Translations under genes and position numbers: made by a program | In this document: in pieces, positions 1 to 64,000 of the stretch | Layout: the number at the start of each line of letters is the position of its first letter | How positions within the stretch are numbered: the stretch's first letter is position 1 | NCBI RefSeq assembly: GCF_002854065.1 | Contig: NZ_CP024147.1 | Length of the DNA: 64,000 nt | Reading direction: 5' to 3' (one strand) | Source: Escherichia coli | GTDB lineage: Bacteria > Pseudomonadota > Gammaproteobacteria > Enterobacterales > Enterobacteriaceae | Notes under the pieces: model-generated | The model's input: only the letters and a program-made list of their open reading frames with translations | The model's database searches: none | Told to the model about the DNA's origin: nothing

Positions 1-10112: not shown

Positions 10113-12089
10113 ATGTCTGACGACATGTCTATGGGTTTGCCTTCGTCAGCGGGCGAACACGGTGTACTACGCTCCATGCAGGAGGTTGCAATGAGCTCCC
10201 AGGAAGCCAGCAAGATGCTGCGTACTTACAATATTGCCTGGTGGGGCAATAACTACTATGACGTTAACGAGCTGGGCCACATTAGCGTGTGCCCGGACCC
10301 GGACGTCCCGGAAGCTCGCGTCGATCTCGCGCAGTTAGTGAAAACTCGTGAAGCACAGGGCCAGCGTCTGCCTGCACTGTTCTGTTTCCCACAGATCCTG
10401 CAGCACCGTTTGCGTTCCATTAACGCCGCGTTCAAACGTGCGCGGGAATCCTACGGCTATAACGGCGATTACTTCCTTGTTTATCCGATCAAAGTTAACC
10501 AGCACCGCCGCGTGATCGAGTCCCTGATTCATTCGGGCGAACCACTGGGTCTGGAAGCCGGTTCCAAAGCCGAGTTGATGGCAGTGCTGGCACATGCTGG
10601 CATGACCCGTAGCGTCATCGTCTGCAACGGTTATAAAGACCGCGAATATATCCGCCTGGCATTAATTGGCGAGAAGATGGGGCACAAGGTCTATCTGGTC
10701 ATTGAGAAGATGTCAGAAATCGCCATTGTGCTGGATGAAGCAGAACGTCTGAATGTCGTTCCTCGTCTGGGCGTGCGTGCACGTCTGGCTTCGCAGGGCT
10801 CGGGTAAATGGCAGTCCTCCGGCGGGGAAAAATCGAAGTTCGGCCTGGCTGCGACTCAGGTACTGCAACTGGTTGAAACCCTGCGTGAAGCCGGGCGTCT
10901 CGACAGCCTGCAACTACTGCACTTCCACCTCGGTTCGCAGATGGCGAATATTCGCGATATCGCCACAGGCGTTCGTGAATCGGCGCGTTTCTATGTGGAA
11001 CTGCACAAGCTGGGCGTCAATATTCAGTGCTTCGACGTCGGCGGCGGTCTGGGCGTGGATTATGAAGGTACTCGTTCGCAGTCCGACTGTTCGGTGAACT
11101 ACGGCCTCAATGAATATGCCAACAACATCATCTGGGCGATTGGTGATGCGTGTGAAGAAAACGGTCTGCCGCATCCGACGGTAATCACCGAATCGGGTCG
11201 TGCGGTGACTGCGCATCACACCGTGCTGGTGTCGAATATCATCGGCGTGGAACGTAACGAATACACGGTGCCGACCGCGCCTGCAGAAGATGCGCCGCGC
11301 GCGCTGCAAAGCATGTGGGAAACCTGGCAGGAGATGCACGAACCGGGAACTCGCCGTTCTCTGCGTGAATGGTTACACGACAGTCAGATGGATCTGCACG
11401 ACATTCATATCGGCTACTCTTCCGGCACCTTTAGCCTGCAAGAACGTGCATGGGCTGAGCAGCTTTATTTGAGCATGTGCCATGAAGTGCAAAAGCAACT
11501 GGATCCGCAAAACCGTGCTCATCGTCCGATTATCGACGAGCTGCAGGAACGTATGGCGGACAAAATGTACGTCAACTTCTCGCTGTTCCAGTCGATGCCG
11601 GATGCGTGGGGGATCGACCAGTTGTTCCCGGTTCTGCCGCTGGAAGGGCTGGATCAAGTGCCGGAACGCCGCGCTGTGCTGCTGGATATTACCTGTGACT
11701 CTGACGGTGCTATCGACCACTATATCGATGGTGATGGTATTGCCACGACAATGCCTATGCCGGAGTACGATCCAGAGAATCCGCCGATGCTCGGTTTCTT
11801 TATGGTCGGCGCATATCAGGAGATCCTCGGCAACATGCACAACCTGTTCGGTGATACCGAAGCGGTTGACGTGTTCGTCTTCCCTGACGGTAGTGTAGAA
11901 GTGGAACTGTCTGACGAAGGCGATACCGTGGCGGACATGCTGCAATATGTACAGCTCGATCCGAAAACGCTGTTAACTCAGTTCCGTGATCAAGTGAAGA
12001 AAACCGATCTTGATGCTGAACTGCAACAACAGTTCCTTGAAGAGTTCGAGGCAGGTTTGTACGGTTATACCTATCTTGAAGATGAATAA
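10113..12089 (+). CDS. speA: Biosynthetic arginine decarboxylase, 658 aa
   Basis: ORF in track (listed from a TTG at 10101); ATG at 10113 gives [40 protein letters not shown]. Confidence 0.95.
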
Positions 12090-12105
12090 TTAAGATTATT
12101 CTGCT

Positions 12106-12148
12106 GGCGGGTCGATTTATTTACGTAAATCGGCCCGCTTTCTTTTTA
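12106..12148 (+). terminator. Rho-independent terminator after speA
   Basis: Hairpin gcgggtcgattta-tttacg-taaatcggcccgc followed by tttcttttt. Confidence 0.6.
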
Positions 12149-12234
12149 TATATTCTTAAAAATAATTTAGCTGCTTTTCTTATTAAATAATCTCCCTACA
12201 ATCGCTGCATTAATTAAATGCAGAGGGAACGGTT

Positions 12235-12513
12235 ATGAAAAAATGGAAAGTACGTAGCGCGTTGGTGGCATTAATCGTGCTGCTGGCCGGTTGTTCCAGT
12301 AATGCGCAGTATAATAGCAGTGCATCGGGCAATGTCGGCACCGCCTGGGGTGGGGATGTGCACTCAACGGTTCAGGGCGTATCTGCTGAGCGAGCCTGGC
12401 GCGATCCGGCGGAGATGATCGTTATTAGTTATTCGACTAATGTTCCTTCCGGCTACGACCGCGTTTATAGCATTCGTATTAACGAACTGGAATATGCTAT
12501 TCGCGATGGGTGA
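12235..12513 (+). pseudogene. 5-prime fragment of a lipoprotein gene, truncated by IS1 (stop codon supplied by the IS1 inverted repeat)
   Basis: Signal peptide plus lipobox MKKWKVRSALVALIVLLAGC-SS; reading frame runs into the IS1 left end and ends at TGA inside ggTGAtgctgcc. Confidence 0.55.
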
Positions 12514-12563
12514 TGCTGCCAACTTACTGATTTAGTGTATGATGGTGTTTTTGAGGTGCTCCA

Positions 12564-12839
12564 GTGGCTTCTGTTTCTATCAGCTGTCCCTCCTGTTCAG
12601 CTACTGACGGGGTGGTGCGTAACGGCAAAAGCACTGCCGGACATCAGCGCTATCTCTGCTCTCACTGCCGTAAAACATGGCAACTGCAGTTCACTTACAC
12701 CGCTTCTCAACCCGGTACGCACCAGAAAATCATTGATATGGCCATGAATGGCGTTGGATGCCGGGCAACCGCCCGCATTATGGGCGTTGGCCTCAACACG
12801 ATTTTCCGCCATTTAAAAAACTCAGGCCGCAGTCGGTAA
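12564..12839 (+). CDS. insA: IS1 InsA (transposition repressor / N-terminal part of InsAB-prime transposase)
   Basis: [43 protein letters not shown]...; A6C slippery site ttaaaaaactc near 12816. Confidence 0.9.
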
Positions 12840-13261
12840 CCTCGCGCATACAGCCGGGCAGTGACGTCATCGTCTGCGCGGAAATGGACGAACAGTGGGG
12901 ATACGTCGGGGCTAAATCGCGCCAGCGCTGGCTGTTTTACGCGTATGACAGGCTCCGGAAGACGGTTGTTGCGCACGTATTCGGTGAACGCACTATGGCG
13001 ACGCTGGGGCGTCTTATGAGCCTGCTGTCACCCTTTGACGTGGTGATATGGATGACGGATGGCTGGCCGCTGTATGAATCCCGCCTGAAGGGAAAGCTGC
13101 ACGTAATCAGCAAGCGATATACGCAGCGAATTGAGCGGCATAACCTGAATCTGAGGCAGCACCTGGCACGGCTGGGACGGAAGTCGCTGTCGTTCTCAAA
13201 ATCGGTGGAGCTGCATGACAAAGTCATCGGGCATTATCTGAACATAAAACACTATCAATAA
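12758..13261 (+). CDS. insB: IS1 InsB reading frame (expressed as InsAB-prime by -1 frameshifting)
   Basis: ORF in track ...[50 protein letters not shown]... Confidence 0.9.
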
Positions 13262-13463
13262 GTTGGAGTCATTACCCACGCAAAGCACTGTTTAGTTTTA
13301 CCATAGTACTTAGTAATAAAAGCATTCATGTTTTCCTCGTATATTATTATTTAAATTCAAACCACCAACTTCATTTGCGAGTCACCGGTATCCCATATTT
13401 TTGGGATGTAGCTATAATTATCCATTCCCGCTATTTAGTCTTCAAAAAAAATTACATTTAATA

Positions 13464-14069
13464 TCATTTATCTTGATTGAGAAATAGTAAGACTAAAAAA
13501 ACAAGCGTCGTCAACCAGCACACTGCTAACACGGTAAGAACGCTAATAAAAACACTCCACTGCTTCGTTTTATACCATTCAATATTTTTGTCAGTATGTT
13601 TTATTGGGAGTAGCTCTTCAGTAGAGAATTCCTGGCTGTTATCATTCCCAGAAATGTGTGCATCAGTGTTTACTTCCCTGGCCTCGCTATCATTGGTATA
13701 GCTACTACAGTCTTCATCACTGCCACGCTCATTCTCACAGACATGTTTCTCGACCTTTCCAAGATATCTGACGCCTTTTCGCGGAATGGTTTTAATTAGA
13801 GAACTCGACAAACCAGCGATGTCTAATGCCTTTCTAAGCATGTAAATCTGCCCATAATAACTGCTGTCGCTTACCGAACCTTTCTGCTCCCGCCAAACCT
13901 CATTGATAATATGTTGCTTATCGGATTCTCCCTGTAGTAAAAGGAGTAAAAATCGATAGCCGTTTTCAGACAGATTAATTACATTGCCTGTACTGGTGGT
14001 GATACGTCGAGACGCTGGGTAAAACTTAACTCCCTGCCCTAAAGAAAAATAAAAACGGTCATCGCTCAT
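13464..14069 (-). CDS. Putative membrane-anchored ToxR/CadC-like transcriptional regulator (N-terminal winged-helix domain, C-terminal TM helix), 201 aa
   Basis: ORF in track; N-terminal region resembles OmpR/ToxR-type DNA-binding domains (GVRYLGKV); hydrophobic stretch WSVFISVLTVLAVCWLTTLVFLVLLFL near the C-terminus; lies in AT-rich DNA. Confidence 0.45.
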   Translation of the reverse strand: MSDDRFYFSLGQGVKFYPASRRITTSTGNVINLSENGYRFLLLLLQGESDKQHIINEVWREQKGSVSDSSYYGQIYMLRKALDIAGLSSSLIKTIPRKGVRYLGKVEKHVCENERGSDEDCSSYTNDSEAREVNTDAHISGNDNSQEFSTEELLPIKHTDKNIEWYKTKQWSVFISVLTVLAVCWLTTLVFLVLLFLNQDK

Positions 14070-15395
14070 AAGTACCGAACCCTGTTTTCTTCTTCACATG
14101 ACTACTCATTACAACTTTGTATGAAGTAAGATGCAAAATCATATTGTTTACATTAAGTTAAGCAATTATACCGTTTAAACAAAGACAATACGTCTCTTTA
14201 TTTCTCATAAAACCCAAATCCCTTACAGGGCTTATTGAAAAATTTAAAAATCACAAATTTCTCAATACTAAAAATGAGATCACATAAGAAATCAAAAAAC
14301 CTTCTCATCTATTTTAAGTTTTCCCAACGTAAAATAAGAGCTTTTATTAATAACTGAACCACTTTACTGTTCTATTTGTTCAGGTATTGCATTACGGTGT
14401 GCTGAGATCCATAGGTGCATCCCTGTATCCCGCGATGAGACTAAAATAGTCGTGATTTAAGCTCGTATCAGATTCTTAGTGAATACCACATTTGTTATAA
14501 TTAAGTGAAAAGATACATTGCTGATTTACATTTTTTGGTTTACAAAATGTCATCACTTACAGAGTTATCGCTGACATATACCTTTAATCTCTTAATCCTT
14601 TCGTGTTATTGCAATACAACCATCCATAAAGCAGGCTATTTTTAGCAGGAAATACTCAGGTGTCAACATTCGAACCCCAACCCTGAAATATTCATATAAA
14701 TTAATGATTTTTTCATTTATTCACACCTAATCAAAGTATTCAAATTCAGATGATTTTTCTGCTCAACAGACACAAACAGGCAATAATACTCTCCAAAGCG
14801 AACAATATTTGGCATTACGATTTAATGCTTCATAATCACCAAATCATTTAACTATAAATTTTCTTATTTTTAACGAAATGGTTGGTGTTTTTTTGGAATT
14901 AAAACACATACATAATATTAACATCTACCGACATTTCACTTTCCGCAAGACGAATGATTTCGAATCCTCATCTACGTTCTCCCATCCCAAATATCTTTAT
15001 TAATAGGCAGTAACGAACACTGTTATAGCAAGATTACCTTATTAACCTAATGGAATCCTTTATGTAACAAGTGAAAATAAATTCCTTAAAATTGATTCTC
15101 AGCAAATCTTAAAAGTTCTCATTATTCTGCAAAATCAGCTTTGCGAATAATCTTATGTTTTTGGGAATTTTGATCTGCTCATTGCTCTCGTGAAAAATAC
15201 AAACAAGAGAAAAAACGCCATTCGTCATGAAAAGAACAGACGTAGCAATGTAATAACATACTAAAATTGATCTCATGAAAGTGGGTGCTTTATAACCAGC
15301 ACAGAAGCTCAGACGTATAAATATTAAACAATTTGCATTGTAAAACGGAGACTATGTATTAAGAAGCCAATCGTAAAAACGGTTCCCTGGCGAGA

Positions 15396-15443
15396 TAAAC
15401 GACAAACAAATGGAAAGCCGGATGATATTTACCTTCATCCGGC
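15396..15443 (-). terminator. Putative rho-independent terminator after glcA
   Basis: Hairpin gccggatga / tcatccggc followed on the minus strand by tttccatttgtttgtcgttta. Confidence 0.5.
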
Positions 15444-15452
15444 ATTATTGAC

Positions 15453-17135
15453 TTACGAAACTAACATCCCGGTAAACACATACGCCTGCAACAGCGTGAT
15501 AATGCCGATAACGCTGGCAAAAATCAGACTGTGCTTCACGGTATAGCGGAACAGTTCAGATTCTCGGCCCACCATGCCCGTCGCGGCGCAGGCCACGGCG
15601 ATAGATTGCGGGGAGATCATCTTGCCAGTTACGCCGCCGCTGGTATTTGCTGCCACCAGCAGAGTGTCAGAGACGTTGATTTGCTGCGCCGTGGTCGATT
15701 GCAGTGAACCAAACAGGGCGTTAGAGGAGGTGTCCGAGCCGGTAAGGAATACGCCCAGCCAGCCGAGAAACGGTGAGAAGAACGGGAACATCACGCCTGT
15801 ACCTGCCAGTACCAGCGCCAGCGTGGTGGACATGCCGGAATAGTTGGTGACGAAAGCGAACGCCAGCACCATGCCAATCGACAATATCGGCCACTTCAGA
15901 CTAATTAGCGTTTCGGCAAAGACGCCAATCCCTTTCTTGATGCCCACGCCGAGGATGAAGATAGAGATAATCGCCGCAATAAAAATAGCGGTGCCGCCAG
16001 CCGAGAGGGGGTCGAATTTAAACACCGCATCCATCGGCGTTGGTTGGGCGACAATGGGTGCCGCTTTCAACACTTGTTGATGCAAATGAGGGATCTGGAA
16101 ATTAATCACCAGTGAATAAAACGCGCCGCCCGGAGCAAATAACGCTTTAAACGGCTTCATGGTCCAGATGGTGACCAGCACCGTTAAGATTAAAAACGGT
16201 GACCACGCTCGAATGATTTGCCCCAGACTATATTCTGAAGGCACGGGACCGCCAGAAGATGGCTTATTTACCACCATCGCACCTGCGGATTGTCCCATGC
16301 TGATTGCCGTTTCGGTATTTTTCGGCCGCCAGACTTTAAGGAATAAAGCGAGTGAGACGATACTCACCAGCGCCGAAGTAATATCCGGCAGTTCCGGACC
16401 AATATAATTAGAGGTAAAGAACTGAGTGACAGCGAAGCTTCCCCCAGCAACCAGCGCCGCTGGCCACGTCTCTTTCACCCCTTTCCAGCCGTCCATCATT
16501 GCTACCAGCCAGAACGGCACAAGAACCGACAGGAACGGTAACTGACGTCCCGCCATTGCGCCAATGTGGAACGGATCGATTCCCGTTACCTGACCGGCGA
16601 CCAGAATCGGCACGCCCAACGCACCAAACGCCACCGGCGCAGTATTGGCAATCAGACACAGCCCTGCCGCGTATAAAGGTTTGAAGCCCAGGCCCACCAG
16701 CAGAGCACCAGTAATCGCCACCGGAGCACCAAAGCCAGCCGCCCCTTCCAGCAGCGCGCCAAAGGAGAAACCAATCAGTAACACCTGCAAACGCTGATCG
16801 TCAGTGATGGAGATGACCGAGCTGCGGATAATATCAAACTGACCGCTGGCAACGGTTAATTTATAGAGGAATACCGCTGCAACAATAATCCAGGCAATAG
16901 GCCATAAACCATAAATAAAGCCATAGCCCGCAGCAGCAAATGCCATATCAATCGGCATTTTAAAGGCGAATATCGCAATCAGGATAGATAATATAAGGGT
17001 TATCGCTCCAGCGACATGTCCTTTCAGACGTAATACCGCGAGTGCAACGAAGAAGAATATTATCGGGATCAGGGCGACCAGAGCGGATAGCCCCAGTCCT
17101 CCCATCGGCATATACATTTGGGTCCAGGTAACCAT
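15453..17135 (-). CDS. glcA: Glycolate/lactate permease (LctP family), 560 aa
   Basis: Full-length polytopic ORF recognised as GlcA; last gene of the glc operon. Confidence 0.9.
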
Positions 17136-17489
17136 ATTGTTCAGTCTCTTATTATCTTTATATGCTTGATATACTTAAGGTTGTAATAAGCAAAAGAGGA
17201 CTGAACTGTAAAATATAGGCGTTATACTTTACAGCAACAGTACGCCGCTAACGCAATTGCTACCTCTGGCATAACAAGTATATCGGGTAAGGGTTTCTGT
17301 TCCGCACACGCAGGCGCAGAGTATCGTTAAGATGTCCATATTGTTGTTTTAATCCCGCTAGTAATGCGCTACGGGTATTTAATATTGTTAAACCCTGATA
17401 ATCGCTCCGGTTATTTCCGGGATAAATGTACTACCGCAGTTACTATCATAGCCCCGACAATAAAACTTGCCGGGGCTTTTTTGACGCTA

Positions 17490-19661
17490 TTAATGACTTT
17501 CTTTTTCGCGTAAACGCCAGGCGTGTAATAACGGTTCGGTATAACCGTTTGGCTGTTTCACGCCGAGGAAGATCAAATCGCTGGCAGCTTTAAAAGCACA
17601 CGAGTTAGCGAAATTCCCCGCCATCGGACGATAAGCCGGATCGCCAGCGTTTTGCTGATCAACCACTTTCGCCATATTCTCCAGCGACGCCTGCACCTGT
17701 TCTTTGGTCAGAATACCGTGACGTAACCAGTTGGCGATATGCTGGCTGGAGATGCGCAGCGTTGCGCGGTCTTCCATCAGCGCCACATTGTGAATATCCG
17801 GCACTTTTGAACAACCAATCCCCTGCTCCACCCAGCGCACCACGTACCCCAGAATCCCCTGCACGTTGTTATCCAGCTCTTGTTGGATCTCTTGCGCCGA
17901 CCAGTTAGCGTTTTCAGCAACCGGAATAGTCAGCAGATCGTCCAGCAGCGGTTCAAATTCAGCATTGAACTCGGTCTGGGCAATGTTGGCTTGCACGCTC
18001 TGTACGTTGGTTTGGTGGTAGTGCAGCGCATGGAGCGTAGCAGCGGTTGGTGACGGAACCCAGGCTGTGTTTGCCCCGGCACGCAGCTGATCGCCCTTCT
18101 GGCTGTACATGTCTGCCATCAGGTCCGGCATTGCCCACATGCCTTTACCAATTTGCGCTTTACCGCGCAGCCCACAGAACAGACCGGAAAGCACGTTATT
18201 ACGCTCGTAGGCTTTGATCCAAGGCGTCGATTTCATCTGATTTTTACGCAGCATCGGGCCAGCTTCCATCACCGAATGCATTTCATCGCCGGTACGGTCG
18301 AGGAAACCGGTATTGATGAACGCCACGCGGTTGCGCGCCTGAGCGATACAGCTACGCAAGTTCAGCGAGGTCCGACGTTCTTCATCCATAATGCCCATTT
18401 TCAGGGTATTCGGTGCCATACCGAGCATTGTCTCAATGCGGGTAAACAGTTTGTTGGCGAACGCCACTTCCTGCGGACCGTGCATTTTCGGTTTCACAAT
18501 ATAGACGCTGCCAGTGCGCGAGTTTTTCTGCACTTTTAAATCATAGAGGGCAATCGCGCCAGTCATGACGCCATCAAGAATGCCTTCCGGGATTTCATTG
18601 CCTTCACTGTCCCAAATCACAGGAATGGTCATCAAATGACCCACGTTGCGGATAAACAGCAACGAGCGTCCGTGCAGAGAAATTTCAGAGCCATCGGCGG
18701 CGGTGTACTGACGATCGTCATTCAGTTTACGTACGATTTGCCGACCGTTTTTCTCCATTTTCTCTTGCAGAGTCCCCTGCATCAGGCCCAGCAGATTGCG
18801 GTACAGCAGGATTTTATCTTCCGCATCAACCGCCGCGACCGAATCTTCGCAGTCGAGAATGGTACTGATAGCAGCTTCGACGATAACATCGTTGATGTGC
18901 GCCGGATCGTCTTTGCCAATCCGCCCGTTGGCATCAATTTGCAGTTCAATATGCAGGCCGTTATTTTTCAGCAAAATGCAGGACGGCGCAGCGGCATTGC
19001 CACGGTAACCGACAAACTGCGCCGGGGTACGTAACGTGGTTTCTTTACCATTTTTCAACTGGATGCGTAATTGTTTATCAACTACCTTAAACGCCACCAC
19101 ATCCTGATAGCTGCCGTTTTCCAGCGGTAGTGATTCATCGAGGAAACGCCGAACCCAGGCGATAACCTGCTCACCGCGCTGCGGATCGTAGCCGCTGACC
19201 ATCGCCCCTTCCTGCGGGATGATGTCGCTGCCGTATAACGCATCGTACAGTGAGCCCCAGCGAGCGTTCGCCGCGTTCAGCGCGTAGCGGGCGTTCATTG
19301 CCGGAACCACCAGCTGTGGCCCCGCCTGGCTGGTGATTTCGCTGTCAATGCCCGTGGTTTCCACCGTCACGCGCTCCGGTTGCGGCACCAGGTAGCCCAG
19401 TTCACGCAGGAAAGATTTATAGGCCGCTTTATCTTTTACCGGCCCCGGATTGCTGCGATGCCACTCATCAAGCGCCGCCTGAATGCGATCGCGTTCTGCC
19501 AGCAACTGACGATTTTCTGGTGCCAGATCGTGAACGATCTCATCAAAATTGCGCCAGAACGCCGCAGCGTCTAGCCCTGTTCCCGGTAAAACTTCTTCAT
19601 CCACAAAACGTTTAAAATTGGCGTCAATGCGTAAACGGCCCTGGGTTATGGTTTGACTCAT
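17490..19661 (-). CDS. glcB: Malate synthase G, 723 aa
   Basis: ORF in track; start set at [25 protein letters not shown]. Confidence 0.95.
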
Positions 19662-19682
19662 TGTTTCTCTCCTCATTTTCGC

Positions 19683-20087
19683 TTATTTCGCCAACACCGC
19701 TGCTGCCGCTTTCGCGACCTGCGCATCCTGTGCTCCGGTTAAACCAGAAACGCCCACGGCACCAATAATTTGCCCATCAACAACAACCGGTACGCCGCCT
19801 TCCAGCGACGTTAATAACGGCGCAGTCACGAACGCGGTACGTCCGTTGTTCACCATCTCTTCATAGCCCTTAGTTTCACGACGCCCCAACGCGGCGGTAC
19901 GCGCTTTCTCCTGGGAGATGTAAGCCGCAATCGGCGCGCAATCGTCCATGCGACTTAACGCCAGCAGATGACCGCCGTCATCGGCAACAGCAATGGAAAC
20001 AGACCAGTTATTTTTCTGCGCCTCTTCCTGACCTGCGGCAATAATTGCACTCGCCATTTGCTGGCTAAGAATGACTTTAGTTTTCAT
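19683..20087 (-). CDS. glcG: GlcG (heme-binding-like protein of the glc operon), 134 aa
   Basis: ORF in track; start set at MKTKVILSQQMASAIIAAGQEEA. Confidence 0.85.
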   Translation of the reverse strand: MKTKVILSQQMASAIIAAGQEEAQKNNWSVSIAVADDGGHLLALSRMDDCAPIAAYISQEKARTAALGRRETKGYEEMVNNGRTAFVTAPLLTSLEGGVPVVVDGQIIGAVGVSGLTGAQDAQVAKAAAAVLAK

Positions 20088-20091
20088 TTTT

Positions 20092-21315
20092 TTATTCCTT
20101 TTCAAGGGCTTGTTCTACAATTTCAATCCAGTGACGCACAGAGGTACGACCGGCGCTCGCCAGATGCGTCTGGCAACCAATGTTGGCGGTGACGATCATT
20201 TCCGGTTTGCCGCTTTCCAGCGCATTCATTTTGTTATCCCGCAGCTGGCGTGCCAGATCGGGATGCGTTAACGCATATGTTCCCGCTGAACCGCAGCACA
20301 GATGGCTGTCAGGAACGTCCGTTAAGGTAAATCCAAGACGAAGCAACACTTTTTCCACTTCGCCGTTCAGCTTTTGCGCATGTTGTAGGGTACACGGGCA
20401 GTGGAAGGCCAGTTTTTTATCGCCGCGAATTGCCAGTTTTTCCAGCGGTTCCTCGCGCAGAAGCTCGACTAAATCGACCGCTAGTTCACTGACCTGACGC
20501 GCTTTATCGGCATATAACGCATCGTTTTTCAGCATCTGCCCATACTCTTTGACAAACGCGCCGCAGCCGCTGGCGGTTTGCAAAATTGCCTCGGCACCTG
20601 CTTCAATCGCGGGCCACCAGGCATCAATATTATTGCGCGCCCGTGCCAGCCCTTTCTCCTGCGCATTAAGATGATAGTCCACCGCGCCACAACAGCCTGC
20701 TTCGTTAGCTGGCATGACGCTGATCCCCAGACGATCCAGCACTCGCGCAGTTGCCGCGTTGGTGTTGGGCGAAAGCGTAGGCTGGGCGCAGCCTTCCAGC
20801 ATTAAAACCCGACGCTTATGGCGCAGCGGCGGACGCGGTTTAGCTTTCACCGTTTCAGCAGGCAGTTTTGCTCTGACCTGTTCCGGTAAAAACGGTCGCA
20901 GCACCAGCCCTACCTGCGTCAGCGCACGGAAGACCGCCGGACGCGGCACTACCTGGCGCAATCCTTCGCGCAGTATTCGCTCCGGCAGTGGGCGTTTCAC
21001 TTTCTGCTCGACAATATCACGCCCGATATCCAGCAAATTGTGATAGCGCACACCAGAAGGACAGGTGGTTTCACAATTGCGGCAAGTGAGGCAGCGATCG
21101 AGATGCTCCTGTGTTTTAAGCGTGACTTCGTTGCCTTCCAGCACCTGTTTAATCAGATAGATGCGCCCGCGCGGCCCGTCCAGTTCATCGCCCAGAAGCT
21201 GATAGGTTGGGCAGGTTGCGGTACAAAATCCGCAGTGAACACAGGCGCGCAGGATGCTGTCGGCTTCCTGCGCCCGCGCGTTCTGCCGCATCTCTTCGGT
21301 TAAACGGGTTTGCAT
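20092..21315 (-). CDS. glcF: Glycolate oxidase iron-sulfur subunit, 407 aa
   Basis: ORF in track; start set at MQTRLTEEMRQNARAQEADSILRACVHCGFCTATCPTYQ; two CxxCxxCxxxCP ferredoxin-type motifs. Confidence 0.9.
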   Translation of the reverse strand: MQTRLTEEMRQNARAQEADSILRACVHCGFCTATCPTYQLLGDELDGPRGRIYLIKQVLEGNEVTLKTQEHLDRCLTCRNCETTCPSGVRYHNLLDIGRDIVEQKVKRPLPERILREGLRQVVPRPAVFRALTQVGLVLRPFLPEQVRAKLPAETVKAKPRPPLRHKRRVLMLEGCAQPTLSPNTNAATARVLDRLGISVMPANEAGCCGAVDYHLNAQEKGLARARNNIDAWWPAIEAGAEAILQTASGCGAFVKEYGQMLKNDALYADKARQVSELAVDLVELLREEPLEKLAIRGDKKLAFHCPCTLQHAQKLNGEVEKVLLRLGFTLTDVPDSHLCCGSAGTYALTHPDLARQLRDNKMNALESGKPEMIVTANIGCQTHLASAGRTSVRHWIEIVEQALEKE

Positions 21316-21325
21316 AGCCTGCTCC

Positions 21326-22378
21326 TTAAAGTTCCGCGTACATGCGACCGGGGTTAAACACGCCGCAAGGATCGAGCTGCTGTTTAAGCTGCTGGTGATA
21401 GCGGAATAAAGGAGCCGGTAGCGGGGCAAAGCCACCATCTCCGGCACTAAAGCGGGTCGCATGACCGCCAGCGTTGCGGGCGATGCGATGGATTTGATTG
21501 TCATCGGCTGTCGATTTCAGCCAGCGTAACGCCCCGCCCCAGTCGATCAGTTGCTCGCCGGGTAAATCCATCATCGGCGCATCGCTGGGTAATGAAATGC
21601 GCCATAAGGTACCTGGTAACGAGAAGAACGGCAGTTGTTGTTCACGCAATTGCTGCCAGAACTGACCCGCCACCTCTTCGCCACCCAGCAGTTCACGCGC
21701 TGCTTTTACCGATCCTTCGCCGCCCTCAAGACGGATCCACAACGCATTGTCGAAGTAACATAAGCCACTAATGGGTAATGGCTGGAGTTGCCACTCGGCG
21801 ATTTCACTCATGGCTTCTTGCAGGCTGATTTCCCGACGCAGGCTCAGGGAGGCGCGCGGTCGCGGTAACACTTTCATTGAGATTTCAGTGAGCACGCCAA
21901 GACAACCGTAGCTTCCGGCCATTAACCGTGAGAGATCGTATCCGGCAACGTTTTTCATCACTTCGCCACCAAAACGCAGATGTTTTCCAGCGCCGGTAAT
22001 GATGCGCGTGCCGAGGACAAAATCGCGGACCGAACCGCTCCACGGGCGACGCGGCCCCGCCAGCCCGCAGGCGACCATCCCGCCCCAGGTGGCTTCTTCA
22101 CCATAATGCGGCGGCTCGCAGGGAAGCATTTGCCCGGCGCTCTCCAGCGCCGCTTCAATCGCCACCAGCGGCGTTCCGGCACGAGCGGTTATCACCAGCT
22201 CGGTCGGGTCGTAATTAACAATGCCGCGATGACAACGCACATCCAGCGTTTGCCCGGTGACTGGGCGACCTAAAAAGGCTTTGCTATTGCTGCCCTGAAT
22301 CACCAGCGGCGTTTTATCGCTAATTGCCTGATTCACCTGCTCCAGCAGCGCCTGACTGTAATCACACTCGCGTAGCAT
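21326..22378 (-). CDS. glcE: Glycolate oxidase FAD-binding subunit, 350 aa
   Basis: Full-length ORF; FAD-binding PCMH-type domain. Confidence 0.9.
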   Translation of the reverse strand: MLRECDYSQALLEQVNQAISDKTPLVIQGSNSKAFLGRPVTGQTLDVRCHRGIVNYDPTELVITARAGTPLVAIEAALESAGQMLPCEPPHYGEEATWGGMVACGLAGPRRPWSGSVRDFVLGTRIITGAGKHLRFGGEVMKNVAGYDLSRLMAGSYGCLGVLTEISMKVLPRPRASLSLRREISLQEAMSEIAEWQLQPLPISGLCYFDNALWIRLEGGEGSVKAARELLGGEEVAGQFWQQLREQQLPFFSLPGTLWRISLPSDAPMMDLPGEQLIDWGGALRWLKSTADDNQIHRIARNAGGHATRFSAGDGGFAPLPAPLFRYHQQLKQQLDPCGVFNPGRMYAEL

Positions 22379-23877
22379 CAGAAGCGCTCCAGTTCAGGAA
22401 AAGGTAAATGACCGTGATGCACATGCATGGCACCAAATTCAGCACAGCGGTGTAGCGTGGGAATGTTTTTCCCAGGGTTCAGCAAACCATCGGGGTCAAA
22501 CGCCGCCTTGACCGCATGGAAGGTCGTGATTTCATCGCTATTGAACTGGGCGCACATTTGATTGATTTTTTCTCGCCCGATGCCATGTTCCCCACTGATG
22601 CTGCCGCCAACTTCAACGCAGAGTTCCAGGATCTTCCCGCCCAACTCTTCCGCGCGGGCAAATTCACCGGGTTCGTTGGCATCGAAAAGGATTAACGGGT
22701 GCATGTTGCCATCTCCGGCATGAAACACGTTGGCAACACGTAAATCATATTGCTGCGATAAACGGGCAATGCCTTCCAGTACGCCAGGCAGGGCGCGACG
22801 CGGGATGGTGCCATCCATGCAGTAGTAATCCGGGGAGATACGTCCTACCGCCGGGAACGCATTTTTGCGACCGGCCCAGAAACGTACGCGCTCTGCTTCG
22901 TCCTGTGCCAGACGGACGTCAGTCGTGCCCGCTTTCAACAAGATGTCGTTAACCCGCTCGCAGTCTTCCTGTACGTCAGACTCCACGCCGTCCAGCTCGC
23001 ATAACAAAATCGCTTCGGCGTCGACGGGATAACCGGCATGAATAAAATCTTCCGCCGCGCGGATCGACAGGTTATCCATCATCTCCAGCCCGCCGGGGAT
23101 AATGCCATTGGCGATGATGTCACCAACTGCAAGTCCGGCTTTTTCTACCGAGTCAAAGCTTGCTAACAGAACCCGCGCCACGGGCGGCTTCGGCAGCAGT
23201 TTTACCGTCACTTCGGTGGTCACGCCGAGCATACCTTCCGATCCGGTGAACAACGCCAGCAGGTCAAAACCAGGCGAATCCAGCGCATCCGATCCCAGCG
23301 TCAGTGCCTCGCCATCCAGCGTTTGCACTTCAATTTTCAGCAGGTTATGTACGGTCAGACCATATTTCAGGCAGTGGACGCCGCCGGCATTTTCTGCCAC
23401 GTTGCCGCCAATGGAACAGGCGATTTGTGAGGAAGGGTCCGGTGCGTAGTAGAGATTATGCGGTGCAACGGCCTGGGAGATCGCCAGGTTACGCACGCCT
23501 GGCTGCACGCGCGCGCGGCGACCAACGGGGTTAATGTCGAGGATCTCTTTAAAGCGCGCCATCACCAACAACACACCTTTTTCCAGCGGCAGCGCGCCAC
23601 CAGAAAGCCCGGTGCCTGCACCACGGGTCACCACCGGTACACGCAGGCGATGGCAGACAGCCAGAATCGCTGTCACCTGTTCCATCTGCTTAGGCAGAAC
23701 AACCAGTAATGGACGCGTGCGATACGCGCTCAACCCGTCACACTCGTAAGGAATGATCTCCTCATCGGTATGCAGGATCTCCAGTCCAGGGACATGCTCA
23801 CGCAGTGCCATCAGTACCGATGTGCGGTCGACATCGGGTAAAGCGCCATCAAGACGCTCTTCGTACAAGATGCTCAT
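22378..23877 (-). CDS. glcD: Glycolate oxidase subunit GlcD (FAD-linked oxidase), 499 aa
   Basis: Full-length ORF MSILYEERLDGALPDVDRTSVLMALREHVPGLEILHTDEE... Confidence 0.95.
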   Translation of the reverse strand: MSILYEERLDGALPDVDRTSVLMALREHVPGLEILHTDEEIIPYECDGLSAYRTRPLLVVLPKQMEQVTAILAVCHRLRVPVVTRGAGTGLSGGALPLEKGVLLVMARFKEILDINPVGRRARVQPGVRNLAISQAVAPHNLYYAPDPSSQIACSIGGNVAENAGGVHCLKYGLTVHNLLKIEVQTLDGEALTLGSDALDSPGFDLLALFTGSEGMLGVTTEVTVKLLPKPPVARVLLASFDSVEKAGLAVGDIIANGIIPGGLEMMDNLSIRAAEDFIHAGYPVDAEAILLCELDGVESDVQEDCERVNDILLKAGTTDVRLAQDEAERVRFWAGRKNAFPAVGRISPDYYCMDGTIPRRALPGVLEGIARLSQQYDLRVANVFHAGDGNMHPLILFDANEPGEFARAEELGGKILELCVEVGGSISGEHGIGREKINQMCAQFNSDEITTFHAVKAAFDPDGLLNPGKNIPTLHRCAEFGAMHVHHGHLPFPELERF

Positions 23878-24127
23878 GAGTAGGCTTCGCTTTGTTATGT
23901 TGTGTGGCAGCTGATTTTTGCGCGCTGCTTCTGTGAACAGTTATTAAGCGGGCTTTTCGTTTTCGTCTATCTCTTTAGCTACCGGTCAGACCATTTTTTT
24001 TCCAGCTCTGTGACCTTGTCTTGGTTAACTTAATGTTAAATTGATGTAACATAATCACTTGCGTGATGTGCGTGTTTTGCGAGTTAAGAACAGAAAAATT
24101 GGTCCTACCTGTGCACGAGGTCTGGGA

Positions 24128-24892
24128 ATGAAAGATGAACGTCGCCCTATTTGCGAAGTGGTTGCAGAGAGTATCGAACGGTTAATTATCGACGGCGTAC
24201 TGAAGGTCGGTCAGCCGCTTCCCTCGGAACGTCGACTGTGTGAAAAGCTCGGCTTCTCACGCTCCGCACTGCGTGAAGGGCTGACCGTGCTGCGCGGGCG
24301 CGGGATTATTGAAACGGCGCAGGGTCGCGATTCTCGTGTCGCACGGCTTAATCGGGTGCAGGACACCAGTCCGCTGATCCATCTGTTCAGTACGCAACCG
24401 CGAACGCTGTACGATCTGCTCGATGTTCGCGCATTACTGGAGGGCGAATCGGCAAGGCTTGCGGCAACGCTGGGAACGCAGGCTGATTTTGTTGTGATAA
24501 CCCGCTGTTATGAAAAAATGCTCGCCGCCAGTGAGAACAACAAAGAGATTTCGCTGATCGAACATGCGCAGTTGGATCACGCTTTCCATCTCGCCATTTG
24601 TCAGGCTTCTCACAATCAGGTGCTGGTGTTTACGCTGCAATCATTGACCGATCTGATGTTTAATTCAGTGTTTGCCAGCGTAAATAATCTCTACCATCGA
24701 CCACAGCAAAAAAAGCAGATCGATCGCCAGCATGCGCGGATCTACAACGCGGTGTTGCAGCGGCTGCCGCACGTCGCCCAGCGCGCAGCACGCGATCATG
24801 TGCGGACCGTGAAAAAGAATCTCCACGATATCGAGCTGGAAGGCCACCATTTGATTCGCTCGGCGGTGCCGCTGGAGATGAACCAGAGTTAG
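24128..24892 (+). CDS. glcC: GntR-family transcriptional activator of the glc operon, 254 aa
   Basis: ORF in track; start set at MKDERRPICEVVAESIERLIIDGVLKVGQPLPSERRL (ATG 24128); divergent from glcD. Confidence 0.9.
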   Translation: MKDERRPICEVVAESIERLIIDGVLKVGQPLPSERRLCEKLGFSRSALREGLTVLRGRGIIETAQGRDSRVARLNRVQDTSPLIHLFSTQPRTLYDLLDVRALLEGESARLAATLGTQADFVVITRCYEKMLAASENNKEISLIEHAQLDHAFHLAICQASHNQVLVFTLQSLTDLMFNSVFASVNNLYHRPQQKKQIDRQHARIYNAVLQRLPHVAQRAARDHVRTVKKNLHDIELEGHHLIRSAVPLEMNQS

Positions 24893-24898
24893 CTGGTA

Positions 24899-26041
24899 TT
24901 AAATCTGCTTTTCATACAATCGGTAACGCTTGTACGGCTCTGCCCCAATGCGTTCCAGCATGTTATTCATGCCTGTATTGGTTTCGAGGATCCATGACAT
25001 CTCCAGCGCATCGATCTTCCGGCGGGCAAACGGATCGCGTAAGGCTTCAATCAATAACAGCGCAATCACCGGGCCGATGCGGCTGAACTGATACTCGTCC
25101 CGCACGCCCATCAGCGGCACTCGCGCAGTTCGCACACCGCTGACTTTCAAACGCCACAGCAATTTTGCCCAGCCGAAGGGAAAGAGCGATCCGTTCAGAT
25201 CGGCAATCGCCTCGTTGATGTTCGGCAAGCCGACAATAAACGCGCAGGGTGCAGAATCAATCTCAGCGATGTAGATCATATCGTCCGGCACCAGATATTT
25301 AAGTTGATCGCCCATGGTCGCGAATTCATGTTCGGTAAACGGCACAAATCCCCAGTTGTGCTGCCAGCCAGAGTTGAAAATCTCACGCAGGATCTGCATC
25401 TCTTCGGCAAACCGCTGGCGATTGATGCAGCGAATGGTCACCTTTTTGCGCACCTGATCCATCAGTTTTTTTAGCGCCGGAGAGAAAGTGAGATCGGTTC
25501 GCTGCATCCACCACGCCAGTAAATCAATGCCTTTGTGATAACCCAGTTGTTCAATATGCGCGGCATACCACGGTTTGCCGTGTGGCATCATCGCACAGGG
25601 TGGTGTGTCAAAACCTTCAATCAGTAATCCGCTTTCCTGATTGATATTCAGGCTGAAAGGCCCGCTGATCTTACTTGCACCTTGTGACTTCAACCACGCT
25701 TCCGCTGCGCCAAACAACGCGGCAAAAACCTGCGGATCATCAATGGCGTCAATCATTCCGAAATGACCGGTATCTTCACCGTAACGCTCACGGTGCAAGG
25801 TATCTATTTGCGCGGTAATACGCCCAACTATCTGCCCCGCTTTTTTTGCCACCCACGCCTGCCAGATGATATGGTCCGTCCCCGGATTTTTCGCAGACAA
25901 ATGCTCGCTGCGTTCAATGAATAAAGGGGGTATCCAGTTTGGATCATCGGGATAAAGTGATGACGGAAAAGCGATAAATGCCTTAAGGTCATTTTTATTA
26001 ATTACTTTTTCAATTTTGATCATCAGCAGATCGCATTCCAT
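24899..26041 (-). CDS. yghO: YghO-family protein, predicted acyltransferase (GNAT-like), about 375-380 aa
   Basis: Full-length ORF; start ATG at 26041 or 26023; recognised as YghO family; fold assignment is from memory of family annotation. Confidence 0.6.
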   Translation of the reverse strand: MECDLLMIKIEKVINKNDLKAFIAFPSSLYPDDPNWIPPLFIERSEHLSAKNPGTDHIIWQAWVAKKAGQIVGRITAQIDTLHRERYGEDTGHFGMIDAIDDPQVFAALFGAAEAWLKSQGASKISGPFSLNINQESGLLIEGFDTPPCAMMPHGKPWYAAHIEQLGYHKGIDLLAWWMQRTDLTFSPALKKLMDQVRKKVTIRCINRQRFAEEMQILREIFNSGWQHNWGFVPFTEHEFATMGDQLKYLVPDDMIYIAEIDSAPCAFIVGLPNINEAIADLNGSLFPFGWAKLLWRLKVSGVRTARVPLMGVRDEYQFSRIGPVIALLLIEALRDPFARRKIDALEMSWILETNTGMNNMLERIGAEPYKRYRLYEKQI

Positions 26042-26411
26042 AGTTCTGTGGGTAACAAATAATTAACGGTGAAAAACAGGTTGCAACAGCAACGAACGGC
26101 ATCTTAATAATCAACCCAATGAATACAAACGACGAATAAATAGTATTTATTAATGATTACGATAGGGTCAGCGACTACGCAGAAGCGCCACAATGCCTTT
26201 TGTCGATTTAAGGCGACCGGACAAGGCTTCTTCTTAATATATTCATAAATTAAATATCATTCACAATAAAAACAAAAAACTTAAATTCATTATTTAAATC
26301 AATGTTCATTTTCACACCGATGAAAATACTATCTCATTTATCTTTTATGCCTATATAATCCACCGCATTATTGTCATTTTATTTTGGATATCCAATTTTT
26401 TCGTGGTGTAT

Positions 26412-28133
26412 ATGTCTAATAAAATCTTTACGCATTCCCTACCTATGCGCTATGCCGATTTTCCAACGCTGGTTGATGCTTTGGACTACGCCGCTCTGAG
26501 TAGCGCTGGAATGAATTTTTATGACAGACGTTGCCAACTTGAAGATCAACTGGAATATCAGACGTTAAAAGCGCGTGCCGAAGCTGGTGCGAAGCGGTTG
26601 TTATCGCTAAACCTGAAAAAAGGCGATCGCGTGGCGCTGATTGCCGAAACCAGTAGCGGGTTCGTAGAGGCTTTTTTTTCCTGCCAGTATGCCGGCTTAG
26701 TCGCCGTCCCGTTGGCGATTCCAATGGGCGTCGGTCAGCGGGATTCCTGGAGCGCCAAACTGCAGGGTTTACTGGCAAGTTGCCAGCCCGCTGCCATTAT
26801 CACTGGTGATGAGTGGTTGCCGCTGGTCAATGCCGCCACGCATAACAACCCCGAATTGCATGTATTAAGCCACGCCTGGTTTAAGGCATTACCGGAAGCT
26901 GATGTTGCGCTCCAGCGCCCAGTTCCGGACGATATCGCCTACCTCCAGTACACCTCCGGCAGCACCCGTTTTCCCCGTGGCGTCATTATCACCCATCGCG
27001 AAGTGATGGCTAATCTACGTGCTATAAGCCACGATGGCATTAAATTACGCCCTGGCGACCGCTGCGTCTCCTGGCTGCCTTTCTACCATGATATGGGACT
27101 GGTCGGCTTTCTCCTGACCCCGTTCGCCACGCAGCTTTCAGTAGATTATTTGCGCACTCAGGATTTTGCCATGCGTCCTCTGCAATGGCTTAAATTGATC
27201 AGTAAAAATCGCGGCACCGTTTCCGTTGCGCCGCCGTTTGGCTATGAATTGTGCCAGCGCCGCGTGAATGAAAAAGATCTCGCTGAACTGGATCTTTCCT
27301 GCTGGCGCGTCGCTGGTATTGGTGCAGAACCCATCTCCGCAGAACAACTCCATCAATTCGCTGAATGTTTCCGTCAGGTTAACTTTGACGATAAAACTTT
27401 CATGCCGTGCTACGGACTGGCAGAAAATGCGCTGGCTGTCAGTTTCTCTGATGAAGCCTCCGGGGTTGTGGTTAACGAAGTGGATCGCGACATCCTCGAA
27501 TATCAGGGTAAAGCCGTTGCGCCGGGTGCAGAGACACGCGCCGTATCGACTTTCGTCAACTGCGGTAAAGCGTTGCCGGAACATGGTATTGAAATCCGCA
27601 ATGAAGCAGGTATACCTGTCGCGGAACGTGTGGTAGGCCATATTTGCATCTCCGGCCCTAGCCTGATGAGCGGTTACTTTGGCGACCAGGTTTCACAAGA
27701 CGAGATTGCCGCGACGGGCTGGTTAGACACCGGGGACCTCGGTTATCTGCTGGACGGTTATCTGTATGTCACCGGACGCATTAAAGATCTGATTATTATT
27801 CGTGGCCGTAATATCTGGCCGCAGGATATTGAATATATTGCGGAACAGGAACCGGAAATTCATTCTGGCGATGCGATTGCTTTTGTTACCGCCCAGGAAA
27901 AAATCATTTTGCAGATCCAGTGTCGGATCAGCGATGAAGAACGTCGCGGGCAGCTTATCCACGCGCTGGCAGCACGGATCCAAAGCGAATTTGGCGTAAC
28001 AGCGGCTATCGATCTGTTGCCGCCCCACAGTATTCCCCGAACGTCCTCCGGTAAGCCTGCCCGTGCGGAAGCGAAAAAACGTTATCAGAAGGCTTATGCT
28101 GCCAGTCTTCATGTGCAGGAATCCCTGGCATGA
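26412..28133 (+). CDS. Fatty acyl-AMP ligase / acyl-CoA synthetase-like adenylating enzyme, about 573 aa
   Basis: AMP-binding core motif YTSGSTRFPRGVIITH and the overall architecture of ANL-superfamily enzymes; first gene of a 4-gene operon. Confidence 0.75.
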   Translation: MSNKIFTHSLPMRYADFPTLVDALDYAALSSAGMNFYDRRCQLEDQLEYQTLKARAEAGAKRLLSLNLKKGDRVALIAETSSGFVEAFFSCQYAGLVAVPLAIPMGVGQRDSWSAKLQGLLASCQPAAIITGDEWLPLVNAATHNNPELHVLSHAWFKALPEADVALQRPVPDDIAYLQYTSGSTRFPRGVIITHREVMANLRAISHDGIKLRPGDRCVSWLPFYHDMGLVGFLLTPFATQLSVDYLRTQDFAMRPLQWLKLISKNRGTVSVAPPFGYELCQRRVNEKDLAELDLSCWRVAGIGAEPISAEQLHQFAECFRQVNFDDKTFMPCYGLAENALAVSFSDEASGVVVNEVDRDILEYQGKAVAPGAETRAVSTFVNCGKALPEHGIEIRNEAGIPVAERVVGHICISGPSLMSGYFGDQVSQDEIAATGWLDTGDLGYLLDGYLYVTGRIKDLIIIRGRNIWPQDIEYIAEQEPEIHSGDAIAFVTAQEKIILQIQCRISDEERRGQLIHALAARIQSEFGVTAAIDLLPPHSIPRTSSGKPARAEAKKRYQKAYAASLHVQESLA

Positions 28134-29044
28134 ATCAAACTGTCGCGGTGACGGGCGCTACCGGGTTTATCGGTAAATATATTATCGATAACCTGCTCAC
28201 CCGCGGCTTTCACGTTCGCGCATTGACGCGTACTGCCCGCGCTCACGTCAATGATAATCTTACTTGGGTGCGCGGTTCGCTGGAAGATACACATTCGCTT
28301 AGCGAACTGGTTGCCGGAGCCAGCGCGGTGGTCCATTGCGCCGGGCAAGTGCGCGGACACAAAGAAGAGATTTTTACCCACTGTAACGTTGACGGCAGCC
28401 TGCGCCTGATGCAAGCAGCAAAAGAGAGCGGCTTTTGCCAACGTTTTCTGTTTATCTCTTCGCTGGCGGCGCGCCATCCCGAGCTCTCCTGGTACGCAAA
28501 TTCCAAACACGTCGCCGAACAACGGCTGACGGCAATGGCTGACGAAATTACGCTGGGCGTTTTTCGCCCGACAGCCGTGTATGGTCCCGGCGATAAAGAG
28601 TTAAAACCGCTGTTTGACTGGATGCTGCGCGGCCTGCTGCCACGACTTGGTGCACCAGATACACAGTTCTCTTTCCTGCATGTCACCGATTTTGCGCAAG
28701 CAGTGGGTCAGTGGTTAAGCGCCGAAACTGTACAGACGCAAACCTATGAATTATGCGATGGCGTCGCTGGCGGCTATGACTGGCAACGCGTACGACAGCT
28801 TGCCGCCGAAGCCCGTTGTGGTTCCGTGCGGATGGTTGGCCTTCCTCTGCCGGTACTCACCTGCCTTGCGGATATCAGTACTGCGTTGAGTCGCCTGGCA
28901 GGTAAAGAACCTATGCTGACCCGCTCGAAAATTCGTGAATTAACCCACGCCGACTGGTCGGCAAGTAATAACCGTATTTCTGAAGATATTAATTGTTTTC
29001 CCGGGATTAGCCTGGAACACGCATTACGCAACGGGCTATTTTGA
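28130..29044 (+). CDS. NAD(P)-dependent epimerase/dehydratase-family (SDR) oxidoreductase, 304 aa
   Basis: N-terminal Rossmann motif VTGATGFIGKYI; start overlaps the upstream stop (ATGA). Confidence 0.7.
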   Translation: MNQTVAVTGATGFIGKYIIDNLLTRGFHVRALTRTARAHVNDNLTWVRGSLEDTHSLSELVAGASAVVHCAGQVRGHKEEIFTHCNVDGSLRLMQAAKESGFCQRFLFISSLAARHPELSWYANSKHVAEQRLTAMADEITLGVFRPTAVYGPGDKELKPLFDWMLRGLLPRLGAPDTQFSFLHVTDFAQAVGQWLSAETVQTQTYELCDGVAGGYDWQRVRQLAAEARCGSVRMVGLPLPVLTCLADISTALSRLAGKEPMLTRSKIRELTHADWSASNNRISEDINCFPGISLEHALRNGLF

Positions 29045-29075
29045 TTGTCTTGTTTAAAGGTGTGTTAACGTTTCT

Positions 29076-29324
29076 ATGGTAAATCGTGAAATAGTAATGG
29101 ATTACATCCTTTCCTGTTTACAGGATTTGGTCGAAAACGGTGTGGAAATTAAGCCCGACAGCGATCTCGTCAACGATCTTGGCCTGGAGTCGATCAAAGT
29201 GATGGATCTCTTAATGATGCTGGAAGACAGATTCGATATTTCCATTCCTATTAATATTCTGCTGGATGTCAAAACCCCTGCGCAATTAATGGAAACTCTA
29301 CTTCCATGGCTGGAGAATAAATAA
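29076..29324 (+). CDS. Acyl carrier protein-like small protein, about 75-82 aa
   Basis: Phosphopantetheine-attachment-like motif DLGLESIKVMDL; acidic helical protein; start ambiguous (29076 or 29097). Confidence 0.6.
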   Translation: MVNREIVMDYILSCLQDLVENGVEIKPDSDLVNDLGLESIKVMDLLMMLEDRFDISIPINILLDVKTPAQLMETLLPWLENK

Positions 29325-30496
29325 TGGGGCTATACGATAAATATGCGCGCCTTGCTGGCGAGCGACTGCAATTTAGTGACAACGGGTTAACACCGTTTGG
29401 CACCTGTATTGATGAAGTGTATTCCGCCACCGAAGGCCGGATCGGCAATAAAAAAGTGATTCTGGCCGGGACCAATAATTACCTCGGTTTAACCTTTAAT
29501 CATGATGCCATCGCCGAAGGTCAGGCAGCGTTAGCGGCCCAAGGCACCGGCACCACCGGTTCTCGTATGGCAAACGGCAGTTATGCGCCGCACCTGGCGT
29601 TAGAGAAAGAGATTGCCGAGTTTTTCAATCGCCCTACCGCTATCGTTTTTTCAACCGGTTATACCGCTAATTTAGGCGTCATCAGCGCACTTGCCGACCA
29701 TAACGCCGTGGTGTTACTGGATGCCGACAGCCACGCCAGTATTTATGACGCCTGTTCTCTCGGTGGCGCGGAAATTATTCGTTTCCGCCATAACGATGCT
29801 AAAGATCTGGAACGGCGCATGGTTCGCCTCGGTGAACGGGCGAAAGAGGCGATTATCATCGTTGAGGGTATCTACAGCATGCTCGGTGACGTTGCGCCGC
29901 TGGCGGAAATTGTTGATATCAAACGTCGTCTCGGTGGTTATTTGATTGTCGATGAAGCGCATTCGTTTGGCGTGTTAGGCGCAACGGGGCGCGGACTGGC
30001 TGAAGCTGTCGGCGTTGAAGATGATGTGGATATTATCGTTGGCACCTTCAGTAAAAGTCTGGCCTCGATTGGCGGTTTTGCTGTCGGTTCGGAAGCGATG
30101 GAAGTACTGCGCTACGGCAGCCGCCCGTATATTTTTACCGCCTCTCCTTCTCCGTCCTGCATTGCGACCGTGCGCTCGTCGTTAAAAACTATTGCCACAC
30201 AACCAGAGCTGCGGCAAAAGCTGATGGATAACGCCAACCATCTGTATGACGGTCTGCAAAAACTGGGTTATGAGTTAAGTTCACATATTAGCCCGGTAGT
30301 GCCGGTAATAATCGGTTCGAAAGAGGAAGGTTTACGCATCTGGCGCGAGCTTATTTCGCTGGGCGTTTATGTGAATCTTATCCTGCCACCTGCCGCGCCT
30401 GCAGGCATCACGCTGCTGCGCTGTAGCGTAAACGCTGCCCACAGTCGTGAGCAAATCGATGCCATCATTCAGGCATTTGCTACTCTGAAGCAGTAA
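29324..30496 (+). CDS. PLP-dependent alpha-oxoamine synthase family enzyme (BioF / serine palmitoyltransferase / CqsA-like), 390 aa
   Basis: Class-II aminotransferase fold with lysine motif GTFSKSLASIGGF; start overlaps the ACP stop. Confidence 0.75.
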   Translation: MGLYDKYARLAGERLQFSDNGLTPFGTCIDEVYSATEGRIGNKKVILAGTNNYLGLTFNHDAIAEGQAALAAQGTGTTGSRMANGSYAPHLALEKEIAEFFNRPTAIVFSTGYTANLGVISALADHNAVVLLDADSHASIYDACSLGGAEIIRFRHNDAKDLERRMVRLGERAKEAIIIVEGIYSMLGDVAPLAEIVDIKRRLGGYLIVDEAHSFGVLGATGRGLAEAVGVEDDVDIIVGTFSKSLASIGGFAVGSEAMEVLRYGSRPYIFTASPSPSCIATVRSSLKTIATQPELRQKLMDNANHLYDGLQKLGYELSSHISPVVPVIIGSKEEGLRIWRELISLGVYVNLILPPAAPAGITLLRCSVNAAHSREQIDAIIQAFATLKQ

Positions 30497-30530
30497 TGTG
30501 AGCCCGCCGTGGTGTTGCGCCACGGCGGGT

Positions 30531-31610
30531 TTAATGTTGTCTGTCATACCAATACACCAGGCTCAACGCCACCAGCACAAACGCTATCGGTAAACCGAGC
30601 GCGGTAACAGGTGCGCTCAACGCAAATAGCAATCCCAGATTGACCATGATTTGATAGCTGATCCAGGTGAGTAAGCCAACGATGACACCTACAGCGAGAC
30701 GGCTACCCATCCCTGGCGAGCGCGGGGCACTAAAGGTAAACGGCACAGCCAGCAAAATCATCGCCAGGGTCAGGATGGGTTGCCCCAGTTTTTCCCACAG
30801 TGCAAGGCGGTATTCGCTGCTGGGTTGCCCGGTTTCCTGCAAATAATGGATGTAATGATTAAGCTGACGGACAGAAAAAGTATTCCCCGGCATCGATAGC
30901 TCTTCAAGATCCATACTGGTGAAGGCCGATTGCCAGGCAAGATTATCTGATGTTTCCAGCGTTTCTTTGCCATTCAGCCATTTTTTATGATTCACACCAT
31001 GCAGGATCCACGTTTTGTCGTCTTCAATGGTGGCACTGCGTGCATAAATGTAGGATTCGAGCGAAAGATCATCACGATAATGAAAAATCTCCACGCGCAC
31101 AGGCTGGCCCTGCTCGTTCAGCGATTTTACCGTCACAAATTCATTACCGCGCCTGGCCCACAGCATATTGCCGGTAATGTCATCGTCCTCACCCAACGCA
31201 GTGGCAGTCGATTTGATTTGCAGCGCCTGTTGCTGCAATGGCGACGCTACCCACTCATCTATCGCGCCTAACGAAACAGTCCACAATATCCCGGCAACCA
31301 GCGCCACCAGTGCAATACGGAAGATAGAAAACCCCGTGCTGCGAATGGCGGTAAGCTCACTGTTTTTCGATAACTGCCCCAGGCCAACAATCCCTCCCAA
31401 TAAGGCGATAAACGGCGAAAGTTCGACCAGTGTGCGCGGTAAGGTCATTAGCACCACCAGCACCGCCTGAGTCCAGCGATAACCGCCCGGGCTGACATCA
31501 TCCAGTTCGTTAATCAGGTTGAAGGTGGTAAAAAGCGGCAGCAATAGCCCTGCGGCGGCGGCAAAACCGAGAAAGAGATGACGGATTAAATAGCGACTGA
31601 AAACATTCAT
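30531..31610 (-). CDS. LptF/LptG-family (YjgP/YjgQ) permease paralog, about 359 aa
   Basis: N-terminus MNVFSRYLIRHLFLGFAAAAGLL resembles LptF/LptG; polytopic with a large central soluble loop; start set at the Met with overlap to the upstream gene stop. Confidence 0.55.
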   Translation of the reverse strand: MNVFSRYLIRHLFLGFAAAAGLLLPLFTTFNLINELDDVSPGGYRWTQAVLVVLMTLPRTLVELSPFIALLGGIVGLGQLSKNSELTAIRSTGFSIFRIALVALVAGILWTVSLGAIDEWVASPLQQQALQIKSTATALGEDDDITGNMLWARRGNEFVTVKSLNEQGQPVRVEIFHYRDDLSLESYIYARSATIEDDKTWILHGVNHKKWLNGKETLETSDNLAWQSAFTSMDLEELSMPGNTFSVRQLNHYIHYLQETGQPSSEYRLALWEKLGQPILTLAMILLAVPFTFSAPRSPGMGSRLAVGVIVGLLTWISYQIMVNLGLLFALSAPVTALGLPIAFVLVALSLVYWYDRQH

Positions 31611-32677
31611 CGGGAAAATTTCTGCAGCAAAGAGAAGTCGCGTGCGACCAGCATCAGCAGGCCCATTAGCATGAGTCCGGGCACTAACCACAAACCAGGA
31701 ATGAGAGGAATCGCGCCGTTAGCCACCAGCGTACGGCAGACGTCGCCGCCATAAAAAATGGCAATAAACAGCAACGTCAGTGGCAATAACGTTGAAAATC
31801 GCCCCTGCCGCGGTTTTACCCGACTTAATGAAATGGCCAGCAGCGCCATCAACAATGCTGTCAGGCCACGGCTTTGTCGCCATTGCAGTTCGGCATGATC
31901 GGCTGGAAAGACGGAGCGCGCCAGCTCCGTGACCGATTTCGCTTTGCGTTTGACGTTAGGGCTTTGATCCAGCGGATTCAGATGTAATTGCAGATTACGG
32001 TAGATCTGTTCGTTGTCGTCACGCCCCTGATGATCGAGAAGATAGGCAGTGCCGTTGTGCAACATAACAGTCGGTTTCTCGGGTGATGGGTCAACCACAT
32101 CAACCGAACGGGCGCGGAAAATGCGGGTTCGATTGGCAGTAGAAGTATAAATCAGCGCGTCAGTCAGGCGATTATTATCCTGATCAACCGTCTGCGAAAG
32201 GATCATTCGTCCGTTATCGTTAGTGTTAAATTTCTTTGCCCGCAACTGGCGAACATCCAGCTCCGACTGCGACTGCTGCTCCAGTTGATAAATCTGCGCA
32301 TAAGCCCACGGACGACCATACATCGACAGAAGGGTGACAAAAATACTTAGCGGTATCGCCAGATAAAGAACGGCTTTGTACAAGCGTCCCGGACTGCCCC
32401 CCGCCGCAGAGATAGCGGTAATTTCCGAGTCGGTATACATCTGCCCTAGCGTCACGCCAACTGACACATACAGTCCAACAGGTAACAACATCTCCAGTGC
32501 AATCAGCACTTTGTAGAAAACGATATCCAGCACAACATCAAGTGCTAATGTCCCATTTGCCGCTTCGGTCAGATAACGCTGTGCGGAGTAGCTGGCGAAA
32601 ATAAAGATCAGAAAACCGACGATAATCAGCACCAGACGGCGCGTACCACGCATGATGTAGTGTTCAACCAGCTTCAT
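31607..32677 (-). CDS. LptF/LptG-family (YjgP/YjgQ) permease paralog, 356 aa
   Basis: Same architecture as the adjacent gene; translationally coupled pair. Confidence 0.55.
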   Translation of the reverse strand: MKLVEHYIMRGTRRLVLIIVGFLIFIFASYSAQRYLTEAANGTLALDVVLDIVFYKVLIALEMLLPVGLYVSVGVTLGQMYTDSEITAISAAGGSPGRLYKAVLYLAIPLSIFVTLLSMYGRPWAYAQIYQLEQQSQSELDVRQLRAKKFNTNDNGRMILSQTVDQDNNRLTDALIYTSTANRTRIFRARSVDVVDPSPEKPTVMLHNGTAYLLDHQGRDDNEQIYRNLQLHLNPLDQSPNVKRKAKSVTELARSVFPADHAELQWRQSRGLTALLMALLAISLSRVKPRQGRFSTLLPLTLLFIAIFYGGDVCRTLVANGAIPLIPGLWLVPGLMLMGLLMLVARDFSLLQKFSR

Positions 32678-32707
32678 CTCACTAACGCCCTCAATCCTTT
32701 GAATTTT

Positions 32708-33271
32708 TTATTCATTGATCAGTTTCTGCGCCAGCGCAATGACATGATCTACCTCTTCCGGCGTCAGGCTGCCGTCCTTTGCCCACTGAATTTGCCCAGC
32801 TTTATTCAGCACCAGAATGGTTGAACTCTGCTCCGGCAAGCGCCAGGCAACGCGTCCCTGTCCATTGCCGTCAATAACGAATTGCGCCCACGGATAGCGG
32901 CGTTTATTTTTTTCGATTTTGCCAACGACAAAATAGCCAGTACCAAAGATGGCATCATCAGTGTTCACAATGGTGGTGGGCTGAAAACGATCCTGTGGAA
33001 AGTTTGCCGCTTCAACCGCTTTAATTAACAGTGAGTTCTTCTTCTTCGCTGACTTACGCCCGGCGATATACTGGATAATGCGGACTTTTCCCGCCAATTG
33101 TGTGCTGTTCCACTTTTGGTAGTGAATTTCGTCGTCGCTATTCAGAAGCAGCTCGCCGCCTTCCTGAATATAAACAGGGGTAACCGTTTTGCCAGTGACG
33201 AAATTGTGTGCCTGCACACCCGGGGCTAATAGCATGATAATCAGCGCAATAATCAAACGAGATGACATCAT
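32708..33271 (-). CDS. YtfJ-family secreted/periplasmic protein paralog, 187 aa
   Basis: Signal peptide MMSSRLIIALIIMLLAPGVQA; conserved blocks TTIVNTDDAI and WAKDGSLTPEEV resemble YtfJ (from memory). Confidence 0.5.
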   Translation of the reverse strand: MMSSRLIIALIIMLLAPGVQAHNFVTGKTVTPVYIQEGGELLLNSDDEIHYQKWNSTQLAGKVRIIQYIAGRKSAKKKNSLLIKAVEAANFPQDRFQPTTIVNTDDAIFGTGYFVVGKIEKNKRRYPWAQFVIDGNGQGRVAWRLPEQSSTILVLNKAGQIQWAKDGSLTPEEVDHVIALAQKLINE

Positions 33272-33279
33272 TGCTCCGG

Positions 33280-34104
33280 TTATAGCGGAAAACGCGAAAT
33301 CAGCAGCTCTAAGCGCTGACGAATATCGCTATCCAGCGCCACCGGTGCATCATACGACTGGCGGTTTTCCATATCATCCGCCACCATGTCGTCGTGTTTA
33401 TCCCCCATCAGGCCATTAATGGCGGCGAGGAAACGGGAAATCTGTAACGCCTCTTTATTTTCAGGATCAAGCGATCTTAAGGTGTCGTAATAAGAAACCT
33501 GCTGGCTGATGATTTTTCGCACATCATGAAATTCCCTGCCGGTTAGTCGCGGTTTGGCAATTATCTCTTTCAGGGCATGCATTTGCTTTTGCCGATAGGC
33601 AATAAAACCGCTTACGCTTTCTAACTGGCTATGGCGTAATGAATAGTTCACCAACGACCAGACCGGAGAGCTTAAATAAATTCGTAACAGGTTGCCGTAA
33701 TACGACACAATATTTTTCTTACCGTTACGAAATCCGTCCTGAAAACGTCCCAGAAAAACGGTCGTTTTGCCGAATAAAAATCCGGCCTGATGCTTCTTTA
33801 AATACAGCCGTTGCGCAAAACGCAGGTGCTTGTAGCGCGCTCGCATGTATTTAAACTGTTTACGCTCGTCTGTCGTCAGCTCATCGCCTTTGGCTTGTTT
33901 GCGAATTAAACGAAGTAATTCCTGGCGATCAACGCCATTGAGCCAGAATTGCAGGCATAACGCGTAATTATCATGGATGATTTCGGTGGTACAACTTAGT
34001 GCGATAGTCGGCGGCAAACTGACCTGGGCATCAACAACATCATCTTCCTCAATCGCAACAAATAGATGCTCGCTCGCCTCAAGCGGGAAATATTTTCTCA
34101 TCAT
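33280..34104 (-). CDS. Hypothetical protein, 274 aa, no recognised domain
   Basis: ORF in track, tightly packed between flanking genes of the same operon; coding-like composition. Confidence 0.5.
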   Translation of the reverse strand: MMRKYFPLEASEHLFVAIEEDDVVDAQVSLPPTIALSCTTEIIHDNYALCLQFWLNGVDRQELLRLIRKQAKGDELTTDERKQFKYMRARYKHLRFAQRLYLKKHQAGFLFGKTTVFLGRFQDGFRNGKKNIVSYYGNLLRIYLSSPVWSLVNYSLRHSQLESVSGFIAYRQKQMHALKEIIAKPRLTGREFHDVRKIISQQVSYYDTLRSLDPENKEALQISRFLAAINGLMGDKHDDMVADDMENRQSYDAPVALDSDIRQRLELLISRFPL

Positions 34105-35453
34105 CAGGATTTCTCTCCGGCTGCGTTATAAAGCAAGGAATGGCGCTGAAAAAATGCCTTTAAGGTCGGAATTAGCGAAAGCACCACATCCAGGCATTGA
34201 CCGCCGAAATAAGCAAACGCTGCTCCCAGCACGCCAAACAGATGACAGAACATGAACAGCAATACGATGTAGCCGATTGAGGCGATGGTTTGCGCCACGA
34301 GAAAAGCGCGCTGTTTTCCCGCCATCAATAGCAATGACTCCTGAGGGAAGCCCAGCATCGAGATCACAATTGCGCCCAGCATCACCTGAATCAGGTCATA
34401 CGCTTCGAGATACTTAACGCCAAACACCAGCGAAATGAGCGGCTTGCCGACGATCAACACCGCGAGCGCCACCAGAATACCGATTCCGCCCGCCAGTAAA
34501 CCGGACTTCACACCTAACAACCACGGTCTGGTGGTGCGCGGATCTAAACGCATCACCTCTGGGTAAAAACTTTTACCCAGCAAACCCGCTGGCGTTCCGG
34601 CGGCGTCGAAGAATGTCATGGCGATTTTAAATAACCCGGCGGCAGCGGGTCCTAACACGATCCCCACCAACACTGTGCTGCACGAGTTACGTGCCGACCA
34701 GATGGAGTGGGCAATGTTGGTTGACCAGACAAAACTCCACGCGCCTTTAATGTGTCGGGCAGACTCAAACAGATTCAATTTGAAGGCGTTATGGATATTT
34801 CTGCGGCGTAATTCGCGCGCGGCAAACCACCAGTACATGGTGCCGCCAACCAGATTCGACACGTACCAGGCAATAACAAAACCCGCAAAACCAAAGTCAA
34901 AATACCAGGCTGCGACGCTCCCCGCTGCGCGCAGAAAAGGTTTCGTCGCCTGCTGTACAGCAATCAAATCAAAGCGATCTACCGCACGCAGAATGCCGGT
35001 CGGCGTGGAGGAAGCCATTGAAGGAATGAGCGTGCAATACAGCGCCGCCAGCCAAAAGCTTTGGTCATCCAGACCTAATGAATGGGAAAGGAATGGCAGT
35101 AAGGCAATGCCGCCGACAATCGCCACCGCGCCGCTGACGATATCCAGCGAGAAGGAAAATGAGACGACATTGCGAAATTGCTGCGGATTATTGTTGGTCA
35201 AGGCTGGCGTTCCGTACTGAACCACCAGCTGCCATGTCTGAAACTTAATAAAATCGCTGATCGACTTGGCGTACGATTGTACAATCACCAGTACGCCAAA
35301 CATGGCGGGCGTCATCCCTTTACCGGCACACGAGAGCGCCAACAGACCCAGCAAGGCGCTCACGACATTACTGGAGCCTAACCAGGCGCTATTGCGAATA
35401 ATGGTGCGAAACGCGCCATCTGCAAACCAATGTTTGATGTTAAAACCCGCCAA
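34104..35453 (-). CDS. yghQ: Polytopic membrane protein, putative MOP-superfamily (Wzx/MATE-like) flippase; start codon uncertain (TTG in track)
   Basis: About 449-aa ORF with multiple hydrophobic segments; gene symbol by synteny with yghR/S/T. Confidence 0.5.
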   Translation of the reverse strand: MAGFNIKHWFADGAFRTIIRNSAWLGSSNVVSALLGLLALSCAGKGMTPAMFGVLVIVQSYAKSISDFIKFQTWQLVVQYGTPALTNNNPQQFRNVVSFSFSLDIVSGAVAIVGGIALLPFLSHSLGLDDQSFWLAALYCTLIPSMASSTPTGILRAVDRFDLIAVQQATKPFLRAAGSVAAWYFDFGFAGFVIAWYVSNLVGGTMYWWFAARELRRRNIHNAFKLNLFESARHIKGAWSFVWSTNIAHSIWSARNSCSTVLVGIVLGPAAAGLFKIAMTFFDAAGTPAGLLGKSFYPEVMRLDPRTTRPWLLGVKSGLLAGGIGILVALAVLIVGKPLISLVFGVKYLEAYDLIQVMLGAIVISMLGFPQESLLLMAGKQRAFLVAQTIASIGYIVLLFMFCHLFGVLGAAFAYFGGQCLDVVLSLIPTLKAFFQRHSLLYNAAGEKS

Positions 35454-35498
35454 TTCAGCCTGACCTTATCGTTGATAGTAAAAAGTATCCCGCCAGCC

Positions 35499-36257
35499 TT
35501 AAGTTAAACTTCGGCGGTCAGAAACGATGGCAACCAGAGAAACCGCCTTCTGTGCCTGTTCCAGCACTTCGCTGTAGGGCGCTCTGGAATCAATCTCAAG
35601 AATTTTTGTGCCGTTATAGCCAATCGTCGACATAACACCGATTTTGTCCTGCAGCTCGGCATAGTCATGGTCAGGCTTGCGGGAGATGGCAGTCTCAATA
35701 TCAATGCCCAGGCGAATAATTAATTCCGGGCGATATTGCGCCATTTGTTGGTATAAACGCCGTTCGCGCTGCGCCAGAAACATGCTTATTTTCCCGGTCG
35801 CACGTTCGACGCCAATCCCCGGTCCATCATAATAAAAGCCCGAAATTTCAGCCTGCGGGAAGCGATCGCTGACCACCAGAACGCCACTTTGCGCCAGTCG
35901 CTGAACCTTGCGTAGATTCGCCATTCTTCGCAGCGAGAAGCAGTACATAATCACCGCCGCCCATAGCGCCGGAGATTTGGTTTTCATGCTTTGGGTTTTC
36001 GAGGATTTGGCCGCCAGTCGCCGTTCCAGCCAGACGCCAACCAACGGCAATCGTTTTATTTTGTCGCCGTCTTCGCCCGAGAGCAGCCCCAAATAGCGGC
36101 GCTCGGTTTGCCAGTGTTGTTGCAGCGATTTCACCAGGTCGGTGGTCAGTGTGGATTTACCGGTGCCATCACACCCGACCACCGCAATCAGCCCCGGAAT
36201 GTAGTTGGGCTGCGGCGCGGTTGTACTAATAACAGTTTGTGTTTGTAGTGCATCCAT
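35499..36257 (-). CDS. yghR: P-loop NTPase (kinase-like), paralog 1 of 3, 252 aa
   Basis: Walker A IAVVGCDGTGKSTLT; shares SDRFPQ...DGP and RKPDH blocks with the next two genes. Confidence 0.65.
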   Translation of the reverse strand: MDALQTQTVISTTAPQPNYIPGLIAVVGCDGTGKSTLTTDLVKSLQQHWQTERRYLGLLSGEDGDKIKRLPLVGVWLERRLAAKSSKTQSMKTKSPALWAAVIMYCFSLRRMANLRKVQRLAQSGVLVVSDRFPQAEISGFYYDGPGIGVERATGKISMFLAQRERRLYQQMAQYRPELIIRLGIDIETAISRKPDHDYAELQDKIGVMSTIGYNGTKILEIDSRAPYSEVLEQAQKAVSLVAIVSDRRSLT

Positions 36258-36288
36258 TCGTTAAATCATCCCCTATCCATTTTGGTGA

Positions 36289-37002
36289 TCAGGAAAGCGC
36301 GGCGTGAATTGCGCGTAGTGACGCTTGCATAATTTCATCGGCTGGTTGCCGACCATCCAGTTCAAGGATCTTTGCGCCATTGAATGTCAGTTGCGGCGTA
36401 ACGGCGATTTTTTCCTGTAACGCTGCCAGTTGGTGGTCAGGTTTACGCGCAAACGCGGTTTGTTCATCAATGCCAAGACGAATCAACAATACGGGCAAAT
36501 AAGACGCCATCCATTGGTACAGCTTCAGCTCGCGCTGCCTTAACATTTTTATCCAACCGTTACCGCCCGTGGTTTTTGCCAATTGCGGGCCATCAAAGCG
36601 AAAACCCGGCACTTCAACCTGCGGGTAGCGGTCGGTGATGAGCAGATAGCCTTGCTGGCTTTTACACAACATTTTGCGAAACTTGTACGCCCGCCAGCAG
36701 GAAAGCAGATAGATAACCAGCGCAGTAATATTGCCAGGCGGTGTTGAGGGTTTTTCGTGCACATGTGCCGCTTTACTTCGCAGATAACGCCCACAAGGTG
36801 CGCCAATAACAGGGAGCTGTGAAATCCATTCGCCAATTCGCCCGGACGATTGCCCGAGATAAATGCGTTCTGTTGGCATTCTTGCTGCCAGTTCATTTAC
36901 CAGGCTTGCCGTGAGGGTCGATTTACCTGAACCATCACATCCTACAATGGCAATAACACGCACTGGCGTGGAATTAATTATTGACATATTACGTTGATTC
37001 AC
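36289..37002 (-). CDS. yghS: P-loop NTPase (kinase-like), paralog 2 of 3, 237 aa
   Basis: Walker A IAIVGCDGSGKSTLT; TDRYPQ...DGP; RKPDH. Confidence 0.65.
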   Translation of the reverse strand: MNQRNMSIINSTPVRVIAIVGCDGSGKSTLTASLVNELAARMPTERIYLGQSSGRIGEWISQLPVIGAPCGRYLRSKAAHVHEKPSTPPGNITALVIYLLSCWRAYKFRKMLCKSQQGYLLITDRYPQVEVPGFRFDGPQLAKTTGGNGWIKMLRQRELKLYQWMASYLPVLLIRLGIDEQTAFARKPDHQLAALQEKIAVTPQLTFNGAKILELDGRQPADEIMQASLRAIHAALS

Positions 37003-37175
37003 GAAAAACCCGGCAGTAAATAATGTATTGAATATTACGTGATCCGTGCTCAGAATATCCGTTCAACCTTATTGTGACAATGGTTAATTGTGACATTGAC
37101 CTGAATTACGCTTTCATAAAAACATATTAACCAAATAAATATTTTGGATGGATATTTAAATTTAAGGATATATTC

Positions 37176-37868
37176 ATGCAGTCAATAACACCTCCATTAA
37201 TTGCCGTTATTGGTAGCGATGGTTCAGGCAAGTCAACGGTGTGTGAACATCTCATTACCGTTGTCGAAAAATATGGTGCTGCCGAAAGAGTTCATTTAGG
37301 AAAACAAGCCGGAAATGTCGGTCGTGCAGTGACAAAATTACCGTTGATGGGAAAATCCTTACATAAAACAATTGAACGAAATCAGGTGAAAACAGCAAAA
37401 AAATTGCCAGGACCAGTTCCGGCGCTGGTAATTACAGCGTTTGTCGCCCGTCGCTTACTGCGCTTTCTTCATATGCTTGCCTGTCGTCGTCGCGGGTTAA
37501 TTGTTCTAACCGACCGTTATCCTCAGGACCAAATTCCGGGCGCTTACGATGGTACGGTGTTCCCACCTAACGTTGAAGGTAGTCGTTTTGTCTCATGGCT
37601 GGCAAGCCAGGAACGTAAAGCGTTTCACTGGATGGCGAGCCATAAGCCTGATCTGGTCATCAAACTCAATGTTGACCTTGAAGTTGCCTGCGCGCGTAAA
37701 CCCGACCATAAACGGGAATCGCTGGCGAGGAAGATTGCCATAACGCCACAGTTAACCTTTGGTGGTGCACAACTGGTTGATATCGATGCTAATCAGCCAC
37801 TGGAAAAGGTGCTGGTTGATGCAGAAAAAGCGATTACGGATTTTATGACCGCGCGTGGTTATCACTAG
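37176..37868 (+). CDS. yghT: P-loop NTPase (kinase-like), paralog 3 of 3, 230 aa
   Basis: Walker [26 protein letters not shown]; divergent from yghS. Confidence 0.65.
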
Positions 37869-37916
37869 CCAAAAATGGAAATGCCCGATCGCCAGGACCG
37901 GGCATTTTCAGGAAGG

Positions 37917-39416
37917 TTAAATCAACTGCAATGCTATCCAGTACAACCCACCAGAAAGAAAAATCGCCGCCGGTAAAGTAAATACCCACGCCATCAGGAT
38001 GCTGGTTACCGTTTTACGCTGTAACCCTCCGCCGTCCACCACCATCGTTCCTGCTACGGCAGATGAGAGTACGTGTGTTGTGGAGACGGGCATCCCAATA
38101 TAACTGGCAAGGCCGATAGACACTGCCGCCGTCATTTGTGCCGCCATGCCTTGCGCATACGTCATGCCGCGCTTACCAATCTTCTCACCGATGGTCATCG
38201 CAACACGACGCCAGCCAATCATGGTGCCAATGCCGAGCGCCAGTGCTACTGCCGTGATGATCCACACCGGAGCGTACTCAATGGTGCTTAACATATCGCT
38301 GCGCAGTTTTTTCAGCAGGTTCTGGTCTTCTTTACTGACGCCTGGCAGTTTCGCCAGCTTCGCGGAAGTATCAGAGATACACAGCATAATGCGGCGCAGC
38401 TGGCTGCGCTGACTCACGCTTAACGGCTCGTAACTTTCCATATTGCCTGGCAGCATCGTTTTAACGCGCGCAATCGCATCAAAGGTATTTGCCGGATGAC
38501 AGTGAAACTCCGTTACTTGCGTGCCATCAGTCGATGCCGCAGGCAATGGAGGTTCCATCGCAATCAACTTCTGCGGCAGTTCAGGATGCTGTTGCAGGTA
38601 GTGTTCGAAGTTGGTAACGGCATCGCGGGTACGGGTAATTTCATAGCCGGACGCGTTCATATTGACGACGAAGCCAGCAGGGGCAATCCCCACCAGTACC
38701 AGCATCACCAGGCCGATCCCTTTCTGCCCGTCGTTAGCGCCGTGCGAAAACGCCACGCCCGCAGCGGAAACAATCAGCGCAATACGCGTCCAGAATGGCG
38801 GCTTACGTTTGCCTTTTTTCTTTTTGCGATCTTCCGGAATGCGGTGAATACGGTCACGCTTTTTCGTTCCGCTCCAGTAGCGTCGCAGCAGGAATATCAG
38901 GCCTCCCGCAATGACCAGGCCGACGATTGGGGAAACAATCAGCGAGGAGAAAATTTTGGTCACTTCACGCAGGTTTAACGCATCCATCACCGATGAGCCG
39001 GTTAACAGCGCGTTGGTTAAACCGATGCCGATAATCGCGCCAATCAAGGTATGCGAACTGGAGGCCGGTAAACCAAAGAACCACGTTCCCAGGTTCCAGA
39101 TAATCGCCGCCAGCAGCATGGAAAAGACCATCGCCAGGCCGTGGGTTGACCCCATATTCAGCAACAAATCGGTTGGCAACATATGGACAATGGCATAGGC
39201 AACGCTAAGTCCGCCCAATAACACGCCAAAAAAGTTAAAAAATGCCGCCATCACCACAGCAAGTTGTGGCTGCATGGCACGAGTATAAATAACGGTTGCC
39301 ACCGCATTCGCCGTGTCATGAAAACCATTGATTGCTTCGTAGAACAACACAAATGCCAGAGCAAGTAATAACAAAAGCCCTGTGTATATATCAAGGCCAA
39401 CAAATAAATTTAGCAT
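37917..39416 (-). CDS. pitB: Low-affinity inorganic phosphate transporter (PiT family), 499 aa
   Basis: Full-length ORF recognised as PitB. Confidence 0.85.
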
Positions 39417-39658
39417 ATATTAGATTACGCCATTTTGAATTTACGAACGGACGCATTATCAGTGACTTTAACGGTGTGGGCAAAGTGAAATATCATTTTT
39501 TAACGATAAAAAGAGTGTTATTTCTTGTGTATCAGACAATAAGCATTCATTAAAAATCTTTAGAAATAATTAGAACACAGGCATTCTGCTGGTTAATGTA
39601 TTCACATATGAAATGAATAAATATTTGAATATATAAATATTGAATATTTTGATTAATC

Positions 39659-50944: not shown

Positions 50945-51985
50945 ATGGTCTGGTTAGCGAATCCCGAGCGTTACGGGCAGATGCAGTACCGTTATTGCGG
51001 AAAAAGCGGTTTACGCCTGCCCGCGTTATCGCTCGGTTTATGGCACAATTTCGGTCACGTTAACGCGCTGGAATCACAGCGTGCGATCCTGCGTAAAGCG
51101 TTTGATTTAGGCATTACGCACTTTGATTTAGCCAACAATTACGGGCCGCCTCCAGGAAGCGCAGAAGAGAACTTTGGTCGCCTGCTGCGGGAGGATTTTG
51201 CCGCTTATCGCGATGAACTGATTATCTCTACCAAGGCTGGCTACGATATGTGGCCCGGCCCTTACGGCTCTGGCGGTTCACGTAAATACCTGCTCGCCAG
51301 CCTCGACCAAAGCCTGAAGCGTATGGGGCTTGAGTATGTCGATATCTTTTACTCTCATCGCGTCGATGAAAATACGCCGATGGAAGAAACCGCCTCTGCG
51401 CTGGCTCATGCGGTACAAAGCGGTAAGGCGCTGTATGTCGGGATCTCCTCTTACTCGCCAGAGCGGACGCAAAAAATGGTCGAGTTGCTGCACGAGTGGA
51501 AAATTCCGCTGTTAATTCATCAACCTTCGTACAATTTACTAAACCGCTGGGTGGATAAAAGCGGCCTGCTGGATACCCTGCAAAATAACGGCGTGGGCTG
51601 CATTGCCTTTACTCCTCTGGCTCAGGGATTGCTGACCGGAAAATATCTCAACGGCATTCCTGAAGATTCACGGATGCATCGTGAAGGGAATAAAGTTCGT
51701 GGCCTGACGCCGAAAATGCTCACCGAAGCCAACCTCAACAGCCTGCGCTTATTGAATGAAATGGCACAGCAGCGTGGACAATCAATGGCGCAAATGGCGT
51801 TAAGCTGGTTGCTGAAAGATGATCGCGTGACGTCGGTATTGATTGGTGCCAGCCGCGCGGAGCAACTTGAGGAGAACGTGCAGGCGCTGAATAATCTGAC
51901 ATTTAGCACCGAGGAACTGGCGCAGATTGATCAGCATATCGCCGATGGCGAGCTGAATCTGTGGCAGGCGTCTTCCGATAAATGA
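50945..51985 (+). CDS. gpr: L-glyceraldehyde 3-phosphate reductase (aldo-keto reductase), 346 aa
   Basis: MVWLANPERYGQMQYRYCGKSGLRLPALSLGLWHNFG... Confidence 0.9.
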   Translation: MVWLANPERYGQMQYRYCGKSGLRLPALSLGLWHNFGHVNALESQRAILRKAFDLGITHFDLANNYGPPPGSAEENFGRLLREDFAAYRDELIISTKAGYDMWPGPYGSGGSRKYLLASLDQSLKRMGLEYVDIFYSHRVDENTPMEETASALAHAVQSGKALYVGISSYSPERTQKMVELLHEWKIPLLIHQPSYNLLNRWVDKSGLLDTLQNNGVGCIAFTPLAQGLLTGKYLNGIPEDSRMHREGNKVRGLTPKMLTEANLNSLRLLNEMAQQRGQSMAQMALSWLLKDDRVTSVLIGASRAEQLEENVQALNNLTFSTEELAQIDQHIADGELNLWQASSDK

Positions 51986-52024
51986 CCTGTTAATAACGGG
52001 CGCGAGAACCGCGCCCGAATCAGA

Positions 52025-52588
<564 letters not shown>

Positions 52589-52709
52589 TCAACATATCCG
52601 TTAAACCTTTGTCGCATAATTCTGAGGGTTAGGGATCTTCCTGGTTCCCTTATCAACGCATCGAGAGCGTCTACCCTTAAAGGACGTTGAACCTGAAGGG
52701 AGAAAAACG

Positions 52710-53594
52710 ATGTCTCATTTAAAAGACCCGACCACGCAGTATTACACTGGTGAATATCCCAAACAGAAACAACCGACGCCAGGCATCCAGGCGAAGATGA
52801 CACCGGTACCGGATTGCGGCGAGAAAACCTATGTTGGTAGCGGTCGCCTGAAAGATCGTAAAGCCCTGGTGACAGGGGGCGATTCCGGAATCGGTCGCGC
52901 TGCCGCCATCGCTTACGCGCGTGAAGGGGCTGACGTGGCGATCAGTTATCTTCCCGTGGAAGAAGAAGACGCTCAGGATGTGAAAAAGATCATTGAAGAA
53001 TGCGGACGCAAAGCCGTTCTGCTGCCAGGCGATTTAAGCGATGAGAAATTTGCCCGTTCGCTGGTTCACGAAGCGCATAAGGCCTTAGGTGGGCTGGATA
53101 TTATGGCGCTGGTCGCCGGGAAACAGGTTGCCATTCCTGATATTGCAGACCTCACCAGCGAACAGTTTCAAAAGACCTTTGCCATTAACGTTTTCGCGCT
53201 GTTCTGGCTAACCCAGGAAGCGATCCCCCTGCTACCGAAAGGTGCAAGTATTATCACCACTTCGTCAATCCAGGCATACCAGCCAAGCCCGCATTTACTG
53301 GACTATGCGGCTACGAAGGCGGCAATTCTGAACTACAGCCGTGGCCTGGCAAAACAGGTCGCAGAGAAAGGTATTCGGGTGAATATTGTCGCGCCAGGCC
53401 CGATCTGGACAGCACTGCAAATTTCCGGCGGACAAACGCAGGATAAGATCCCGCAGTTTGGTCAGAAAACGCCGATGAAGCGTGCGGGGCAACCGGCGGA
53501 ACTGGCCCCTGTATATGTTTATCTGGCAAGTCAGGAGTCGAGCTACGTCACCGCAGAAGTGCACGGCGTGTGCGGCGGCGAGCATTTAGGTTAA
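52710..53594 (+). CDS. yghA: Short-chain dehydrogenase/reductase YghA, 294 aa
   Basis: [12 protein letters not shown]ossmann motif; full-length ORF. Confidence 0.9.
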
Positions 53595-53639
53595 AAAAAT
53601 ACCCGGTTGTGAAAAGCAACCGGGCATCATTGTGAATTC

Positions 53640-53860
53640 ACTCTTACCTGATGTGGCGAAAACGCCTTATCCACCTACAAACGCATGAAGATTCAACATG
53701 TTGCAATAGATTTTGTAGGACTGATAAGCGTAGCGCATCAGGCATTGAGCACCTAATGCCGGATGCGGCGTGAACGCCTTATCCGGCCTACAAACGCACG
53801 AAGATTCAACATGTTGCAATAGATTTTGTAGGCCTGATGAGCGTAGCGCATCAGGCAATT
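53640..53860. repeat. Tandem BIME/REP cluster (about 100-bp unit present twice)
   Basis: Unit acaaacgca(t/c)gaagattcaacatgttgcaatagattttgtagg(a/c)ctgat(a/g)agcgtagcgcatcaggca repeated at about 53680 and 53790, flanked by REP motif gccggatgcggcgtgaacgccttatccggcctac. Confidence 0.7.
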
Positions 53861-53865
53861 CTACT

Positions 53866-54291
53866 TTACTTCGCTTTGGCAGTTTCTTCGCCAACCAGAC
53901 CTATCTTCAGGTAACCCGCCTGATGCAGCGTATCCATTACCTTCATCAACGTCTCGTAATCGACGGTTTTGTCCGCTCGGAAGAAGATGGTGGTGTCTTT
54001 CTTACCTTCGGTTAACGCATTCAACGCCGTAATCATTGTTTCATCGGTGACCGGATCGTTACCGATAAACATCGAGTTGTCTGCCTTCACCGACAGATAA
54101 ACCGGTTTTTCCGGGCGCGGCTGCGGCGTGCTGGTAGAAGCAGGCAAGTTAACCTTCACATCTACCGTCGCTAACGGTGCCGCCACCATAAAGATAATCA
54201 GCAGAACCAACATCACGTCGATAAACGGCGTCACGTTGATATCATGCATTTCGCCGTTATCATCGAGGTTTTCGTTAAGATGCATTGCCAT
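53866..54291 (-). CDS. exbD: TonB-system energizer component ExbD, 141 aa
   Basis: MAMHLNENLDDNGEMHDINVTPFIDVMLVLLIIFMVAAP... Confidence 0.95.
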   Translation of the reverse strand: MAMHLNENLDDNGEMHDINVTPFIDVMLVLLIIFMVAAPLATVDVKVNLPASTSTPQPRPEKPVYLSVKADNSMFIGNDPVTDETMITALNALTEGKKDTTIFFRADKTVDYETLMKVMDTLHQAGYLKIGLVGEETAKAK

Positions 54292-54297
54292 CGGACA

Positions 54298-55032
54298 TTA
54301 TCCTGCGCGTAATTTTTGTGCGACACGAACCGGATGCGCAGCGGCGCTGGCTTCCAGATCCAGGTCACGGCTTTGCAGCAATAATACCTGCGCTGCAACA
54401 TCACCCAGCATCGCTTTAAAGCCGCCAATCTGACGCGCGAATACGTTATAGATAACGACCGCCGGAATCGCTGCCACCAGACCGATTGCCGTTGCTAACA
54501 GAGCTTCTGCGATACCCGGCGCAACGACTGCCAGGTTAGTAGTCTGCGTTTGCGCGATACCAATAAAGCTGTTCATGATGCCCCAGACCGTACCAAACAG
54601 CCCAACGAACGGCGAAATCGCGCCGATGGTTGCCAGATAGCCGTTACCGCGGCCCATTTGACGACCTACTGCGGCGACCCGACGCTCCAGACGGAAGCTG
54701 GTACGTTCTTTAATACCTTCGTTATCGTCGCTGCCTTCTGACAGTTCCAGCTCATTCTGCGCTTCATTGAGCAAATGCAGGCTTAAGCTTTTGCTACCAA
54801 AATCAGCGGCGATATCGTTGGCCTGGTTTAAGGAACGCGCTTCAGCCAGCAGTTGCTGCTCGCGCTTAAGGCGACGCTTCTGATTGAAGAACTCTACGCT
54901 CTTACTGAAGAAGATTGCCCAGGTGACTACGGAGGCCAAAATAAGCCCAATCATCACACACTTAACGACAATATCGGCGTGCTGATACATACCCCAGACG
55001 GAAAGGTCCGTCTGCATTAAATTATTACCCAC
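54298..55032 (-). CDS. exbB: TonB-system proton channel component ExbB, 244 aa
   Basis: Full-length ORF MGNNLMQTDLSVWGMYQHADIVVKCVMIGLILASVVTWAIFF... Confidence 0.95.
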   Translation of the reverse strand: MGNNLMQTDLSVWGMYQHADIVVKCVMIGLILASVVTWAIFFSKSVEFFNQKRRLKREQQLLAEARSLNQANDIAADFGSKSLSLHLLNEAQNELELSEGSDDNEGIKERTSFRLERRVAAVGRQMGRGNGYLATIGAISPFVGLFGTVWGIMNSFIGIAQTQTTNLAVVAPGIAEALLATAIGLVAAIPAVVIYNVFARQIGGFKAMLGDVAAQVLLLQSRDLDLEASAAAHPVRVAQKLRAG

Positions 55033-55095
55033 TGTGTATCTCCAGGACGCAAGTCACAAAATCTGCGCATAATAATATCAAAACGACGTCGAATT

Positions 55096-55114
55096 GATAG
55101 TCGTTCTCATTACT
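55096..55114. promoter_or_regulatory. Candidate Fur box upstream of exbB
   Basis: gatagtcgttctcattact matches the 19-bp Fur consensus gataatgataatcattatc at 12 of 19 positions; located in the exbB promoter region. Confidence 0.35.
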
Positions 55115-55249
55115 ATTTGCATACTGCCGTACCTTTGCTTTCTTTTCCTTGCGTTTACGCAGTAAAAAAGTCACCAGCACGCCATTTGCGAAAATTTTCT
55201 GCTTTATGCCAATTCTTCAGGATGCGCCCGCGAATATTCATGCTAGTTT

Positions 55250-55265
55250 AGACATCCAGACGTAT
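55250..55265 (+). promoter_or_regulatory. Two tandem MetJ boxes upstream of metC
   Basis: agacatcc agacgtat, each 6 of 8 matches to the met-box consensus agacgtct, about 20 nt upstream of the metC ATG. Confidence 0.5.
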
Positions 55266-55283
55266 AAAAACAGGAATCCCGAC

Positions 55284-56471
55284 ATGGCGGACAAAAAGCT
55301 TGATACTCAACTGGTGAATGCAGGACGCAGCAAAAAATACACTCTCGGCGCGGTAAATAGCGTGATTCAGCGCGCTTCTTCGCTGGTATTTGAGAGTATG
55401 GAAGCCAAAAAGCACGCGACGCGCAATCGCGCCAATGGCGAGTTGTTCTATGGACGGCGCGGAACGTTAACCCATTTTTCCTTACAACAAGCGATGTGTG
55501 AACTGGAAGGTGGCGCAGGCTGCGCGCTATTTCCCTGCGGGGCGGCAGCGGTTGCTAATTCGATTCTTGCTTTTGTCGAACAGGGCGATCATGTGTTGAT
55601 GACCAACACCGCCTATGAACCGAGTCAGGATTTCTGTAGCAAAATCCTCAGCAAACTGGGCGTAACGACATCGTGGTTTGATCCGCTGATTGGTGCCGAT
55701 ATCGTTAAGCATCTGCAGCCAAACACTAAAATCGTGTTTCTGGAATCGCTAGGCTCCATCACCATGGAAGTCCACGACGTTCCGGCGATTGTTGCCGCCG
55801 TACGCAGTGTGGTGCCGGATGCCATCATTATGATCGACAACACCTGGGCAGCCGGTGTGCTGTTTAAGGCGCTGGATTTTGGCATCGATGTTTCTATTCA
55901 GGCCGCCACCAAATATCTGGTTGGGCATTCAGATGCGATGATTGGCACTGCCGTGTGCAATGCCCGTTGCTGGGAGCAGCTACGGGAAAATGCCTATCTG
56001 ATGGGCCAAATGGTCGATGCTGATACCGCCTATATAACCAGCCGTGGCCTGCGCACATTAGGTGTGCGTTTGCGTCAACATCATGAAAGCAGTCTGAAAG
56101 TGGCCGAATGGCTGGCAGAACATCCGCAAGTTGCGCGAGTTAACCACCCTGCCCTGCCAGGCAGTAAAGGACACGAATTCTGGAAACGAGACTTTACAGG
56201 CAGCAGCGGGCTATTTTCCTTTGTGCTTAAGAAAAAACTCAATGATGAAGAGCTGGCGAACTATCTGGATAACTTCAGTTTATTCAGCATGGCCTACTCG
56301 TGGGGCGGGTATGAATCGTTGATCCTGGCAAATCAACCAGAACATATCGCCGCCATTCGCCCACAAGGCGAGATCGATTTTAGCGGGACCTTGATTCGCC
56401 TGCATATTGGTCTGGAAGATGTCGACGATCTGATTGCCGATCTGGACGCCGGTTTTGCGCGGATTGTATAA
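55284..56471 (+). CDS. metC: Cystathionine beta-lyase, 395 aa
   Basis: ORF in track; start set at [33 protein letters not shown] (ATG 55284). Confidence 0.95.
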
Positions 56472-56610
56472 CATTGCCACTTTTGGACAATTTTGCAGAC
56501 ATTTTATTGTGAAAAGTCTTAAATTGTTGCGTCCGGGATCAAGGCGTCCCGGACGATTCAGGAGTACAATAGGCAGATAAAGGCTTAAACGCTGTTCCAC
56601 AGGAAAGTCC

Positions 56611-57270
56611 ATGGCTGTTATTCAAGATATCATCGCTGCGCTCTGGCAACACGACTTTGCCGCGCTGGCGGATCCTCATATTGTTAGCGTTGTTTACTTT
56701 GTCATGTTTGCCACGCTGTTTTTAGAAAACGGCCTGCTGCCCGCCTCATTTTTGCCAGGCGACAGCTTGTTGATATTGGCTGGCGCATTGATTGCCCAGG
56801 GGGTTATGGATTTTCTGCCTACGATTGCGATTCTGACCGCCGCAGCAAGTCTGGGCTGCTGGCTAAGTTATATTCAGGGGCGCTGGTTAGGGAATACCAA
56901 AACGGTGAAAGGCTGGCTGGCACAGCTTCCTGCTAAATATCATCAGCGCGCCACCTGCATGTTTGACCGCCACGGTCTGCTGGCGCTGCTGGCTGGACGT
57001 TTTCTTGCATTTGTCCGTACGCTGCTGCCAACCATGGCGGGAATTTCCGGTCTGCCAAACCGCCGTTTCCAGTTTTTCAACTGGTTAAGCGGATTGCTGT
57101 GGGTCAGCGTGGTAACCAGTTTCGGCTATGCCTTAAGTATGATTCCGTTCGTTAAACGCCATGAAGATCAGGTAATGACGTTCCTGATGATCCTGCCAAT
57201 TGCCTTGTTAACCGCTGGCTTGTTAGGCACGCTGTTTGTGGTGATTAAAAAAAAATACTGTAACGCCTGA
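56611..57270 (+). CDS. yghB: DedA-family inner membrane protein, 219 aa
   Basis: Full-length [47 protein letters not shown]... Confidence 0.9.
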
Positions 57271-57279
57271 CGATTTTCC

Positions 57280-57305
57280 CTGTTCCCGGTTGCTGTACCG
57301 GGAAC
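57280..57305. terminator. Putative bidirectional terminator between yghB and yqhC
   Basis: Hairpin gttcccggt-tgctgt-accgggaac between convergent genes. Confidence 0.4.
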
Positions 57306-57309
57306 GTAT

Positions 57310-58266
57310 TTAATTCCCCTGCATCGCCCGCATTCTTGCCGCATCTTCCCCCGGCGTCACACCGAAGTAACGTTTAAACTCACGGCTAAATTGCGATGCG
57401 CTTTCATAGCCGACGCGCATCGCTGCTGCGCTGGCCTTCATGCCGTCATGGATGATCATCATCCGCGCCTTATGCAGACGGTAATTCTTCAAATACTGCA
57501 ACGGCGAGGTGCTGGTGACAGACTTAAAATTATGGTGGAACGCCGATACGCTCATATTGGCTTCTGCCGCCAGTTGCTCGACGCTCAGGTTTTCGGTGTA
57601 TTTATTCTCAATCCGTTTCAGTACGCGGCTAATCAGACTGAAGTGAGTCTGGCGACTGACCAGCGCCAGTAACGCGCCGCCGCAAGGTCCGGTCAGCACG
57701 TAGTACAGAATTTCGCGGATGATCTGTTTGCCGAGAATACGCGCATCCAGTGGTCGCTCCATCACGTCGAGTAACCGCTCCGCCGCGCATAAAATCTCTT
57801 CTGATAACGTGGCGGAGTTAATCCCGCTGGCTGCCATCGACGGCTGGAAATGCTCATCTTCGCCAATGTCCATCAACAGTTCCTGTAACTGCAAAATATC
57901 GACATTGAGACGCAACCCTGCCAGCGGCACCTCTGACGTGGCATAGGTTTCGCACTCAAACGGCAACGGCACCGTCAGCAGCAGGTATTCATTGGCATCA
58001 TAACGAAACACGCGTTCATTGATATAACCGATTTTATGTCCGGAAAAGAGAATTATGATGCCAGGCTCGTACATCACCGGTGTACGTGCGAAAGGCGTCT
58101 CGCCATACAACAAACGCACATCGGGCAACAGTTCTGACAAACTATTTTCTTTATTTTTCAGTTTATTAACTTTATCCGCCAGCAAGCGGCAAATCTCTTC
58201 ACGTTTCATATCGCGTAATTTCTTAGGAATAATGCGGCAATTTGATTGTGCGCAATTTTGTAGCAT
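57310..58266 (-). CDS. yqhC: AraC-family transcriptional activator of yqhD-dkgA, 318 aa
   Basis: Start set at [17 protein letters not shown]-terminal AraC HTH. Confidence 0.85.
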
Positions 58267-58402
58267 TTCTCCAGCACTCTGGAGAAATAGGCAAGACATT
58301 GGCAGAAATGAGCATTGAGAGCCAGGGCGCTGGCGATCACAATGAAAAACATCAGGCAGATCGTTCTCTGCCCTCATATTGGCCCAGCAAAGGGAGCAAG
58401 TA

Positions 58403-59566
58403 ATGAACAACTTTAATCTGCACACCCCAACCCGCATTCTGTTTGGTAAAGGCGCAATCGCTGGTTTACGCGAACAAATTCCTCACGATGCTCGCGTATT
58501 GATTACCTACGGTGGCGGCAGCGTGAAAAAAACCGGCGTTCTCGATCAAGTTCTGGATGCCCTGAAAGGCATGGACGTGCTGGAATTTGGCGGTATTGAG
58601 CCAAACCCGGCTTATGAAACGCTGATGAACGCCGTGAAACTGGTTCGCGAACAGAAAGTGACTTTCCTGCTGGCGGTTGGCGGCGGTTCTGTACTGGACG
58701 GCACCAAATTTATCGCCGCAGCGGCTAACTATCCGGAAAATATCGATCCGTGGCACATTCTGCAAACGGGTGGTAAAGAGATTAAAAGCGCCATCCCGAT
58801 GGGCTGTGTGCTGACGCTGCCAGCAACCGGTTCAGAATCCAACGCCGGTGCGGTGATCTCCCGTAAAACCACAGGCGATAAGCAGGCGTTCCATTCTGCT
58901 CATGTTCAGCCCGTATTTGCCGTGCTCGATCCGGTTTATACCTACACCCTGCCGCCGCGTCAGGTGGCTAACGGCGTAGTGGACGCCTTTGTACACACCG
59001 TGGAACAGTATGTTACCAAACCGGTTGATGCCAAAATTCAGGACCGTTTCGCAGAAGGCATTTTGCTGACGCTGATCGAAGATGGTCCGAAAGCCCTGAA
59101 AGAGCCAGAAAACTACGATGTGCGCGCCAACGTCATGTGGGCGGCGACTCAGGCGCTGAACGGTTTGATTGGCGCTGGCGTACCGCAGGACTGGGCAACG
59201 CATATGCTGGGCCACGAACTGACTGCGATGCACGGTCTGGATCACGCGCAAACACTGGCTATCGTCCTGCCTGCACTGTGGAATGAAAAACGCGATACCA
59301 AGCGCGCTAAGCTGCTGCAATATGCTGAACGCGTCTGGAACATCACTGAAGGTTCCGACGATGAGCGTATTGACGCCGCGATTGCCGCAACCCGCAATTT
59401 CTTTGAGCAATTAGGCGTGCCTACCCACCTCTCCGACTACGGTCTGGACGGCAGCTCCATCCCGGCTTTGCTGAAAAAACTGGAAGAGCACGGCATGACC
59501 CAACTGGGCGAAAATCATGACATTACGCTGGATGTCAGCCGCCGTATATACGAAGCCGCCCGCTAA
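58403..59566 (+). CDS. yqhD: NADPH-dependent aldehyde reductase (iron-type alcohol dehydrogenase family), 387 aa
   Basis: Start set at [27 protein letters not shown]. Confidence 0.95.
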
Positions 59567-59670
59567 GCTTTTTACGCCTCAAACTTTCGTTTTCGGGCAT
59601 TTCGTCCAGACTTAAGTTCACAACACCTCACCGGAGCCTGCTCCGGTGAGTTCATATAAAGGAGGAACGT

Positions 59671-60498
59671 ATGGCTAATCCAACCGTTATTAAGCTACAG
59701 GATGGCAATGTCATGCCCCAGTTGGGACTGGGCGTCTGGCAAGCAAGTAATGAGGAAGTAATCACCGCCATTCAAAAAGCGTTAGAAGTGGGTTATCGCT
59801 CGATTGATACCGCCGCGGCCTATAAGAACGAAGAAGGTGTCGGCAAAGCCCTGAAAAATGCCTCAGTCAACAGAGAAGAACTGTTCATCACCACTAAGCT
59901 GTGGAACGACGACCACAAGCGCCCCCGCGAAGCCCTGCTCGACAGCCTGAAAAAACTCCAGCTTGATTATATCGACCTCTACTTAATGCACTGGCCCGTT
60001 CCCGCTATCGACCATTATGTCGAAGCATGGAAAGGCATGATCGAATTGCAAAAAGAGGGATTAATCAAAAGCATCGGCGTGTGCAACTTCCAGATCCATC
60101 ACCTGCAACGCCTGATTGATGAAACTGGCGTGACGCCTGTGATAAACCAGATCGAACTTCATCCGCTGATGCAACAACGCCAGCTACACGCCTGGAACGC
60201 GACACACAAAATCCAGACCGAATCCTGGAGCCCATTAGCGCAAGGAGGGAAAGGCGTTTTCGATCAGAAAGTCATTCGCGATCTGGCAGATAAATACGGC
60301 AAAACCCCGGCGCAGATTGTTATCCGCTGGCATCTGGATAGCGGCCTGGTGGTGATCCCGAAATCGGTCACACCTTCACGTATTGCCGAAAACTTTGATG
60401 TCTGGGATTTCCGTCTCGACAAAGACGAACTCGGCGAAATTGCAAAACTCGATCAGGGCAAGCGTCTCGGTCCCGATCCTGACCAGTTCGGCGGCTAA
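59671..60498 (+). CDS. dkgA: 2,5-diketo-D-gluconate / methylglyoxal reductase A (aldo-keto reductase), 275 aa
   Basis: MANPTVIKLQDGNVMPQLGLGVWQASNEEVITAIQKALEVGYRSIDTAAAY... Confidence 0.95.
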   Translation: MANPTVIKLQDGNVMPQLGLGVWQASNEEVITAIQKALEVGYRSIDTAAAYKNEEGVGKALKNASVNREELFITTKLWNDDHKRPREALLDSLKKLQLDYIDLYLMHWPVPAIDHYVEAWKGMIELQKEGLIKSIGVCNFQIHHLQRLIDETGVTPVINQIELHPLMQQRQLHAWNATHKIQTESWSPLAQGGKGVFDQKVIRDLADKYGKTPAQIVIRWHLDSGLVVIPKSVTPSRIAENFDVWDFRLDKDELGEIAKLDQGKRLGPDPDQFGG

Positions 60499-60697
60499 CG
60501 TGCAAATTCTCCCGGTGGCGGTAATGTTCCGCTACCGGACTTTTCAGAAATCATTTATTCCCCTCGCGTCCCGCCCGTTGTTACTCTTCCTTGTTCAGGA
60601 ATGCCAAATATAAGGACATCATCATGCAGAGCCGGAAGCTCTTAAAAGAACAACTCATCTATATCCGGGATAAACGCAACGGAGAGGTGAAAAACAG

Positions 60698-61624
60698 ATG
60701 AAAATAATACTTCTGTTTTTAGCAGCCCTGGCAAGTTTTACCGTGCACGCACAGCCCCCCTCACAGACCGTAGAACAAACAGTCCGGCATATTTATCAGA
60801 ACTATAAATCAGATGCCACTGCCCCTTATTTTGGTGAAACCGGAGAGCGGGCGATAACTTCTGCGCGTATTCAACAGGCGCTTACCCTGAACGACAATCT
60901 TACGCTGCCGGGCAATATTGGCTGGCTGGATTATGATCCGGTTTGTGATTGTCAGGATTTTGGCGATCTGGTGCTAGAAAACGTAGCGATAACCGAAACT
61001 GACGCCGATCATGCCGATGCCGTTGTGCGCTTTCGTATCTTTAAAGATGATAAAGAAAAGACCACGCAGACACTGAAAATGGTGGCGGAAAATGGTCGTT
61101 GGGTCATTGACGATATTGTCAGCAATCATGGCAGCGTCTTACAAGCAGTTAATAGCGAGAATGAAAAAACGCTGGCCGCTTTAGCTTCGTTGCAAAAAGA
61201 ACAGCCGGAAGCCTTTGTTGCCGAACTCTTTGAACATATTGCCGATTATAGCTGGCCGTGGACGTGGGTGGTTTCCGACTCTTACCGCCAGGCGGTCAAT
61301 GCCTTCTATAAAACCACCTTCAAAGCGGCCAACAATCCCGATGAAGATATGCAAATAGAACGGCAATTTATTTACGACAATCCGATCTGTTTTGGCGAAG
61401 AGTCGCTATTTTCACGCGTTGATGAAATTCGAGTCCTGGAGAAAACCGCCGATTCCGCCCGCATTCATATTCGTTTTACGCTGACCAATGGCAACAACGA
61501 AGAGCAAGAACTGGTTTTACAACGGCGCGCAGGTAAGTGGGAAATCGCTGATTTTATCCGCCCGAACAGCGGCAGCCTACTTAAGCAGATTGAGGCAAAA
61601 ACCGCCGCCAGATTAAAGCAATGA
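60698..61624 (+). CDS. yqhG: Secreted protein YqhG (DUF3828), 308 aa
   Basis: Signal peptide MKIILLFLAALASFTVHA; full-length ORF. Confidence 0.8.
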   Translation: MKIILLFLAALASFTVHAQPPSQTVEQTVRHIYQNYKSDATAPYFGETGERAITSARIQQALTLNDNLTLPGNIGWLDYDPVCDCQDFGDLVLENVAITETDADHADAVVRFRIFKDDKEKTTQTLKMVAENGRWVIDDIVSNHGSVLQAVNSENEKTLAALASLQKEQPEAFVAELFEHIADYSWPWTWVVSDSYRQAVNAFYKTTFKAANNPDEDMQIERQFIYDNPICFGEESLFSRVDEIRVLEKTADSARIHIRFTLTNGNNEEQELVLQRRAGKWEIADFIRPNSGSLLKQIEAKTAARLKQ

Positions 61625-61674
61625 GCTGAATTAAATAACAATTAGCCGGAACAATAAATAAAAGGGAACACTAT

Positions 61675-61932
61675 ATGAAAACGATTTTCACCGTGGGAGC
61701 TGTTGTTCTGGCAACCTGCTTGCTCAGTGGCTGCGTCAATGAGCAAAAGGTCAATCAACTGGCGAGCAATGTACAAACATTAAATGCCAAAATCGCCCGG
61801 CTTGAGCAGGATATGAAAGCACTACGCCCACAAATCTATGCTGCCAAATCCGAAGCTAACAGAGCCAATACGCGTCTTGATGCACAGGACTATTTTGAAT
61901 GCCTACGCTGCATGCGTATGTACGCAGAATGA
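61675..61932 (+). CDS. yqhH: Lpp-like small lipoprotein YqhH, 85 aa
   Basis: Lipobox LLSGC plus coiled-coil region [17 protein letters not shown] similar to Braun lipoprotein. Confidence 0.8.
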
Positions 61933-61933
61933 T

Positions 61934-61976
61934 AAAAAAATCCCCGGCAGCATGTCAGTTGCCGGGGATTTTTTTA
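61934..61976. terminator. Bidirectional rho-independent terminator between yqhH and ygiQ
   Basis: aaaaaaa-tccccggcagc-atgtca-gttgccgggga-ttttttt, with A/T tracts on both sides. Confidence 0.7.
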
Positions 61977-64000
61977 ACGTCCAACCGCCGCTTTAGGGCG
62001 TTTCTTCGCACCAGCATTCACCGGACGAGATTGCGTAGACGACGCTTTTTTTGCCGTAGCAGGCGTCTGACGCTGGGTCGCCATCGGCGTATGTTTCGTC
62101 AACGCCGGACGGGTATTGCGGTTCTGGCGACGAGCCTCACGCATCTCTTCAATGGTTGGCGCAGGCACTAAGCAATCGCGACGGCTGCCAATCAGATGCT
62201 TTTTGCCCATCGCTTCCAGCGCCTGACGGATTAACGGCCAGTTTGCCGGATCGTGGTAACGCAACAACGCTTTATGCAAACGACGCTGTTTGTCACCCTT
62301 CGGTACAAAGACGTCTTCGCTCTTATAACCAATCTTCGCCAGCGGGTTTTTCCCGGTGTAATACATGGTGGTTGAGTTCGCCAGCGGCGACGGATAGAAG
62401 TTCTGCACCTGGTCGAGGCGGAAGCGGTGCTTTTTCAGCCACAGCGCCAGATTCACCATATCTTCATCACGCGTACCGGGGTGCGCGGAGATGAAATAGG
62501 GGATCAGATACTGCTCTTTACCTGCCTGTTTCGAGTAGGTATCGAACAGCTCTTTAAAGCGGTCATAACTGCCCATGCCCGGCTTCATCATCTTCGACAA
62601 CGGCCCTTCTTCGGTATGTTCCGGAGCAATCTTCAGATAACCGCCGACGTGATGGGTCGCCAGTTCTTTGATATAGCGCGGATCTTCCACGGCGATGTCA
62701 TAACGTACGCCTGAGGCAATCAGAATCTTTTTAATGCCTTTCAGATCGCGAGCGCGGCGATAGAGGTTGATCGTCGGTTCGTGGTTAGTGTCCATATGCG
62801 GACAAATATCCGGATAAACGCAGGACAAACGACGGCAGGTTTGTTCAGCGCGTGGCGATTTGCAGCGCAACATATACATGTTGGCAGTTGGCCCACCGAG
62901 ATCGGAAATTACGCCCGTAAAACCTGGAACGGTGTCGCGGATCGCTTCGATCTCATTAATGATCGAATCTTCGGAACGGCTCTGAATAATGCGCCCTTCG
63001 TGCTCGGTGATAGAACAGAAAGAGCAGCCGCCAAAGCAGCCGCGCATAATGTTGACCGAGAAACGGATCATTTCGTAAGCCGGAATACGGGCATTGCCAT
63101 AGGCCGGATGCGGCACGCGCTTGTACGGCAGCGCAAAAACGCTGTCCATCTCTTCGGTAGAAAGCGGAATAGCAGGCGGGTTGATCCACACATAGCGGTC
63201 GCCGTGTTTTTGCATCAATGCGCGGGCACAGCCTGGGTTGGTTTCGTGGTGCAGAATACGCGAAGCATGGGCGTACAGCACTTTATCGCCCTTCACTTTC
63301 TCGAAAGAAGGCAGCAACACGTAGGTTTTTTCCCACGGTTTCGGGCGCGGTGGCTGCACGGTTACGGCTTTGGCTTCCTGCTTTTTCGGTGCCACCGGTT
63401 TGTTATCCGCGCACGGCAAATCTTCACCATACGGATGCGGGATTGGGTCGATTTTTCCAGGGGTATCAAGACGGGTGGAATCCACGCCGCTCCAGCCAGG
63501 CAGCGCCTCTTTCACGATAATCGCGGTATTACGCACATCGCGGATTTCACTAATCGGCTCGCCCATCGCCAGACGGTGCGCCACCTCCACCAGCGGACGC
63601 TCACCGTTACCAAACATCAGCATGTCGGCTTTCGAATCCACCAGCACGGAACGGCGCACGGTATCGGACCAGTAATCATAATGCGCGGTACGGCGCAGAC
63701 TAGCCTCAATACCACCGAGGATCACCGGTACATCTTTCCACGCCTCTTTACAACGCTGGGTATAAACCAGTGTGGCGCGATCCGGGCGCTTACCCGCGAC
63801 GTTATCCGGCGTGTAGGCATCGTCATGACGTAAACGGCGATCGGCGGTATAACGGTTGATCATCGAATCCATGTTGCCAGCAGTAACACCGAAAAACAGA
63901 TTCGGTTTACCCAGACGCATGAAATCGTCTTTGCTGCTCCAGTCTGGCTGAGCGATGATCCCAACGCGAAAGCCCTGTGCTTCCAGCATACGACCGCAAA
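61974..64000 (-). CDS. ygiQ: Radical SAM-family protein YgiQ (UPF0313), C-terminal about 670 aa; N-terminus lies beyond window end
   Basis: ORF in track reaches 63989 without an upstream stop; CxxxCxxC motif [11 protein letters not shown]; lysine/arginine-rich C-terminal tail. Confidence 0.85.

Follow-up and report, generated by a model that had tools for sequence, protein, structure and literature searches.

The three P-loop proteins YghR, YghS, and YghT of Escherichia coli, encoded in the 64,000-nucleotide stretch of DNA analyzed here (the window), most likely phosphorylate an outer-membrane sphingolipid and not nucleotides, as judged from their sequences and from conserved gene neighborhood, on which the association with ceramide synthesis rests. 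We regard them, at about even confidence, as anciently diverged, catalytically intact phosphotransferases of the thymidylate kinase (TMPK) fold that together serve a bacterial ceramide pathway as its head-group module. No published function of yghR, yghS, or yghT was found in the literature, where they occur only as list entries for "uncharacterized ATP-binding proteins"; in such lists, yghS is induced 3.1-fold on SlyA overexpression, an FlhDC SELEX peak lies inside the yghS/yghT spacer, and knockouts of the three genes have no strong effect on silkworm virulence.

Paralogy, fold, and catalytic motifs

The three open reading frames were confirmed, at the coordinates and on the strands of Table 1, by the open reading frame list and by 100% DNA identity to the RefSeq coding sequences of E. 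coli strain 100416. Pairwise BLASTP alignments are collinear over ~217 to 220 residues, with identities of 44% for YghR/YghS (E value, 3e-63), 33% for YghR/YghT (2e-45), and 36% for YghS/YghT (3e-53). This resemblance is far above chance, and the paralogy that a first-pass annotation had read from shared blocks is thus real. Its Walker A strings and its DR(F/Y)PQ and RKPDH blocks are present in all three proteins, whereas the "DGP" that it also listed is DGT in YghT here. Across 130 family members, Walker A, DR(F/Y)PQ, and RKPDH reach 98 to 100% conservation within the R, S, and T clades alike, and the P-loop, DRxPQ, RKPDH, and K198 are ~98 to 100% conserved per clade. In the TMPK-like fold, the part of "Walker B" falls to D124, the Asp in the DR motif (95 to 100% conserved), and R125, the arginine of the DRX motif, is 100% conserved in all three clades; the blocks are not spurious, and the Walker A/B pair is intact in each protein.

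HMMER alignments place Arg125 at the DRX arginine and align Arg104, which is kept across the YghRST family, with the Arg of the "FSANR" helix of human TMPK; in TMPKs, the arginines at both positions hold the acceptor phosphate. In the family alignment, the clade-specific residues fall at position 134 and within the loop of residues 48 to 62, likely the acceptor side. An earlier suggestion of three phosphotransfer steps or three substrate specificities would be compatible with these data, and for any single paralogue nothing in them separates a hydroxyl from a phosphate acceptor. All three clades are very basic (median pI, 9.7 to 10.0), and some relatives carry N-terminal transmembrane-like anchors. 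A PADLOC search of the trio gave only P-loop-level matches (E values of at least 2e-4), and a role as a defense system was set aside.

In structure comparison, the predicted fold of the trio is the three-layer TMPK fold with a P-loop, DRX motif, and LID, and RefSeq labels YghS and YghT "dTMP kinase." That the trio represents extra nucleotide kinases, as this annotation implies, is nevertheless scarcely credible. The proteins share the fold, P-loop, and DRX motif with the dTMPK superfamily but only 17 to 22% identity, and they fall below every curated dTMPK threshold: NCBIfam TIGR00041 (dTMP kinase) scores are 32.0, 22.9, and 25.2 bits, far under the cutoff of 83.25, and matches to Pfam Thymidylate_kin (PF02223) are not significant (i-E values, 0.047 to 0.45). 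The acceptor-side region of dTMPK is replaced by a family-specific insertion of 60 to 70 residues (residues ~48 to 116) with its own invariant Gly/Pro positions. The essential tmk of E. coli sits elsewhere in the genome, and the trio consists of three co-inherited paralogues whose gene context is throughout that of lipid and envelope, not of nucleotide metabolism.

The ceramide island and its conservation

The genes lie in what had been described as a "lipid/export island," a description that the annotation bears out and that can be made more specific: it is a ceramide/sphingolipid locus, which the first-pass annotation missed (Table 1). Overexpression of the BL21 orthologues ECD_02851 to ECD_02854 leads to 3-oxo-sphinganine, and yghO (ECD_02850) is the "aca" counterpart of Caulobacter CC_1154 (PMC9386255), named cerS or bCerS in other papers. 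Empty-vector controls in PMC9386255 gave no sphingolipid-like products, and the native locus appears to be silent under laboratory conditions. LptF2/G2 of Caulobacter have been implicated in sphingolipid export, in a study that also draws the UTI89 locus (bioRxiv 10.64898/2026.04.12.717747). The ceramide genes aasR, cerR, acpR, and spt are intact in 4,067 of 5,426 complete E. coli genomes, and in strains of the K-12 type, spt is missing but the trio remains (~540 genomes, taken as the difference between two genome counts). YghR, YghS, and YghT are the only Walker A proteins of the E. coli island; it contains no other kinase candidate, no protein with the GGDG motif of GGDG-type lipid kinases, and no CpgB-type ceramide kinase or any other Cpg gene. 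In the literature, we found no description of a sphingolipid, or of a sphingolipid head group, native to E. coli.

Table 1. Features of the ceramide island in the window
Feature	Coordinates	Strand	Description
yghO	24899..26041	-	Putative N-acyltransferase assigned to dihydroceramide synthesis (ORF; PMC9386255)
aasR	26445-28133	+	Ceramide-precursor synthesis (annotation)
cerR	28130-29044	+	Ceramide-precursor synthesis (annotation)
acpR	29076-29324	+	Ceramide-precursor synthesis (annotation)
spt	29324-30496	+	Ceramide-precursor synthesis (annotation)
lptG2	30531-31610	-	LPS-export permease paralogue (annotation)
lptF2	31607-32677	-	LPS-export permease paralogue (annotation)
YtfJ-family protein	32708..33271	-	TIGR01626, 212 bits (cutoff, 151)
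274-aa conserved "hypothetical" (hyp274)	33280..34104	-	CHAD-like fold
yghQ	34104..35453	-	MOP-superfamily (Wzx-like) flippase; weak NCBIfam MOP flippase match; directly upstream of yghR, same direction
yghR	35499..36257	-	252 aa; TMPK-fold P-loop kinase paralogue, R clade (ORF, annotated CDS, paralogy, tree, motifs)
yghS	36289..37002	-	237 aa, GTG start; TMPK-fold P-loop kinase paralogue, S clade
yghS/yghT intergenic region	37003..37175		173 bp, 30.1% GC
yghT	37176..37868	+	230 aa; TMPK-fold P-loop kinase paralogue, T clade; divergent transcription

The YtfJ-family protein has a hydrophobic N terminus, a putative signal peptide. The predicted structure of the 274-aa protein is all-alpha and CHAD-like, with two four-helix bundles and conserved basic and His residues; the model suggests a divergent version of this polyphosphate-binding fold, with putative polyphosphate binding. 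CHAD domains bind polyphosphate (PMC6537752). In sequence searches, the protein gave no match to Pfam CHAD (PF05235) even at an E value of ≤10 and none in the PDB at an E value of ≤1. A reading as a sulfotransferase, from its "FGKTTVFL" stretch, was ruled out by the all-alpha, CHAD-like model. The protein was also compared with the ~260-aa N-terminal domain (GxTDxDxLV motif; no NCBIfam match) that is fused to distant kinase relatives, and its identity as a free-standing copy of that domain was rejected (nothing by BLASTP; hhalign probability, 0.7%).

The divergent yghS/yghT spacer is AT-rich, as had been noted (30.1% GC against 51.2% for the window). The bidirectional promoters proposed for it were not borne out: a sigma-70 scan gave 3 sites against 3.3 expected from shuffled sequence, and promoter prediction was dropped. 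The sole sigma-70-like site in the spacer has weak -35/-10 elements, runs from 37080 to 37052 on the minus strand, and faces yghS.

In the tree, R, S, and T form three monophyletic clades with 76, 69, and 64 members, in which S is sister to R and T branches earliest, against an outgroup of flippase- and GT4-fused relatives. The R/S/T labels had been given by best tblastn match before the tree was built, which makes this clade test not fully independent. The clades occur across Gamma-, Beta-, Alpha-, and Deltaproteobacteria, so the phylogeny indicates an ancient triplication common to several proteobacterial classes and not the recent local event that "tandem triplication" suggested.

The paralogues have also stayed together: of the 57 loci flanked by at least 8 kb on either side, 52 have the full trio, and 46 have spt within 10 kb of the kinase genes. 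In the remaining 11, spt is absent within that distance; some of these are sphingomonads, in which sphingolipid genes are not all clustered (PMC9386255). The trio is usually accompanied by YghQ (62 of 80 loci), LptF/G paralogues (lptF2/lptG2 in 35 of 80), and the conserved 274-aa protein, and a YtfJ-family gene is found in 39 of the 80, mostly in Enterobacterales. Unbiased clustering of the open reading frames of trio loci, by which the companion families were found, added an OlsC/LpxO-like hydroxylase (24 loci), PAP2 lipid-phosphate phosphatases (14 and 7 loci), and an LmtA-like lipid A 1-phosphate methyltransferase (9 loci). These additions, which occur in distant loci, are a toolkit for a phosphorylated lipid. 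In addition, one locus carries a YegS/DAG-kinase-type lipid kinase directly upstream of yghS, which fits a trio that would act after a first phosphorylation.

Proposed pathway and alternative readings

In the pathway that we propose, Spt, AcpR, AasR, CerR, and YghO would make ceramide at the inner membrane, and the three kinases, with ATP as the donor, would each catalyze one step in the addition of phosphate to the head group of the lipid. We infer the ceramide head group as the substrate, and the detail that we favor is successive phosphorylation from ceramide to ceramide-1-phosphate and on to a di- or oligophosphate, which would be TMPK-type chemistry in that the acceptor is itself a phosphate. 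The CHAD-like neighbor would then bind the phosphate-rich head group, the MOP flippase YghQ would carry the lipid across the inner membrane, and LptF2/G2, probably with LptB, would deliver it to the outer membrane. More tentatively, and with well under even confidence, we suggest that the product may be a ceramide oligo- or polyphosphate, that is, a chain of phosphates anchored to a lipid and destined for the outer membrane of E. coli and many other Proteobacteria, built stepwise by the three TMPK-fold kinases, chaperoned by the CHAD-like protein, flipped by the MOP flippase, and exported by LptF2/G2.

The closest working analogy may be archaeal PPK3, in which TMPK-like paralogues are likewise found with a CHAD protein. 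The trio could itself be a PPK3-like polyphosphate kinase, a hetero-oligomer of TMPK-fold subunits that would synthesize or use up inorganic polyphosphate. The CHAD-like protein would hold this polyphosphate, which would either serve as phosphate donor for the lipid or be attached to it; we consider this reading unlikely. A cPPK3 homologue supplies one of the two top structural matches to the trio, and the PPK3 proteins are also basic and were formerly misannotated as thymidylate kinases. However, the PPK3 regulatory subunit has lost the DRX arginine, whereas the Ygh set has three paralogues, not two, all with this arginine and with no obvious regulatory subunit. With 2plr/5h70, the single PDB sequence compared, the family profile gives an E value of 0.031 through the P-loop only, a weaker match than that to ordinary TMPKs, and shows no specific affinity in this one comparison. 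E. coli already possesses PPK1, and its island is free of PPX, SixA, and other polyphosphate genes, as are the frequent companion families. The trio is tightly linked to the genes of ceramide synthesis, and also linked to a MOP flippase and LptF/G paralogues. The PPK3 cluster, for comparison, has adjacent TMPK-fold paralogues and a CHAD or CHAD-like gene (Saci_2019/Saci_2020; PMC12995831).

Another lipid-linked molecule handled by the MOP flippase could instead be the substrate, either a sugar residue in a glycosyl-ceramide or in the repeat unit of a polysaccharide, as for LPS core kinases, or the lipid carrier. Relatives of the trio are fused to, or encoded directly after, MOP flippases and GT4 glycosyltransferases, others lie in Wzx/Wzy polysaccharide clusters immediately after the flippase, and distant loci carry glycosyltransferases, as in Methylotenera, where GT2 and GT4 genes separate those of the kinases; at such loci, the acceptors might be sugars. 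This reading is improbable for the trio itself, because the Enterobacterales islands contain no glycosyltransferase, the fused relatives fall outside the R/S/T clades and may have a different substrate, and linkage of the trio to spt is much stronger than that to glycosyltransferase genes. Still less probable, and to our minds highly unlikely, is that the proteins are non-kinase ATPases that regulate or energize transport, for example as substitutes for LptB on LptF2/G2 or as flippase partners, or that they are decaying remnants. Sphingolipid loci have no LptB paralogue, but the Caulobacter LptF2/G2 bind the housekeeping LptB (bioRxiv 10.64898/2026.04.12.717747), and the fold of the trio is that of a small-molecule kinase and not of an ABC ATPase, as had been considered for LptF2/G2, and its kinase-specific DRX and LID motifs are invariant. 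The trio persists in K-12 without ceramide genes, as a remnant might, but its strong conservation across classes speaks against decay.

Comparison with known lipid kinases and implications

A precedent is set by LpxK, the lipid A 4'-kinase, a P-loop kinase that phosphorylates a membrane lipid on the cytoplasmic side, ahead of flipping and of export by the Lpt system. LpxK belongs to another P-loop kinase family, is present in single copy, and acts on a glucosamine hydroxyl of the lipid A precursor; it is absent among the structural matches listed for the trio. The Caulobacter enzymes CpgA to CpgD occupy the same place in the pathway, being head-group enzymes encoded beside spt, acpR, aasR, cerR, cerS, and lptF2/G2 and leading to an anionic outer-membrane sphingolipid. 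However, CpgB has an LCB5/DAG-kinase fold with a GGDG ATP-binding motif (PMC10331486), unlike the P-loop TMPK-like trio, and CpgA, CpgC, and CpgD are CDP-alcohol transferase-, CDP-DAG synthase-, and cytidylyltransferase-like; the four include no P-loop kinase, and homology of YghR/S/T to CpgA/B/C was rejected on these grounds. The Caulobacter locus lacks YghRST and the CHAD-like gene, and the E. coli island lacks the Cpg genes.

If the product is indeed a ceramide oligo- or polyphosphate, bacteria would have a second, independent way to make anionic sphingolipids, and the PPK3 idea would gain a lipid-directed counterpart in bacteria. The role proposed for the trio would also correct a widespread "dTMP kinase" annotation and would add to the recent evidence, from PPK3, for recruitment of TMPK-fold proteins to phosphate-chain chemistry. 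About three-quarters of complete E. coli genomes carry the intact ceramide island, and no description of its lipid was found; for the head-group and flipping steps that it lacks, yghR, yghS, yghT, the CHAD-like gene, and yghQ can now be named as candidates, and this in the bacterium that has been studied best. Such a lipid would bear on outer-membrane charge and, by inference from the Caulobacter work, may bear on polymyxin sensitivity and on the host interaction of commensal and pathogenic Enterobacterales.

Paralogy and family of YghR, YghS, and YghT

The three ORFs found in this region of the E. coli chromosome, which is 100% identical to strain 100416, lie exactly where the first-pass annotation had placed them, and the paralogy proposed there was confirmed by pairwise comparisons, which are collinear nearly end to end, with identities of 44% for YghR/YghS (E 3e-63), 36% for YghS/YghT (E 3e-53), and 33% for YghR/YghT (E 2e-45). 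The shared P-loop strings, DR(F/Y)PQ, and RKPDH are present as described, whereas the reported "DGP" is DGT in YghT. Pfam assigns no significant family to the three proteins, giving just generic P-loop matches and a sub-threshold Thymidylate_kin, and they score 23 to 32 bits with the NCBIfam dTMP kinase model against a cutoff of 83; the RefSeq name "dTMP kinase" is therefore unsupported at the family level, and true dTMP kinases are an unlikely reading of the trio. A profile built from 130 family members matches solved thymidylate kinases (E 1.7e-6) across the P-loop, the DR strand, and the LID/C-terminal part. In HMMER alignments, the near-invariant Arg104 corresponds to the arginine of the "FSANR" helix of human TMPK and Arg125 to the DRX arginine; in TMPKs, these two arginines hold the acceptor phosphate. 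Residues 48 to 116 (approximately) form a family-specific insertion with invariant Gly/Pro positions, where model confidence is lower. The proteins are very basic (median pI of 9.7 to 10.0 in the R, S, and T clades), and TM-like anchors are present at the N terminus of some relatives.

With each species represented by one genome, a scan recovered 248 relatives; the best 80 loci were examined. They belong to many enterobacterial genera, to Dyella, Rhodanobacter, Luteibacter, Carnimonas, Methylotenera, Sulfuritalea, Gallionellaceae, Nitrotoga, Sphingobium, Sphingopyxis, and Novosphingobium, and to myxobacterial and deltaproteobacterial MAGs, and almost everywhere yghT is divergent from yghS-yghR. 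A neighbor-joining tree with more remote, fused relatives as the outgroup resolves R (76 members), S (69), and T (64) as separate monophyletic clades, with R sister to S; the labels are best tblastn hits, and the clade test is thus not fully independent. Judging from these sequences, the triplication is old. GxDGxGKST, DRxPQ, RKPDH, and K198 are about 98 to 100% conserved within each clade. By residue conservation, all three copies look active, with no degenerate pseudo-enzyme predicted among them; clade-specific residues lie in the 48-62 loop and at 134/136, and each paralog seems tuned to something different. Some E. coli records contain a second YghS-type protein (P0021, P0028, P0034, and P0062, with a PF02223 flag), about 71 to 75% identical to the YghS studied here, which may be a divergent island allele or a second copy. 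AlphaFold-DB holds relatives from Sphingobium, Novosphingobium, Zymomonas, Acetobacteraceae, Azotobacter, and Pseudomonas, under automatic names only.

Coordinates of features in the window and in loci of trio relatives from other genomes (L numbers)
Feature	Sequence	Position	Strand	Remark
aasR-spt segment	window	26445-30496
YtfJ-family gene	window	32708-33271	-	signal-peptide-like, hydrophobic N terminus
274-aa protein gene	window	33280-34104	-	between YtfJ-like gene and yghQ
Kinase trio segment	window	35400-37950
yghR	window	35499-36257	-	ORF and annotation
yghS	window	36289-37002	-	ORF and annotation; GTG start
yghS/yghT spacer	window	37003-37175		173 bp
yghT	window	37176-37868	+	ORF and annotation
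Hairpin	window	37879-37907		GC-rich 12-bp stem, then T-run; between convergent yghT and pitB ends
pitB	window	37917-39416	-	phosphate transporter
YegS/DAG-kinase-type lipid kinase	L019	8152-9117		directly upstream of yghS
YegS/DAG-kinase-type lipid kinase	L054	5381-6421		beside trio
YegS/DAG-kinase-type lipid kinase	L055	2673-3725		beside trio
LptF-LptG fusion	L070 (Myxococcales MAG)	2669-4948	+	single 760-aa protein
ORF of about 120 aa	L059	1698-2081		near island
480-530-aa fused relative	L082	7223-8731		right after MOP flippase

The sphingolipid island and its companions

The trio stands at the end of a 13-kb island that this strain shares with most E. coli, the other genes being yghO, aasR, cerR, acpR, spt, lptG2, lptF2, the YtfJ-family gene, the 274-aa hypothetical, and the MOP flippase gene yghQ. 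The genes of the left half make up the ceramide pathway already known from Proteobacteria; overexpression of the BL21 orthologs ECD_02851/53/54 yields 3-oxo-sphinganine, and the N-acyltransferase step has been assigned to yghO (ECD_02850) (PMC9386255). LptF2/G2 are implicated in Caulobacter sphingolipid export in a preprint that also draws the UTI89 locus (10.64898/2026.04.12.717747). Of the 5426 complete genomes of E. coli, 4067 carry an intact aasR-spt segment and 4604 the kinase trio; the difference, about 540 K-12-like genomes, retained the kinases and lost ceramide synthesis, and the "kinases without spt" state of K-12 is a minority one. In at least one strain (LZHX12), just about 10% of the query matched, and gspL (type II secretion) is annotated beside pitB. 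Of the 57 loci flanked by 8 kb or more on each side, 46 have spt no farther than 10 kb from the trio, and 52 have all three paralogs. The YtfJ-family gene occurs in 39 of the 80 loci, mostly Enterobacterales, and the conserved ORF of about 120 aa, found in L059 and 17 further loci (enterobacterial with one exception), has no family match. pitB is next to yghT not only in Escherichia but in loci of Hafnia, Citrobacter, and Pseudocitrobacter too (L006, L008, L010, L013, and L078), an adjacency that is suggestive of a phosphate-rich product but could reflect shared island structure.

Unbiased clustering of all other ORFs in the loci recovered, as the commonest additional families, OlsC/LpxO-type lipid acyl hydroxylases (24 loci), PAP2 lipid-phosphate phosphatases of LpxE-like (14 loci) and SepP/PgpB/LpxF-like (7 loci) types, an LmtA-like lipid A 1-phosphate O-methyltransferase (E 2e-33; 9 loci), and RND/NodT efflux parts (up to 9 loci); the companion enzymes are decorators of phosphorylated membrane lipids. 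The LptF-LptG fusion of L070 is encoded next to a T-type kinase in two copies, single S and R kinases, and a PAP2 phosphatase.

The CHAD-like neighbor and comparison with known systems

The 274-aa protein accompanies the trio in 55 of the 80 loci, with two tandem gene copies in some Luteibacter loci (L046 and L051). Neither Pfam and NCBIfam nor the PDB sequences gave a match to it. His, Arg, and Lys make up most of its invariant residues, which include the stretches KHLRFAQR and FHDVRK, one per half. Its confident, all-alpha model has CHAD domains as the three best structural matches. CHAD domains are specific polyphosphate-binding modules in which a pair of four-helix bundles bears conserved basic patches (PMC6537752); on the model, the 274-aa protein is CHAD-like at the level of fold, and Pfam does not recognize its sequence as CHAD.

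A closely similar combination of TMPK-fold paralogs and CHAD is found in Sulfolobus, where two "thymidylate kinases" form the heteromeric archaeal polyphosphate kinase PPK3, encoded with PPX, SixA, and a CHAD protein (PMC12995831, a 2026 paper that mentions neither ygh genes nor lipids). However, the Ygh proteins differ from PPK3 in the features compared: every paralog keeps the DRX arginine, the E. coli island has no PPX or SixA, and the sequences match the PPK3 structure less well than they match ordinary TMPKs. Homology to the Caulobacter ceramide head-group enzymes CpgA/B/C was ruled out, since the Cpg enzymes belong to other families: CpgB has an LCB5/DAG-kinase fold with a GGDG motif, and CpgA, C, and D are CDP-alcohol-transferase-, CDP-DAG-synthase-, and cytidylyltransferase-like (PMC10331486, PMC11324152). 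The Caulobacter locus has no P-loop kinase, whereas YghR, YghS, and YghT are the sole Walker A proteins of the E. coli island, where no ORF is left over and no protein has a GGDG motif. A YegS/DAG-kinase-type lipid kinase (the CpgB family) occurs in just 3 of 76 non-Escherichia loci, and its coexistence with the trio there argues that the trio is not merely a CpgB replacement.

Proposed role and regulation

On sequence evidence, the trio most likely forms the phosphotransfer module in a pathway to an envelope lipid based on ceramide. The evidence for this assignment is strong and purely genomic; the chemistry we infer. The kinases would work on the cytoplasmic side of the inner membrane, and their product would then be flipped by YghQ and exported by LptF2/G2. 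We favor one step per paralog and extension of ceramide phosphate to an oligophosphate, phosphate upon phosphate, because the acceptor-phosphate arginines of TMPKs are kept, a polyphosphate-binding fold is coinherited, and the companions of the trio include phosphatases and a phosphate methyltransferase.

Phosphorylation of sugars or carriers is a possible alternative, especially outside Enterobacterales. Among the more distant kinase relatives are fusions to a MOP flippase (Polysacc_synt_3, E 1e-74) or to a GT4 glycosyltransferase, and others lie directly 3' of the flippase in Wzx/Wzy clusters. Relatives of 480 to 530 aa (P0161, P0169, P0172, P0179, and about 40 others) have the kinase domain behind a fused 260-aa domain with a G-x-T-D-x-D-x-L-V motif, possibly nucleotidyltransferase-like, and are encoded right after the MOP flippase gene in Wzx/Wzy polysaccharide clusters; P0228 and P0270 combine flippase, 260-aa domain, and kinase in one fusion. 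ABC-like energizers and defense genes are both unlikely readings of the trio.

The yghS/yghT spacer is AT-rich, as first noted (30.1% GC versus 51.2% for the window), but the bidirectional promoters expected there found no support: the promoter scan performed no better than chance, with one weak site, facing yghS. The literature offers hints of regulation: SlyA overexpression raises yghS 3.1-fold (PMC5797941), and a FlhDC SELEX peak falls within the spacer (PMC9962212). The hairpin beyond yghT probably terminates pitB transcription and may do the same for yghT.

The ygh genes are known by name and listed as uncharacterized (PMC9278758); the literature searched gave no link of ygh or "thymidylate kinase-like" genes to sphingolipid loci, and the 2026 preprint on LptF2/G2 may already draw them in the UTI89 locus. 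What appears new, from the sequences, is the probable recruitment of a kinase family of the TMPK superfamily to a lipid pathway, and the role of the trio is directly testable in E. coli.

Follow-up and report, generated by a model that had tools for sequence, protein, structure and literature searches.

BIME-1 elements consist of y and z1 REPs with a long L linker and are present as a single copy per locus (PMC3333891). BIME-2 elements consist of y and z2 REPs with an S linker and are present in multiple copies, and atypical BIMEs combine motifs of both classes in multi-copy chimeras (PMC3333891). When BIME copies follow one another in tandem at a locus, they are well conserved, and their number differs between strains (PMC3333891). 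The GTAG/CTAC tetranucleotide at the foot of the hairpin is a hallmark of REPs (PMC3333891).

In Escherichia coli K-12 the spacer between yghA and exbD contains a REP cluster named REP222 (EcoCyc/Rudd nomenclature). The name is given in PMC10100675 and in the supplement of preprint 10.64898/2026.03.23.713779. It was taken from these papers, and the K-12 RefSeq record shows only CDS features here. REP222 is described as five REPs, REP222a-d plus REPv222e, and yghA is counted as carrying five (PMC10100675). Of 704 convergent gene pairs, 207 (approximately 30%) have REPs between them, and both members of such pairs tend to be more highly expressed (10.64898/2026.03.23.713779). The REP325/naRNA4 cluster between yjdM and yjdN is outlined in PMC4550694 as six repeats of two palindromic units each. 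REP325, the model REP cluster, is reported to work in a 3' UTR as a partly Rho-dependent attenuator and mRNA stabiliser, in a strongly context-dependent manner (10.64898/2026.03.23.713779).

Locus and direct repeat

The window is a 64,000 nt stretch of Escherichia coli DNA (contig NZ_CP024147.1). A 294 aa ORF on the plus strand (52710-53594) and a 141 aa ORF on the minus strand (53866-54291) were named yghA and exbD, respectively, from matching E. coli records. The two genes are convergent, with TAA stop codons at 53592-53594 on the plus strand and 53866-53868 on the minus strand, and the repeat cluster lies in the spacer between these codons. Identity of the 501 bp region was 99.8% to strain CUWW06 and 98.8% to K-12. 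Open reading frames of 40, 75 and 81 aa crossing the repeats were rejected as artefacts of reading through REP sequence. A search for promoter-like sites found none within the BIME block.

A repeat search of the window returned a 71 nt pair (53674-53744 and 53787-53857, 96% identity) with a spacing of 113 nt and a 26 nt pair (53647-53672 and 53759-53784, 85% identity) with a spacing of 112 nt. These spacings therefore indicate a single repeat unit with a 1 nt indel. Global alignment of 53647-53744 to 53759-53857 gave 90 identical columns out of 99, with eight substitutions and one indel. Six of the nine differences are between REP1 and REP3, while the L linker accounts for one and the z1 REP for two. 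Local self-alignment of 53400-54100 scored 71, while 200 mononucleotide shuffles of the same region had a mean score of 8.7 (sd 1.0) and a maximum of 13. Tandem Repeats Finder reported no repeat at the locus, even with a minimum score of 30, probably due to the presence of only about 1.9 periods.

Anatomy of the cluster

The whole BIME block is 233 nt long (53632-53864). It is bounded by CATCATT at the end of a terminator hairpin and by T followed by TTA of the exbD stop codon, and it is missing from the empty-site allele described below. REPs were typed by comparison with the three reference REP sequences (y, z1 and z2) quoted in PMC11208160.

Unit 1 begins with REP1 (53647-53678, plus strand), a degenerate y-type REP with a local score of 22 of 35 to the y reference. 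This is followed by an L-like linker of 36 nt (53679-53714, plus strand) and by REP2 (53715-53743, minus strand), which matches the z1 reference at 28 of 29 positions. An S-like head-to-head linker of 13 nt, ATTGAGCACCTAA (53744-53756), joins unit 1 to unit 2. Unit 2 is comprised of REP3 (53757-53791, plus strand; 34 of 35 to the y reference), a second 36 nt L-like linker (53792-53827, plus strand) and REP4 (53828-53856, minus strand; 28 of 29 to the z1 reference). The order is y-L-z1-S-like-y-L-z1, with the four REPs in alternating orientation. The GTAG/CTAC tetranucleotide is present in all four, CCTAC ending REP1 and REP3 and GTAGG starting REP2 and REP4.

The L linkers of the two units are identical at 35 of 36 positions. 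Each contains an IHF-like core, at 53691-53703 in unit 1 and 53804-53816 in unit 2. This core, ATTCAACATGTTG, matches the IHF core WATCAANNNNTTR at 12 of 13 positions, and the canonical L linker of another strain has the same core, ATTCAATATATTG. The 13 nt linker ATTGAGCACCTAA resembles AATCGAGCACAATG, the linker (42700-42713) of a BIME-2-like y-S-z2 REP pair located elsewhere in the window at 42669-42745, downstream of a 304 aa plus-strand ORF (41724-42638). Other REPs in the window are a z2/y pair at approximately 1964-2048 and a single y-type REP at approximately 8074-8100 after a T-run.

The predicted hairpins of the two units differ in strength. Energies were -8.0 kcal/mol for REP1 (z -1.5), -6.7 kcal/mol for REP2, -20.9 kcal/mol for REP3 and -15.3 kcal/mol for REP4. 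Hairpin stability was matched by 15 of 200 shuffles for REP1 and 12 of 200 for REP2, and by none of 200 for either REP3 or REP4. REP2 of the window strain carries GTAGGAC, a mutated form of GTAGGCC, and as a result has a weak hairpin and is an imperfect target for the insertion element IS621. The weak unit 1 hairpins of this strain suggest decay rather than selection. The REP4 stem begins 9 nt past the exbD stop codon. RNA structure across the region was strong on both strands (z -6.3 and -5.5).

The preliminary description of this DNA had reported a unit of approximately 100 bp present twice in direct succession at 53640-53860, identified it as a BIME/REP element and proposed a self-comparison of the region. 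The two copies are borne out by the 90 of 99 identical columns and by a self-alignment score of 71 against a shuffle maximum of 13, so that the direct repeat is significant. The coordinates are essentially correct, comparison with the empty site extending the inserted block to 53632-53864. The identity of the element holds, given the near-perfect y match of REP3, the z1 matches of REP2 and REP4, and the dispersal of matching sequence in the genome, where the 501 bp query matched a median of at least 39 places. The REP palindrome assigned to each unit was the part that needed correction. REPs are present in both units, but each unit has two inverted REPs and not one, giving four in total.

Class assignment and relationship to known elements

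The composition of each unit is that of BIME-1, with a y REP on the plus strand, a 36 nt L-like linker and a z1 REP on the minus strand. BIME-1 elements are single-copy, whereas this cluster has two tandem units, an arrangement shared by 3,671 of 5,426 complete E. coli genomes. No z2-type REP, as expected for BIME-2, was found in the cluster; the sole z2 alignment scored 18 of 37 and overlapped a y REP. The y, z1, L and S-like motifs, the multi-copy arrangement and the occurrence of alleles with two, one and zero units are all features of atypical BIMEs, and no difference from this class was detected. The tandem arrangement thus departs from the single-copy definition of BIME-1, and atypical BIME is the class of best fit.

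The cluster shares with BIME-1/RIB/RIP elements the inverted y and z1 REPs around an L-like linker of about 36 nt with the linker core ATTCAANNNNTTG. It differs from them in having two tandem units, and its unit 2 L linker matches a canonical L linker from another locus at only 25 of 36 aligned columns. The IHF site is putative, as judged from the sequence. In K-12 nomenclature the prefix RIP marks elements that have an IHF site, and the name given to this one is REP222. The naming suggests that the K-12 curators did not count an IHF site here.

The closest relative is REP222 of K-12, which has the same locus and the same architecture, and the K-12 sequence (extracted locus L001, 4047-4319) aligns along the whole element. 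The window strain differs from it in having CCACC and not CCGCC in REP1, and GTAGGAC and not GTAGGCC in REP2. Five REPs are counted in the literature while four were typed here, and the fifth, REPv222e, may be the terminator hairpin. The cluster is very probably REP222 itself, consisting of two tandem y-L-z1 units and a short S-like linker that form an atypical BIME beside a bidirectional terminator. It is an ordinary intergenic feature of E. coli which was already known under this name.

REP325 is similar to the cluster in having REP pairs with a short linker and a score above threshold with the naRNA4 model. The two differ in that REP325, as outlined in PMC4550694, has six repeats of paired palindromic units while REP222 has two y-L-z1 units. 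REP325 also lies between tandem genes, while REP222 lies between convergent genes beside a canonical terminator. The Rfam model RF02564 (naRNA4) aligned over its full length (positions 1-77 of 77) to 53718-53788 on the minus strand, and the score of 61.7 bits exceeded the gathering score of 59.5. On the strength of this score the central REP pair could be taken to encode a naRNA4-like, HU-associated, nucleoid-organising noncoding RNA. The same model also scored 90.5 bits on the plus strand and 60.4 bits on the minus strand of the unrelated pair at 42669-42745. RF02564 fires on any REP-linker-REP pair and is a generic detector of such pairs, and the match was set aside as uninformative. In addition, a nucleoid-condensing role of naRNA4 has been contradicted (10.64898/2026.03.23.713779). 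An RNA of this kind encoded at the locus is extremely improbable, and identification of the cluster as REP222 is retained. Other Rfam matches above gathering in the window were the C0719 sRNA (17214-17435, plus strand, 297 bits) and the ES173 sRNA (59569-59632, plus strand, 99 bits).

Local duplication of the unit

A 44 nt query from the unit 2 L linker was found at 6,943 places in 3,765 of the 5,426 genomes, with no more than two places in any genome. A 38 nt query across the junction of unit 1 and unit 2 was found at 3,672 places in 3,671 genomes. The L variant and the junction are private to this locus, since the former has at most two copies per genome and the latter occurs once per genome in all but one case. 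The genome with two junction copies could have a three-unit allele or a duplicated region.

The two units might instead have arisen as independent side-by-side insertions of dispersed BIME-1 elements. REP/BIME sequences are dispersed, as shown by the median of at least 39 matching places per genome, and any two BIMEs are therefore somewhat alike. This general likeness does not extend to the L linker, which is common to both units at 35 of 36 positions and private to the locus across 3,765 genomes, while the identity of the unit 2 linker to a canonical L linker from another locus fell to 25 of 36 aligned columns. Conservation of tandem copies at one locus is also what the published survey reported (PMC3333891). 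Independent insertion is accordingly regarded as highly unlikely. A local tandem duplication, as the preliminary description had it, is upheld by the limit of two L copies per genome and by the single junction in each of the 3,671 genomes except one.

Copy-number alleles and origin

An empty site, in which the terminator hairpin is followed directly by the exbD stop codon, was detected with a 43 nt query in 1,628 of 5,426 genomes, including ST131 strains. The two-unit junction was present in 3,671 genomes and approximately 127 genomes had neither marker. The L variant was found without the junction in approximately 94 genomes, and the one-unit allele would be no more frequent than this. The two-unit allele therefore accounts for about 68% of genomes, the one-unit allele for at most 2% and the empty allele for 30%. 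The expectation that copy number varies between strains was thus confirmed by alleles of two, one and zero units among the 5,426 genomes.

A one-unit allele was seen in strain LAU-OXA (extracted locus L002). Its left side carries the unit 1 diagnostic bases TGTGGCGAAAA and CGCATG, and its right side the unit 2 bases GATGAGCG followed by AATTCTAC. A deletion caused by crossing over or slippage between the two units would leave this pattern of bases. The 13 nt inter-unit linker is missing from this allele, and simple duplication of it consequently cannot yield the two-unit form. The most likely routes to a change in copy number would be slippage or recombination involving the two units, or the activity of TnpA_REP, the REP-associated transposase.

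A scan of the species-genome collection with the hairpin pattern found the empty site in an outgroup, the unclassified Escherichia strain MOD1-EC7003 of a cryptic clade. The scan returned this one locus only, and the polarity of gain versus loss is based on a single outgroup, which suggests that the block was gained within E. coli. The block is dispensable, as 30% of complete genomes do not have it.

These observations raise the question of whether the block is selfish or neutral non-autonomous mobile DNA in a tolerant intergenic site, with no adaptive role for exbBD or yghA. Presence/absence polymorphism, with 1,628 of 5,426 genomes having the empty site, is in keeping with such an origin, as are the empty site of the outgroup and the degraded hairpins of unit 1. 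The proposal that BIMEs are transposable elements of a non-autonomous kind, with RAYT/TnpA_REP providing their mobility, has also been made (PMC2817692; PMC3333891). Against the absence of any role, strong hairpins will affect RNA decay to some degree once transcribed in a 3' UTR, and REP222-associated transcripts respond to degradosome or ATP perturbation (PMC10100675). A selfish or neutral block is a credible possibility that falls somewhat short of being probable. It concerns the origin of the block and not its identity, and it is compatible with the identification of the cluster as REP222, the explanation preferred here.

Terminator hairpin beside the cluster

A non-REP intrinsic terminator hairpin is located at 53598-53628 (minus strand). 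It has a 12-pair stem followed by TTTTTTT, which gives a U7 tail on the exbD-sense strand, and this A7/U7 tract overlaps the yghA stop codon. The predicted energy was -18.5 kcal/mol on the minus strand (z -5.9) and -16.3 kcal/mol on the plus strand (z -5.3). The hairpin was kept in all alleles examined. Position 53601 within its 5' arm is A in the window and G in K-12 and ST131 (TACCCGG compared to TGCCCGG), making the plus-strand stem slightly shorter.

On the plus strand the hairpin is followed by ATCATTTTTATTT in the empty allele and by ATCATTGTGAATT in the filled allele, in which the U-tract is interrupted. With the sequence that follows it in the empty allele, the hairpin has the appearance of a compact terminator acting in both directions. 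A supplement table of 10.64898/2026.03.23.713779, drawn from an earlier genome-wide study, includes the K-12 hairpin (3150546-3150582) among bidirectional terminators, assigning it to exbB:exbD:yghA and to stationary phase. REP222 is 27 nt from the listed terminator (10.64898/2026.03.23.713779).

The preliminary description had considered that the REP hairpins could themselves terminate the exbD and yghA transcripts. Transcription can be attenuated by REPs, in part with the involvement of Rho (PMC2817692; 10.64898/2026.03.23.713779), and 78 REPs lie within mapped bidirectional terminators (10.64898/2026.03.23.713779). An intrinsic terminator consists of a GC-rich hairpin and a U-tract, and no U-tract follows any of the four REPs here. 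Within 53300-54300 the hairpin at 53598-53628 was the single terminator-like site, and it is this non-REP hairpin, 27 nt from REP222, that is listed as the bidirectional terminator. Termination by the REPs themselves is therefore unlikely. With a separate terminator, the REPs occupy the part of the exbBD 3' UTR that precedes it and are likelier to be decay barriers or attenuators than the primary terminator.

IS621 in the cluster

In some strains the yghA-exbD spacer contains IS621, an IS110-family element with a bridge-RNA recombinase. The natural target of IS621 is ATCAGGCCTAC, with the core CT (PMC11208160). Insertion occurred between GTAG and GCCTGAT in the z1 REP of unit 1, the equivalent in the window being approximately 53718 in REP2. 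The element was present in three extracted loci, L003 (1700-3060), L004 (180-1500) and L007 (4374-17519). A locus-specific left-junction query of 53 nt, combining the private L linker and the IS621 end, was at least 80% covered in 192 of 5,426 genomes (3.5%). The right-junction query was unspecific, with 1,139 genomes reaching at least 80% coverage through the IS end and a generic z1 REP, and its count was not used.

The window strain has two perfect IS621 targets in inverted relative orientation. One is at 42738 on the plus strand, in the y-S-z2 pair at 42669-42745, and the other, ATCAGGCCTAC within REP4, is at 53828-53838 on the minus strand. In strain ZH49 (extracted locus L007, 3608-18678) the gene order is exbB-exbD-IS621(+)-hybG...yghA-IS621(-)-yghU. 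Compared to K-12, the stretch of approximately 11 kb running from hybG to yghA is inverted, with an IS621 copy on either side and the two copies in opposite orientation. One copy is in the REP222 cluster and the other is next to yghU, in the REP pair equivalent to 42669-42745 of the window. Strain 120899 has two IS621 junctions approximately 12 kb apart on opposite strands, with the same geometry as in ZH49. IS621 in REP222 thus accompanies an inversion of 11-12 kb in at least two genomes.

In strain 23CRST035 (L004, 183-226) the L linker to the left of IS621 is the canonical RIP-type L, AAAGCACGCAAATTCAATATATTGCAGAGATGGCGTAG, and not the variant of the REP222 locus. Among the genomes listed, this L variant lies roughly 100 kb from the exbD position of similarly numbered records. 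The linker of 23CRST035 would imply a recombinant or gene-converted unit. As DNA, the cluster would act as a substrate for unequal recombination and as a target for IS621.

Transcripts and RNA decay

The transcripts of exbB, exbD and yghA are among those most raised by fluoride-induced ATP depletion, and decay of the yghA mRNA is dependent on RNase E and the degradosome (PMC10100675). Two yghA mRNA species were described, a full-length species of approximately 1,000 nt and an intermediate of approximately 300 nt (PMC10100675). The hairpin and BIME region in the window is approximately 270 nt long and could correspond to the intermediate. The size of the full-length species would be consistent with a yghA transcript ending at the hairpin, although the same authors assign five REPs to yghA. 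Terminal REPs are not generally tied to longer mRNA half-lives and their effects are context-dependent (10.64898/2026.03.23.713779). A role at the 3' ends of the convergent transcripts, as the preliminary description had envisaged, agrees with published work on REP222 (PMC10100675; 10.64898/2026.03.23.713779).

In the mechanism proposed here, the block would have entered between the exbD stop codon and a bidirectional terminator hairpin that was already in place. Transcripts of exbBD would read through the 233 nt block and stop at the U7 hairpin. Only the exbD-proximal unit of the window strain has strong REP hairpins, so REP3 and REP4 (-20.9 and -15.3 kcal/mol) are the probable barriers to 3'-to-5' exonucleases. 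These two hairpins may also attenuate transcription. On the other strand the insertion has weakened the U-tract, probably allowing some yghA transcripts to read into the REPs. Such read-through would fit the description of yghA as REP-containing by the authors of PMC10100675.

REPs less than 16 nt past a stop codon are reported to lower translation of the upstream gene (Liang et al. 2015, as cited in PMC12306157). REP4, at 9 nt from the exbD stop codon, falls inside this range. The empty allele has a strong hairpin 5 nt past the same stop codon, and the insertion may have left a stop-proximal effect unchanged. A neutral or selfish origin of the block is fully compatible with the proposed RNA effects, because the element is missing in 30% of genomes and unit 1 looks degraded.

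A further proposal is that gain of REP222 split an ancestral bidirectional terminator, and that the polymorphism of two, one and zero units is a natural switch between lineages of exbBD mRNA stability or ExbD output and of yghA read-through. The exbD-sense terminator would then be intact but located 233 nt further downstream, and the yghA-sense U-tract would be weakened. A switch of this kind is speculative and rather improbable. If true, it would affect TonB-dependent iron uptake and colicin or phage sensitivity.

Significance

The value of this result is chiefly in annotation, REP222 being one of 355 annotated E. coli REP clusters. The locus is also a recurrent natural landing site for IS621. 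It could provide a natural test case, since its alleles range from zero to two units next to a well-defined terminator and to the exbBD operon, whose product levels matter for TonB-dependent transport.

Follow-up and report, generated by a model that had tools for sequence, protein, structure and literature searches.

The DNA that we analysed is a stretch of 64,000 nucleotides of the Escherichia coli chromosome, which is called the window throughout, and the features studied here lie around the divergent genes exbB and metC (Table 1). Of 5426 complete E. coli genomes, 5422 contain a match to a 501-bp stretch around exbB-metC, and there the features are annotated as exbB and metC. The spacer between both genes (55033-55283, 251 bp) is base-for-base identical to positions 3151985-3152235 of the K-12 MG1655 sequence NC_000913.3, and the window coordinate of any base is its NC_000913.3 coordinate minus 3096952.

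Regarding the gene names, exbB carries the label 'tol-pal system-associated acyl-CoA thioesterase' in 8 of the 8 E. coli RefSeq records listed and 'Ton complex subunit ExbB' in MG1655, and the RefSeq label looks like a propagated product-name error. When positions 53500-56700 were scanned with Rfam (E <= 1), no RNA family was found inside the exbB-metC spacer. Outside the spacer the scan gave a weak STnc310 match, and naRNA4, a REP-derived family, matched both strands at 53718-53788, between a yghA-like ORF and exbD, with 61.7 bits on the minus strand, which is above the gathering score. The repeated sequence flanking this match looks like a REP/BIME cluster.

Table 1. Genes, transcription starts, promoter elements and regulatory sites in and around the exbB-metC spacer (window coordinates).
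Feature	Position	Strand	Description and source
exbB CDS	54298..55032	-	244 aa, GTG start at 55032; ORF list, annotated exbB in E. coli genomes
exbBD P1 (proximal) start	55064	-	SMRT-Cappable-seq TSS 3152016, b3006|b3005 (PMC6131387 Suppl. Data 2)
Candidate extended -10, exbB P1	55072..55080	-	TGaTATTAT, hexamer at -13..-8; strongly conserved in 78 species
Fur operator	55093..55111	.	9-1-9 inverted repeat ATTGATAGTcGTTCTCATT, centre 55102, 70 nt upstream of the exbB start codon
Classical-register Fur box	55096..55114	.	GATAGTCGTTCTCATTACT; 12/19 forward, 13/19 against the reverse complement of the consensus
exbBD P2 (distal) start	55114	-	SMRT-Cappable-seq TSS 3152066 (PMC6131387)
Published Fur ChIP-exo peak (exbB)	55117..55139	.	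P95, 3150091-3150113 of U00096.2 (PMC10164565 supplement)
Conserved block	55146..55170	.	CCTTGCG(T/C)TTACGCAGTAAAAAAG; about 90% conserved in 78 species, flanks vary
Candidate extended -10, metC	55241..55249	+	TGcTAGTTT, hexamer at -13..-8
Met box 1	55250..55257	.	AGACATCC, 6/8 to AGACGTCT, 9.2 bits; in Augustus & Spicer Table S1
metC start	55257	+	SMRT-Cappable-seq TSS 3152209, 121 reads (PMC6131387 Suppl. Data 1 and 2)
Met box 2	55258..55265	.	AGACGTAT, 7/8 to AGACGTCT, 9.6 bits; in Augustus & Spicer Table S1
metC CDS	55284..56471	+	395 aa, ATG at 55284; ORF list and frame check, annotated metC

A simple scan for sigma-70 promoters and terminators over 54950-55350 gave nothing, that is, no canonical promoter in the spacer, and therefore we placed the promoter elements from the published transcription starts. 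The spacing to these starts, together with the conservation, points to an extended -10 for exbB P1 and another one for metC, and both remain candidates at the sequence level. In the metC candidate the TG is conserved across species, the following base is variable and the TAGTnT is conserved. The sequence TATAAA at 55262-55267 was also considered as the -10 of metC, and it was rejected because the mapped metC start is upstream of it.

The initial annotation had proposed a Fur box for exbB at 55096-55114, on the strength of a 12/19 match. Eick-Helmerich and Braun are said to have been the first to note the classical exbB 'Fur box', in 1989. Counting against the classical consensus (GATAATGATAATCATTATC), we reproduced the 12/19 on the forward strand. 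However, matches of at least 12/19 to this consensus are frequent in the 64-kb window (49 + 59 = 108), which is not above chance, and therefore the count was rejected as a test. As the initial annotation itself had proposed, we turned to matrix scans, and in these the Fur and the MetJ site each took rank 1, above the window background.

The Fur matrix was a 19-bp 9-1-9 model built from 14 footprinted, gel-shifted or otherwise well-supported E. coli sites, leaving exbB out; the site positions were those of Tables 3 and 4 of Chen et al. 2007 (PMC2189734) and the sequences were taken from NC_000913.3. The consensus of this matrix is AATGATAATcATTATCATT, in which the centre position carries zero information. 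The sequence at 55093-55111 (ATTGATAGTCGTTCTCATT) scored 18.5 bits, which was the best score among 63,982 window positions, the runner-up having 12.2 bits. From the exact score distribution, the probability of such a score is 2.3e-7 per position, so that 0.015 sites are expected per 64 kb, or about one per genome. The same matrix gave -17.9 in the register of 55096-55114, although both stretches have 16 of their 19 bases in common. Thus, the initial annotation had found the right site in its classical register, whereas the dimer site lies 3 bp away. The score of the exbB site is lower than that of every one of the 14 training sites; the site departs from the 9-1-9 consensus at four positions (2, 8, 11 and 14), and near it there is one marginal neighbour, which has 0.4 bits and is 12 bp away. 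The runner-up in the window, at 61674-61692 (TATGAAAACGATTTTCACC), overlaps the ATG of an 85-aa ORF (61675-61932, plus strand), and its match, which falls in a start region, is probably due to chance.

The assignment of this site to exbB stands, since the top matrix score of the window falls at the very position of a site that has already been gel-shifted. Actually, Chen et al. 2007 predicted a 19.1-bit exbB site centred 70 nt upstream of the start codon and obtained a gel shift with 150 nM Fur (PMC2189734). Gao et al. 2023 reported a Fur ChIP-exo peak in the spacer under iron-replete conditions, assigned to exbB, in MG1655 and W3110, and their core Fur regulon for nine E. coli strains includes both exbB and exbD, the expression values given being 1.9-5.5 (PMC10164565). 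We converted this peak to window coordinates by adding 1978 and then subtracting 3096952. The peak does not lie on the matrix site; it begins 6 bp past it and covers -3 to -25 of exbB P2. This offset may reflect either the peak calling or an extended Fur occupancy.

Regarding metC, the initial annotation had pointed out two adjacent met-box-like octamers at 55250-55265, and this claim was borne out. For MetJ, the matrix comprised the 27 boxes that Augustus & Spicer 2011 (Table S1) give for 8 E. coli operators other than metC. With this matrix the tandem scored 18.8 bits and ranked first among 63,985 positions, the next best having 13.2 bits; this score was reached 0 times in 100 shuffles, its probability is 1.4e-7 and 0.009 such matches are expected by chance. 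A third met box on either side was rejected, as the flanking octamers in register score -6.8 and -8.5, and therefore the metC operator has exactly two boxes. The tandem equals the published metC operator: in Table S1 of Augustus & Spicer 2011, agacatccagacgtat is the entry for metC of E. coli, with two boxes and a distance of 18 nt to the ATG. In that work the boxes that seeded the matrix came from known E. coli MetJ-regulon genes, metC among them, MetJ gel-shifted the intergenic region shared by exbB and metC, and metC was also among the known regulon genes in the lacZ repression assay. The initial annotation had called the matches at both operators moderate, and this does not hold, because both are strong when a matrix is used instead of a consensus count (18.5 bits for Fur and 18.8 bits for MetJ).

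In order to follow both sites across species, we scanned species-representative genomes with MetC and obtained 80 Enterobacteriaceae loci, which include Escherichia, Citrobacter, Klebsiella, Raoultella, Enterobacter and Kosakonia, and further Kluyvera, Leclercia, Lelliottia, Pluralibacter and Franconibacter. In 78 of the 80 loci exbB lies divergently upstream of metC, and the spacer is mostly around 250 bp long (range 190-277). The best Fur site was ATTGATAGTnGTTCTCATT in all these 78 species, 69-72 nt upstream of the exbB start codon: 18 of the 19 bases are invariant, and the only variable one (C, G or A) is at the centre, which is the zero-information position of the matrix. The met boxes were found in all 80 loci with 14.8-19.7 bits, usually 16-22 nt before the ATG (in the 78 with exbB), and most of their changes are exchanges between A and G at box positions 1 and 5, which are tolerated by the matrix. 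Over the 78 species, the spacer had a mean identity to E. coli of 0.75, whereas the Fur site reached 0.97 and the met boxes 0.94, and these two sites are exactly the longest runs of the spacer at 95% identity or more. Within E. coli, the 38 bp around the site were identical in 5330 of 5422 genomes for Fur and in 5104 of 5422 for the met boxes.

The four departures of the Fur site from the consensus are also invariant in 78 of 78 species. Judging from the sequences, this suggests that a tuned, sub-maximal affinity, or else overlapping promoter constraints, may be under selection. The near-total invariance of the whole site could be due in part to overlapping constraints of the P1 -35 and of the P2 start region.

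The pair is broken in one locus (L066, 1101-1500, Enterobacteriaceae bacterium UBA7338), where no exbB was found within 1.5 kb upstream of metC, and this locus serves as a natural control. This metC retains its met boxes (18.8 bits) and the TG-extended -10, whereas the Fur matrix found no Fur-like site upstream of it, the best score being -0.3. Since the met boxes are kept without a Fur site, each operator belongs to its own gene.

On the published starts, the Fur site spans -47 to -29 of exbB P1, that is, its -35 region, and +4 to +22 of P2. The met boxes span -7 to +9 of the metC start and directly follow the candidate extended -10. In our reading, to which we give a probability of roughly 0.93, each of the divergent genes has its own repressor-operator module in the spacer, and both modules are independent and about 140 bp apart. 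The geometries of both operators at the mapped starts would fit steric repression at each promoter, and the single Fur site is so positioned that it can act on both exbB promoters. When iron is plentiful, Fe2+-Fur at the dimer site would exclude or block RNA polymerase at P1 and P2, and the transcription of exbBD would go down; when iron is scarce, Fur would leave the site and exbBD would be derepressed. On the metC side, two MetJ dimers with S-adenosylmethionine (SAM) would bind the two met boxes cooperatively and occlude the metC start, so that with high methionine and SAM metC would be repressed through them.

Several other explanations have to be weighed against these two modules. The matches might be a chance resemblance to consensus sequences that are short and AT-rich or degenerate, with no regulatory role, and the 108 window matches that are as good as the classical count of 12/19 speak for it. 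Nevertheless, leave-one-out matrices rank both sites first with far less than one match expected, none of the 78 species with an intact gene pair lacks either site, and binding and regulation have been published; because of the matrix ranks and the conservation, besides the published binding, we consider chance to be excluded. Alternatively, the sites might be conserved mainly as core promoter or start elements (the P1 -35, the initial transcribed region of P2 and the +1 of metC), repressor binding being incidental; both operators overlap promoter or start regions, and hence RNA polymerase must account for some of the conservation. However, the bases that vary are precisely those at which the Fur and MetJ matrices permit it, namely the Fur centre and, as A/G, positions 1 and 5 of the met boxes; binding is seen in gel shifts and in ChIP-exo, and exbB and exbD belong to the core Fur regulon by expression. 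Conservation for RNA polymerase only is thus very unlikely, because the variation follows the repressor matrices and the binding is published. The shared spacer might also couple both genes, with Fur acting on metC too or MetJ on exbB. Since the fragment shifted by MetJ is common to both genes, the exbB operator fragment scores as 'bound', which would fit such coupling. The distances are against it, because 139 bp separate the two sites and there are 155 bp from the Fur site down to the metC start, and so is the metC of Enterobacteriaceae bacterium UBA7338, which has its met boxes without any Fur site. Furthermore, metC was not in the Fur ChIP-exo and regulon tables that were searched (PMC10164565), and the published exbB result contradicts the coupling, which we hold to be highly improbable.

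The remaining alternative is that a third regulator acts in the spacer, either CpxR at 55134-55148 or another factor at the conserved block, and this is unlikely, although clearly less so than the explanations above. In favour of such a factor, the block is conserved at around 90% and contains a short palindrome (TGCG..CGCA) whose centre is at -41.5 of the exbB P2 start. To our knowledge, the block fits none of PurR, TyrR, the LacI family, FNR and the marbox. Stronger anaerobic repression has been reported for exbB and tonB. A regulator at the block, if true, might explain this repression, and it would add a second input to the energisation of the TonB system besides iron; the block is, nevertheless, a doubtful candidate for the binding site of an unassigned P2 regulator.

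As for CpxR, a 2022 mSystems study of CpxRA lists in its Table S4 a CpxR box in the spacer, GGAAAagaaaGCAAA, at 55134-55148 on the minus strand, and the metC and exbB mRNAs were altered on Cpx activation (PMC9600279). This box adjoins the conserved block. In E. coli the proposed box and a GTAAA at 55158-55154 make up three pentamers with 10-bp spacing, but other genera do not keep the outer pentamers. Conservation is lacking for the GCAAA half-site, and in most species GTAAG stands in place of the GTAAA. Besides, the threshold of the screen was low, giving more than 10,000 putative sites, the genes were picked at random, and metC was still low in the cpxR deletion (0.08 vs 0.06), so that the dependence on CpxR is not clear (PMC9600279). 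Therefore, CpxR at these GTAAA-N5-GTAAA-like repeats (55134-55158, minus strand) was set aside, as conservation is lacking in its half-sites and what has been published in its favour is weak (PMC9600279).

Both operators of the two-module spacer were already known, and for K-12 there is nothing new in them that goes beyond the level of textbooks and databases. Three small points are worth taking into account. The consensus count of 12/19 greatly understates a real Fur site whose dimer register is 3 bp from the classical box, a single Fur site is positioned to act on two exbB promoters, and the Fur and MetJ modules are evolutionarily separable, as the met boxes stay with metC when the pair is broken. 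What we gained are, thus, refinements: the Fur site has its true register at 55093-55111, both operators could be placed on mapped starts, and the modules are separable.

Among the known systems, the exbB site of Chen et al. 2007 and our Fur site are one and the same stretch of DNA, with an identical centre 70 nt upstream and nothing that differs. With the Fur operators of fhuA, fepA-fes, entC, cir, tonB and others it has in common a 9-1-9 inverted repeat that lies on promoter elements of a gene for iron uptake or the TonB system, with repression when iron is replete. However, exbB has a single strong site with one marginal neighbour and no multi-site array. The metC operator is likewise identical to the one given for E. 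coli by Augustus & Spicer 2011, in the 16-mer agacatccagacgtat, in its two boxes and in the 18 nt to the ATG. All the MetJ operators compared consist of abutting tandem 8-bp repeats similar to AGACGTCT that overlap the promoter, and they differ in the number of boxes: metA, metBL/metJ and metF have four, metE/R, metN and metK have three, and metC has two. This count is the lowest in the E. coli list, as in ybdH/mtnE, although both metC boxes are high-scoring.
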